A stretch of 52,602 nt of DNA from a virus (IMGVR_UViG_3300001683_000042:1-52602); one strand, 5' to 3'; shown: positions 1 through 52,602, counted from the stretch's first letter. Numbers and translations: made by a program. The notes: generated from the sequence alone by a model not told the origin.

Positions 1-8
1 TATTTTTT

Positions 9-680
9 ATGCACAATAATTTGATAGCATTTTTATCATTAATAAAACAAAATAAATTACCGCAAGACGTTCAAATGGTATCCATAGGAGCATGGGACAC
101 ATCTCAATTAGATGTAAATTATTTTTTCATGTGGGATCAAGAAAAAATAGATATGTATAACAAATATACCCATGATACATTTGATTGTACTGTTAAGTAT
201 GTTGGTGCTCATTATGCATTTAATAAAAATAATAAATCTAAATACTGGGATGATTGGGCAAAAAAACGAAAACAGTATATAGATCATGGGTCTAAGGTTA
301 TGAGTTATAAACAACAACATTTATTTTTTGGTAGACCTGCTTTTAGTTTATTATCAGCAGGCAACGAATTAGGATCAGAAATAGATGGTTGGGATTTATC
401 TAAAGTTTGGATAACCCCAAGACAAGAAGAAGCATATAAGTCTGGTGCATTAGAAGATGAGCGAGCTATATTAGAAGATAGAACACCAAAAGAATATTTG
501 CAAGCTCTTAGAACTATTTTAGGTAGATTAACACACCGGCGTTGGTTAAATGATGTTTTTTGTGAGTATGCTTATGATTTAATTGATCAATATAAATGGT
601 TAGATCATGTAGGTGAATTGCGGGACTCAGATATAAAAGAGTCCCGCCAATATATAGAAAGTATAACTACTATGTTTTAA
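9..680 (+). CDS. Hypothetical protein, possibly N-terminally truncated by the window edge
   Basis: 223-aa ORF whose frame is open back to the window start; converges on 677..1291 with a 4-nt overlap; no recognised motif. Confidence 0.7.
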   Translation: MHNNLIAFLSLIKQNKLPQDVQMVSIGAWDTSQLDVNYFFMWDQEKIDMYNKYTHDTFDCTVKYVGAHYAFNKNNKSKYWDDWAKKRKQYIDHGSKVMSYKQQHLFFGRPAFSLLSAGNELGSEIDGWDLSKVWITPRQEEAYKSGALEDERAILEDRTPKEYLQALRTILGRLTHRRWLNDVFCEYAYDLIDQYKWLDHVGELRDSDIKESRQYIESITTMF

Positions 681-1291
681 AGTCCAGAACCTGGATCGTC
701 AACATCATACGTCGCTTTTATTCTGGCTGCCTTAGTCGCCGCAATACCTGCCTCTGTATCTGTTCCAGCCGCAACATCTTTATATGACTCCGCTAATGGA
801 CAAGTCCACTCTTGCGGGCCAGGCCAATCATCAGGATGTTTTCTTGCTACTAATGCGTCTTTAATTAATTGTTCGTGTTCGCCGGATTTAGTTCGACATT
901 CAGCTCTGTCTGCTAGTGCGGCAACAACGTCAGCATGAGTCCAATCACCTGCGGCGGTGTCTAATGCTTTTTCTAATTTCCAGCCAGATTCATTAAATCT
1001 AGCCTGTGCTTCTGCTTTTATTTGTTCGGCGGCTGCTAAAAATTGTGACACACGACCCGGCCAAACATCTGTTTCCCATAGTCTATCTAATTCTATTTTA
1101 ACTGCGTCATCAGTCCAGCCAGGAAATCTATCAAATATAATAACCGGATCTTCTGATTTATTAATGCCGAATCTAGATGGCAAAGTTAGGTCCTGTCCTT
1201 CTTGGCTATGTAAGTGTGCAGGTAAATCAAATTCGCCGTCGTCATGAATTTGTTTTCCTATATTTTTTGTATCAAAGTCTATTTTTGCCAT
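677..1291 (-). CDS. Hypothetical protein, possibly a tail-fibre assembly chaperone
   Basis: 204 aa with AAGGA RBS and an upstream GATAAATA late-type promoter; last gene of the fibre cluster; helical segment QIKAEAQARFNESGWKLEKA...LADRAECR loosely resembles fibre chaperones. Confidence 0.6.
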   Translation of the reverse strand: MAKIDFDTKNIGKQIHDDGEFDLPAHLHSQEGQDLTLPSRFGINKSEDPVIIFDRFPGWTDDAVKIELDRLWETDVWPGRVSQFLAAAEQIKAEAQARFNESGWKLEKALDTAAGDWTHADVVAALADRAECRTKSGEHEQLIKDALVARKHPDDWPGPQEWTCPLAESYKDVAAGTDTEAGIAATKAARIKATYDVDDPGSGL

Positions 1292-1314
1292 TTGTAATCC
1301 TTTTACTTACAATA

Positions 1315-1322
1315 TATTTATC
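1315..1322 (-). promoter_or_regulatory. Putative gp55-dependent late promoter (GATAAATA)
   Basis: Matches the T4 late TATAAATA core about 25 nt upstream of the ATG at 1291; the motif recurs before other structural genes. Confidence 0.55.
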
Positions 1323-1373
1323 ATTTGCAATTCGATGCAATGCAAAGTTCTTTTATATATTTATACCTTTCAT

Positions 1374-3320
1374 TCAGAAGATCGGCACCACAGTTGGATA
1401 GTTTGTTGTATGTGCCATTATATCCAAATGACGACCTACATTATTATTCTTCCATGCCGCCTGTGTACCATCATGCGGCGCAACTTGATACCAAATATAA
1501 CCCTCGTGTGCAGTTCCAGAATCCCAATTATCTCCTCGATGAACATAAAAATCTTCTTCTCCAAACGCTACTACTTGCCAACCATGGGTAGTATCATCCG
1601 CTTGTTCTCCTTGGGCCCATGCACTATTCTTTTTATCAATAATCCAACTTTTTATACCACATCCTAATCCATAATATTGAGTAAACATATATACTAGTTG
1701 TTTATTTCTACTCATTACAATTCGTTGCCCATACGGTCCTGAATCTCTTCCATATGTTGTACCATTTAAAGTATGTGAATCTAATGTTGTAAACGTACCA
1801 ATAGTAACCAAACAGGCTTTAATTTCCATTCCGGTTCCTCCAGTACCAGTATTATCTATTGTAACAACAGGATGAGGTTCAACACTATAATCATAATGAC
1901 TACCACCATCAACTACAGTTGTACTCGTTCCCCTTCCCTTTGTTACTGTAACAGTACCTGTTGCTTTTGTTCCGGCAACATCTGTTGGATTTGCAATAGT
2001 AATAGTCGGAGCCGAAAGATATCCTTTACCTGGTTTAGTAATAATAAGACGATATACTTTATTGCTTGGTTGGTCGCCGGTTACTTGGGTTGATTTATCT
2101 CGCCATGTATTGTCTATTATTCCTAAGTTAAAGCTAATATTTAAATTCATCATAGTAGCATAAACTTGACCATCATCTGTCATGGTAAATTTACCAGATC
2201 GTTGTGATTCTGCGTATGAAGAATTAAATCCTGTTCCCCAGGTAAAATATATATAAACTGCATTTTCTTCTTTTAATACATCTTCTAATGCAGTTAATCT
2301 ATCTATTTTAGGAACATTAGTATAAACTTTCATAATGAAACTCGCAATACCTTCTGTTAATTGATTAGCAACCGTAAGTTCTTGTCTTGTTTTATTGTAA
2401 GTTAATGTTCCATATCCCGATAGAGGCTTGGTACCTGGGTCTTCATTGTACGTAATTTCAAACATAGAAGGCGAACCTCTATGTTCATACATAAACCACG
2501 AATCGTGACTTGCCCATGTTACATGGGTACCAGGCATCCATTTTTCTCTTAAATGAACATAATGCCCTTGATATTTCATATAAGTTTGTCTATGGTCTAA
2601 ATCACACGAACCTACCTCAATATTTTCATATCTAAATGCGTTTCCATAATCATGAAATCGTTCTGTTGGCATAGCCCCATGGCCTATTTTAATTCTATAA
2701 TGTCCGACTTCACCTACAGCATCTGTTCTACTTGGGTGTTGTTCGCCTGTGCTTGTATTGCCTGTGGTAGCATGACATTGAGTTTTTAACCAACAATGAT
2801 TATTATGAGCACCCCAATTTTTATGGTGGCCAGAATATAGACCTGTTGTGTCTCCGCCATCTCCACCTGTATACCAATGGGAGCCTTGTGATTTATATGC
2901 TCTGCGTTCATATGGTCTAAAATATTGATCATAGGTAATACTTCCACCAGTATAATTACTATGAGCACTCCATATAGCAAATTGAGGTTTTGCTTCGTCG
3001 CGTGTCCCTTTGTAATTTTGATAGTTTGTATAAACACCCATTTCTCCGTCGGATCGTGTTTGTTGTTCTCTATGAATTCCGCCACCTAATGGTGAGACTT
3101 CCGAAGTAGATGTAGATTGAGTGGCTCGTTCTCTATCAAGTCCACCTTCATTTAACTCAGCATTTTCTAAATTAACTCTACCTTTATAACTTTCTTTGGG
3201 ATTAGATTCTATTTGATCTAATGCTTTAGCCAAAAAGCTAACATTTGAGGCAGTAGAAGTAGATGCTAAGTCATATACTCTATCTATCAATTTTTGTTTT
3301 ATATTGTTGAAAGTTGCCAT
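1374..3320 (-). CDS. Fibre-associated protein, paralog 4 of a tandem array, with an inserted fibre-type beta module
   Basis: 648 aa; shares KQKLIDR, PQFAIWSAHS, VGEVGHYR, SRNK and terminal TTNYPTVVPIF motifs with three neighbours; extra ITKPGKGYLSAPTITI...GGSHY segment. Confidence 0.75.
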   Translation of the reverse strand: MATFNNIKQKLIDRVYDLASTSTASNVSFLAKALDQIESNPKESYKGRVNLENAELNEGGLDRERATQSTSTSEVSPLGGGIHREQQTRSDGEMGVYTNYQNYKGTRDEAKPQFAIWSAHSNYTGGSITYDQYFRPYERRAYKSQGSHWYTGGDGGDTTGLYSGHHKNWGAHNNHCWLKTQCHATTGNTSTGEQHPSRTDAVGEVGHYRIKIGHGAMPTERFHDYGNAFRYENIEVGSCDLDHRQTYMKYQGHYVHLREKWMPGTHVTWASHDSWFMYEHRGSPSMFEITYNEDPGTKPLSGYGTLTYNKTRQELTVANQLTEGIASFIMKVYTNVPKIDRLTALEDVLKEENAVYIYFTWGTGFNSSYAESQRSGKFTMTDDGQVYATMMNLNISFNLGIIDNTWRDKSTQVTGDQPSNKVYRLIITKPGKGYLSAPTITIANPTDVAGTKATGTVTVTKGRGTSTTVVDGGSHYDYSVEPHPVVTIDNTGTGGTGMEIKACLVTIGTFTTLDSHTLNGTTYGRDSGPYGQRIVMSRNKQLVYMFTQYYGLGCGIKSWIIDKKNSAWAQGEQADDTTHGWQVVAFGEEDFYVHRGDNWDSGTAHEGYIWYQVAPHDGTQAAWKNNNVGRHLDIMAHTTNYPTVVPIF

Positions 3321-3331
3321 TTATTTTCCTT

Positions 3332-5149
3332 TTATATAATTGGTATCAATGTTGGATATGTTGTATAATGAGGAACAGTTGACGCCATTGCTCTTGACAT
3401 TTCAGTTCGCATCCATGTACCTGTATTATGGTCTTGTCTCATAAGATATAATCGATACGATGCGTCTGGTCCGTGTTTATTACGAGCATAACTAGCAACA
3501 AATCCTTCTTCACCAAATGGACCCCATTGACATCCATCTGATGTCTGTCGAACATACCATGCAATTTGATGTCTACTAAATCGTCTATCTATAATCCATG
3601 CAGACATACCGCAACCATAATTATAATATGGTGATTGCAAAATAACATTTCTATGATTTCTACTCATAATGTTAACATGGCCACATCCTGCAGATGTACC
3701 ACCTGGATGAGTTCCGCCTGCTTCTCTTCCATAAATATCATTACAATAATGATAATCCACTACGTCGGTTCTATTATCATACCCTATCACATCTTCATTT
3801 AAATATTCATCTTGGTTTTTATAACCTGCCATTGCCGCGTGTTTGTTCCAAACAGGAATAAAACCATCAGCATAATAATCATCATCAGTTACACCATCTA
3901 CAGTATATCTATTACATCTATGTAAAGAATGGCATGTACTATGAGTGATACTCCAATAAATATCACCAGTATCTACCATTACAATTTTCATACCTTCTCT
4001 ACCTTCTGCTCGTTGACCTGGATCATAAAGGGTTTGTGCAAATACAGATCGTCCTTGTATACCATATTCTAGACTATATCCGTGATCACTTGTAGGAGTG
4101 TAAGTACCTCGAGCGCCACCATCTTCCATTCTAGTTTGCATTGTTGCTGATGTAGCATTATCTAATGCAACATTTATATCAGTAGATAAATTAATATCAG
4201 GTACATTTTTATAAATTTTTGTATCAAAATAATAACCAGTACTGCCTTCCTGGTCTGTAACGGCATTATTTCTGTTTAAAACTGCTAATTCTTTACGCTC
4301 TGCATTATGTGTTAAGGAACCGTATGCGGCAGAATCCCCATTTACAGTAGCTTTTTGAGAATAATCTAAGTTAGCCGCTCCCGGCAAAATCTTTTTATTT
4401 CGTAATCTAATAGATTGATTTTGATATATTAGATATGTATATTTGTCTGTTGGTTCGTAGTTACCAGTTTCTACTTGTTCGTTTCTTTTTTCATGTCGCG
4501 GCCCAATACCACTTGATTGGTTATTTTCATTATTCCAAAAATTAACTGCCAAGCATGCCGCCGGCCCGCCTAAAATTAAATTACTATTACCATGCGGACC
4601 ACATGTATCTGCACCATTATTATAACAATGACTACTACTTGTAGTACCAGCAGTATTAAAATAACAATTATTACCATTCCAAGAAAAACATGCACTTCGT
4701 TGTCCTGTTGACCAAGGTCCCCACATTCCACCAGTTTGTCCACCATAATGATGGCACCATGTCCAGGTAGAATTACCGCATGGTTCGCATTTCTCATCAT
4801 AAACTGTTACACCGCAAGACCAACTATAATGTGAAGTATAAATACCAAATTGAGCAGGTGATGAATTTCTACTGTCTTGTTGGCCACTGTTCCATCCTGG
4901 CATTGCAGTATGAGGTACTTCCTGCTGTCTTGGTCGTATTCCATAACAATCAGGACCTGTACCATCAGTATATGTATCTTCTTTAACTTTTTTGTTTAAC
5001 ACTTCTAGCGATTTAGATAGGTATGTTAAATCTTTTACTGTAGTACTAGAATCAGCACCTAATGTATTAATTTTATCAATTAATTTTTGTTTGACTATAG
5101 ATTCTTTTCTAGGTATTATTTCATCTACTCGTTCTTGGTTGTAATTCAT
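3332..5149 (-). CDS. Fibre-associated protein, paralog 3 of a tandem array
   Basis: 605 aa; KQKLIDKI, PAQFGIYTSH, SRNHRNV and terminal TTYPTLIPII; rich in Cys and His. Confidence 0.75.
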   Translation of the reverse strand: MNYNQERVDEIIPRKESIVKQKLIDKINTLGADSSTTVKDLTYLSKSLEVLNKKVKEDTYTDGTGPDCYGIRPRQQEVPHTAMPGWNSGQQDSRNSSPAQFGIYTSHYSWSCGVTVYDEKCEPCGNSTWTWCHHYGGQTGGMWGPWSTGQRSACFSWNGNNCYFNTAGTTSSSHCYNNGADTCGPHGNSNLILGGPAACLAVNFWNNENNQSSGIGPRHEKRNEQVETGNYEPTDKYTYLIYQNQSIRLRNKKILPGAANLDYSQKATVNGDSAAYGSLTHNAERKELAVLNRNNAVTDQEGSTGYYFDTKIYKNVPDINLSTDINVALDNATSATMQTRMEDGGARGTYTPTSDHGYSLEYGIQGRSVFAQTLYDPGQRAEGREGMKIVMVDTGDIYWSITHSTCHSLHRCNRYTVDGVTDDDYYADGFIPVWNKHAAMAGYKNQDEYLNEDVIGYDNRTDVVDYHYCNDIYGREAGGTHPGGTSAGCGHVNIMSRNHRNVILQSPYYNYGCGMSAWIIDRRFSRHQIAWYVRQTSDGCQWGPFGEEGFVASYARNKHGPDASYRLYLMRQDHNTGTWMRTEMSRAMASTVPHYTTYPTLIPII

Positions 5150-5161
5150 TTTTTATATTCC

Positions 5162-6586
5162 TTAATAATTCATTGGTACTAAGCACGGATAATTTGTTGT
5201 CCACCAGCCGTTATTATCTATTTGGCCGCCTGTGTCTGTTTCTACCCATGATCCGTCTGTTTCTTTTTGTATAAAACATATCACGGATTGAGCTCCTGGC
5301 CAATCCCAGTTATGATTTCGTGATATTACAAATCCTTTATCACCATATGGTCCTACCTGAGCACCATGAGTTGTGGTTAGCCAATTATATCCATTTGCAA
5401 AAGAATTTCTGTCTTTACTAACAATATAACTTATCATACCTTTTTGATACTGATGATAGCTAACAAATAGATATACATTTTTCTTATCTCTACTTTGAAC
5501 TAACATGTGTCCGTGCCCACCACTTTGTGCCTGACCATAATTAGTAGAATGCACCGCTGTTTGATTATGGGTACCATAAGTAAGAGTTGTATCACCGGCA
5601 TCTCTTGTTAATTTTACAATATGAAGATACGCAGTGGGCTCATGTGTTGTTACGTACATTGATCCATCATCACATAATACAATTTTATTATTTTCGTATG
5701 TTTCTAAATCGCCCGAATTATATCCATCAGCATGTACATAATCTAATGATACAGAGCCAGCTTCTGCCGCAGTTAAAACAGCACTTAAATCTGTTTTTCG
5801 ATTTATTTCTGGTATAGTTTTATAAATTTTTACAGTAAATGTACTTGATGATAATTGTCTGTTAAGAACAACCAATTCTGCGAGTGATTTATTATAAGAA
5901 ACACCACCTCGATTACTGTTAGTATTATTGGCGGTATTATGTGAGCTTAGTGACGTATGATCATGTGCTAAATGCCGCAAACGTAACTCTACAGTTTGGT
6001 CTTTATATTTTAAATAACATTCTCTGTCATCTAATTCTGCATTACCTGCATAAAAATTTTCAGTTCTATAATTATCCCCCGCTTCCCCGGCTCTAATGGA
6101 TTCTAATGCTCGATAACCACCAATCATTCTATAATGACCTAACTCACCTACAGATGTAGTACCATTTATATAACATTCTGCTCCGGACGGGCAGTGATCA
6201 TTACATCTATAATAACAATTATTGTCTGCCCATTGTTCTTTGAATCCTCCACAATAAACACCATTCCATCCTCCATCGGCAGTATCTTCATAACTACTAT
6301 GCCAATATCCTCGCATTCTAATTGGATATGCAAATTCATCTACAACTGTCATTCCGCCACCATGACTGTGATGTGAAGACCATATTCCATATTCTGGTCT
6401 AGTATTTCGATAATGATAATCTGGTGGAGGCTTAATTGGAGTACTTTCATCTACCCCTGTGTTAACGGTAGTTAATGCATCTGTTAAGAGTATAGTATCG
6501 GATGCATCCGTGGATGCAGTTTCGGCTAATACTTGTATTCTATCTAATACTGCATCTTTTGCTTGTTTAATTGTTTCATTACTCAT
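5162..6586 (-). CDS. Fibre-associated protein, paralog 2 of a tandem array
   Basis: 474 aa; PEYGIWSSHH, VGELGHYR, QSRDKKNV and terminal TTNYPCLVPMNY. Confidence 0.75.
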   Translation of the reverse strand: MSNETIKQAKDAVLDRIQVLAETASTDASDTILLTDALTTVNTGVDESTPIKPPPDYHYRNTRPEYGIWSSHHSHGGGMTVVDEFAYPIRMRGYWHSSYEDTADGGWNGVYCGGFKEQWADNNCYYRCNDHCPSGAECYINGTTSVGELGHYRMIGGYRALESIRAGEAGDNYRTENFYAGNAELDDRECYLKYKDQTVELRLRHLAHDHTSLSSHNTANNTNSNRGGVSYNKSLAELVVLNRQLSSSTFTVKIYKTIPEINRKTDLSAVLTAAEAGSVSLDYVHADGYNSGDLETYENNKIVLCDDGSMYVTTHEPTAYLHIVKLTRDAGDTTLTYGTHNQTAVHSTNYGQAQSGGHGHMLVQSRDKKNVYLFVSYHQYQKGMISYIVSKDRNSFANGYNWLTTTHGAQVGPYGDKGFVISRNHNWDWPGAQSVICFIQKETDGSWVETDTGGQIDNNGWWTTNYPCLVPMNY

Positions 6587-6598
6587 AGTTAAATCACC

Positions 6599-8146
6599 TT
6601 AATATGTTAAACCGTCTTTATGTAAAGGAACCACAGCCGGATATTGTGTACTATGTCCTTGCGAATCCATTTGAGCACCTACCCAATAAGACTCAAAATG
6701 TCCTTTTGGATTTTGATATGCTATTCTTGATGTTTTATTAAGACCGCCCCAGTCATTCCAATCTTGGGCATGATGTATATAAAAATCTGCATCTCTAAAT
6801 GGACTTATTTGTATGCCATGTGATGTTTGTTGACTCCATAATTCAGGATATTCTCTTGATGTATCTCTTGAAATAATCCAGCCACACATTCCTGAACCAT
6901 AAAAATAAAATGGCCCATACATACATACATTTCTTTTATTTCTACTTTGAACAATTCTTACACCTGCGGCTTTATTGTCATGAGCACCATAACAATTGCT
7001 ACAACGTTGTGTTTGTCTTGTTTCAAATCTTATTGCCCTGTCATCTCGTTGTCTAACCAATCTTGCTAATGTATAAGAGTTATATGGATTTTGAGTTATT
7101 ACAAAAATAGATCCATTATCAACTAAAGTACATTTTTGTTGCCAATGTGAACCTTTATAATTAGTATTCATACCATAAACCCAATTAAAGTATAAATTTT
7201 TTGCAGTTTTATCGTCTAATACTTTTTCTAAGTTGGTTGCACCATCAATTTGTTGAATACCATAATACATTCTTACCCGATGTCTATTCATTTGGTTGCC
7301 GTCCAAGGCGTCCATTTGTCCACCGTTTGTAATAGCATTCCAATAACTGCTATTTGTGCTTGATAAATGATGGCTTGCATAATCCATTACAGGTTGAGCA
7401 GGATTAATAAAACATGCTTCTTTACGTTTTCTATTAAATGAAGTACAACCATAATTGTTACCTGTTTGTCCAGGTATATGTTTGGTTGATGTTGCTGAGG
7501 CTCTACCATGTTCTGTCATAAATCTATTAACAATGGCGGCTTGATTATGAATATAGTTAACATAGTATCTATTATCACGAACTTCCCAGGATCCAATTTT
7601 GGAATTCTCTAATTGTCTAAAATCACCTAAGTGAGAATGATAATAACCTATATGACCACCTTCTCCCATTTTAAGTCTAAAATGGCCAAGTTCACCTACT
7701 GCATCTGTTCCATTAATATAACAATGATGTTGATGTGAGTGACATGTAGTATCTAACCAACAATGATTTCCACCATATGCGTATGCTTCTGTTGATCCCC
7801 AACCATGGTGTCCAAAAAGTCCGTCTACACCACCATTATAACAATGATACCCCATAAAATGGGTATTATCGTAAATATCCAAATTACTATCATATATAAT
7901 AGATCCACCGCCTTCATGACTATGATTGTGCTGTCTACCACACCAAATAACAAATTCTGCATCTCGTTCAAAATATAACTCGTTTGATCCTCTCGGATGT
8001 TGGGAAAATATTCTATCTTCAGGAATTACCTCTTGCACATTATTAATTGCTTTAGCAAGTTGAGATACCTCTGTTGCGTTTGCAGTTACCACTTTACTAT
8101 CTATTTGATCTAATAATGTTTGTTTTGTTGTTGTACCTGTTGCCAT
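6599..8146 (-). CDS. Fibre-associated protein, paralog 1 of a tandem array
   Basis: 515 aa; KQTLLDQI, AEFVIWCG, VGELGHFR, QSRNKRNV and terminal STQYPAVVPL. Confidence 0.75.
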   Translation of the reverse strand: MATGTTTKQTLLDQIDSKVVTANATEVSQLAKAINNVQEVIPEDRIFSQHPRGSNELYFERDAEFVIWCGRQHNHSHEGGGSIIYDSNLDIYDNTHFMGYHCYNGGVDGLFGHHGWGSTEAYAYGGNHCWLDTTCHSHQHHCYINGTDAVGELGHFRLKMGEGGHIGYYHSHLGDFRQLENSKIGSWEVRDNRYYVNYIHNQAAIVNRFMTEHGRASATSTKHIPGQTGNNYGCTSFNRKRKEACFINPAQPVMDYASHHLSSTNSSYWNAITNGGQMDALDGNQMNRHRVRMYYGIQQIDGATNLEKVLDDKTAKNLYFNWVYGMNTNYKGSHWQQKCTLVDNGSIFVITQNPYNSYTLARLVRQRDDRAIRFETRQTQRCSNCYGAHDNKAAGVRIVQSRNKRNVCMYGPFYFYGSGMCGWIISRDTSREYPELWSQQTSHGIQISPFRDADFYIHHAQDWNDWGGLNKTSRIAYQNPKGHFESYWVGAQMDSQGHSTQYPAVVPLHKDGLTY

Positions 8147-8157
8147 TTTTTATCCTT

Positions 8158-11100
8158 TTAGGGTGTATCTGGTGAAGCTGTTCCTGCTACCCGATTATTA
8201 TCTAATGTTTCCATAATAGCTGAAACTAATTGTTGGGTCAGAAAATTATCTTCAAAATATGTTTTAGTAATCAAACTTGTGTTAGTTGTTACCGCCGCAT
8301 TAGATTGCGGTTCTCCTGCGAAAACAACTTTACCGGTATCTGAATTTAACTGTAAATCCGTACCTGACGAAGCTACTGTTGAAATTGTTGTGCCTGATAT
8401 AAATAATGATCCAACTGTTGCAGTATTTACCCCAATGTTGCTCTCACTACCACCTAATTGGTCAGATACATATGTTTTAATTGCTTTTTCTGTTACTAAT
8501 GCAGTATCTGAGTTACCGCTTAATGTTCCATCTATTGAAAATTCATTAACTGTTGCTCCTGCACTTAATCCTAATTCTTGTACACCAACCAATGTAAAAT
8601 CTTCTACATTCATTGTTGCTTTTTTAGATGATTGTTGTACAGAAAATAACCCACCTACATCAAAATTACCATCTTGGTCTGTTGCTGTATAAAATACTCT
8701 TCCACCAGCTCCCTCTAGAACTTCTTTTGTTGGGTCGGCCGCTTGTGTTGGTACCCCGGGATAATTAGAAGTAACAAAATCTCCTGTTCCTATACTTAAA
8801 AAGTCATGTCCTGTTAATCTACAACTAGAATATTCTTCTCTAAATTGAATACTTGTTCCATGAATAGGTGAACTTGCTGTTGTCATTTGCGGAGATATAT
8901 GTATTAATGCTGTACCATTGGCACCTCCTGAATTAGTATATCCTATCACATTAGTCACAGTATAAAATATTGGATTAGTTCCTATTTTTATATTTGATCC
9001 GTCTTTAGGTTCAATATGTAAATTTTTCACATACATATAACTACCAGTTTGTGATACTTGTGCATATCCATCGCCTGTTATACTTGCTATAGTTGTTCCT
9101 GGAGTAAGTAACCCTTGTGTCATACCAGCCGGATAACCACCACCACCTGATGTTCGTGACCAAACTGGAATACCATCAGCGATATTAAGTGTAGCATTAT
9201 ATGCAGAAAGTGTAGTAGCATCTGCAGCCGGATCAACTATAGCCAACGTTGGTAAATCAGTTGTATCATATCCTTGGCCTGAATTTACAATAAGAATTTC
9301 TTCTACCTCATTATCTGTCGAAACTTGGCAATGTAAATAAGCCGCAGTTGTCGGAGCCGCTCCGCCTGTTAAAGTTACAGTTGGAACAACTTCATATTGA
9401 GAAGTAAGGTCAGGTATTAGGGTTGGATCTCCTGTCATAGAAGTCCATAGACCATTTAATGTTGCTATTTTTGTAGTAAAATCATAAGATCTAATAGTAC
9501 CATATTGACCTGCGGCTGTTCCACTTAGAATATTAACTGTCATTCCTATATAATCATTTGCTGGTATTGTATTAGCCGCTGTTAATTGAACAGTAGCAGA
9601 TGTTGTAAATGTTAAAGTAGAACTTCCAGTTATTGTTGCGGCCGCTGATATAGTAAAAGTAGCCGAATCAGGAATTGTAACAATAGTTGCACCAGTTGGT
9701 ATGCCAGTTCCACTTACTTCCATTCCAACTACTAGTGAAGATGTATTGCTCACCGGAGTTATTGTGGTAGTACTTGCAAGAGAGCAGAGGATTGTAAATC
9801 CTGCGGCTGGATTTGTTCCTGATTGTGCATTACCAATATATCTATTAAGATCTATTATATTATTTGATGCAGTTATTCTTGTTATACCATTATTACTGTA
9901 CGATCTTGCAAATGTAGCCGCTCCACCAACCGCTGAGGTTCCTGCATCAGGATCGCCTGGAGCAGAAAATGTTACATCTGCGGTTGTATATTCTTCACCA
10001 GCATACTGAAATTCCATTCGTATAACTTTACCTGTAGCCACATCAACTACAACTCTATATGGTAATGCTTCGCCTGTTCGATTATCTATATTACCAATTT
10101 TTTGTGCTAAGTTTGCTTCTGTTTCAAAATTACCTTCAGAAGCTGATCCATATTCTCCATATGAATTACCTCCACCAGTAGAATGTATAATTCCACCATT
10201 AGTAGTTAAATAACCTACGTGATTATAATGTGTAAATACCGATACTGCCTCAATTCTTCCTTTATTTGTTGCAAATAATCCAAAACCATCTGAGTTTATT
10301 TGAGTAAAGTCGTTTGTGCAAAAACTTTGATACTTACCGTATGGTGCATCGTACCCATCACAATATATTCCTCCGCCACCATCATTGATTGAAACTGCAT
10401 TTTGTATAAATGGAGATTTTAAGTTAATTGCACCATTTGGATCTAATCTAAAACACACACCTTTAACTGTAGGTTGAACAGGGGGCGATTGACCTAGAAC
10501 GTCACTTACATTACCTGTTAGACCTCTAAATGTAAAGCCATTAACAGTTATTGCATCGTTGCAATAAAACATTGCAACTTCATTATTAGGACGACCTGCA
10601 CCTAACATAGATATCCCAACTCCATTACCACCATCATCTTCCATATTAGGTTCTATAAATGTTGTACGTTTTTCCTTACCATGAAGGCCAACACCTGCTG
10701 GAATTACCATTGGTAAAAATTCTTTAAATACACCCGGAGCACACATAACTTGATCACCTGATCTTGATCTTTGCAGACAATACCTTATTGATTTAAATGC
10801 CGCACTAGGATTCTTACCCCAAGTAATAATACCAGTTACTTGTCCATATACATCAACCTTTACACCATTCAATACTAACTGCCAGCCTTCATTTATTTCG
10901 CCAGTTGTATCATTTATTGGAGTAACTGTTGCTCTTTCTTTTATGGCCATAAATATTTGATACATTGTTTCATCACCACCATAATTAGAAGTTGTTGTAA
11001 CATCTGTATTACCATATAATCTATCTTTACCATAAAAAACACTAACATTATTTGGATCTACTGCTGACACTTGATTAATAGTTTCCGAAGGAGCAAGTAA

Positions 11101-14100
11101 TATCCATGGAGCCGATACAGTACCACCTGTCGATGGAGCATTTGTACCAGCATTAGTAGCATCTATACATTTATACCATCTTGATTTATTCGTAGCAGGA
11201 TGGGTAGTATCAGTATATGATACCATTTGTCCTAAAATATATGTACCTGCACTTGCCCACGCTGGTGGTGCCCACCGACATACTGAACCTGCTGGATATG
11301 TTGTGCCTCCTGCATAATCTGAAACACCTGAACCTTGTATTTGTCCGGCCGCTACTGCCGCTACTGCATTGGTTATAATGGTTGCTTGATCAGTTCCAAT
11401 ATCATTAAATGCAGTTGTATAATCCACTGATCCGTTGGCTATAGAAGGCAACGTGCTTGCAAAGCCTGGTGCAGAATTAGAAGTTACAGCAGATTCTATA
11501 GTTTGTAAATTTGTATCAACTATTGTACTTTCTGCACTTGTACCTGGAGTTCCTGAAACATTTTGGGTTAATATTAATTGTTCAGGCGTCCAAGATGTGT
11601 CTTCTTCTATAACAAATTTAAGAACGTCTGCCATGTAATTATATGCTAATCCTGTGGTTTCTCTATGAGCGACAGGTATTTGGGATGCTCCGCCATCAAA
11701 AAATGAATGAGCACAAATAAATGTTCCAAAATCTCCTCCGTACATTAAATCATAACTTAAAGCATCTATAAAATATTTAGAGTCTCGTGTACATTTTGAT
11801 GCATCATGAACATAACCAGCACTACTGGCAACAGATGCTACCGCTGCCGCTATTATTGTTACTTGATCAGTTCCTATATCTGTATATGGAGTTATGTGAG
11901 TTGAAGTAGCAACATCTGGATATGTAGCCGCCGGTATACCTGCAGAACTATTAGCAGTAATTGCATCTTCAATAATTTGCATTAAATCTTGACATATTGT
12001 ACCTTCATCAACAGTTGCGGCTGTACCACTTACATCTTGCGTTTCGGTATTTCCTGTTTGAGGTGTTACTGCTGTCTCTTGAACAATATCATTGGCAACA
12101 GATGCCATATGTTGATATGCTAAAACAGTTACATTTCTTTCGACGGCAGTTGTTAATTGCGATACACCTCCATCAAAAAATGCTTTAGCCATTAAAGTTG
12201 TTGCACTTGTTCCACCATACATTAAGTCATAAGTTAATGCATCTACAAGATAACCGGAGTCTCTTGTACATTTCGCTGAATCATATGTACTAAAGTGAGT
12301 TGAATAATTAGTGGTTACCCATCCGTTTACATCGGAGGCAATAAAATCTTTATTTAATTGTAATTGGGATCCACCATTTTTTCTATCTGTCCAATCTGCT
12401 CTACCAATATTAAAATCTGGATAAGTTAAAACATCAGCATTACCAACACCATTATCTATAAGATCTTTTATTTCAGCATATGCGGCAACTATTGCAGTTT
12501 CTGCCGCGCCAGTTACATTAGTTAATGCTATTACTGCCGTTTCCGAATGATCAATAGCCTCTTGAACTCGTACTTTATCTGAAGAAACTGCATATAATGC
12601 TTGATTAAATCTAATACCTGTATTAACTGCCATCCAATTTGTGCCAATTGCCATGTCATATTTTGCGGCATCAACAACATACCCTAAGTCTCTTGTACAT
12701 AAATCTTGTTCTGCTTGTGTCATTGCACCAATATAATCTTCTATCCATGCATTAACTTCTGCGACTATAAAATTTTTATTTATTTGCATTTGGGCGACTG
12801 CATTTTGTTTATTTGCTGATGCGCCAAAAGCCGGAAAAGATGGTTGATCTGCCGCCGGAAGACCGTTGTTTATAATATCTACCACTTCATCAAATGCTTG
12901 TGTTACTTCTAAAACTATATCATTGTTTGTTGCAACACTAGTAATAGCAAGGGTTGCTGTTTTTGCATTATCAATTGCACCTAATACTCTTATTCTATCA
13001 ACCGTTGTTACATTTACTCCATAATTCATTCTATGACCGACTATATGTTGCATATAATTTGAACCTATTATCATGTCATATTTTGCGGCATTCATTACAT
13101 ATTCTAAATCTCGTGTACAAAATGTTTGTTCGCCAGATGTCATGGTTCCTGTTGACACCACACCCGGACTATACATAAGATTTTCTTCATCTGATCCTTT
13201 GTGAGCATCAACATACCATGTATATGATTCATCATCTGGATCCCAATGTATAGGAGTATCTTGTCCTTCATCTGCTCGTAATTTCCACCCTTTTGGTCCC
13301 GCACCTAATCTTGTGTTAGTGGAGGTTCTTATCATTATGTCACCAGAGGTGGTCATATTAGAAGCTGTATCACCTGCGGCAAGGGTATCCCAATAAGCAG
13401 AAGGCGGTTTTGTCGGAGAAGTTGAAGTTCCGTCTCCTGTATGTTCGTCTGTACAAATAAACGAACTATTTGTTTCTTTGGCCACATCACCTAAATAATA
13501 AGTTGTCGCACCGCTCCAATCTCCTTGAAATTGAAATCCTGTAGTTAATATAGTCCAATATGCCGCGTTTGTAATTGTTTCGTTGTATGTTGAAGAATTT
13601 GCATCGGTGTCTTGTATTGTCGGTGAATTACCAGTTGTGTCTACTCCTGCTACATAAACATAACCATGTCGAGTTACAACATCACCTGGATTATATGCTG
13701 TACCTGCATTATATTCGCCTCGAACTTTAAATCCTGTTGTAACAACTTCCCAATATGTAGTATTTGTCGGTAAATTACCTATTGAATCTTGATTTGCTGT
13801 ATAAGTATAACCACCATATGTAACAACATCCCCAACTTGATATTGTGTTGTATTATCATATGAATCTTCAAATTCTAAACCAGGAACAAATAAAGTAAAT
13901 TTAGCAGAATTAGTTGCCCAATCTGTGGCTGAAGTGTGATGAGCATTACATAGATATAAATTTGCTCCCCAGCGTACTATATCATTATTTTTATATGCTG
14001 TAGTTGCTTGCCATGCTGTACTAGCCGAATCGTAAGCAAAACTCTCAGTATGTAATGACCAATATGCATTACTATCTAAGTCTACATAAAAATCGGCATC

Positions 14101-14232
14101 AGAACTATGATTAATAATACATACATATGTATTACCTCCATATTTAATAATGTCGTCTATAATATATTGTGTGGCGGTAACCCAGTCACCTTTCCATTTA
14201 AATTTTAATCGTCCTAAAATAAAATCAGCCAT
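8158..14232 (-). CDS. Large virion fibre/spike protein with CBM5/12-like repeats, helical CTRD repeats and a pectin-lyase-like beta-helix
   Basis: 2024 aa; N-terminal W-x(3-4)-T-x-Y-x3-D-x-V-x-YGG repeats; four CTRD..Y...A..YD...G repeats; AFKSIRYCL...APGVFKE...VGLHG beta-helix start; FYTATDQDGNFDVG motif seen in phage structural proteins. Confidence 0.8.
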   Translation of the reverse strand: MADFILGRLKFKWKGDWVTATQYIIDDIIKYGGNTYVCIINHSSDADFYVDLDSNAYWSLHTESFAYDSASTAWQATTAYKNNDIVRWGANLYLCNAHHTSATDWATNSAKFTLFVPGLEFEDSYDNTTQYQVGDVVTYGGYTYTANQDSIGNLPTNTTYWEVVTTGFKVRGEYNAGTAYNPGDVVTRHGYVYVAGVDTTGNSPTIQDTDANSSTYNETITNAAYWTILTTGFQFQGDWSGATTYYLGDVAKETNSSFICTDEHTGDGTSTSPTKPPSAYWDTLAAGDTASNMTTSGDIMIRTSTNTRLGAGPKGWKLRADEGQDTPIHWDPDDESYTWYVDAHKGSDEENLMYSPGVVSTGTMTSGEQTFCTRDLEYVMNAAKYDMIIGSNYMQHIVGHRMNYGVNVTTVDRIRVLGAIDNAKTATLAITSVATNNDIVLEVTQAFDEVVDIINNGLPAADQPSFPAFGASANKQNAVAQMQINKNFIVAEVNAWIEDYIGAMTQAEQDLCTRDLGYVVDAAKYDMAIGTNWMAVNTGIRFNQALYAVSSDKVRVQEAIDHSETAVIALTNVTGAAETAIVAAYAEIKDLIDNGVGNADVLTYPDFNIGRADWTDRKNGGSQLQLNKDFIASDVNGWVTTNYSTHFSTYDSAKCTRDSGYLVDALTYDLMYGGTSATTLMAKAFFDGGVSQLTTAVERNVTVLAYQHMASVANDIVQETAVTPQTGNTETQDVSGTAATVDEGTICQDLMQIIEDAITANSSAGIPAATYPDVATSTHITPYTDIGTDQVTIIAAAVASVASSAGYVHDASKCTRDSKYFIDALSYDLMYGGDFGTFICAHSFFDGGASQIPVAHRETTGLAYNYMADVLKFVIEEDTSWTPEQLILTQNVSGTPGTSAESTIVDTNLQTIESAVTSNSAPGFASTLPSIANGSVDYTTAFNDIGTDQATIITNAVAAVAAGQIQGSGVSDYAGGTTYPAGSVCRWAPPAWASAGTYILGQMVSYTDTTHPATNKSRWYKCIDATNAGTNAPSTGGTVSAPWILLAPSETINQVSAVDPNNVSVFYGKDRLYGNTDVTTTSNYGGDETMYQIFMAIKERATVTPINDTTGEINEGWQLVLNGVKVDVYGQVTGIITWGKNPSAAFKSIRYCLQRSRSGDQVMCAPGVFKEFLPMVIPAGVGLHGKEKRTTFIEPNMEDDGGNGVGISMLGAGRPNNEVAMFYCNDAITVNGFTFRGLTGNVSDVLGQSPPVQPTVKGVCFRLDPNGAINLKSPFIQNAVSINDGGGGIYCDGYDAPYGKYQSFCTNDFTQINSDGFGLFATNKGRIEAVSVFTHYNHVGYLTTNGGIIHSTGGGNSYGEYGSASEGNFETEANLAQKIGNIDNRTGEALPYRVVVDVATGKVIRMEFQYAGEEYTTADVTFSAPGDPDAGTSAVGGAATFARSYSNNGITRITASNNIIDLNRYIGNAQSGTNPAAGFTILCSLASTTTITPVSNTSSLVVGMEVSGTGIPTGATIVTIPDSATFTISAAATITGSSTLTFTTSATVQLTAANTIPANDYIGMTVNILSGTAAGQYGTIRSYDFTTKIATLNGLWTSMTGDPTLIPDLTSQYEVVPTVTLTGGAAPTTAAYLHCQVSTDNEVEEILIVNSGQGYDTTDLPTLAIVDPAADATTLSAYNATLNIADGIPVWSRTSGGGGYPAGMTQGLLTPGTTIASITGDGYAQVSQTGSYMYVKNLHIEPKDGSNIKIGTNPIFYTVTNVIGYTNSGGANGTALIHISPQMTTASSPIHGTSIQFREEYSSCRLTGHDFLSIGTGDFVTSNYPGVPTQAADPTKEVLEGAGGRVFYTATDQDGNFDVGGLFSVQQSSKKATMNVEDFTLVGVQELGLSAGATVNEFSIDGTLSGNSDTALVTEKAIKTYVSDQLGGSESNIGVNTATVGSLFISGTTISTVASSGTDLQLNSDTGKVVFAGEPQSNAAVTTNTSLITKTYFEDNFLTQQLVSAIMETLDNNRVAGTASPDTP

Positions 14233-14259
14233 TGGTGTGATTCCTTATATCATTTAATA

Positions 14260-14267
14260 TATTTATT
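14260..14267 (-). promoter_or_regulatory. Putative late promoter (AATAAATA)
   Basis: T4-late-like octamer about 28 nt upstream of the 2024-aa gene, followed by an AAGGA RBS. Confidence 0.55.
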
Positions 14268-14292
14268 CAATAATTTCTATTAAAATTATACT

Positions 14293-14733
14293 TTAAACTG
14301 CCGTTGACCCGCCAGTTGATGTATAAACATAATCTTGTTTGTATCTTGCTACTATTTTCCCATCAACATTTAGATAATAAAATAATTTTAAATTATCAAA
14401 TCTAAATTGATCATGGTTTTTGTTACTTATATTTGTGTCCCATGAATTTCTACCTGTTTCAGTATATCCAGGTTGAAGATTATTATATTCGGTTGTTCCG
14501 TCATCTAATGTACCATCTAACATATCGTCTAAACCATTAAATGCAAACCCATTACTATTTGTAAGTTCTACGGTCTCTGTTCCATTTAATTTTATTTTAG
14601 TATATGTTAAAAGACCATCAGCATCTCTTTTAAATCCATGATAAGCATAATCGTCGGATATTTGATTTACCCCTCCACTACCTGTAACAGAGCCTGCCGA
14701 AGGACTTAAATAATCAGAAAGATAAAGTGCCAT
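14293..14733 (-). CDS. Hypothetical virion protein
   Basis: Start moved to ATG 14733 (MALYLSDYL), which overlaps the upstream stop as TAATG; lies within the structural cluster. Confidence 0.7.
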   Translation of the reverse strand: MALYLSDYLSPSAGSVTGSGGVNQISDDYAYHGFKRDADGLLTYTKIKLNGTETVELTNSNGFAFNGLDDMLDGTLDDGTTEYNNLQPGYTETGRNSWDTNISNKNHDQFRFDNLKLFYYLNVDGKIVARYKQDYVYTSTGGSTAV

Positions 14734-15155
14734 TAAAATATTCTCCAAGTGGTACCATTATAAGATAAACCAAAAGACGCATTATTGTAATCTACTAATA
14801 AATCGTCTGATAAATCCATAATTGTTTTTCCATTTCGTAAAATTATAACATTTAAACTTGCAAAGTTTCCGCCGCCATCTGATATACGAATTGCATCACC
14901 AGAATTTGGTGCGGCCGGTAATGTTATATTAACCGGATTAGATCTTGTGTCTACTTGAACATTTTCGCCAGCGGCAATTGCAAAATCTGCATTTTTATAT
15001 GTTACAGTTGGTTGAGCACCATGTAATGTTTTAAAAACTAAATTTCCCGCTCCATCTGTTGCAACCGCATCACCTGCTGTTGCTGTATTTGATGTTTTGA
15101 GAGTTGATGCTGTCACTGATTCGTTAGAAATTAAACTTGTAGTTTTTAATGCCAT
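14733..15155 (-). CDS. Small fibre-related structural protein
   Basis: 140 aa; VDT...ITLPAAPNSGDAIRISD...NF...RNGKTI...L.Y...W domain common in phage fibre proteins. Confidence 0.7.
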   Translation of the reverse strand: MALKTTSLISNESVTASTLKTSNTATAGDAVATDGAGNLVFKTLHGAQPTVTYKNADFAIAAGENVQVDTRSNPVNITLPAAPNSGDAIRISDGGGNFASLNVIILRNGKTIMDLSDDLLVDYNNASFGLSYNGTTWRIF

Positions 15156-15179
15156 TATTCATCCTGTACTCCATATTAA

Positions 15180-15187
15180 TATTTATC
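15180..15187 (-). promoter_or_regulatory. Putative late promoter (GATAAATA)
   Basis: Octamer 25 nt upstream of ATG 15155. Confidence 0.55.
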
Positions 15188-15214
15188 TTTGAAATTTCTT
15201 TTAATGGGGATAAG

Positions 15215-15237
15215 AATGGGGCAAGATATGCCCCATT
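15215..15237 (-). terminator. Stem-loop after the 15251..15646 gene, possibly a weak terminator
   Basis: AATGGGGCA/TGCCCCATT 9-bp inverted repeat with a poor U tract. Confidence 0.4.
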
Positions 15238-15250
15238 ATAAAATAGATTA

Positions 15251-15646
15251 TCAATCGGTTTCGAAGTCGTCTGTACCTGTGAATGAAGCATCTGTTCCCG
15301 CTTCTTCCATTTCTACTGTAGTACCTGTACCTGTGAAATCCCAAGCTACTTGAACTCCGGTGTCACCTAATGTTACTCTTCTACCAGTAATTTTTGTTAC
15401 TTGAGAATATGTTGAGCCTTCTTTAACAGTAATACTCATATCACCTACTGCTAAAGTTCCTTGATTTTTATCTACTAATGCACAAACCATTGGATTTGTT
15501 CCATCTGTACATTTAAAGCGTTTTGAGCCAACTTGTTTAACAATCCAACCATTGGCTTCTGATTCACCTGTTGCTCTATATCTTACTTTAAAATCGGTAC
15601 CTGCATCGGGGGTACCAAAGTGTCTTTTATTAATAGGTCTTCCCAT
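15251..15646 (-). CDS. Hypothetical protein downstream of the major capsid gene, likely structural
   Basis: Start moved to ATG 15646 (MGRPINKRHFG), which has an AAGGAG RBS at 15653-15658. Confidence 0.7.
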   Translation of the reverse strand: MGRPINKRHFGTPDAGTDFKVRYRATGESEANGWIVKQVGSKRFKCTDGTNPMVCALVDKNQGTLAVGDMSITVKEGSTYSQVTKITGRRVTLGDTGVQVAWDFTGTGTTVEMEEAGTDASFTGTDDFETD

Positions 15647-15651
15647 TTGTT

Positions 15652-15712
15652 TCTCCTTTGTGGTTCTAGCCATCTACGGGGTGGGTAACCCCATAAACCC
15701 TTTCGGGGCAAT
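15652..15712 (-). promoter_or_regulatory. Structured GC-rich 5' leader, candidate cis-regulatory RNA
   Basis: CCC-GAAA-GGG hairpin, then a GUUUAUGGGGU/ACCCCGUAGAU stem, just before the RBS; GATAAGTA promoter-like site just upstream. Confidence 0.45.
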
Positions 15713-15724
15713 AATACTTATCAT

Positions 15725-15756
15725 AAAAAAAGGGTATATCCGAAGATATACCCTTT
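15725..15756 (-). terminator. Rho-independent terminator after the major capsid gene
   Basis: GGGTATATC-TTCG-GATATACCC stem with a C(UUCG)G loop and a following poly-T on the minus strand. Confidence 0.9.
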
Positions 15757-15777
15757 AGTAACCAATATAGTAACAGT

Positions 15778-16947
15778 TTACTGAAACTTAACGTTTGCGT
15801 TGGTAATCGCAATGTTTGCCAAATAGTCAGCGGCGTTACCTAAGGATGAAGCTTGATTTGAAAGCTCAACATAACCGTATCGTGTCATAAATGAAACGAC
15901 TGGTTCGAAGCTTGCAGGATCAAGTACAACCCCAGAGCTCATCAGCGGAATGTATGGGCAATAAAAACTTGCGGCATCCATTTCACCTGGGCCTTTGTAA
16001 CCAACCAGTACTGCGGCACTATCGGCTGCATACTGATTAACATAAACACGAACTGAACTATTTAAAGTTCCAACAAATTTTGTATTAGTTGGTGCTTCAA
16101 AAGTACCTTCAGTTGTTCTTGCGAACGCCGAAGTTGTTGCACTTTGAAGTATTGTTAATGCAAATGGACTAACAACCACCCAGTTACCAGCGCCACGTCT
16201 TGTACGTGCGGCGATGATATTAGCGGCTCTATTTACTAGAACTGCTAATGCGGCGTGTTCGTCACCAACAAAAGTTGCTGTACCTGAAACAGCGGCTTGG
16301 TCATATGTATCTACTGCTGTTCCTGATAAACTTGTTAATGAACTGATAATTTCTTGATCAATTTCAGTTGTAATCTCTTGTGCAAGAGCGGCCATTACTT
16401 CGGCCTCAACATCAATACCATGCTGGCTTTGGGCATCCTGAGATGCTTCAAAGGTCCAACGAGCGGACAGTCTGCGAGTTTTCGCTTCAACTGTTTGCTT
16501 CAAGATTTGGATTGACATTTTATTACCAGGAATACCTTCCAAAACGCCTGTGGCGCCTGGAGCGGCACTTGAACCTGGTGCACCTGAATAAGCGTTAGCA
16601 ATCTTAAATGGGCTCAATGCTTCTTCACCCGCGGTTGCTCCGTTATCTGTATCTGCGTATCTTACACGCAAAGTGTGAATTTGTCCTACTGGACCAGTCA
16701 TTGGTTGTACACCAATTAGCTCGTTTGCGATAACAGTAGGCATTACCCTTCTGATAACAGGAAGGATAACTTTGTTTAAAGTAGCAACGTTACCTGCATT
16801 AGTTGCGCCTGCACCAGCTGTTTCCATCAGTGCTTGACGTGTATTTTCTAATGTGGTTTCCATTACAACTCTTTTGTTGCCTTCAAGTCCTTCACACAGA
16901 GCGTCCTTAGTCGGTTGCCAGTTTGACTCAAATAGTGCGTCTGCCAT
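15778..16947 (-). CDS. gp23: Major capsid protein (T4 gp23-like)
   Basis: VIRRVMPTVIANELIGVQPMTGPVGQIHTLR, VEAKTRRLSARWTFE, FYCPYIPL and FMTRYG motifs. Confidence 0.97.
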   Translation of the reverse strand: MADALFESNWQPTKDALCEGLEGNKRVVMETTLENTRQALMETAGAGATNAGNVATLNKVILPVIRRVMPTVIANELIGVQPMTGPVGQIHTLRVRYADTDNGATAGEEALSPFKIANAYSGAPGSSAAPGATGVLEGIPGNKMSIQILKQTVEAKTRRLSARWTFEASQDAQSQHGIDVEAEVMAALAQEITTEIDQEIISSLTSLSGTAVDTYDQAAVSGTATFVGDEHAALAVLVNRAANIIAARTRRGAGNWVVVSPFALTILQSATTSAFARTTEGTFEAPTNTKFVGTLNSSVRVYVNQYAADSAAVLVGYKGPGEMDAASFYCPYIPLMSSGVVLDPASFEPVVSFMTRYGYVELSNQASSLGNAADYLANIAITNANVKFQ

Positions 16948-16966
16948 AATTAATTCTCCTTAAAAA

Positions 16967-18103
16967 TTATAATCCTGCTAGTTTTTGTAGGTTAATAATC
17001 TCAGCCTGTGCATCGGTCGTTACCGGCGATACATGGATTGGTTTATTACCTGTTATCACAGTTTTCTGTGCTCTAGCTTTTGGCTGTACATTTTCTTTTA
17101 ATGTTTTTTTGGAAGCTGTACTTTTTGCTTCTTTTTTAACATTTTCATTAAGAACTGTTGGTAAATACTTCTCGTATTGTTTTTTAAGATTTTCTGTCTG
17201 TACTGTTGATAACAGATCTTCCATAATCTCTTTTCTATCTCTAGAAAGAGGTGTCAACAATTCTGATAACACTTTATCTCGTTTTGCAATATCTTCTGCT
17301 ATACGAGTTAGTTTTTGTGCTTCTGAAAGTTCTAGTTGTTTAGACGAAATTTGTACTTGCGCCTCTTCAATTGTTCCTTCCAGATCTTTAATTTTACTGG
17401 ACAGTTTTTTAACTTCTGTCCCTTCAGCTAAGTGACTTGTCATAAACTCTGCCGCAAAAGCTTCAAACATTTTTCTTCCAAAAGCATTCTCACGGGCCGA
17501 TTTGATATCTTCTTTCAAAGAACCAATTTCCCCTCTGAGTGTGCTTTCAACAATGTGTTCTACTTTCTCGGCTGCTTTTCTAACAAAATTAGCTTTTGTA
17601 TCACGTAAAAGTTGTTTTCCTTCCTTAACCAGTTTAACCTTCTGTTCTACAACAGATTGCTTATCTGAGTGGAATTCATTCAACTCTTTTGTTAACTGTT
17701 TCAAGACAAAACCTTCTAGTTTTTTAAAGTTTGTGCCTTGGGTGTTCCGATCCTCACGGAGTTCGGTTATTTCCTTCTTCAGAGCATTCATTAAGAACGT
17801 ATCCAATACTTCTGCATGTTCGCGCATTCTCTGTTTGTATTGAACTCGTGCCTCAATTAATGCACCTTTATCATGTGCAAATTCCTCAACCTCTTGCTTA
17901 ATAGCATCAGTTAACATGTTATCCATTGCTTCAACAATTTGCTCTTTATCGTTTGTGTAACGACCTGCAAATTCTTCACGGATTTCATTAGTAATCTGCT
18001 CACGAGCCTCGGAAAGTTTTACTTCCCAAGCCTCTGTTAATGAAGTTTTAACATCTTCCGACAGGACATCGCCACCTAATAGCTCTTCAAAAGCGTCTGC
18101 CAT
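16967..18103 (-). CDS. gp22: Prohead core scaffolding protein (gp22-like)
   Basis: 378-aa charged coiled-coil protein between the protease and capsid genes. Confidence 0.8.
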   Translation of the reverse strand: MADAFEELLGGDVLSEDVKTSLTEAWEVKLSEAREQITNEIREEFAGRYTNDKEQIVEAMDNMLTDAIKQEVEEFAHDKGALIEARVQYKQRMREHAEVLDTFLMNALKKEITELREDRNTQGTNFKKLEGFVLKQLTKELNEFHSDKQSVVEQKVKLVKEGKQLLRDTKANFVRKAAEKVEHIVESTLRGEIGSLKEDIKSARENAFGRKMFEAFAAEFMTSHLAEGTEVKKLSSKIKDLEGTIEEAQVQISSKQLELSEAQKLTRIAEDIAKRDKVLSELLTPLSRDRKEIMEDLLSTVQTENLKKQYEKYLPTVLNENVKKEAKSTASKKTLKENVQPKARAQKTVITGNKPIHVSPVTTDAQAEIINLQKLAGL

Positions 18104-18114
18104 AATTAATTCTC

Positions 18115-18744
18115 CTAAATTTTAAGACTGTCGATAAAACCGACAATCCCTTTAGTAAGGTGTTTTTGCGCTTTAACATCATACCGAACAGCCTCAGCCA
18201 ATTCCAACAATGATCCACTGTTTTTATAATTTTCCAGTCTTTCATATATTGGATCCGGATAAGCGTTCGGTGCGCTCGGTTGTGCAACAATATCAACTGT
18301 TACAATTTCAAAATCGGAGACCTTTCCACCCTCACTGACGTTTCCTGATCCCCTTGAACTAACACCTAGTTTAACACCACTCTCTAATAGTGTTTTAACT
18401 AGGTTACCCATAGGTGTTGGTAAAATTTTAAGTTTTCCGACTCCATCTGCACCATGCATATCCATCTCTTGGATTACATGAGAAACACGATCTAAATTAA
18501 CAGTTAGATCTTCTGGATGGTCGGCTTCTCCTAATACCGAATACCCTGAGCTAATTTTTTCTCTTAGCGTTTTTACCGCTTTATTAATTTCATTAATGGG
18601 ATATATCCTTGAATTTTGATTTTTTACATCACCTTGAATAAAAACTCCTCGCATGAAGAGATTTTTATCGCCGGAATCTCCAACAACAGATTCAACCTGT
18701 ATATTAGCCTGATCAAAGGTTAACTGTTCAACTAATATTCCCAT
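18115..18744 (-). CDS. gp21: Prohead maturation protease (gp21-like)
   Basis: GVFIQGDVKNQNSRIYP, LGEADHP, GVSSRGSG and DIVAQPSAPNAY motifs. Confidence 0.95.
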   Translation of the reverse strand: MGILVEQLTFDQANIQVESVVGDSGDKNLFMRGVFIQGDVKNQNSRIYPINEINKAVKTLREKISSGYSVLGEADHPEDLTVNLDRVSHVIQEMDMHGADGVGKLKILPTPMGNLVKTLLESGVKLGVSSRGSGNVSEGGKVSDFEIVTVDIVAQPSAPNAYPDPIYERLENYKNSGSLLELAEAVRYDVKAQKHLTKGIVGFIDSLKI

Positions 18745-18749
18745 TTATA

Positions 18750-19625
18750 TTATGCTCCGCCTACAGAACCATCTATTGGCGATTTTTTGTTACTTGCTTC
18801 TTCACTGTTTTTTGGATCTGATACGTTTGATTGTGACTTACCGGCTTTTCCACCAGGTACATTTACATTACCTGCGTTATCTTCTTTTACAGAATTATCA
18901 CCGTGATCACCGTCAGAACCGTCATTTACTTTAACAGCAGTTCCGCCCATATCGTTTTTACTTGCTACAGGGGATTTACTACCTACAGCACCTGTTGATC
19001 CACCAGCGGCTGCAAAACCTGTTTCGCTCATGCTAGGTTCTGGAACATTTACTGCACCTTCACCTACTTGCTCATAATCAAGTTCTTCGTCTACTGGTTG
19101 TTCTTTGTTGCCGCCCATCATTAATGCATCTTCTTCTTCTGCATCAACCATGTCACTCATATCATCAACTGGTGCGTCCCCCATTTCATCATCCACAGGT
19201 TCTTCATCACCCATTAATTGAGCAAATTCGGCTTTAAGTTCGTCTAAAGCATCTTCTACATTCATGAAAGCATCTTCAACTGGATCTTCACCCATTTCAT
19301 CATCCATTGGCATTTCGTCGGCCAGTGGATCTTCTTCGGCTACTTCTTCTTGATCAATCATTTCGCTGTCAGTTTCGACTTCGTCTGCAAATTGATCTTG
19401 AATGTCTGCTTCTTCTACTTTTTCTTTGTCTTCGTCGTCGTCGGATTTTGCTTCCTCGACTTCTTCTTCTGTTGCTTCCTCGATCTCATCATCTTCGGTT
19501 GCAATTTCTTCGTAAATGCCTCGAGCCTTTTCCACAAATACATCATGAAGGAGGTCGCTGGCCTTCTCGTTTTCCTCGTTTATGATAAATTCGAGGACTT
19601 TTTCAAGTTTTTCTCTCGTGGTCAT
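18750..19625 (-). CDS. Acidic prohead core protein (gp67/68-like position)
   Basis: Start moved to ATG 19625 (MTTREKL) with an AGGAG RBS; very Asp/Glu-rich; between portal and protease. Confidence 0.7.
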   Translation of the reverse strand: MTTREKLEKVLEFIINEENEKASDLLHDVFVEKARGIYEEIATEDDEIEEATEEEVEEAKSDDDEDKEKVEEADIQDQFADEVETDSEMIDQEEVAEEDPLADEMPMDDEMGEDPVEDAFMNVEDALDELKAEFAQLMGDEEPVDDEMGDAPVDDMSDMVDAEEEDALMMGGNKEQPVDEELDYEQVGEGAVNVPEPSMSETGFAAAGGSTGAVGSKSPVASKNDMGGTAVKVNDGSDGDHGDNSVKEDNAGNVNVPGGKAGKSQSNVSDPKNSEEASNKKSPIDGSVGGA

Positions 19626-19663
19626 ATAATTACTCCTAAAGAAAGCGTTTTTGAAACTAGTAT

Positions 19664-19671
19664 TATTTACA
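19664..19671 (-). promoter_or_regulatory. Putative late promoter (TGTAAATA)
   Basis: TAAATA core upstream of the core-protease-scaffold-capsid genes. Confidence 0.5.
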
Positions 19672-19729
19672 ATTTGAGAGAGAAATATGCAAGAAAACGG
19701 TCTAAAAATCGCCATTCTTGAAGAAAAAA

Positions 19730-19990
19730 TTACATAGTTGGCGGTGGTGCTGGTGGGATTCCGTAAATTTCTTTAAAAAATTTGTATCTTTTATCAAGAT
19801 CTAACTTTTTTAATTTACGCATTTTCTTTAATTTATTCAAATGAGTGAGGGTTAATCTCGGACGCCGACTATCATCATATTCATATTTAGATTGATCATC
19901 AATTACTTCGTATTGTGTACCTACATTATCTGAATGAGGTGCTTCAGATAATTGTCTAAATTCTTTCATCATATCTACATAATTTTTCAT
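19730..19990 (-). CDS. Small basic head-module protein
   Basis: 86 aa, coupled to the portal stop (TAATG); DSRRPRLTLTHLNKLKKMR. Confidence 0.7.
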   Translation of the reverse strand: MKNYVDMMKEFRQLSEAPHSDNVGTQYEVIDDQSKYEYDDSRRPRLTLTHLNKLKKMRKLKKLDLDKRYKFFKEIYGIPPAPPPTM

Positions 19991-21714
19991 TATATTGTTC
20001 CTGGAGCGCCGGGTTGTTCATTTCCAGTAATTGGAGATGCTGTTCCTTCTGGAGCAGGCATTCCACCTGGACCTCCATCGGCCGGCAGTTCTTCGCCTGG
20101 TAAAAGTTCAGGTTCCATGGGTTGCATCATAGCTGGATCCATTGGTTTAACTCCAACTGCTCCTAATCCACCTATATCACCTTCTTGATCTAATTGTGTG
20201 TCTTGTTTATTATTTTCTTGTCTCCACATTTGCTCATTTTCAACCATTTCGTCTTCGGAAAGTGCCAAATATTTTTTCATTGCAAAACGTTTAGACATAA
20301 ATGGTGCCTCAGCAATTCCACTGAATACAGATGCTCTTGCTTGATCTACTTCTACTTCTCTATATTGACTAAAGCTCTGTGGCTCAGTAAATCGTAATTT
20401 AAACGTACCAGAATCAATATTAATTCCTTTCCATTTTAAAAAGAGTTTAAATTCTTTATCAAATGTCGGTCCTAATAATGCTTGTATACGTTGACAATAT
20501 TTTGTAAATCGAAATTCTTGAATAAATGCTGTTCCTACTCTTCCATCAACAAAACTAGCAGTTCCATCATCAGGACCAGTTGGGAGATAAGAACTAGGAA
20601 TTCTAAGAGCTCTTAAAATTTTATTAGTAAAATACCTTAAATCATCTATCTGTCCTAAGTTTTCGCCTCCTGGTAACACTTCAACTTTGGACCCTCTTCC
20701 TTCTGCTGTTTGTGCAAAAAAATAATCTTCCATTATAGAAAGAGGATTATAACTGGCATCCATAATTGTAGTTCCGCCGCCAGTCTTGTTAGGTATTCTG
20801 CGTTGGTGTATTTCATTTTTTACACGTTCTACAAAACCCATTGCTTTATGTGATGGCATGTTTCCTACATCTATATAAAATACTCTACGTTCTGGTGCCC
20901 GTTGTACTCTGTAAATTATAATCGAATCTTCTAACAGTTCTTTTTGCTTGTATGTTTTGAAAACCGAATCTAGAATGCTCTGTCCAAAAGGCCAATTAGC
21001 ATCCATGCCTTCTGTCATTCCTATATGTACCATATGATTTGCATCAACACCATATTCTTCTTGTTCTCCACCACCATAGCCACTTTGACTATGACCGCTC
21101 ATTGTACCATATGCACCTCTATCTATAATACCACCTCGTTGCATAGCAGTAACTGATGCAAATTGATCACTATGAGGAATAATATTTGATGCTGTTTTTT
21201 CTTGTAAATTTAATGCTAAATTACGAACAATATATTGTTCAGGTTCTTTACCTTTTGCTTCATTAATAATAACTTTTGTAACATCCATAGGATTGACCCA
21301 ATTCCATTCGTATGTTTCTGGATCACGGATAAAAAATTGGTCTCCATATTTGCATGTGTTTCTAAATATTCTCCAAATACGTTTATCCCAATCATTTAAA
21401 TTATTCCATTGTTCTAATGCTTTTTCTAATAATGCAACTTCTGTTTCTGTAGAATCTTCTTTCCATTCTACTTCAAATGGAATATTTGTTTTGGTGGCAA
21501 ATTGTGTAGAAAATTCTGCAATTGTATCTAATGCGGCATTAACTTCAGAATCTATATCCATTTGGTCATATTGAACATAGCGTTCAATTCTATTAGGTTG
21601 TCCTGTATAAACTTCGGGTAACCAAGAACCAAATTTACTTGCACTTGTATGTGATTGACCTACTCTTTTAGTATTTCCAAATTGGTATACTGTAAAATGT
21701 TTTTTCCAACTCAT
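19990..21714 (-). CDS. gp20: Portal vertex protein (gp20-like)
   Basis: LLEDSIIIYRVQRAPERRVFYIDVGNMP, EDYFF...EGRGSKVEVLPGGENLG and ALRIPSSYL motifs. Confidence 0.97.
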   Translation of the reverse strand: MSWKKHFTVYQFGNTKRVGQSHTSASKFGSWLPEVYTGQPNRIERYVQYDQMDIDSEVNAALDTIAEFSTQFATKTNIPFEVEWKEDSTETEVALLEKALEQWNNLNDWDKRIWRIFRNTCKYGDQFFIRDPETYEWNWVNPMDVTKVIINEAKGKEPEQYIVRNLALNLQEKTASNIIPHSDQFASVTAMQRGGIIDRGAYGTMSGHSQSGYGGGEQEEYGVDANHMVHIGMTEGMDANWPFGQSILDSVFKTYKQKELLEDSIIIYRVQRAPERRVFYIDVGNMPSHKAMGFVERVKNEIHQRRIPNKTGGGTTIMDASYNPLSIMEDYFFAQTAEGRGSKVEVLPGGENLGQIDDLRYFTNKILRALRIPSSYLPTGPDDGTASFVDGRVGTAFIQEFRFTKYCQRIQALLGPTFDKEFKLFLKWKGINIDSGTFKLRFTEPQSFSQYREVEVDQARASVFSGIAEAPFMSKRFAMKKYLALSEDEMVENEQMWRQENNKQDTQLDQEGDIGGLGAVGVKPMDPAMMQPMEPELLPGEELPADGGPGGMPAPEGTASPITGNEQPGAPGTI

Positions 21715-21731
21715 ATATTATCCTATATCAA

Positions 21732-21739
21732 TATTTATT
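21732..21739 (-). promoter_or_regulatory. Putative late promoter (AATAAATA) for the portal gene
   Basis: Octamer just upstream of the AGGA RBS of the portal gene. Confidence 0.55.
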
Positions 21740-21741
21740 AT

Positions 21742-21770
21742 ATTATACATTATTATTATCTTTTTGTCAA
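21742..21770 (-). promoter_or_regulatory. Consensus sigma70-type promoter upstream of the portal gene
   Basis: TTGACA-17 nt-TATAAT, an exact consensus match. Confidence 0.7.
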
Positions 21771-21775
21771 CCATC

Positions 21776-24328
21776 CTATGTCACATATGACACATTGGCT
21801 CCTGGTTTACCTTGATTGTTAGTGGCTACTTTTTGTGCTGATATAGCGTTTGAGGAGGTTGCGGCGGCTGTTGTATCTATTGCACCGCCTTGAATTTCTA
21901 ATAATTTTCTTATTGCTTCTAATTTTAAATAAGAAGGATCAGTTTGTGCGGCGGCAAGTTTTGCTTGTGCTACATATCTAGTTCTTATTTCTTCTGAAGA
22001 TAATGATCTTTCTGCATCAGTTTTCTTCTGTACCCTGCCCATCATTTCATTAAATTCGGGATCATCGGGTGCAGTTGCGGCATCCATTGTATTATAACCT
22101 GCAATGGCACCTGCACCTGTTGCAAGCATCAGTAAAATAGGATTTGCTGTCATTATTCCCATTATGGCGCCCATAGCCGCACCACCTAATATACCTCCAC
22201 CACCTTTTGCTATTGCATTCGTAACAATTTGACCTAGTATTTTTTCATGCTCGTCTTCCTGTGCTTGGGTTGGCTTAGCAATGTCCGCATAGCGGTCTTT
22301 TTCAGCAGAATAGGCTTCGTGACCTTGACCTATTGCAGATACCATAGAAAATATGCCTGAGGCTGTACTTCCTCTTATACCTTTATATGCCCCTCCTTTT
22401 ACTCCGCCTTTAATTGCCCTTAATCCTGCTTTAGTAACCTCAGGCTTTCCGTTTACAACTTTATATTCTGTACCTTGGTGTTTAAATTTTTGTCCTTCAC
22501 TGTACGTATCACCACCTTTTATCTTAATACTTCTGTTGCCCGCCTTATCCCAATCTTTTTTTATATTTGCATCGGCGGCGGTCCTAGCCAACTTGTCTTG
22601 ATCTGCGCTTCCAAGGGTGGAGAGACCTAATATACCTGCGGCAAGAGCAGGCAGTCCTGGAATAGACATGCCAGCTCCTAATAAAAACTGTAAAGGATTA
22701 TCGGCAAGCATTTCAGCTACTTTTTCTGCCGCATCACCTGGCTTGCCTTTTGCAAACAGGCTAATTGCATCTGAAAATTGTTTAACTGAGCCTATTGCTT
22801 TATGTAGTTGTGTGGAAAGAGAACCTTCTGGTCCTACCAATGCCGTTGTTATACCCACTAATCCCGCTTGAAGGTTAGTTGTTATTTCTACCATTGCTTC
22901 GTTGGCTTTTAATACTGTTTCCCCTGCTTTATTGACGGCTGCCTTTTGCTTTATATCCTCTGCCCACATTGCCCGAGATTCTTTTGAGGTATCTCTTCCA
23001 TACATAAGCATATTAGCGGCCATATTTAATGATTCTTTTTGTTTTGCTAATAATGCATAGTTTTGGGTATCATATGCTCCAACTGATTCTTTTAATTTAT
23101 CATCAAATAATTTAAATGTTGCAGGATCAATTGCTTCCCCCGATCTTGCCATTTGATCCAAAACTGCACCTGCAGGTCCTAACATAGCCATAAACTCTGC
23201 ACCTTCAGCAGTTGCTTCTAATCCTCTACCTTGAGACTGTGCTACAATCCAAGCATCGATCATTGCATCTGCATTATCACCATATCGAGATTTCATTTCA
23301 TTTGTAATTAATTGTAAATTACTTTCAAATGTTTCTGCAGCCTCATCTTCACCTTTCATTCTAAGCATCATAGAATATGTTGATGCATCGGTTCTGTTCA
23401 TATTTTCTAATTGGGCTTTCATTAACTCTTTACGATTTCTACCTGTGTCGGCGGCATAAGCAGATACTTCTCCTGCTAATGCTTTGAAATTTTTCTTTAG
23501 ATTTGATGTTGAAACATCTGCTGTTATTCCTCGTTTTCTATCGGATTCTAAATATTCAGCTAGATATGAATCAACTTCTGTTACAGTAAATCCAAAATTA
23601 CCAAATTCTTGCATACTTGTTCGAACACTATGGGATAATTGGGCAAAGGCTAAAATACCTGGCTTAACTCCTTGTCTAGTCCATTTGTCCATTGCTGTGA
23701 CTGATTCATATGAAACCTCATTTAACCAATCTAATGTTACTGCATGTGTTCCGGCAATTCTTTCCATTTCACTTAATGGTACATTAAAACTAGCAACCGC
23801 CTCAGTTGTGGTAAGAATAGATGTACCTAAACCAAATCCCACATCGGTTAATCTACGTTGAGTATCAGCAAATTCGCCTACAACTTTTGTTGCTAATGCT
23901 ATACCTTGGCCTAATCCACCTGGCATCATAGCCAATGCATCGCCAATGCCTTTGCCTCCTACCATAGAAGCGGCAGTTCTTAAAATTTGTGCAGTTTGTC
24001 TAGGTAAAATACTACTTTGTTTTGAAGAAGCACTTACTAAATCTTTATGCTGTTTTTTCATTTGTTGCAAAGTCAAAAGACTATTTTTATTTGCTCTGTC
24101 TTGACTTCGTCTACTTGCACCGGTATTTGATGCCACATCTTGCATTTCAGCAAGATTGCTTCGTAAAATGCTCGCTTCTTGGTTTATACTCGAATCTATT
24201 GCGTCTAACCCATTTATTCGTTCTGCTTCTTGACTAGAAATAACCGATAATAGTTGGCTTAATGTATATTCTGTAGCAAAATCAGGAACTTCTACACTAC
24301 CTACTCCTGGAATTTGAATTTGAGCCAT
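21776..24328 (-). CDS. Probable tail tape-measure protein (gp29-like)
   Basis: 850 aa, Ala-rich and helical with Gly/Ala hydrophobic stretches near the C-terminus; divergent from the gp26-like gene. Confidence 0.6.
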   Translation of the reverse strand: MAQIQIPGVGSVEVPDFATEYTLSQLLSVISSQEAERINGLDAIDSSINQEASILRSNLAEMQDVASNTGASRRSQDRANKNSLLTLQQMKKQHKDLVSASSKQSSILPRQTAQILRTAASMVGGKGIGDALAMMPGGLGQGIALATKVVGEFADTQRRLTDVGFGLGTSILTTTEAVASFNVPLSEMERIAGTHAVTLDWLNEVSYESVTAMDKWTRQGVKPGILAFAQLSHSVRTSMQEFGNFGFTVTEVDSYLAEYLESDRKRGITADVSTSNLKKNFKALAGEVSAYAADTGRNRKELMKAQLENMNRTDASTYSMMLRMKGEDEAAETFESNLQLITNEMKSRYGDNADAMIDAWIVAQSQGRGLEATAEGAEFMAMLGPAGAVLDQMARSGEAIDPATFKLFDDKLKESVGAYDTQNYALLAKQKESLNMAANMLMYGRDTSKESRAMWAEDIKQKAAVNKAGETVLKANEAMVEITTNLQAGLVGITTALVGPEGSLSTQLHKAIGSVKQFSDAISLFAKGKPGDAAEKVAEMLADNPLQFLLGAGMSIPGLPALAAGILGLSTLGSADQDKLARTAADANIKKDWDKAGNRSIKIKGGDTYSEGQKFKHQGTEYKVVNGKPEVTKAGLRAIKGGVKGGAYKGIRGSTASGIFSMVSAIGQGHEAYSAEKDRYADIAKPTQAQEDEHEKILGQIVTNAIAKGGGGILGGAAMGAIMGIMTANPILLMLATGAGAIAGYNTMDAATAPDDPEFNEMMGRVQKKTDAERSLSSEEIRTRYVAQAKLAAAQTDPSYLKLEAIRKLLEIQGGAIDTTAAATSSNAISAQKVATNNQGKPGANVSYVT

Positions 24329-24339
24329 AAAATTTACCT

Positions 24340-24365
24340 AATAAATAGAGTTATATATATTTATT
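24340..24365. promoter_or_regulatory. Pair of opposed late promoters
   Basis: AATAAATA on + at 24340-24347 and on - at 24358-24365, within a 47-nt gap between divergent genes. Confidence 0.55.
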
Positions 24366-24375
24366 AAGGAGGAAG

Positions 24376-25449
24376 ATGCCAGAAGATGCAAATGTTATAC
24401 TAAATGAATTTTATGACATTAAGGAATCAAAAGAACAAGTAGAACAATTTATAGAAAAATACAAAGACACTAAAGATGCAGAACCTGTTATAAAAATAGC
24501 AACACAAGCATTAGATAATTTTTTAACTACAAACAAAACTACAGTTAAAAAAGAAGAACCAATCGAAGAACCTATAGAAACCAAAGAACATAATGTACGG
24601 CATACAGTATTAGAAACAACTTCTACTAATCCGTTAATGCAGTATCATAGACCTCCGGGTGTTTATGTTGTATTACCAAGTATGGGTAATTTTTATACAA
24701 ATAAACCTGCGTTATCTAGTTTAAATGAAGTGCTCGTGCGACCAATGACTGCTAGAGATGAATTATTATTCAAATCGCCCGACATTTTAATGAATGGGGA
24801 ATCATTGATTGAAGTAGTCAAATCATGTGTTCCAGGAATTGAAAATCCTGACGAAATACCAGGACCAGATTTTAGTGTTTTAATGTTAGCAATAAGATTA
24901 GCAACATATGGTAAAGATATGCCCTATAGTGCAGGGTGTCCTGACTGTGTTAGTACAACCGAATTTAATGTAGATATTGAATTTTTATTAGATACTCACA
25001 TTACTCCTCTCGAAAAAGAGTATAAAGTAAACATAGATAAATTAACTGTATACATTAAACCATACGATCTTCGTTGCCAAATTAGATCTGCTTTAGCTAA
25101 TTTTGAACGGCAAGCAATTACTAATAATATTCTAGCCGATACCAACTCAACAGATTCAGATAAACAACTGGATCTCAGTAAATCATTAAAAAAAATAACC
25201 GAAATAACATATGAATTGATATTACGGTCAATTATAAAAGTTGATACTCCTAATCAAAGTATTGAAGATAAACAAATGATTGCTGAATGGTTACATGATG
25301 TTGGTAAAAAAACATTTGAAATTATTTCAAAAAAAATAATAGAAGCAACCGATATTGGTTTTAATAGTAGTGTAGAGTTTAATTGCAAAGATTGTGCTAA
25401 ACCTGTTCCTACTCTTGTTATTTTTGATCCGACAGTTTTTTTCGGCTAA
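24376..25449 (+). CDS. gp26: Baseplate hub/tail assembly chaperone (gp26-like)
   Basis: LPSMG, VRPMTARDELL, AIRLATYG, two CxxC motifs (CPDC, CKDC), terminal VFFG; AAGGAGG RBS. Confidence 0.75.
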   Translation: MPEDANVILNEFYDIKESKEQVEQFIEKYKDTKDAEPVIKIATQALDNFLTTNKTTVKKEEPIEEPIETKEHNVRHTVLETTSTNPLMQYHRPPGVYVVLPSMGNFYTNKPALSSLNEVLVRPMTARDELLFKSPDILMNGESLIEVVKSCVPGIENPDEIPGPDFSVLMLAIRLATYGKDMPYSAGCPDCVSTTEFNVDIEFLLDTHITPLEKEYKVNIDKLTVYIKPYDLRCQIRSALANFERQAITNNILADTNSTDSDKQLDLSKSLKKITEITYELILRSIIKVDTPNQSIEDKQMIAEWLHDVGKKTFEIISKKIIEATDIGFNSSVEFNCKDCAKPVPTLVIFDPTVFFG

Positions 25450-25488
25450 GGCTCTTACACACGTCTCCTGAGGATATTCAGGAGCTTT
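25437..25488 (+). promoter_or_regulatory. Candidate programmed -1 ribosomal frameshift signal
   Basis: In-frame slippery heptamer T TTT TTC (25437-25443) just before the stop; downstream stem CTCCTGA/TCAGGAG; -1 frame open to 25673. Confidence 0.6.
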
Positions 25489-25496
25489 TTAAAGAA

Positions 25497-25673
25497 ATGA
25501 AAGAGGATGTAAGGGCCTTTCAGAAACATATAATTGAATTAGTAGTATATTCAGAAGTTATTTCATATAATGACGCTTGGAATTTAACTCAAACCGAACG
25601 AGAATTATTTTTTGAGATTATTAAAGAGAAAATGGATGCAAAAGCAGGAAAGAAGAAAACTGATATGCTTTAA
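25497..25673 (+). CDS. Small gp51-like hub assembly protein, or the frameshift extension of the upstream gene (not in the ORF track)
   Basis: 58 aa MKEDVRAFQKHIIELVVYSEVISYNDAWNLTQTERELFFEIIKEKMDAKAGKKKTDML; SY..AW.L...ER pattern; frame open from 25440. Confidence 0.7.
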   Translation: MKEDVRAFQKHIIELVVYSEVISYNDAWNLTQTERELFFEIIKEKMDAKAGKKKTDML

Positions 25674-26191
25674 AAACCTAGAGCTTCTAATTGTTTAATA
25701 CTATTACTTGCTGAAGTATGATGTATTCCTGTTCCTCCGGCAGAATTCCATTCCTTAATATTTTGTTCATGATCATCAATTAATATATTAGGTCGGCCAT
25801 CATGTGATTTAGCAAAATGTTTTTTATCTGGTCGCTTAACCGCATATACACGATCTTTACTGATACCTAAGTTTTTTTCGCACCACATTGCTTTTTGAAT
25901 TCCTGGAGGAGGATCCCATATTAACCGAACAGCAGGAATAGCGGTTAATATATATGGTTGGAAGGTTGAAATAAATCCCCAAAGTTGGCTCATGTCAGGC
26001 ATAGGAGGTAACTCTGCCCAAAACATTTTATCTTCTGCTAATTGATCCCACAATTCGTGGCTACCTTTAACGTATCCATAACGTTTTGCAAAGTCGTAAC
26101 CTAATATTTTAGTTGCACCTTTAATTAAATCTACTAAAACTCCATCCATGTCACAATATATTTGAGGATAGTCAACATCAGTTAATTTCAT
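25670..26191 (-). CDS. 5'(3')-deoxyribonucleotidase-like HAD phosphatase
   Basis: IYCDMDGVLVD HAD motif I, ILTA, K..W, ILIDD...NIKEW..AGG.GI.H. Confidence 0.88.
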   Translation of the reverse strand: MKLTDVDYPQIYCDMDGVLVDLIKGATKILGYDFAKRYGYVKGSHELWDQLAEDKMFWAELPPMPDMSQLWGFISTFQPYILTAIPAVRLIWDPPPGIQKAMWCEKNLGISKDRVYAVKRPDKKHFAKSHDGRPNILIDDHEQNIKEWNSAGGTGIHHTSASNSIKQLEALGF

Positions 26192-26205
26192 TTACCTTCC
26201 TTTAA

Positions 26206-26600
26206 TGATGAGCTTACGCTCATCACGATATTTCATTACTTCGTAATTCATATCGAATTTCTATTATTACTATTTAACTATTTCCTGAGAGTCAAGTCAC
26301 ACTTAGCCTGTTTACGGCTAAGTTAACTATTTCCTTCGGACATAGCACTTTCTAATAGAATAACCATTTGAAAACGAAAATTTCGTTTTCAAGTTAATAG
26401 GTTAAGGCGGTTGGGCTGTACCTTTTTACATTCTGCTTATCCAACGCAGGTTTATATAAAGCAATTAGATCTACCTTATATACCTTGCAGGTTCCAAATT
26501 GTCAGGAGAGCCTGCTCGTTTTTTACAGTTTTTGCCAACGGAGATCCGAACGAGCGTACTCGTTCTCAACCGGTCTTACGACAATTGAGGCTGTGGTACC
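26206..26600 (-). ncRNA. Candidate large structured non-coding RNA (about 400 nt), unclassified
   Basis: At least eight hairpins; UACG and GUAA tetraloops all read on the minus strand; a long-range helix; the largest non-coding gap in the window. Confidence 0.6.
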
Positions 26601-27106
26601 CCTTCAATTGAGAGGTCTTTAATTGAGCCATTGTTTTGTTTTATAAATTCATTGTAGCCTGTGAAAATCCAGCCTTTGTAATGTACATATTGGTGTATAT
26701 AAAATGAGGAATTAAGTAAGTGTTTTTGGAAGCCTATGTATTTGCCTTTGCGGTTAAATTTTAGTATTAGTAAGTTTAAGTCTTTTTCTTCTGCCACATC
26801 TAGTAGTTGTTCTATCCATTCGTCTAATAGCCTAATGTCGTCTTTAAATAAAAATTGGTGAAAAGGAAAGTCGGCATACGACTTACATTCAACATTAAAA
26901 TATTTCCAATCGTCGGGTGGTATTATGTCTCCTCTGAAGGATTGTACCTGACCTTCGGATAAATATTCTTTCCGTGCAACGTTAGAGCCGCCAACATAAG
27001 CACCCGACGAAGGAGTTCTTACAAAGCTCTCATTGTATAAATCTGATAGTTCTTTTGCTACTTCTCTTTCAAATGAACTGCCTTTAGTTTTACTTTTACT
27101 TGGCAT
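26576..27106 (-). CDS. Holliday junction resolvase-like PD-(D/E)XK nuclease (Hjc type)
   Basis: SKTKGSSFEREVA, RTPSSGA, GDII and VECK motifs. Confidence 0.82.
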   Translation of the reverse strand: MPSKSKTKGSSFEREVAKELSDLYNESFVRTPSSGAYVGGSNVARKEYLSEGQVQSFRGDIIPPDDWKYFNVECKSYADFPFHQFLFKDDIRLLDEWIEQLLDVAEEKDLNLLILKFNRKGKYIGFQKHLLNSSFYIHQYVHYKGWIFTGYNEFIKQNNGSIKDLSIEGVPQPQLS

Positions 27107-27788
27107 TAAGTATTTTTAATAATTTCCAAGGTGTAAAACATACAGTTCCTAAACTGAAATAATCTGCACCTTTACTTTTATAATAGTGTACAATATCTAT
27201 ATGATTAATTCCTCCGCCTGCGATAATCTTCACTGAGGGAAAGTGTGTCTTTATGTAATCGATGTGTTTGATCGTATAACTTATCAATTCTCTTCCGCTC
27301 AATCCTCCGCCAGTAATAGGCAGGGTGTTGGAACAGTGGATCTGACCAAACCCAATGTCTAATAATCGTTTGATTTCGTCCTCTGTAGATAGGGGCGATA
27401 TTTTGGCTATACACCATTGTCTTTTATTATCCCAAAACGCATTGTAAAACTTAGTAACTGTGTTTGGACAACTTAGATTGAATTCTAAGTTTATATAGTC
27501 TGGTATTACTCTTGCAAAGTCTTCCCAATCAATTGGTAGCATTGCGGCAATGCTTATAATTTCTTTACCGTTGTTTTTGTATTTATTAAGTCCGTGTTTT
27601 ATCCCCGGATTACGGAGTCCTAATTCGTTTTTCCAACCTTTCTTAGAAAAATCATATCTAAGAGTTTTAAATAGTTGTTTAATTAGTCCTCGTCTATGCA
27701 ACATTGTGTATGTACCTTTAACACTAATTGCGTTTTTATGTTTAATATAATTGCCAAATGGTGCCGCTATAAAAAATTTATTTTGCAT
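27096..27788 (-). CDS. pyrD: Short class-1 dihydroorotate dehydrogenase-like protein
   Basis: NELGLRNPGI, EFNLSCPN with the catalytic Cys, AKISP, SNT, GGLSG, IIAGGGI and GADYFSLGT. Confidence 0.82.
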   Translation of the reverse strand: MQNKFFIAAPFGNYIKHKNAISVKGTYTMLHRRGLIKQLFKTLRYDFSKKGWKNELGLRNPGIKHGLNKYKNNGKEIISIAAMLPIDWEDFARVIPDYINLEFNLSCPNTVTKFYNAFWDNKRQWCIAKISPLSTEDEIKRLLDIGFGQIHCSNTLPITGGGLSGRELISYTIKHIDYIKTHFPSVKIIAGGGINHIDIVHYYKSKGADYFSLGTVCFTPWKLLKILNAK

Positions 27789-27811
27789 TGAGATCGTATG
27801 CCTCCGAACAG

Positions 27812-29545
27812 TTAAGTGTGTTCTAATATCTCCTTATCACAACTAAATGATGTAAAACCATCTTCTTTAATTACGTTTAGTATGTCGTCTACTCGCCCTA
27901 CGAGTTCGTCCTTATGTGATATTAAAAAAACATTTTTATTTCTTTCTCGTGTGATTCTTTTAAGCTCAGCCAGCGCAGACTCAACGCCAGTTGTATCCAT
28001 TCCTGAATCAATTAGTTCATCGATGAATAATAAATTTATAGGTGTGTTCATGGATTCAAAAATATCTCTAAATGAAAAACTTAAACCCAATATAAGCCTG
28101 TTTCGCTCTCCTCTTGACAAGTTATCAAAATCTAAGTCTCTACCATGTTCTGTAATTTCTACACTCATATCGCTAAGAAATTTAACATAATGTGGTAACC
28201 CTAGTTTTTGTAAATAGTATTTAAGTCTTGTATTCAAATATGCTAAGTTTTGGTCTATAATCTTCTTTCTTATGAAAGAATCTTTATTTGTTAGTAGTTT
28301 AAGTAAGAATTCTTGATGCTCTCTTAAATTATCTAGATCATTAATTCGAACCCAATTAATTTCCTGTAATCCTTTATTTTTTAGTGTTTCAATTTGATCC
28401 ACATATTGATTTGTTTCTGACAACTTATTTTCTAGTTGATTAGATAAAGTATCTAATGTTGTTTTATGATTATAGGCATCACTTATTTCATCGTAATGGG
28501 TATTTGGTTGTTTATCTAATTCTCCTAATTCATCTTTCTCTTTTTTATATTCTGTAATTTCTTTTGTATAATTTTTTAGTTTTTCTTTTTTTGTTTTTAA
28601 TAATTTTTTATGTAAATCATCATCTAATGGTTTCCCACATACATAACATTCGTCATCTTTTATGCTTGTTAGATCTTGATTTAACTTGGAGATTTTAGTA
28701 TCTATTTGTGCAATATCTCTGTCTAGTTGCAATATTTTTCTTTGCTTATCACTATATGCTTTTAAGTCTTTATGAGCTTGCAGTTCTTGTTCTATGTCTA
28801 TGTTAGATAATTCTAATAGTTTACCCTTTAACTCTTCTATATTCTCTATATGTTTTTTATCTCGTAAATCACTGCGTCTTTGCAAGTCTTTAATTGTGCT
28901 TTCTATTTGTTCGTTTGCTTGTTTTATTCCTCCTATTTTAAATTCTTCTTCCTTGTGTGCATCTTTTGTTTCCCGCACCAACTCTTTTAATAATGCCGCC
29001 TTTTCAGATAATAAAGTAATACCTAATAATTCTTCTATTAAGTTGCGTTGATCGTGTTGCCTCATAGCAAGGAATGGTTCTGTGTATGTATTGAGTGCCA
29101 TAACATGTTTGAACATATTATGAGTCATTCCAAGAATTTTATCTATTTGTCTTTGAGTTAATTTGCTCTCACCTTGCCCTTCATCTGTTTCGTCTATTTG
29201 TTCGGAATTATTAACATAAAATTTTAGTATACCTGGTTTGCGTCCTCGTTCAATTCTATAAGTTGTATTATTATGTATAAATTCAACCATGACAAGCATA
29301 TGTTTGCCGTTGGTTTTGTTAATTAAGTTATCACGTTTAATATTTGTTAATGGTATGCCAAATAAACCATAAGACAACGCATTAACAAGTGTAGTCTTAC
29401 CTGTACCATTGCGGGATCCGTCACCGCCTAAGTCTAAATTATTTCCAAGAACCAAAGTTAAACCGGTGTTGTTTAATATAACTCCTTGTGTTACATTACC
29501 AACACTCATGAAATTCTTGATGGAAATTTCGTTGATAGAAAGCAT
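27812..29545 (-). CDS. gp46: Recombination endonuclease ATPase subunit (gp46/SbcC/Rad50)
   Basis: KNFMSVGN, Walker A NGTGKT, zinc hook CYVC, LSRGE signature, LFIDE Walker B, ISH. Confidence 0.95.
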   Translation of the reverse strand: MLSINEISIKNFMSVGNVTQGVILNNTGLTLVLGNNLDLGGDGSRNGTGKTTLVNALSYGLFGIPLTNIKRDNLINKTNGKHMLVMVEFIHNNTTYRIERGRKPGILKFYVNNSEQIDETDEGQGESKLTQRQIDKILGMTHNMFKHVMALNTYTEPFLAMRQHDQRNLIEELLGITLLSEKAALLKELVRETKDAHKEEEFKIGGIKQANEQIESTIKDLQRRSDLRDKKHIENIEELKGKLLELSNIDIEQELQAHKDLKAYSDKQRKILQLDRDIAQIDTKISKLNQDLTSIKDDECYVCGKPLDDDLHKKLLKTKKEKLKNYTKEITEYKKEKDELGELDKQPNTHYDEISDAYNHKTTLDTLSNQLENKLSETNQYVDQIETLKNKGLQEINWVRINDLDNLREHQEFLLKLLTNKDSFIRKKIIDQNLAYLNTRLKYYLQKLGLPHYVKFLSDMSVEITEHGRDLDFDNLSRGERNRLILGLSFSFRDIFESMNTPINLLFIDELIDSGMDTTGVESALAELKRITRERNKNVFLISHKDELVGRVDDILNVIKEDGFTSFSCDKEILEHT

Positions 29546-29554
29546 AACTTACTA

Positions 29555-30580
29555 TTATACAGTCAGATTGTTATAAATGTCAACCAATTTCTTATTATCT
29601 ATATGGGTTGATTTGATAGTAGAAAGTTCATTTAATACTATTTGATCGACAGATTCAAATTTGGGAATCTCACCATCGGACCAATCTATTTCGTGTTCAT
29701 CTTCTCTTTCTGGTAATAATACTATTTCTCGTAAACCATATTCATCGGTAAACACTTGTTTAATATGTGTTGCTTCTTCATATGAAATATCTACGTCTAA
29801 TGTTACTCTTATATATGTTTTTGGTTTTAAATATTTTTCTGGATTGTCAATTAATTTACTAAGGTTAATTGTTTTAAAAGAAGGAGCATTAGGCCATGCA
29901 GTATATTGTGGTTCTTCTCCCCATTCTAGTATCATCATTCCCCTATCATCTTGCCATGTATCAGAATAATTATGAGGAAACGTATTGCCTATGTATATAA
30001 CATTTTTTTGTTGTTGGCGACTATGAAAATGACCAGAGAATACATATTCCTGATTTTTAAAATGTGTTTTTTGCAATTCTCCTGTATCAGGCATGGCCAC
30101 AAGTTGATTCATTTGAAATCCACCTAATTCAAAATGACCAAATATATACCTAGATTTTATACCAGGCATTTCCTTCCATTCATCTTGAACCAACCAAGGT
30201 ATTATGCTTACATCGCCTTCTGTAAAAATATCATTTATAATGTGTACATTATCATATAAACTACCAAATGCTACACTATTAATTTCACGTTTATCTCTAT
30301 AAAACAAATCATGGTTTCCCATTATTACAAAAACATTTGTAAATGCCTTAGATAAAAATTCTAAATTTGACATTGTATAATTCATAGTGCTAACATTAAT
30401 CGATGCTCTATGATGATGCCAATCACCTAGAAATATGCAAGTTTCACATTTTGCTTTTTTGGCTTGTTTAATAAACCATTTAACAAATTCTTCACAATCT
30501 GTGTTATGTGTTCTACTATTATTTCTTAAACCAAAATGTATATCTGTAAAACATGCTACTTTTTTAAATAGATTATTCAT
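29555..30580 (-). CDS. gp47: Recombination endonuclease nuclease subunit (gp47/SbcD/Mre11)
   Basis: TDIHFG, FLGDW, GNHD, GHFE and SGHFH phosphoesterase motifs. Confidence 0.95.
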   Translation of the reverse strand: MNNLFKKVACFTDIHFGLRNNSRTHNTDCEEFVKWFIKQAKKAKCETCIFLGDWHHHRASINVSTMNYTMSNLEFLSKAFTNVFVIMGNHDLFYRDKREINSVAFGSLYDNVHIINDIFTEGDVSIIPWLVQDEWKEMPGIKSRYIFGHFELGGFQMNQLVAMPDTGELQKTHFKNQEYVFSGHFHSRQQQKNVIYIGNTFPHNYSDTWQDDRGMMILEWGEEPQYTAWPNAPSFKTINLSKLIDNPEKYLKPKTYIRVTLDVDISYEEATHIKQVFTDEYGLREIVLLPEREDEHEIDWSDGEIPKFESVDQIVLNELSTIKSTHIDNKKLVDIYNNLTV

Positions 30581-31329
30581 TTAATCTTATCGCCTTTTTT
30601 AGTTAATAAAACAGAATTAAAAGAAATCATAGTTCGTACACCTTCGCCCCGAAAAGGAAACACCGTATGCAATAGCCACGACGGCCACATAAAAACGTCA
30701 CCATTTTTGGGTTGAATCCCCCATGACCCATTATACATAGTATCTCCCGATCCTGGTGGTATCCAGTTTATAGTACCTTGTGGATATGGTACGTCTGGAA
30801 CATCTAAATATATTGCTCCGCTAACAGTTGCTCCCGAGTTTGAATGTTCGTGTAATATATGGAAATCTCCTGCTTTTAATTTAACGTACCAAACATCGTT
30901 TACTTGAGGTATTAACTCATTTCCTTGTTTTCTTATATTTTCAATAGCATCCAAATCACTTCGCAATGCAATATCATCCTCAACATGAGAGTTAATAATT
31001 TGACCAAAAGTTAATGTTAGATTTGTAAGTAATTCGTTAATAACATTATTATATTTTTTTTCTTGAAATTCGGGAGGTATAGGATACATTTCTCCATCAA
31101 CTATACTATTTTTTTGATTCTCTTCTGCTTTTGTTCCTTGAATAATTTGACCTTCTGCATTTAATTTATCTTTAATATCTTGTTGGTTACTAAGATCATT
31201 AACTACTTTTAATACTTCTTGTATTGTATTATTATTCAAAGACATATATAGCATATTAGGTCCAAACGGATTGAATGCCCTAACATTTTCTGCAATGTCT
31301 GGATTAAATTGAATTTTGCTGTGAAGCAT
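30577..31329 (-). CDS. 2OG-Fe(II) oxygenase-like protein
   Basis: HEH...SGAIYL, P..GD..MWPSWLLHTVFP and RTMISFN motifs. Confidence 0.8.
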   Translation of the reverse strand: MLHSKIQFNPDIAENVRAFNPFGPNMLYMSLNNNTIQEVLKVVNDLSNQQDIKDKLNAEGQIIQGTKAEENQKNSIVDGEMYPIPPEFQEKKYNNVINELLTNLTLTFGQIINSHVEDDIALRSDLDAIENIRKQGNELIPQVNDVWYVKLKAGDFHILHEHSNSGATVSGAIYLDVPDVPYPQGTINWIPPGSGDTMYNGSWGIQPKNGDVFMWPSWLLHTVFPFRGEGVRTMISFNSVLLTKKGDKIK

Positions 31330-32210
31330 TACCCTCCTAACTCTGTCATTTCTGCTACTCGTTCAGCCAGGTCTGCTACTCGTTCCATTCGTTCTTGGTC
31401 GCTCTCGCCCTCACGTTCTCTTCGTGTTGCTTCTGTTTTTTCAGCAATAGCAATCTGATGGGCCATTTGTCTAGTATAGCTAGGATTGTGACCTGCTTTT
31501 TCGAGTAAGTCGTCGCGAATATTTTGACTACGTTTTTCTACATTTAATACCCGAGTAAAGGAATTTGTTATTGCGGCAGTATAATATGCAAATGGATTTT
31601 GACTTTTACTTTCATCAAATTGTAATGAAATTTGTGATAATTGCAATAATGCTTGTGAGCGCATCTCGTCTACATAAGTATATCCTCGCCAATTTGATCT
31701 TGTGGCATATCGTTCTGTAAGTTTCATACACATATTAGCAAGTTCATCTGTCATGTAACCGTGGGTTACACAAAACTTGCCGGTTGATATTGTACCTTTC
31801 CAATGTGATCGTGCTACTTCTTTATATCTGTTTTTATTTGGATTCCAAACAAGATGTTTCCAAGGAGGAAAATTTACTTTAGCATGATGATCTGCTATTG
31901 TTTTCGGTTTATTTTTTCGTCCTGGTTCTAATGGAATATGTGAAAAATCATATACTCTATATACTATATCAACAGGATCAACGTCTACTTCTACATCTTT
32001 ATCAACTTGTAATCGTTTTTTACGATTAGTAATTGCTTCTTCTTTATGTTCGTCAGTTAATTCGTCTATATCTATTGTGTTTATGTGCTCTGCTACAATT
32101 AAATCATAATCTTTAAATTTATCATGAGTATATGCACTATATGTTTGTTTTGAAAAATGTATTTGTTTTAAAATATCTTTATTATTTAGGTAATTTCGTT
32201 TTGCAGCCAT
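31329..32210 (-). CDS. gp55: Late-transcription sigma factor (gp55-like)
   Basis: NYLNNKD, NWRGYTYVDEM and FDESKSQNPFAYYT motifs; upstream of gp47/gp46. Confidence 0.9.
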   Translation of the reverse strand: MAAKRNYLNNKDILKQIHFSKQTYSAYTHDKFKDYDLIVAEHINTIDIDELTDEHKEEAITNRKKRLQVDKDVEVDVDPVDIVYRVYDFSHIPLEPGRKNKPKTIADHHAKVNFPPWKHLVWNPNKNRYKEVARSHWKGTISTGKFCVTHGYMTDELANMCMKLTERYATRSNWRGYTYVDEMRSQALLQLSQISLQFDESKSQNPFAYYTAAITNSFTRVLNVEKRSQNIRDDLLEKAGHNPSYTRQMAHQIAIAEKTEATRREREGESDQERMERVADLAERVAEMTELGG

Positions 32211-32237
32211 GTATCTCCGTGGTTATTTACTACTATT

Positions 32238-32266
32238 ATTATACAGTATTAAGCATCCAAAGTCAA
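32238..32266 (-). promoter_or_regulatory. Sigma70-type early promoter for the gp55-gp47-gp46 operon
   Basis: TTGACT-17 nt-TATAAT. Confidence 0.75.
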
Positions 32267-32277
32267 GAATTTTTGGC

Positions 32278-32285
32278 GATAAATA
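32278..32285 (+). promoter_or_regulatory. Putative late promoter (GATAAATA) for the baseplate operon
   Basis: Octamer ending 5 nt before ATG 32291. Confidence 0.55.
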
Positions 32286-32290
32286 TTAAT

Positions 32291-32929
32291 ATGAGAATCC
32301 TTGAACTTTTTGAAGCAATTGCTAAAACGCCTGTTGTATTTTATGGGGGCAGATTTCAGCCTATGCATAAAGGACATTATGGTGTATATAAGCACTTAGG
32401 TGAAAAGTTTGGTGCTAATAATGTATTTATCGCTACTATGTTTGGCAAAAAACAACAGCAAGCACATGCGGCTGAAGACTTTTCATCTGATCCTTTTACT
32501 TTTCAAGAGAAAGCTGATATTATATCTACAATGTATAAAATACCAAAAGATCATATTGTAGAAACAATGCCATATAGACCAGACTTAACTAAAGTAGGAA
32601 GAGACCCTGCAACAAATTATGTTATATTAGCAGTAGGTGCCAAAGAAACAAATAGATTAAAGGTAGGAAATGTAATACAAGAGTATAGTGAAAATACGTT
32701 ACTAGAACCTTCTGTTGATTCAGAAACAGGACAAGAACGTGCATACAAATATATTGTACCTTCTCAGGAAGGTGGAATAAATGCTTCATCTTTTAGGGCA
32801 GATATAATACAAGAAAAGGACGAAAATAGAATGAGAGAACAATTTGATGATTACTTTGGTGGAATACAAGTTAATCCTGATGCTAGAAATAGAATATTTG
32901 GCATGGTAATGCGAGGAATTAGACGATGA
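32291..32929 (+). CDS. Cytidylyltransferase-like (HxGH) nucleotidyltransferase
   Basis: VFYGGRFQPMHKGH, PFTFQEK and INASSFR; start moved to ATG 32291 because the longer ORF overlaps gp55 and its promoter. Confidence 0.8.
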   Translation: MRILELFEAIAKTPVVFYGGRFQPMHKGHYGVYKHLGEKFGANNVFIATMFGKKQQQAHAAEDFSSDPFTFQEKADIISTMYKIPKDHIVETMPYRPDLTKVGRDPATNYVILAVGAKETNRLKVGNVIQEYSENTLLEPSVDSETGQERAYKYIVPSQEGGINASSFRADIIQEKDENRMREQFDDYFGGIQVNPDARNRIFGMVMRGIRR

Positions 32930-33561
32930 AAGATACACGAGCAAGGTTATCTTTGCCACAAAATAGTGATATACTAGAAACCAAGGGTGGAAAAATAAAT
33001 CCTATTTTGCTACCACTTAAAAAGTTTCACGGAATAATTTGGCCTTATACGCCAACTATTAATGTATCGCATCAAGCAGAATATGGTGAGTATGACATAA
33101 CCCATTCTAATTATCCTACTCAATATTTTTCTAAAAGTAGACCACCTAATTTACAGGTATCGGGGCCGTTAACTGCCCAAACTGCGGCAGAAGGACATTA
33201 TATGATAGCATGTCTTCATTTTTTACGTATAGTTACTAAAATGCACTTTGGGATGAACGATGAAAAAAGAGGAACACCACCACCTGTATTAAAGTTTAGT
33301 GCATATGGAGATTTAATGTTTAGTAATATTCCTGTTTTGGTTCGTTCTTTTGCATATGACTTAGGACAAGACATAGATTATATAGATGTTGAAACAGACT
33401 CGGCGGAAGCAGGATTTAACGATGGATTTAATACAAAAGTACCTACTATGCTGAACTTAGTAATTGATTTAGTAGTTCAACAAACTCCTAGTAAACTTAG
33501 AACAACATTTACTATGAATGATTTTAAATCAGGCAAATTAGTTAAGGATGGATTTATTTAA
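32926..33561 (+). CDS. Baseplate/tail-tube initiator-like protein (gp48/54 or CIS-tube-like)
   Basis: IIWPYTPTI and GTPPPVLKFSAYG motifs; directly upstream of the gp53-like gene. Confidence 0.55.
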   Translation: MKDTRARLSLPQNSDILETKGGKINPILLPLKKFHGIIWPYTPTINVSHQAEYGEYDITHSNYPTQYFSKSRPPNLQVSGPLTAQTAAEGHYMIACLHFLRIVTKMHFGMNDEKRGTPPPVLKFSAYGDLMFSNIPVLVRSFAYDLGQDIDYIDVETDSAEAGFNDGFNTKVPTMLNLVIDLVVQQTPSKLRTTFTMNDFKSGKLVKDGFI

Positions 33562-33857
33562 TGGCAACATATAAACCTAATAGTATATACGCATTAACTC
33601 CAATGGATTCTGGTAAATTGGGGATTTGGGATGCACCCGAAGTTGTAATTACCGGAAATGAAACAACTACAACAATTTCACGTCACCATAGAAATCGTCC
33701 TGATCTTTTAAGTCATGAATTATATGGAACACCACAATTATGGTGGATTTTTAAAATGATAAATCCGGATAAATTAAATGATCCGGTTTGGGATTTTGTT
33801 GAAGGAGTAGAAATTTTAACTCCTAACCCAACAGAAGTAAGTGCATATTTAAGTTAA
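33561..33857 (+). CDS. gp53: Baseplate wedge protein (gp53/LysM-like)
   Basis: RPDLLSHELYGTPQLWWIF...N motif. Confidence 0.8.
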   Translation: MATYKPNSIYALTPMDSGKLGIWDAPEVVITGNETTTTISRHHRNRPDLLSHELYGTPQLWWIFKMINPDKLNDPVWDFVEGVEILTPNPTEVSAYLS

Positions 33858-33872
33858 CAAAGGAACCAAGTT

Positions 33873-35348
33873 ATGCCTAATGACCGAGCTGAAGCTTTTT
33901 ATCAATCAATGTCAGATGCACAATATGGCCCTCGAAATGAAGGTGGATCAGGTCCAGATGGCAGAATAGATTATTCAAGCGGTGGGAAAGATAAAAATAG
34001 TTTTGCACCAAAAGATTCTATAAAATATTCAACTAAAGGATTTTTGGGAAATGCCTTGAGCTCAATGCCTTCTGCTACCTATTACACTAGATTAAGTATT
34101 TGTCATCCAACCATTGTACATAATTTATCGTTAAACAATAAGAAAAAAATAATAATTGCAGAAACTGCAACTACTGCAATATTTGCAATTACAGATTTAG
34201 AAATAATTCATACTGTTAGTTGGAATAAACAAACTAGATCAGCACTAGGAATAGGAGCAAATATAACAATAGTCGAAACACATGGTGCGGCTCTTTTGGA
34301 TTATATTAATAAAGCATGTAAAGATTTAGGTATTAAATCACCTAAAGAAGCAACCTATTTATTAGAAATAATGTTTAATAATGGTAATGCAGAAAATGTA
34401 GAACCAGGTCAATCCGCATATTATTTTGTCTACCCAATTCAGTTTTTAAACATGAATATATCTATTAGTGAAAAAGGCGGCCAATATAGAATTTATGCAC
34501 AAGAGCCAGGAGTAACAGCATATGGCGGACAAGTAGGACCCACAATAAAAAATGTATCAACTATTGCCGCATCATCTTTAGGTGAATGGACTAAAGGATT
34601 CCAAACTTTTTTAAATGACTGTGCTAAAGATGAAGTTAAATCAAAAGCACATTTTATTAGAGATGAATATTATATTAAGATAGATGACGCATGGAAAGAT
34701 TATAAATTTTCTAACTTAAAAAATGCATCAAAAGAAAATAATCAATCAACACGATCTCATATAGATAATTCTAAGTTAGTAATTCAGATAGCAAAAGGTT
34801 CTCGTATTCCCGATATATTAAATTCTATAATGGGAGCGACAGAAGAATTTCAACGAGTTAAAACTACCGAAGGTGGATTTATGCGTGAAATGGGTACAGA
34901 TGGAAAAATGACTAATTCAAAAAGTATTCCGGAAATTTTTCGTTTGGTTTGTGATATGAGATTTGGGGATTATGATATATCACGAAAAAGATATTCAAGA
35001 AAATATTTGTATTCATTCGAATCATATAAAGACGCAACAGTATATTCCGGAGAACTTGCAACTCAGTTTAATGATAAAGATGTAATGAAAGACAAAGTAA
35101 CTAAGTTATTAGAAGAACAATTACTTACAAAACGATATGATTATAATTTTACAGGATTAAATACAGAAGTATTACAGTTTGATATAAATTTTGATCTTAC
35201 ATATTTTAGATCTATTCCTATTAGAGATGGTCACCAAGCTCAACTAACAGCGGTAAATGATAGCCACCTCATGACAACGGGGTTAGGTCCAGAAGGTAAA
35301 GAAATTAGGATCTTAGAAAATATATTGGCAAAACATATGGTCCTTTAA
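33873..35348 (+). CDS. Baseplate hub-like protein, N-terminal part of an apparently split gene
   Basis: 491 aa between the gp53- and gp5-like genes; IIIAETA and KRYDYNFTGLNTEVLQFDINF; overlaps an open -1 frame from 35309. Confidence 0.6.
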   Translation: MPNDRAEAFYQSMSDAQYGPRNEGGSGPDGRIDYSSGGKDKNSFAPKDSIKYSTKGFLGNALSSMPSATYYTRLSICHPTIVHNLSLNNKKKIIIAETATTAIFAITDLEIIHTVSWNKQTRSALGIGANITIVETHGAALLDYINKACKDLGIKSPKEATYLLEIMFNNGNAENVEPGQSAYYFVYPIQFLNMNISISEKGGQYRIYAQEPGVTAYGGQVGPTIKNVSTIAASSLGEWTKGFQTFLNDCAKDEVKSKAHFIRDEYYIKIDDAWKDYKFSNLKNASKENNQSTRSHIDNSKLVIQIAKGSRIPDILNSIMGATEEFQRVKTTEGGFMREMGTDGKMTNSKSIPEIFRLVCDMRFGDYDISRKRYSRKYLYSFESYKDATVYSGELATQFNDKDVMKDKVTKLLEEQLLTKRYDYNFTGLNTEVLQFDINFDLTYFRSIPIRDGHQAQLTAVNDSHLMTTGLGPEGKEIRILENILAKHMVL

Positions 35349-35359
35349 GTGATCAAGGA

Positions 35360-36148
35360 TTGATATATGGTGCAAATCCTCAGGATGCCGATGATTTAGA
35401 AAAAGCACAGGCGGCTCTTGCAAGCGAAACTTCTACAAATATTAGAAAAGGTAGCGGACTGTACATTGAATCATATACATTACCTTCAACTCAGGAAAAT
35501 ATTTCATTCCATACACTTTCATCGGATACTGTTGATAGTGGTAATGCTTTACAACAAAATGTAACACCCGACAAAAGCACAGGACGAATAAAATTAGGTA
35601 ATATGTATATGGAATTAACAGGCGGTTCAGAATTATCAGAGATTAATATAGAAATTAAAGGAGATCCATATTGGTTAGGTATGTCAAATTTAACTAAACA
35701 ATTTAGAAACGCAAGTACTGGCATAGCAGAGTTTGCAATATACGAACAAGGTGCTCCTATGTTTTGGTTAAATGTGAATAGTCCGGTTGAACCAGATCCA
35801 GATACAGGAAAAATGGAATTTGTAAACAATGTAACAATAAGTGGAATATTTAAAGTAAAAAATGTTATATCTCGATTTGTTAATGGTGCCTTTACCCAAT
35901 CATTGGAAGCAATTCGAGATATTTCAACTAATTATGAATTGGCCCGTTCTACTTTATTAAAATATACAAGTGAACAAGAAATTAGTTTAGCAAACCGTGC
36001 GGTAAAAGAGAAAGCCTCGCACCAAGATGCACACTCAGATGATGAAAAAGGACGAGGCCGACCTCAAGAAACGTTTAATCGGGAAAAGTTTGACGACCTT
36101 CAAAGAAATGCCAATCTTGAATCAAAGGGATATGAAGAAAGGAGTTAA
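35360..36148 (+). CDS. Baseplate hub-like protein, C-terminal part of an apparently split gene
   Basis: IEIKGDPYWL and ISGIFKVKNVISRFVNGAFTQSLEAIR, a gp27/gpD-type hub ending; weak TTG start; frame open from 35309. Confidence 0.6.
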   Translation: MIYGANPQDADDLEKAQAALASETSTNIRKGSGLYIESYTLPSTQENISFHTLSSDTVDSGNALQQNVTPDKSTGRIKLGNMYMELTGGSELSEINIEIKGDPYWLGMSNLTKQFRNASTGIAEFAIYEQGAPMFWLNVNSPVEPDPDTGKMEFVNNVTISGIFKVKNVISRFVNGAFTQSLEAIRDISTNYELARSTLLKYTSEQEISLANRAVKEKASHQDAHSDDEKGRGRPQETFNREKFDDLQRNANLESKGYEERS

Positions 36149-36781
36149 ATGGCAACATATAAAACACAATTTGGAGAAAAACCACCAGTAGGTAGTTACG
36201 CAGGTTTTGGAGAAAGACCCGATAAGGATGGTAATTGGTCTTTTTCTAGCACCGATGATATTGGAACTAATATTGAAATAGCAAGATTACATCCTAAGTT
36301 ACGAAACTTTGCGGCAACTTTTGTTAAAAACGCAAAAGCTCATTCAAGTGTTTATGTTATTAAAATTGTAACAGGTGTTCGACAATTATCTAAACATAAA
36401 GAATTACGTAAAAAAGATACACTTAAACACAATTATAAAGATAGTCATCATTTAACTGGTACTTCATTTAGAATAGAAGTTGTTAGTATTAATAGTGTTT
36501 CAAAAACAAAATATTTGCACGAGACCGATGGATCTATAACAACTACAAATGAAGCACATTGGAAAGAAATAGGACAACTTGCAGAAACTCAAGGATTTCA
36601 TTGGGGTGGTAATGGTGGAGATAATTTATTTCAACAATATGCCAATGCCAATTATGGTAAAGGATGGAATAAAAATTATTTTGAATTTAGAGATTGTGGG
36701 CGACGTCGGGGAGCAAAAAAATATTGGTCTAGAGTTAAAGATGCAGACCAATGGTTTGAATTGGGGTGTTTACCGGAATGA
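36149..36781 (+). CDS. M15-family peptidase-like protein with a degenerate active site
   Basis: LHPKLR, TGVR, SHHLTGTSFR, W..IG..A...GFHWGG and YFE layout of L-Ala-D-Glu peptidases. Confidence 0.6.
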   Translation: MATYKTQFGEKPPVGSYAGFGERPDKDGNWSFSSTDDIGTNIEIARLHPKLRNFAATFVKNAKAHSSVYVIKIVTGVRQLSKHKELRKKDTLKHNYKDSHHLTGTSFRIEVVSINSVSKTKYLHETDGSITTTNEAHWKEIGQLAETQGFHWGGNGGDNLFQQYANANYGKGWNKNYFEFRDCGRRRGAKKYWSRVKDADQWFELGCLPE

Positions 36782-38016
36782 TAACAAAAGAATTTACAAA
36801 AATGACGGAAGCCGAAGGAGCTGGGGTACAGATTAAATCTATGCCTTATATATATAGGGCATATATTAAACGATCATTAGATAAAGCCAACATGGGTAGG
36901 TTGCAAGTTTATATTCCAGAGATTGCACATCCTACTAGAAAAGATACTTGGATTAACGTTAGATATTTGTCCCCGTTTGCTGGTGCATCTAATCCATATT
37001 CAATAAAGCCAATGTCTACAGCATTTAAAGATACCCAAACTGCTTATGGTTTTTGGATGGTTCCGCCCACAATAGAAACAGAAGGTTTAGTAGGTTTTAT
37101 TAATGGTGATATAAATGAAGGCGTTTGGTTAGGATGCTTCTTTCAAGAAAATGTTAATTTTACTGTACCAGGTATTCCATCTGCAATGACATATGAAGGA
37201 CCAGCACCAGGCGCAGAAAAAAACAAATATGATAAAAAACCAGAGCTCCGCCCTGCTCATAAACCAATGAAAGAGGCTCTTGAAACACAAGGACTTCTTG
37301 GCGGAGAAAACGGTGACCACAATGATGCGATTAGAGGAACCTGTACTAGTGGTGCTAAGAGAGAAAGCCCTAGTAAAGTGTTTGGAATATTAACTCCAGG
37401 ACAACATCAATTTGTAATGGACGACGGCGACGATGCTGGGGTTGATAAAGGTATACGATTACGAACTGCTGGTGGTGCTCAGGTACTACTTAATGATGAA
37501 AAAGGTATAGTTTACATTATTAATAAACGAGGTACAGCATGGATAGAACTTACCAATGACGGTAAGATGGATGTGTTTTGCACAGATGATATATCGTATC
37601 ATTCACTTAAAGATTTTAATTTACATGTAGATGGTGATATTAATATACAATCAAAAGGAAGTATAAAAATACGAGCAGAAGGAGCCGACGGAATTAATAT
37701 AAATGCTACTACTGGTGATTTTCAAATGAAGACTGCTGGTAATTATATTATACAAGCAGATTTAGACGGAAATCTTATAACAGCAGGTGGAACAGTAGTA
37801 AAGGCCGCAAGATTAGATTTACAAGGTGGTAGTGCAGTAGAGGCAGAGCCGCCTGAAATGATTTCATTATCAGACAATGTCAGTGTATTAGATAGTGTTT
37901 GCCCACGAGTACCAGAACATGAGCCTTGGTTAGGACATGAAGATAAAAGATTAATACCACTAGGCGAAGGTTTAAAACCTGGATTTGCTGCCGGTGGAGG
38001 ACTAGGGATTAATTAA
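36778..38016 (+). CDS. gp5: Baseplate central spike protein (gp5/VgrG-like OB fold plus beta-helix)
   Basis: GRLQVYIP, YGFWMVPP, GVWLGC, TPGQHQFVMDDG and IRLRTAGGAQVLLND; start at ATG 36778 (ATGA overlap). Confidence 0.8.
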   Translation: MITKEFTKMTEAEGAGVQIKSMPYIYRAYIKRSLDKANMGRLQVYIPEIAHPTRKDTWINVRYLSPFAGASNPYSIKPMSTAFKDTQTAYGFWMVPPTIETEGLVGFINGDINEGVWLGCFFQENVNFTVPGIPSAMTYEGPAPGAEKNKYDKKPELRPAHKPMKEALETQGLLGGENGDHNDAIRGTCTSGAKRESPSKVFGILTPGQHQFVMDDGDDAGVDKGIRLRTAGGAQVLLNDEKGIVYIINKRGTAWIELTNDGKMDVFCTDDISYHSLKDFNLHVDGDINIQSKGSIKIRAEGADGININATTGDFQMKTAGNYIIQADLDGNLITAGGTVVKAARLDLQGGSAVEAEPPEMISLSDNVSVLDSVCPRVPEHEPWLGHEDKRLIPLGEGLKPGFAAGGGLGIN

Positions 38017-41000
38017 TGGCAACTAGATATAAAGAATTACCGATAGAGATTAACTATGATGATCAATCATTATCGAAACAATATTCGTCTACTCCTGTAA
38101 ACACAAAATCGGCCTCAATAAGTGATGCCGGTCTTGATTTTATGTTAGGCAAAGAATTATATCGCGGACATCGCCATTGGGATGGTAAAAAATATGTAAT
38201 GGGTTATGGTTATAGCGGTAGTGCCTTTTCTAATGGTATTACCGAAACAAATGCATATAGATTATGGATAACAGATGTTACTAAGGCACAAAACAATCTT
38301 CGCAAACGACTAAACAATAGTCCAGAATTTGTCTTACAACACCAATGGGATGCTTTGGTTAGTATGTTTTATGATACCGGTTCAATAGATTATACTACAA
38401 CCGAAGGATATGAATTTGATTTAATTTATTTCATTCAAAAAGGTACCATTGATCAAGTATCATCTGCAATACAAATAGATAATAGAAAACCTTCTCGTAG
38501 AGTTGCAGAAGCATCATTATTTAGATTATGCAATTATGGTAATATGAAACCTAGGTCATGGTTGCGAAATGAAGGCATTCAACATATAAGAAAAAACTAT
38601 CTTGCTCTTAAAGACAAAGATGGTAATATTGATAAAACTGCCCAACAACAAGCACAATATGCTTATTATAAAGAAGTTAACAAATTTATAAAAGATATAT
38701 CAGAAATTGATAGGCGCAGAATTATTAATTTAATAAAACAAGAAACAGATACTACAATTGATTCTAGTACTCCTATTGAACAGTATGTTGTTAGAACTAC
38801 TCCTGAATCGGAATACAAAAAGTTAAGTACATTAATTACAACCACAACAACTACCGAAGCACCGTTTACTAGTTTACCTATTACGTATACCCAATCAGAA
38901 TCGGGTTCTACTGCTGGCGGAGGTGGCGGTGGGTCAAGTGAAGGCGGCGGCACATCTACACATTCACATATTGTTGCACAATGGTTGCCACCAGGCGGTG
39001 CAGAAGGACAATTTATAAACCATTTGGGTTCGTGGTCAACTCCTATAGGTTCTGGCGATAATTCATTTAATGGTGTATTTGCAAATTTAACTGAGAGACC
39101 GACAACTATTGCTGGGTATGGTATATTAGATGCATTTATAGGAAACTATAATGATTTAACAAATAAACCCGATTTGTTTAGTGGCAGTTATGATGATTTA
39201 ACAGAAAAGCCAAGTAATTTTACTGGAGCATCTTCATCTACAAGTGGAGCATATGGATTTGTTCCAAGTCCTCTAGCCGGCGATCAATTAAAATATTTAA
39301 GTGCCACAGGTATTTGGTCAGTACCACCTAATACAACATATGTTAATTCAGATTGGAACCATGATCTATTAACTAATTTTTCGGAAGACGAACATATAGA
39401 TTGGACACAAGATCAATCAGGGATTCCTAAAGAAATACATGTAAGCAATTATGCTGGCGGGTCTCCTTTTGGAGGAGCAACATCTAGTACAGACGGAACA
39501 GCAGGAACAGTACCTGCACCGGTAGCAGGAGATGAGGTTAAATTTTTAAAAGGTGATAGAACTTGGTCTGTAGTTGCTAGTTTTGGAGGGGCAACATCTA
39601 GTACAGACGGAACACCAGGAACAGTACCTGCACCAGTAGCAGGGGATGAGCTTAAATTTTTAAAAGGTGATAGAACTTGGGCAGTAGTTACTAGTTATGA
39701 TCAAACGTTAAACACAACAGACGATGTAACATTTGATGACTTAATTGTTAATGGTAATCTTACAGTTAACGGAACAGAAACAATAGTTAATACTTCTAAA
39801 TTAGAAGTAGAAGATCATACTATAGAAATAGGCAAAGTTGCTACTCCGACAAATGATACAGCCGATGGCGGCGGTATTATACTCAAAGCCGCAAATGATA
39901 AAACTATTACTTGGAGCAAAACCACAGACATGTGGGGCTTTAATACCTCTGTAAATATCGGTGGACTAGTTCATATATCAACTGAACAAGGTTCTACTCC
40001 AGCCCTACCTGCAGACGGAGACGGCGGATATTTTTATACAAAAGCAGACGGAAAACCATATTGGATAAGTTACGAACAACTTGAAATAGATTTAACCGAC
40101 ACAGGATCTTTAACAGGATTATCTGATACCACAATAACAACGCCTTCGTCAGGTCAAGTATTAACATGGAACGGAACTGCCTGGATAAATCAAGCAAGCT
40201 CCGGTGGTGGTGGTGGTGGATCTCCACTAACAGTAGCAGAAATAAACGACCCTAGTTCTAATGTTAGTGTAGCATCTGTAAGTCAAATACAATTTGATGT
40301 AGACAGCGGATTTGCTTTAACTGATTTAACTGGTGGTGTTGTTAAAGTTGCAATGGAAAGCACCTTTAAAAAGTGGAATGTATCAGGACAAGATACACTA
40401 ATAGCAACAGCAGTTGACGAAGTTACATTAGCACAAGGTGCCGGTATAACATTAACTACAACAGCACCACCAAGTACCACACAAACTTATTATGTAAAAT
40501 TTAGTAGTGGCAAATATATTTTTGAAGATGCAACAGGAATTGTTGGAGCAGGTAATGCTATTACATCTTTTAATTTTGTAACTGGTGGTACTTATATTTT
40601 TGATACAAGTAATTCAACATTAGTACCCACGTCTACACAATTTGAACTTTCAACAACAACAGACGGAACACACAACTCAGGTACAAGATATGCAAATGGT
40701 ATTACATATGGTGATTCGGGTGGTAGAATTGCTGATGGTACCGCAGGAGCATTTTTACAAATAAAAGGAAAGAATGATACTGCTACAACTTTATATGATT
40801 ATAATGAAGATTCGAGTGGTTCAGGAGATGGTTCTGGAGCGACTATAACTGCTCAACAAAAAACACTAACAATTGCATCAACTTCGAGCGGAACTTTAGC
40901 TGGTTTGTCCGATACAACTATTACTAATGCCCAGGATGCTCAAATTTTAACATATAGCAGTGGAAGTTGGATTAATGCGGCACTCGGGGGGATTGATTTA

Positions 41001-43493
41001 ACAGATCTATCTGTAACAAATGTAACTGCCAATGCAGTATCAACATTAACATATAATAATCAAACAGGTGTTTTTACATATACACCTTTAGCTGAACAAG
41101 ATCCAATATTTCTTGCTTCACCTGCATCAAATGTAACTACAACCAAAATAACAAATTGGGATACTGCCTATCTATGGGGAGACCATGATGCTGAAGGATA
41201 TTTAACATCGTATACAGAAACCGATCCTGTATTTGGTGCTCATGTTTCATCAGGAATAACTCAACAAAAAATTACTAATTGGGATGCCGCACATGGATGG
41301 GGGGATCATGCCTCTGCAAATTATTTCGACATAGATGATGACGATTTAGCTGACATAAGAGATGTTGATTTATCAAGCATGAATACTGGTACTAATGGAT
41401 ATTTTTTAAGATGGAATTCTACTGCTCAAAAATGGAAAGAAGAAATTATTGTTATACCAACAGTATTAGATGATTTAACTGATGTAGATACAACTACAAC
41501 AACTCCAGTACTTAATCAAGTATTAAAATATGATGGTACAAACTTTACTCCTCAATTAGATACTGGACAAAATACATTAGCAGGATTAACAGATACAGAT
41601 GTTACCGGTGTATCAAATGGTAAAATTTTATCATATTTAAATGGTACTTGGGAATTAGATGATCCACCATTAACAGGCGCCACAACTATAACAGGGCTAA
41701 ATGATACACCTGCAAATTACACAAATGCCGCAGGGTATTTTGTAAAAGTTAAATCAGATAGTACAGGTATAGAATTTGTTAGCGAATCATTTTTAACAGA
41801 TATAACTGCCGAAAATTTAACTGATTTAATTGATGTTACTCCTGTGTTATCTGCCAATAATACAGATATCATGTATTACGATCATCCTTCTACTTCATTT
41901 AAATGGAAAAAATTTGAACTTAAAAATTTATCAGATTTAGATATACCAGGTTCATCGGAAAACTTACAAGGATTATATTATAATCATTCTACTACTTCAT
42001 TTAAATGGAGAGATTATAAATTAACAGCTCTATTAGATGTAGCAAGTTCGGCGCAAGCAGATAACAAGAAAGTACTTTATTATGATTATCCAACTAATTC
42101 ATATAAATGGAAAGCATTAACTATATCACAAATAATAGATGTAGATACTCCTGTACAAAGCAACGATGGTAATTTCTTACAATATGATTTTACAAATAGT
42201 AAATTTATTTGGGCAGATACAGGAAATGTAAGTGTTAGAAATGAAGGCATAATAATAACAAATGCTGTAGGAAATCTAGATTTTGTAGGTGATGGTGTAA
42301 ATTCGACTGCAACAGGTGATGCTGTTACTATAACTATAGACGGAAATCCAACATTTATAGGACAAACAGATTCGCCATCCACATATACAGGTAGTGTAGG
42401 GAAAATGTTAATTGTTAACCCCAATGAAACAGGAATACAATTTGCAGAGATTGGTGATGTTAATACAACATTTCTTCTACTAACCGATGTCATTCCTACA
42501 TCGTTTACTGGAGGAGAAAATAAGTTAATAACGGTTAACTCAGGCGGAACCGGACTTATATTCACAGATAAAACTTTTATTAGTTTAGATGATACTCCTA
42601 GTACAATGACTAACCAAGGTGGAAAATATATTGCTATTAAAAATAATGCGACAGGATTAGAGTTTGTTAGTCCTCCTGTTCAAATTGATACATTTTCCGC
42701 ATTACAAGACACTCCTGGTATATCAACAGGAGATTCAGGAAAATATATAAAAGTTAATACAGGCGGAACTGCATTAGAATTTGTTAGTGCTCCGGTAGAT
42801 GTTACAACATTTATTGGATTAACTGATACACCTAGTACACTAAGTGGCCAAACAGGAAAATATCTAAGAGTTTCTACAAGTGGTACAACTTTAGAATTAA
42901 CAGATGCACCTGCTGGTACACTTTTAGAATTAACCGATACTCCTGTTTCTTATGTAGGTTCTACGGGTTATTTGTTAACAGTTTCTGCACAAAATACAAT
43001 TCAATTTACAAATAAAACCGCATTAGGATATGTTGGAGAAACTGATTTAACAAATTATACAGTTGGCAATATTATTAGTACAGATAATGTAATTGAAGGA
43101 AATACAAATAAATATTATACTGAGGCTCGTGTTGATACGAATATTGGGAGCAAGAATGTAAGTGCTCTTGCTGATGTCGATTATGTAAATGCTCCAGTTA
43201 ATAATGATGTATTAATATGGAACGCGACAAACGGAAAATGGGAGCCAGGTGTTGCTCCGAATACTTCATCGGGTGAAGCAAATACTGCATCTAATGTTGG
43301 TACAGGGTTAGGTGTGTTTAAACAGAAAGCAAGCCTTGATTTAGAATTTTATAAACTTTCAGCAGGAACAGGTATTTCTGTAACACAACAGGGTAATAAT
43401 ATACAAATAGGTAACCTAGCAGTCAGTGGACCAGGCGGAAGTGCTTATATAGAAGAAGATGATGCAATTGCATTTGCTATTGCATTCGCATAA
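38016..43493 (+). CDS. Large fibre protein with an N-terminal GH24 lysozyme-like domain
   Basis: 1825 aa; SDAGLDFM..KE-x8-D...GYG, QWDALVS..Y..G and RR.AEA.LF, followed by many L..L.DT and F..L.DTP fibre repeats. Confidence 0.8.
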   Translation: MATRYKELPIEINYDDQSLSKQYSSTPVNTKSASISDAGLDFMLGKELYRGHRHWDGKKYVMGYGYSGSAFSNGITETNAYRLWITDVTKAQNNLRKRLNNSPEFVLQHQWDALVSMFYDTGSIDYTTTEGYEFDLIYFIQKGTIDQVSSAIQIDNRKPSRRVAEASLFRLCNYGNMKPRSWLRNEGIQHIRKNYLALKDKDGNIDKTAQQQAQYAYYKEVNKFIKDISEIDRRRIINLIKQETDTTIDSSTPIEQYVVRTTPESEYKKLSTLITTTTTTEAPFTSLPITYTQSESGSTAGGGGGGSSEGGGTSTHSHIVAQWLPPGGAEGQFINHLGSWSTPIGSGDNSFNGVFANLTERPTTIAGYGILDAFIGNYNDLTNKPDLFSGSYDDLTEKPSNFTGASSSTSGAYGFVPSPLAGDQLKYLSATGIWSVPPNTTYVNSDWNHDLLTNFSEDEHIDWTQDQSGIPKEIHVSNYAGGSPFGGATSSTDGTAGTVPAPVAGDEVKFLKGDRTWSVVASFGGATSSTDGTPGTVPAPVAGDELKFLKGDRTWAVVTSYDQTLNTTDDVTFDDLIVNGNLTVNGTETIVNTSKLEVEDHTIEIGKVATPTNDTADGGGIILKAANDKTITWSKTTDMWGFNTSVNIGGLVHISTEQGSTPALPADGDGGYFYTKADGKPYWISYEQLEIDLTDTGSLTGLSDTTITTPSSGQVLTWNGTAWINQASSGGGGGGSPLTVAEINDPSSNVSVASVSQIQFDVDSGFALTDLTGGVVKVAMESTFKKWNVSGQDTLIATAVDEVTLAQGAGITLTTTAPPSTTQTYYVKFSSGKYIFEDATGIVGAGNAITSFNFVTGGTYIFDTSNSTLVPTSTQFELSTTTDGTHNSGTRYANGITYGDSGGRIADGTAGAFLQIKGKNDTATTLYDYNEDSSGSGDGSGATITAQQKTLTIASTSSGTLAGLSDTTITNAQDAQILTYSSGSWINAALGGIDLTDLSVTNVTANAVSTLTYNNQTGVFTYTPLAEQDPIFLASPASNVTTTKITNWDTAYLWGDHDAEGYLTSYTETDPVFGAHVSSGITQQKITNWDAAHGWGDHASANYFDIDDDDLADIRDVDLSSMNTGTNGYFLRWNSTAQKWKEEIIVIPTVLDDLTDVDTTTTTPVLNQVLKYDGTNFTPQLDTGQNTLAGLTDTDVTGVSNGKILSYLNGTWELDDPPLTGATTITGLNDTPANYTNAAGYFVKVKSDSTGIEFVSESFLTDITAENLTDLIDVTPVLSANNTDIMYYDHPSTSFKWKKFELKNLSDLDIPGSSENLQGLYYNHSTTSFKWRDYKLTALLDVASSAQADNKKVLYYDYPTNSYKWKALTISQIIDVDTPVQSNDGNFLQYDFTNSKFIWADTGNVSVRNEGIIITNAVGNLDFVGDGVNSTATGDAVTITIDGNPTFIGQTDSPSTYTGSVGKMLIVNPNETGIQFAEIGDVNTTFLLLTDVIPTSFTGGENKLITVNSGGTGLIFTDKTFISLDDTPSTMTNQGGKYIAIKNNATGLEFVSPPVQIDTFSALQDTPGISTGDSGKYIKVNTGGTALEFVSAPVDVTTFIGLTDTPSTLSGQTGKYLRVSTSGTTLELTDAPAGTLLELTDTPVSYVGSTGYLLTVSAQNTIQFTNKTALGYVGETDLTNYTVGNIISTDNVIEGNTNKYYTEARVDTNIGSKNVSALADVDYVNAPVNNDVLIWNATNGKWEPGVAPNTSSGEANTASNVGTGLGVFKQKASLDLEFYKLSAGTGISVTQQGNNIQIGNLAVSGPGGSAYIEEDDAIAFAIAFA
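39467..39694 (+). repeat. Tandem 114-bp (38-codon) duplication in the 1825-aa gene
   Basis: Two near-identical copies at 39467 and 39581 encoding FGGATSSTDGT.GTVPAPVAGDE.KFLKGDRTW. Confidence 0.92.
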
Positions 43494-43503
43494 TGGATAA
43501 AAT

Positions 43504-43836
43504 ATGGCCAGTTTTTTTAAAAATGCAAGTCATACAATTGCTGTAGCAGATACAGATGAAACAATGTATACAGCCAATCAATTAAACCAAGTTTCGGCAA
43601 TTATTCATGGTTTATATATTGCTAATAAACATGCTACATCAAATGTACAAATTACATTGAAAGTGTATGACGATAGTGCTACTTCAGATATGGTAATATT
43701 ATCTAAGGTACCAATACCACCAAACACAACGTTGAGTTTGGATAAATCTATTAATTTAGAAGCCGATGATTCATTAAAAGTGGCGGCAACACACACAGAT
43801 TGCGAAATATTTGCAAGCGTTTTGGAGAGAACATAA
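43504..43836 (+). CDS. Small virion structural protein
   Basis: 110 aa; MASFFKNA...IIHGLYIAN...IPPNTTL...INLEADDSLKV; follows a fibre ending AIAFAIAFA. Confidence 0.7.
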   Translation: MASFFKNASHTIAVADTDETMYTANQLNQVSAIIHGLYIANKHATSNVQITLKVYDDSATSDMVILSKVPIPPNTTLSLDKSINLEADDSLKVAATHTDCEIFASVLERT

Positions 43837-45914
43837 TGTATTATGGTCAAAGATATGAAGCGGTTTTATCCGCAGTTGACTACGATGATATACAAAATAT
43901 TCCTGACTTCCAGTATGATTCATTTACTGGTCCAGGAACTTCATTTACCCTAACAACAGGTTCTCCAAAAGATGTTGCGGCATTGGATGTAACAATAGAT
44001 GGAGTAACACAAAAACCCGGAGTTGATTATAGTATAACAAATTTAGCAAGCGGAACACAAATTGCATTTAGTTCGTCATTAGAAGCAGGCGAAACTGCTG
44101 TTGTAGTATATAGAGCAATACCAGGATCAAGTCAAACATTAGCATATACAGAACAATTTACCGCTGTTCAAAATGATAATTCTCCTGTATTAGGAGGAGA
44201 TTTAAATTTAAATGAAAACAAAATTATATCTGCCACAAATACCGATTTAAAAATAGAAGTAGGAGCAGGCGGCGAATTAAAATTAAATGAGCAGACATTT
44301 CCTTCAGCAGACGGTGTATCTGGTCAATTTTTAATGACAGATGGTACAGGTGCAATAACATGGCAATCACCACCAGGTGCAACCGGCGGTGAAGCAAATA
44401 CCGCAAGTAATGCAGGAACCAATCTAGAAGGAACAGGCATATTTAAACAAAAAAGTAATATTAATTTCGAATTTAAAAGATTAATAGCAGGCGATGGTAT
44501 TGTTATTAGTGATGAAGAAAATTTAATAAGAATACGAACACCTGACTATCAACTTAATAAATTGGACTATGGTATAATACCTGCAGATTATGGCGATTTA
44601 GGAACAGCAACAGCAGAACAAGATTATGGTTTTGTAGCAGATGATACAGCCGTTAACTTAACTGAAATTTTGGGTCTATCGGCGAATCTAGAATCACCAA
44701 GTGCTTTAACAAACAATCACTTTGATGATAGAATGTATATTGCTGAACAAACAGGTAAAATTAAAGTATATAAAGGTGAGGTTGTTTTGCAAACACCATT
44801 GCTAGATATGACATCAACAACTAATTCAACACCTGTTATGCTTCCTTTGGCTACTTCATATGATGAAAGAGGATTATTAGGTTTAACATTTCATCCAGAC
44901 TTTGAACATAATGGGTGGTTTTTTGTTAATTATTCTGCGGCAAAATCGGTAGGTACAGATCATCCATATATTGGTATAGGCATAGATCACGAAAGTATTA
45001 TAGCAAGATATACTGTTACAGATCCGATAAATGATGATGTTGCAGACCCTACGTCTGGAATAATTATTATGCGATTTGATCAACCTGCTGTCAATCATAA
45101 TGCTGGATATATGACATTTGGGCCCGATGGTTATATGTATATAGGAACAGGCGATGGCGGAGCAGGGCCTCAACAACCAGCACCAGAACACAATGCTCAA
45201 ATGAGAACTAGTCCATTAGGAAAAATTTTAAGAATAAATGTGGATATAGGTTCTGCAGAATATGGGAATTATGCTATACCATCTGATAATCCATTTAAAG
45301 ATCATGCAGAGTTTAAAGAAGAAATTTTTGCATTTGGATTTAGAAATCCATTTGGAATGAGTGTAGACCACGTAACAGGAAAATGTTGGGTTGGTGATGT
45401 TGGACAATATGAAATAGAAGAAATTAGTATTGCTAAAAATGGAGGCAATTATGGATGGAATCTTATGGAAGGTACCTTCTTATATGATGTTGAAAAAGCA
45501 ATTGAGATTGCTACTCTCGCAGGTACAGATGTTGAGACATATTTGAATGGCTTAGAAAAACCTGTAGCAGAGTATCCACATTTTAATTCCCCTAGGGGAA
45601 TTAATGGACTATCAATTATAGGTGGATTTGTTTATAGAGGATCAGTTTGTACAGAATTAATAGGAAAATATGTTTTTGCTGATTGGACTACTGATTGGTC
45701 CAATCCTGAAGGAAAAATATATTACTTAAAAGAGCCGATACCAGATATATATCAAATACATCAATTAAACCCATTAGCAATAGATTTTGGTGTACAGTTT
45801 GTTACGGGATTTGGCGAAGATGTACATAAAGAACTATATGTTATAACACGATTAACATATGATCCGACAGGCCCCGGAAAAATTTATAAACTTGTAGGAC
45901 AAACAGTTGCATAA
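43836..45914 (+). CDS. Fibre protein fused to a PQQ-dependent glucose/sorbosone dehydrogenase-family beta-propeller
   Basis: N-terminal fibre modules; C-terminal ERGLLGLTFHPDF, NHNAG.M.FGPDGYMYIGTGDGG, LGKILRINVD, IPSDNPF, GFRNPF, GDVGQ and GGNYGW; start at ATG 43836 (TAATG). Confidence 0.88.
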   Translation: MYYGQRYEAVLSAVDYDDIQNIPDFQYDSFTGPGTSFTLTTGSPKDVAALDVTIDGVTQKPGVDYSITNLASGTQIAFSSSLEAGETAVVVYRAIPGSSQTLAYTEQFTAVQNDNSPVLGGDLNLNENKIISATNTDLKIEVGAGGELKLNEQTFPSADGVSGQFLMTDGTGAITWQSPPGATGGEANTASNAGTNLEGTGIFKQKSNINFEFKRLIAGDGIVISDEENLIRIRTPDYQLNKLDYGIIPADYGDLGTATAEQDYGFVADDTAVNLTEILGLSANLESPSALTNNHFDDRMYIAEQTGKIKVYKGEVVLQTPLLDMTSTTNSTPVMLPLATSYDERGLLGLTFHPDFEHNGWFFVNYSAAKSVGTDHPYIGIGIDHESIIARYTVTDPINDDVADPTSGIIIMRFDQPAVNHNAGYMTFGPDGYMYIGTGDGGAGPQQPAPEHNAQMRTSPLGKILRINVDIGSAEYGNYAIPSDNPFKDHAEFKEEIFAFGFRNPFGMSVDHVTGKCWVGDVGQYEIEEISIAKNGGNYGWNLMEGTFLYDVEKAIEIATLAGTDVETYLNGLEKPVAEYPHFNSPRGINGLSIIGGFVYRGSVCTELIGKYVFADWTTDWSNPEGKIYYLKEPIPDIYQIHQLNPLAIDFGVQFVTGFGEDVHKELYVITRLTYDPTGPGKIYKLVGQTVA

Positions 45915-45923
45915 GGAAATAAA

Positions 45924-48776
45924 ATGAGTACAGAAGTAAAATTTAGAAGAGGAAGTACTACCCAACATGCTACATTCACGGGAGCGTTTGGCGAGGTAAC
46001 AGTAGATACTGATCTTAATACATTACGAATACATGATGGTTCCACTGTAGGTGGTCATAGAATACTATTACATAGCGAATTTGTTGCAACAGGAGCAGGT
46101 ACTGTAACAGAAATAGATACAGGCATAGGGCTAACTGGCGGACCAATTACTTCATCAGGTACATTGGAATTAGATTCTGCTACACAAACAACCCTTACAA
46201 ATTCACAAACTGCTTATAGTTGGGGCGACCACGCAACTTTTAGTTACCTAACTAATATACTCAGTCAAAATGTAGGTAATTTGGTAAACGTTAATGACAC
46301 AGGAATAGCAGATGGCCAAATACTTCAGTATCAATCTAATGTAAGTCAGTATTTACCTATAGATTTACCAACTGGAGGAGGAGGCGGGGGAGGTTCTGCA
46401 GATTTTACAGGACTTACAGATACTCCAAGTAACTATACAACTGAACAATATAAAATTTTAAGAGTCAACACAAATGAAGATGGATTAGAATTTGTAGAAA
46501 ATACAGGAGAATCAAACTTAGCATCTAATAGAGGTGCTGGAGAAGGTCTAGTATTTTATGCAAAAGATAATGCTACCGGCGATTTACAATTTAGAAGTAT
46601 AAGAGCTGGTACAGGAATGTCTATATCACAAACATCTAATGAAATTACAATTGATGCTCCGAGTATAACTTATACTGCCGGAACAGGATTAGACGTAAAC
46701 AATAATGAATTTTCTATTGAACCTGGTTATATAAAAACTTCAGGCGATTATACTATAGGTGGTGACATAACATTTTCAGGAAGCACAGTATTTCAACAAC
46801 AACTAACATATGGAAGTCAAATTGTTATAGATCACCCAGCCGCTGTTGATAAAGAAATATTTTTTAGAGGTAAAATAATCGATGCTTCAAATGATTTTGT
46901 AGAAATGTCTAATGCTACTACATCAACTTCTCAATTATCGCCTTGTGTTAGAGGTGGTGTTGAATCTAGTACATCTATTGCTAGTATGAGTGTAATAGGT
47001 GAAGTCCCAACTGCAAAGGATACCGGAATTTATCCTATGATGGATTTTGTAGTTAAAAAAGGTGGTGATGTTACTGATTATTCTTATGGAGTAGAGGCGG
47101 CAATTGCAGTAAGACCGTTGTTTGATTTTAAAAACTATACTACCAGTGTATTAACAATAAAACCAACCGGAACAGAAATAGCCGCAGGATTAACTGTTTT
47201 TGGTGGTACTTCAATTCCTTATAATTTAAAATTTAAAAATAGTTTTTCATTGAAAAGTGGATTAGAAAGTGCAATCGACGCTTCAACTTATCCTGGTTGT
47301 GTTGGTGTTGCAAGTAATGAGTTATATTTTTCAGCAACTAGTAATAGTGGAGAATGGTTAAGAGTAGCAAAATCAACAGAAGTTCCATCAGGCGTATTTT
47401 ATAAAATTACAGCAGATGCTGGTGGATCTGCAGAAGCAACAAGTATTACCGATGAACTTACAATTGAAGGTGGTACTGGCATAGATACCTTAAGAGCAGG
47501 AAATGTTATTACAATTACAAATACTGGTAGCGGTGGAGGTGGTGGAGGAACCACACAAGATTTATGGGCAACTATAAATGCTGATGCCGGAACGGCAACG
47601 GCAAATAGTTCTACCGATATATTCACAGTTACCGGCGGAACTAATATTACAACTAGTATTACAGGAGACGAACTTCTAATTGATTCATCTTTTGCCGCAG
47701 ATATATTTAAATCCGTTGCTGTTGCAAACGAACCTACTATTATAGCGGCAGGATTAACAGATACATTAACATTTATTGCAGGCACAAATGTTACAATAGA
47801 TACTAATGCAACTACCCAAAGTATTACAATTAATTCAACTGCAACAAGCGGAGGCGGCGGAACAACAACAACCGCATTTGGTACAATTAGTGTTCAAGGT
47901 CAGACAGATGTTGTTGCAGATAATGCCACCGGAGCAGGCGATACGTTAACATTAATTGCTGGAACTGGAATTGCTTTATCAACAGATAATTCGGCTGATA
48001 GTATTACAGTTACAAATTCTTCTCAAGCCACATCGGCATTTTCAACTATAGCAGTATCAGGACAATTAGATGTTCAAGCAGATTCGGCTGCAGATACATT
48101 AACATTAGAAGCAGGTTCTAATATTACATTAACCACTGATTCCGTAACAGATAAAATAATAATACATTCGGCCGCAGTAAGCCAAGACACATATAAAAAT
48201 ATTGCAGTATCGGGACAACTTACTCTTACTGCAAATCAATCTGATGATACCGTAACTTTTGTAGAAGGTACGGGCGTGACTATTACTACAAGTTCTGCAA
48301 ATGATACTGTTACCTTTGCGGCGGCGGCGGCAACATTTGAACCAAAAACCGTTGCGGCTAGAACATTTTTTGTTCAAACACCATCATATCATTATGTAAT
48401 GTCAAATACAGATTTTGGGGTAGATGACATTCCGGTAACAGGTAATAATTTAAGCAACGGTACCGCAGTAAGTCCTACAATATACGTTATTGGAGGGCAT
48501 ACATATGCATTTACATTAGATACCACAGGGCATGGTTTTATGATAAAAACAGCCGCAGGTGAAGGAATTACAGGACAGCAATCCGTGTTTAATACAGGAT
48601 TACGACATCTTGATACTTTAGGTAATTGGACATACGGCAACACGGCTCAAGGAAACGTTTCGGGTACTTTATTTTGGACAGTACCTCAAGTAATAAGCGG
48701 AAATTATATATATCAATGTATTCTTCATGGAAACATGTTCGGTACAATAGTAGTTATAGATGTAACAACATTATAG
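45924..48776 (+). CDS. Fibre protein with an Mtd-N-like head and a C-terminal cupredoxin-like domain
   Basis: KFRRGST...FTGAFGEVTVDTD..TLRIHDG..VGG N-terminus; AF.TI.V.GQ....A....DTLT..AG repeats; GH...YQCILHGNMFGTIVV. Confidence 0.82.
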   Translation: MSTEVKFRRGSTTQHATFTGAFGEVTVDTDLNTLRIHDGSTVGGHRILLHSEFVATGAGTVTEIDTGIGLTGGPITSSGTLELDSATQTTLTNSQTAYSWGDHATFSYLTNILSQNVGNLVNVNDTGIADGQILQYQSNVSQYLPIDLPTGGGGGGGSADFTGLTDTPSNYTTEQYKILRVNTNEDGLEFVENTGESNLASNRGAGEGLVFYAKDNATGDLQFRSIRAGTGMSISQTSNEITIDAPSITYTAGTGLDVNNNEFSIEPGYIKTSGDYTIGGDITFSGSTVFQQQLTYGSQIVIDHPAAVDKEIFFRGKIIDASNDFVEMSNATTSTSQLSPCVRGGVESSTSIASMSVIGEVPTAKDTGIYPMMDFVVKKGGDVTDYSYGVEAAIAVRPLFDFKNYTTSVLTIKPTGTEIAAGLTVFGGTSIPYNLKFKNSFSLKSGLESAIDASTYPGCVGVASNELYFSATSNSGEWLRVAKSTEVPSGVFYKITADAGGSAEATSITDELTIEGGTGIDTLRAGNVITITNTGSGGGGGGTTQDLWATINADAGTATANSSTDIFTVTGGTNITTSITGDELLIDSSFAADIFKSVAVANEPTIIAAGLTDTLTFIAGTNVTIDTNATTQSITINSTATSGGGGTTTTAFGTISVQGQTDVVADNATGAGDTLTLIAGTGIALSTDNSADSITVTNSSQATSAFSTIAVSGQLDVQADSAADTLTLEAGSNITLTTDSVTDKIIIHSAAVSQDTYKNIAVSGQLTLTANQSDDTVTFVEGTGVTITTSSANDTVTFAAAAATFEPKTVAARTFFVQTPSYHYVMSNTDFGVDDIPVTGNNLSNGTAVSPTIYVIGGHTYAFTLDTTGHGFMIKTAAGEGITGQQSVFNTGLRHLDTLGNWTYGNTAQGNVSGTLFWTVPQVISGNYIYQCILHGNMFGTIVVIDVTTL

Positions 48777-48788
48777 GAAAATTTTTAA

Positions 48789-51700
48789 ATGAGTAGAACG
48801 GTAGTAACAGGCAAAACATTTGACACAAACCCCGATATTTTAGGAAATGCAACATTTTCTGGAGTAGAAGGGTTAACTATACCTATTGGTTCGACTGCAG
48901 AACGCCCTATCACCCCTTCGGAAGGTGTTATACGATATAATGAAACCACAGGTAAATTTGAAGGATATTCTAAAGATCCCAATGATAATACTCAAACACT
49001 TTGGGGATCTTTAGGCGGTGGAGCATTATTAGATTTAAGTGATATAGATGAATCAGGATTAGTAAATGGTAATTTACTTAAATGGGATAGTGTTTTAACT
49101 AAATTTGTTCCTACCGTCGGCGGAGCTATAGATAATATACTTGTTTCTGGACAGCCGAATTTAACAATACCAGCAACTGGCGATCTTGAATTCGTTTCTG
49201 GCGCAGGAATTCAATTAACAACTGATCCAAGCAATGGTAAACTTACCATTGCCTCTACTACCCAAGCAAATTTATCTGTAGATCTTTTTACAGGTGACGG
49301 CAGTACTAACGAATTTACATTAACAAGAGTTCCTCCATCACCTACAGATATACTTGTATTTGTTGATAGTTTATACCAAGCACCTTCATCATATACTATT
49401 GTAGGTACCAATCCTGCTAAATTAGTTTTTCCAGAAAATGTCCCAAATTTATTAGATATTACTGTTACATTTCTTAATTTAGATACTATACAAACAGTAG
49501 TTCAAGATGGAAGCATAACACCTGCAAAATTATCAGCAAGTACATATTACATAGATACATTTTATGGTGATGCAAGTACCAAAACATTTACTTTATCTCA
49601 ATTAGCAAGCACACCAAATCAATTATTAGTAATAATAAATGGAGTACTTCAAGAACCAGGTGCAGATAATGCTTATTCGGTTACAGGAACACAAATTACA
49701 TTTACAACTGCTCCTTCATATAATGCTCTTATAAAAGTAAGATTTTTGGGCGCAACATTTAACACGGCTAGTTCTATATCTCCAGATGCAGTTGGCATAC
49801 CTGAAATGGATATAAGTGGATCAGGAACAACAGGACAAGTATTAGGATTAGGATCATCGGGTGGTTTAATTTGGATATCACCTGACTCTGCAGATTTTAT
49901 ATATAACAACCAAACATTTACCAATGCTACTAGTATTGAATTTAATGTTGCATCTGGGTTTACTTTAACTGAAGGGAATCCTGGTGTATTAACAGTAGGA
50001 TTTGGTGATTATCTCACTACAGTATCTGTTACCGGTCAACCTACTATTTCCATAGATTCTTCGAGAGAATTAGAATTTATTGCAGGTCCTGGGGTAGGCA
50101 TAACAACCGACAATACTGTAGATGATAAAAAAGTTACTTGGTCAGTTTCGGTAGGAGCAATTACTGAAGATATATTGCCTGCAACTACATCTACTTACGA
50201 TTTAGGTTCTACTAGTAACGTATGGGATACAGTACATACAAATACTGTAGATTTAGGAAATATAACATTATCAGAAATTATAGGCGCTTTATTAATTCCT
50301 CATAGTCTTAAATTTGGTGGATCATATCCAATTGTATTAACAGCAACAGCAAATGGTTTAGAATTAGAAAAATTAACTATTGGTACTCCTGCTCAAATTT
50401 TAGCAGGTGAGCATGTAACATTAACTGCTACTACTGGTAAGTTAAATTTACCTGCAGAGAATATAGGTTTACCAGAATTAGATGTAAGCAATAGTGGAAC
50501 AGCAGGACAATATTTAAGTACGACAGGTAGCGCCTTACAATGGACAACAGGATTAACCGCAGTAACAGCAGGCACGGGATTACTGCTTCAAGGCGGCGGG
50601 ACTACTATAACATCTACAGGAACACTAATAGTAGACCCACAAATTTCCCAGGATGCTCTGCAAGGCGTTGTTGCATATGGTTGGGGGGATCATACTAGTA
50701 TAGGATATTTAACAAATATTACATCCGAAAATTTAACCGATTTAACAGATGTTAACACAGGTACATTAGGCATAGTTCATGATGGTTGGGCATTAGTATG
50801 GGACCATTCTACTTCAAAATTTATAGTAGCAAATACGACAGGTAACTGGTTATCAGGTACTGTAGCAGGTTCAATTTATTATGGTGGCGGACGAGTAGGT
50901 GTAGGTACAAGTACTCCATTAGGATTGCTTCATATTAATCAACAGGAATCAAGTCCATCTGATCCGTTAATTATACAGGACGGAGCATACAGACCTTTAT
51001 ATATTCCTGCAGGAGGTATGTTAACTTCCCAAACAGGTATACATTTAGAAACAGATTATGCTAGTTTAAATCCACCTACTGCGCCTACTACAGGAGGAAT
51101 ACTTTATTTTAAAAATGGGTTGCTACATTTTGTTTCAAGTACTTCACCAGAACAAATAATAATTACAGGCGCAGAAACCGCATTACCGAATGTTACTTCA
51201 ATTGGTACTACTGCATCACTTAAATTACCAACTGGTACAACTGCACAACGTGGCCCAACAATTCAAGGCGGTATTAGATACAGTACTGAATTAGCCACAT
51301 TTGAAGGATATGATGGCTCTAATTGGGGATCACTTGGCGGAATTATAGACGTCGACCAAGACACCTACATAACAGCAGAAGCAACCACTGATTCAGATGA
51401 TTTAGATTTTTGGACAGCAGGTACTAAACGAATGACAATAGACCAAACCGGTGCTGTTACAATTACTGGTACAGATGCTCTTGTTCTTCCTGCTGGTACA
51501 GATGCACAACGTAATACTGCTATACAGGGTGGATTTAGATATAACACAGATACACCCGGATTTGAAGGATATGATGGAACCGAATGGGGAGAAATAGGTG
51601 GATCTGCATCAGCATTAATAACTGAAACAACTACGATGCTAAGAGGACCATATGCTGAAACTATGCTTTTTTCAGATGCTTTTACCCTCGGAGGAGATAT

Positions 51701-52568
51701 TACATTAACTGATAATCTTTTCTTAGCAAAACTAGGCGAAGACGGTAATGATATTACCCTTTCAGATGATGGTAATTCTAGAACAATAACTGGTCAAGGA
51801 ACGATTGTGCCTGGAGCATTGTTTGATAGCTCATTTGCTATAGCCACTACCGCACAACCAAATATAACACAAATTGGAACTACTGCATCAATTAAAATAC
51901 CAACTGGTACAACTGCTCAAAGAGGAACTCCTTTAGCTGGCGGAATTCGATATAATACTACATTGGGTTCTTTTGAAGGTTATAGCGGATCTAATTGGGG
52001 ATCACTTGGCGGACTTATTGATATCGACCAAGACACCTACATAACAGCAGAAGCAACTATAGATAAAGATAGTTTAGATTTTTGGACTGCTGGCGTACAA
52101 CAAATGAGTATAGATTCGGCAGGTATTGTTAGTCTTTTTTCAACTGCATCAATAAAAGTACCAACTGGTACAACCGCACAACAAGGAACTGCAACAACTG
52201 GCGCATTTAGATTTAATACAACAGATACTAATTTTGAAGGATATGACGGAAGTGCTTGGAAAGCGGTCAAAGGCGTTACTGGAATAAATGACAACTCAAC
52301 TTCTGTAGCAATAACTATTGATTCTTCTGAAAATGTAGGCATCGGTATTGCAAATCCAGGAGCTTACAAACTTTATGTAAATGGTGATATTTACTGTGAT
52401 GATATTAGTACTTCTGATATAAAAATGTGCAATGATAGACCAAATCATCCTGGTAATGAAATCGATGGCACAAAAGGTTCATGGACGTTTCAGGAAGGAT
52501 CAGAAAATATGTACTTAATAAATAGGAAGAGCGGAAAACGTTACAAATTAAAGCTAGAAGAGGTCTAA
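48789..52568 (+). CDS. Large tail fibre/virion structural protein
   Basis: 1259 aa; repeated P.GTTAQR....G.IRYNT....FEGY.G..WG.LGG units, FTGDGST..FTL modules and C-terminal GNEIDGTKGSWTFQEG. Confidence 0.82.
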   Translation: MSRTVVTGKTFDTNPDILGNATFSGVEGLTIPIGSTAERPITPSEGVIRYNETTGKFEGYSKDPNDNTQTLWGSLGGGALLDLSDIDESGLVNGNLLKWDSVLTKFVPTVGGAIDNILVSGQPNLTIPATGDLEFVSGAGIQLTTDPSNGKLTIASTTQANLSVDLFTGDGSTNEFTLTRVPPSPTDILVFVDSLYQAPSSYTIVGTNPAKLVFPENVPNLLDITVTFLNLDTIQTVVQDGSITPAKLSASTYYIDTFYGDASTKTFTLSQLASTPNQLLVIINGVLQEPGADNAYSVTGTQITFTTAPSYNALIKVRFLGATFNTASSISPDAVGIPEMDISGSGTTGQVLGLGSSGGLIWISPDSADFIYNNQTFTNATSIEFNVASGFTLTEGNPGVLTVGFGDYLTTVSVTGQPTISIDSSRELEFIAGPGVGITTDNTVDDKKVTWSVSVGAITEDILPATTSTYDLGSTSNVWDTVHTNTVDLGNITLSEIIGALLIPHSLKFGGSYPIVLTATANGLELEKLTIGTPAQILAGEHVTLTATTGKLNLPAENIGLPELDVSNSGTAGQYLSTTGSALQWTTGLTAVTAGTGLLLQGGGTTITSTGTLIVDPQISQDALQGVVAYGWGDHTSIGYLTNITSENLTDLTDVNTGTLGIVHDGWALVWDHSTSKFIVANTTGNWLSGTVAGSIYYGGGRVGVGTSTPLGLLHINQQESSPSDPLIIQDGAYRPLYIPAGGMLTSQTGIHLETDYASLNPPTAPTTGGILYFKNGLLHFVSSTSPEQIIITGAETALPNVTSIGTTASLKLPTGTTAQRGPTIQGGIRYSTELATFEGYDGSNWGSLGGIIDVDQDTYITAEATTDSDDLDFWTAGTKRMTIDQTGAVTITGTDALVLPAGTDAQRNTAIQGGFRYNTDTPGFEGYDGTEWGEIGGSASALITETTTMLRGPYAETMLFSDAFTLGGDITLTDNLFLAKLGEDGNDITLSDDGNSRTITGQGTIVPGALFDSSFAIATTAQPNITQIGTTASIKIPTGTTAQRGTPLAGGIRYNTTLGSFEGYSGSNWGSLGGLIDIDQDTYITAEATIDKDSLDFWTAGVQQMSIDSAGIVSLFSTASIKVPTGTTAQQGTATTGAFRFNTTDTNFEGYDGSAWKAVKGVTGINDNSTSVAITIDSSENVGIGIANPGAYKLYVNGDIYCDDISTSDIKMCNDRPNHPGNEIDGTKGSWTFQEGSENMYLINRKSGKRYKLKLEEV
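51185..52265 (+). repeat. Internal direct duplication with a 672-bp offset in the 1259-aa gene
   Basis: tctaattggggatcacttggcgga...gaccaagacacctacataacagcagaagcaac at 51318 and 51990; ccaactggtacaac occurs three times. Confidence 0.85.
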
Positions 52569-52602
52569 ATGGTCGACTTAGTAATTAGACCTACAATTGG
52601 TG
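52569..52602 (+). CDS. Start of the next gene (partial)
   Basis: ATG directly after the previous stop, with GAGG upstream; MVDLVIRPTIG is open to the window end. Confidence 0.5.
   Translation, partial: MVDLVIRPTIG

Follow-up and report, generated by a model that had tools for sequence, protein, structure and literature searches.

The one large gap in the window (the whole stretch of viral DNA analysed, 52,602 nt) probably holds the gene for a structured non-coding RNA, one of a large family that had not been classified before and that comes from uncultured marine T4-like/jumbo myoviruses; the reading as a whole, that of a trans-acting RNA gene, is given a probability of about 0.7. Across the family the element is conserved, its helices covary, it is read from one strand, it is independent of any particular neighbouring gene, and in two relatives it has promoters of its own. 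The original prediction of an unclassified, large structured phage RNA on the minus strand has held up on conservation, compensatory changes, a pseudoknot, the asymmetry of G-U over A-C pairs, the lack of an Rfam match at this locus and the occurrence of the element in metatranscriptome contigs. Few large, highly structured RNAs are known, and new classes have tended to reveal new biochemistry. The covariation support is as strong as for accepted families, and the RNA belongs to an ocean phage group without a cultured representative that carries it.

The window is a compact fragment of 52.6 kb, and the phage record is 14% complete according to CheckV. In a greedy map of its ORFs, the gap at 26192-26575 (384 nt) is indeed the sole large one, as had been noticed, all others being of 95 nt or less. 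The predicted overlap with the 3' end of a nuclease gene is also present, the stop codon of that gene sitting in the GUAA loop of the first hairpin (H1). Every hairpin that had been listed was found on the minus strand, each where it had been placed. When 26192-26600 is folded on this strand, the minimum free energy is -121.4 kcal/mol, compared with -87.0 +/- 4.8 for 100 dinucleotide shuffles (z = -7.2), and 0 shuffles equal it; the plus strand of the same segment gives z = -5.5. The hairpins in their places and the z of -7.2 against shuffles together show that the observation is real and beyond chance.

The RNA spans about 26590 to 26273 on the minus strand (roughly 320-330 nt), or continues to 26206 if the last two hairpins (E2 and E3) belong to it. 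It is built of three parts: a clade-variable 5' domain (H1, H2), a strongly conserved core (~150 nt) made up of five helices and an H-type pseudoknot, and a 3' domain. The features are given here in the direction of the RNA, with the two flanking genes:

26576-27106, minus strand: nuclease gene of the PDDEXK_15 family (ORF of 176 aa; Pfam PF24608, E = 3.6e-26), 5' of the RNA; its stop codon (26576-26578) is within the H1 loop.
26565-26589, minus strand: H1, CUCAAUUGUC-GUAA-GAC-CG-GUUGAG, first hairpin of the variable 5' domain; other clades have, by eye, a similar bulged-hairpin architecture with a different sequence.
26548-26565, minus strand: H2, GAACGAG-UACG-CUCGUUC; relatives show the compensatory forms GGACGGG/CCCGUUC and AACAGG/CCUGUU.
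26354-26524, minus strand: conserved core (H3-H7 and pseudoknot), a full-length match to model R1 (136 bits, E about 1e-31).
26487-26515, minus strand: H3, GCAGG...CCUGC, with a UCC/GGA helix inside it and a loop that is conserved; both sides vary in 4/5 pairs, and pairing holds in 97% of cells.
26449-26484, minus strand: H4, a long irregular hairpin (the AU-rich stem of the original prediction); the closing pairs 43/86 and 45/84 covary.
26434-26448, minus strand: H5, UGC/GCA, the loop of which holds the 5' strand of the pseudoknot, GUUGG (26441-26445).
26404-26424, minus strand: H6, AAGGU/GCCUU, enclosing the 3' strand of the pseudoknot, CCAAC (26410-26414); both sides vary in 5/5 pairs, and pairing holds in 100% of cells.
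26363-26402, minus strand: H7, ACC...GGU, which covaries; its loop houses an optional insert (26368-26392).
26266-26367, minus strand: 3' domain, matching model R2 with 91.9 bits.
26324-26335, minus strand: X1, copy one of a repeat, AGGAAAUAGUUA, partly the 3' strand of a local hairpin P8 (26327-26345).
26301-26323, minus strand: P9, ACUUAGCC-GUAAACA-GGCUAAGU, continuing into a conserved GUGUGAC.
26275-26286, minus strand: X2, identical copy two of the repeat, AGGAAAUAGUUA; P9 lies between X1 and X2.
26226-26255, minus strand: E2, CGAUAU-GA-AUUAC-GAA-GUAAU-GAA-AUAUCG, a hairpin with a symmetric GA/GAA internal loop, possibly separate from the RNA transcript.
26206-26225, minus strand: E3, UGAUGAGC-GUAA-GCUCAUCA, just 5' of the ribosome-binding site of the next gene and kept in close relatives.
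25670-26191, minus strand: gene for a 173-aa protein with a DMDGVL motif and no Pfam match, downstream of the RNA; same-strand only in the window's own clade.

Through the nuclease protein, 38 related IMG/VR loci were reached, and in the nearer ones the non-coding stretch behind the nuclease shows 66-90% identity, about equal to that of the neighbouring coding sequence. Further loci were found with a 15-mer from the most conserved part of the element. A profile search with nhmmer detects the element in 63 of 111 IMG/VR loci (34 distinct sequences), while R1, a covariance model of the core with 149 positions, combined with a degenerate pattern scan (at least 120 rows), matches at full length in at least 78 loci (78 of the 100 further loci scanned, with 13 more fetched loci left out). 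The 100 matches of the larger alignment reduce to 92 distinct rows, and the family comprises at least 100 distinct sequences in marine viral metagenomes, where it is abundant. Indels of 1, 2 and 29 nt occur in the core and there is no conserved reading frame, showing the element to be non-coding. The 25-nt near-palindrome at 26368-26392 is an optional insert in the H7 loop, present in the window and in four relatives (L009, L015, L094, L106), and missing from L001, L002, L008 and L010 as well as from three metatranscriptome contigs (contigs X3, X5 and X1, the last not to be confused with the repeat). It is also the only terminator-like site in the gap, and an intrinsic terminator, which would be a conserved GC-rich hairpin with a U run at the 3' end, was rejected since this site lies inside H7 and is absent from the same four loci.

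The conservation and covariation in related phages on which the original prediction depended are both found. Among 26 distinct sequences, 95.5% of cells pair, compared with 84.2% for column shuffles and 32-48% when the partners are slid by 1-3 columns, and 19 of the 28 pairs change on both sides, a number equalled by 0 of 500 shuffles. With 92 distinct sequences, changes on both sides are seen in 25/28 pairs, the covariation score reaches 0.611 vs 0.213 (0/500), and 91.0% of cells pair (69.3% shuffled, slid controls 33-49%); this alignment was fitted to the nested helices, which inflates their pairing, while the pseudoknot lies outside the model and so is not inflated. The second GUUGG, proposed earlier as one strand of a possible pseudoknot, pairs with CCAAC in H6, and across the family this pairing is preserved in the compensatory forms GUUGU/ACAAC, GUUAU/AUAAC, GUUAA/UUAAC, GUUUU/AAAAC, GUCAC/GUGAC and GUUGA/UCAAC. 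For the first GUUGG (in 26532-26541), the long-range partner suggested earlier gains no support from covariation, and this GUUGG does not track it. H4 folds as a hairpin in 34/34 sequences of the first set, despite being unrelated in sequence between clades. In P9, 92% of cells pair vs 18-49% when slid; its variation consists mostly of A-U/G-U exchanges in the main clades, and distant clades have wholly different stems (CUUGCCC/GGGCAAG, UUCACCGU/ACGGUGAA, UUUGCCG/CGGCAAA). RNAalifold on long MAFFT alignments recovered only the well-aligned helices, and clade structure dominated a naive covariation scan of all pairs. Conserved structure with compensatory changes in diverged homologues, the hallmark of a structured RNA family, is thus present. 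The strand follows from the wobble pairs: G-U/U-G cells number 69 vs 3 for A-C/C-A, an excess which indicates an RNA read from the minus strand, and pairing is 95.5% on this strand and 86.4% on the other.

The window matches no known RNA family. At gathering scores, Rfam 15 (4227 models) gives 0 matches over the whole window, and at E up to 10 the regions 25900-26900 and 26480-26720 yield only chance-level hits (mir-2833, Rota_CRE, ctRNA, 6A, ToxI), far below their cut-offs. There are 0 tRNA or tmRNA genes in the window according to ARAGORN, no tmRNA or tRNA hit with Rfam, and no match to the known ribozyme models of Rfam. A group I or group II intron was also considered and rejected, there being no Rfam intron match, and the flanking genes being separate complete ORFs, each with its own start and stop. 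Four of 25 scanned relatives do match an Rfam family, RF01718 (Polynucleobacter-1, 141 nt), with 77-90 bits (cut-off 37 bits):

L243:10251-10395, strand of the core: RF01718 match, 8-9 nt 5' of the R1 core.
L263:928-1067, strand of the core: RF01718 match, likewise 8-9 nt 5' of the core.
L312:10442-10583, strand of the core: RF01718 match, likewise 8-9 nt 5' of the core.
L330:248-386, strand of the core: RF01718 match, likewise 8-9 nt 5' of the core.

Since the match lies directly before the core, Polynucleobacter-1 is the 5' domain of a larger RNA in this clade. RF01718 does not match the window, even at E up to 10, nor 20 other relatives (12 scanned at E up to 1 or 10, 8 at the gathering score only), among which are L001, L016, L044, L046, L072, L237, L244, L245, L249, L252, L256, L258, L259, L268 (cut upstream), L275, L282, L285, L317 and L331. 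In the window and these other clades the 5' domain is either different or too diverged to match RF01718; by eye, H1 of the window resembles the bulged second hairpin of Polynucleobacter-1. Core, pseudoknot and 3' domain lie outside RF01718 and every other Rfam 15 family, and RF01718 may be a truncated view of an RNA of roughly 400 nt. The window's RNA family gives context to this orphan Rfam motif. The only trace of RF01718 in the literature searched is one row of a table in Weinberg et al. 2010 (PMC2864571), where Polynucleobacter-1 is entered as a likely RNA, possibly cis-regulatory, of Burkholderiales from fresh water/estuary. The main text of a 2023 catalogue of viral structured RNAs (PMC10690425) makes no mention of GIY-YIG, SbcC, baseplate or jumbo, and its supplementary tables may list the motif anonymously. 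The core, pseudoknot, 3' domain and twin repeats have no description in the searched literature, supplementary tables lying outside the search. A scan of 154 (3 + 151) Burkholderiales-related genomes with RF01718 gave no match, the control genomes also being without one.

In being several hundred nucleotides long, pseudoknotted, rich in helices, phage-borne and orphan, the RNA is reminiscent of GOLLD, ROOL, raiA and OLE. These are large orphan structured RNAs, often phage-borne, that form homo-oligomeric cages. The window RNA differs from them in that their Rfam models give no match to it, and in that no self- or mutually complementary loops that would suggest such cages were found in RNAs of its type. 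We know of no counterpart of the twin co-varying repeats in GOLLD, ROOL, raiA or OLE. Large orphan structured RNAs are the subject of a cryo-EM preprint (10.1101/2024.12.08.627333).

The twin repeats flank P9 in the 3' domain. In the window, AGGAAAUAGUUA occurs in exactly two copies within the 52.6 kb, X1 and X2. The word differs from clade to clade, the copies being alike within each RNA (UGGUAAAG, GGCAAGUU, GGGGAAUA, GGUCAAGU, AGAUAAUG, GGAUAAUG, ACGAAAU, AACAGAA), and a shared word of at least 7 nt flanks P9 in 68 of 84 distinct sequences, vs 7.4 expected from shuffles. The spacing between X1 and X2 varies from 49 to 59 nt. R2, the model of the 3' domain, finds the domain directly 3' of the core in 59/100 loci only, and for the most distant clade the assignment of repeats and P9 comes from a custom script and inspection by eye. 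The duplication is larger than X itself: a GUGUGRC-like word followed by 8-12 variable bases and X occurs twice, before and after the 5' strand of P9 (in the window at 26291-26302 and about 26340-26350, and in relatives also).

A search for an internal partner of X1 and X2, by duplex energies and longest perfect complements, found the native X no better than a swapped X in any region (in the median, 0.48 of the swapped X equalled or surpassed it); an X complement in the H7 region, spotted by eye in a few clades, was rejected, as it does not generalise. Outside the RNA, the window has no extra copy or complement of X (4 matches with at most 2 mismatches vs 10 expected), and three related records of 56-86 kb show no enrichment (6-10 per strand vs 6-17 for the control pattern). 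It is unusual for two direct repeats to change in concert without an internal partner, and swapping the repeat offers an experimental handle on whatever target is recognised. Repeated motifs in RNA are known from other systems. Sponges of the CsrB/RsmZ type present repeated motifs to dimeric CsrA, and the boxB sites of nutL and nutR in lambdoid phages are the same within a phage and different between phages, because the partner protein co-evolves. The RNA is like both in having two or more identical short motifs in one RNA or one genome; its conserved pseudoknotted core has no equivalent in either. A CsrB-like sponge, for which a repeated GGA in the loop would be needed family-wide, was rejected, with GGA found in X only in some clades (AGGAAAUAG, GGAUAAUG) and not in UGGUAAAG, GGUCAAGU or ACGAAAU. 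Co-varying direct repeats are also expected of attenuator or riboswitch platforms with mutually exclusive helices, if one strand pairs alternatively with either. Here, by contrast, a shared complementary strand was not found, and most loci are without a gene under the control of the RNA.

In the 78 further loci, the RNA usually follows gp47, gp46 and a small nuclease gene, in this order, and is itself followed by a convergent baseplate-hub gene. Upstream, gp46 is present in 60/78 loci; downstream, the baseplate-hub gene lies on the opposite strand in 49/78 loci, a share that becomes 44/51 when only loci whose downstream sequence reaches 1.6 kb or more are counted. The upstream nuclease is a SegE-like GIY-YIG protein in 58 of these loci and PDDEXK_15 in 9; another 6 are cut upstream, and 5/78 have neither nuclease, their neighbours being a redoxin, a phosphorylase, an Mtd_N protein and small unknowns. 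One of the loci with non-nuclease neighbours has three tRNA genes near the RNA (L252:5475-5648 and 9679-9753). The RNA is absent from the fetched flanks of 15/38 PDDEXK_15 loci, and one locus (L081) combines a g3-type RNA (X = AUGGUAAA) with a PDDEXK gene, the closest relatives of that RNA having GIY-YIG. Two unrelated nuclease families, loci with neither, PDDEXK_15 loci without the RNA and this mixed locus together show that the RNA is not bound to one nuclease. That PDDEXK_15 and GIY-YIG alternate in one position behind gp46/gp47 suggests that a recombination nuclease has been replaced non-orthologously. In the window, a gene for 230 aa (27096-27788, minus strand) lies between gp46 and the nuclease gene and has a partial match to dihydroorotate dehydrogenases (PF01180, E = 1.3e-8), an auxiliary gene that is unusual in this place.

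Judged by gp46, Pseudomonas phage PA5oct (about 52% aa identity) is the closest cultured phage; it has a RusA-like resolvase near gp46, and the nearest GIY-YIG homologue is that of Methylophilales phage Melnitz (78% aa). A search of both whole genomes with R1 gave best E-values of 0.10 and 0.99, that is, no such RNA in either; the PA5oct study reports four ncRNAs, at other genome positions (PMC7318152). BLAST of 50,697 GenBank phage records with the gap and with a g3-type relative produced no match, and in a 15-mer scan of 185,579 species genomes, nhmmer recognised no family member among the 120 stretches listed.

Evidence on transcription comes from promoters and from RNA libraries. A 12/12 sigma-70 promoter is found in L244 (2790-2818, minus strand) after a terminator-like hairpin, and an 11/12 sigma-70 promoter in L285 (7542-7569, plus strand), each on the strand of the RNA and ~112 nt 5' of the core, which makes the RNA a separate transcription unit in these two relatives. 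For the window itself, the interval from the nuclease gene to the RNA yielded no promoter-like site; this and the overlap of H1 with the stop codon make it likely that the RNA is co-transcribed with the nuclease gene. Other upstream motifs were seen by eye: a GGCTAATATA-like word recurs 25-60 nt before the first hairpin in L072, L050, L282, L331 and L275, and L239 and L237 have short tandem repeats (CACACUUAGG-like) before the RNA; both may be phage-specific promoters or operators. Metatranscriptome contigs from three studies (contigs X2, X3 and X5) contain the element with 85-99% identity, one of 151 nt covering 26409-26558, one of 272 nt covering 26304-26603, and one of 869 nt covering 26283-27178 and so joining the nuclease gene and the RNA. 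None of the four runs aligned to the window covers 26172-26252. For the discrete transcript that the original prediction asked to look for, such contigs are supporting evidence: they give neither strand, ends nor level, may stem from DNA carry-over and cannot prove transcription.

The main rival to a trans-acting RNA gene is a cis-acting element in the 3'-UTR of the gp47-gp46-nuclease operon, serving as a stabiliser, a processing platform or an insulator at the junction with the convergent baseplate genes. The RNA stands at the 3' end of the operon in 67/78 loci, H1 overlaps the nuclease stop codon, the 869-nt contig links gene and RNA, the window is without a promoter-like site before the RNA, and two hairpins, E2 and E3, come after it. 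However, a pseudoknotted core of ~150 nt with many invariant unpaired bases far exceeds the needs of a stabiliser, the element occurs behind unrelated genes in 5 loci, and it has its own consensus promoter after a terminator-like hairpin in L244 (a promoter also in L285); the twin co-varying repeats would be left unexplained, and we consider this reading unlikely. The original prediction had offered a role as partner of the adjacent PD-(D/E)XK nuclease, and in this form the RNA would be a cofactor or guide with X1 and X2 as guide segments. A GIY-YIG or PDDEXK_15 gene does lie within 1.5 kb upstream in 67/78 loci, and X1/X2 vary as specificity elements would. The same RNA nevertheless adjoins unrelated families, with GIY-YIG in 58/78 loci and neither nuclease in 5, is absent from the fetched flanks of 15/38 PDDEXK_15 loci, and in L081 is found with a PDDEXK gene although its closest RNA relatives have GIY-YIG. 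Together with an alternation that resembles the replacement of one recombination nuclease by a non-orthologous one, this makes a dedicated nuclease guide quite improbable.

An element acting as DNA was the other alternative raised at the outset, either a replication or packaging origin with hairpins in single-stranded DNA or a set of direct repeats that bind a protein. It would suit an inverted repeat flanked by direct repeats and adjoining recombination genes, folding of the plus strand too exceeds chance (z = -5.5), and G-T wobbles in single-stranded DNA would yield the same asymmetry as G-U pairs in RNA. That asymmetry of 69 to 3, the UNCG and GNRA loops and covarying pseudoknot of RNA type, a spacing of X1 and X2 that is not fixed (49 to 59 nt) and the presence of the element in RNA-library contigs all weigh against a DNA element, which has very little probability. 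A riboswitch or leader controlling the downstream HAD-like gene is close to refuted by synteny: that gene is on the same strand in the window's clade, where E3 abuts its ribosome-binding site, but the downstream gene differs between clades, being a convergent baseplate-hub gene in 49/78 loci, and the ~90 nt nearest to it are the least conserved part of the element. With so many downstream genes convergent, the RNA is not a leader.

As a trans-acting RNA gene, the element would function as a folded scaffold, with the core possibly forming a catalytic centre. The twin X elements may be lineage-specific recognition sites, and their partner would then offer two equal sites, as would a co-evolving dimeric RNA-binding protein or a nucleic acid in which the complement occurs twice. 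The lack of an internal complement is what points to an external partner for X1 and X2, and the concerted change of the two copies would fit either one co-evolving factor that reads several sites or pairing with duplicated complements. Because H1 overlaps the nuclease stop codon, the RNA of the window probably arises as the 3' portion of the gp47-gp46-nuclease transcript or by processing of that transcript. A bolder version, rather unlikely and put forward tentatively, is a programmable phage RNA, in which the pseudoknotted scaffold shows two identical, fast-evolving elements of 7-12 nt to a two-site, lineage-specific target (host or phage nucleic acid, or a dimeric protein), with Polynucleobacter-1 being only the 5' third in one clade; changing X would then retarget the RNA.

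Behind the 3' domain, the architecture of E2 is found in 60 of 87 distinct downstream sequences, vs 71/1740 shuffles, and lies 35-137 nt behind P9 in relatives. E2 may belong to the RNA, or it may serve for processing or for the binding of a protein. Its plan is a variable outer stem, an internal loop resembling tandem sheared G-A pairs, a short inner stem and a GNRA-like loop.
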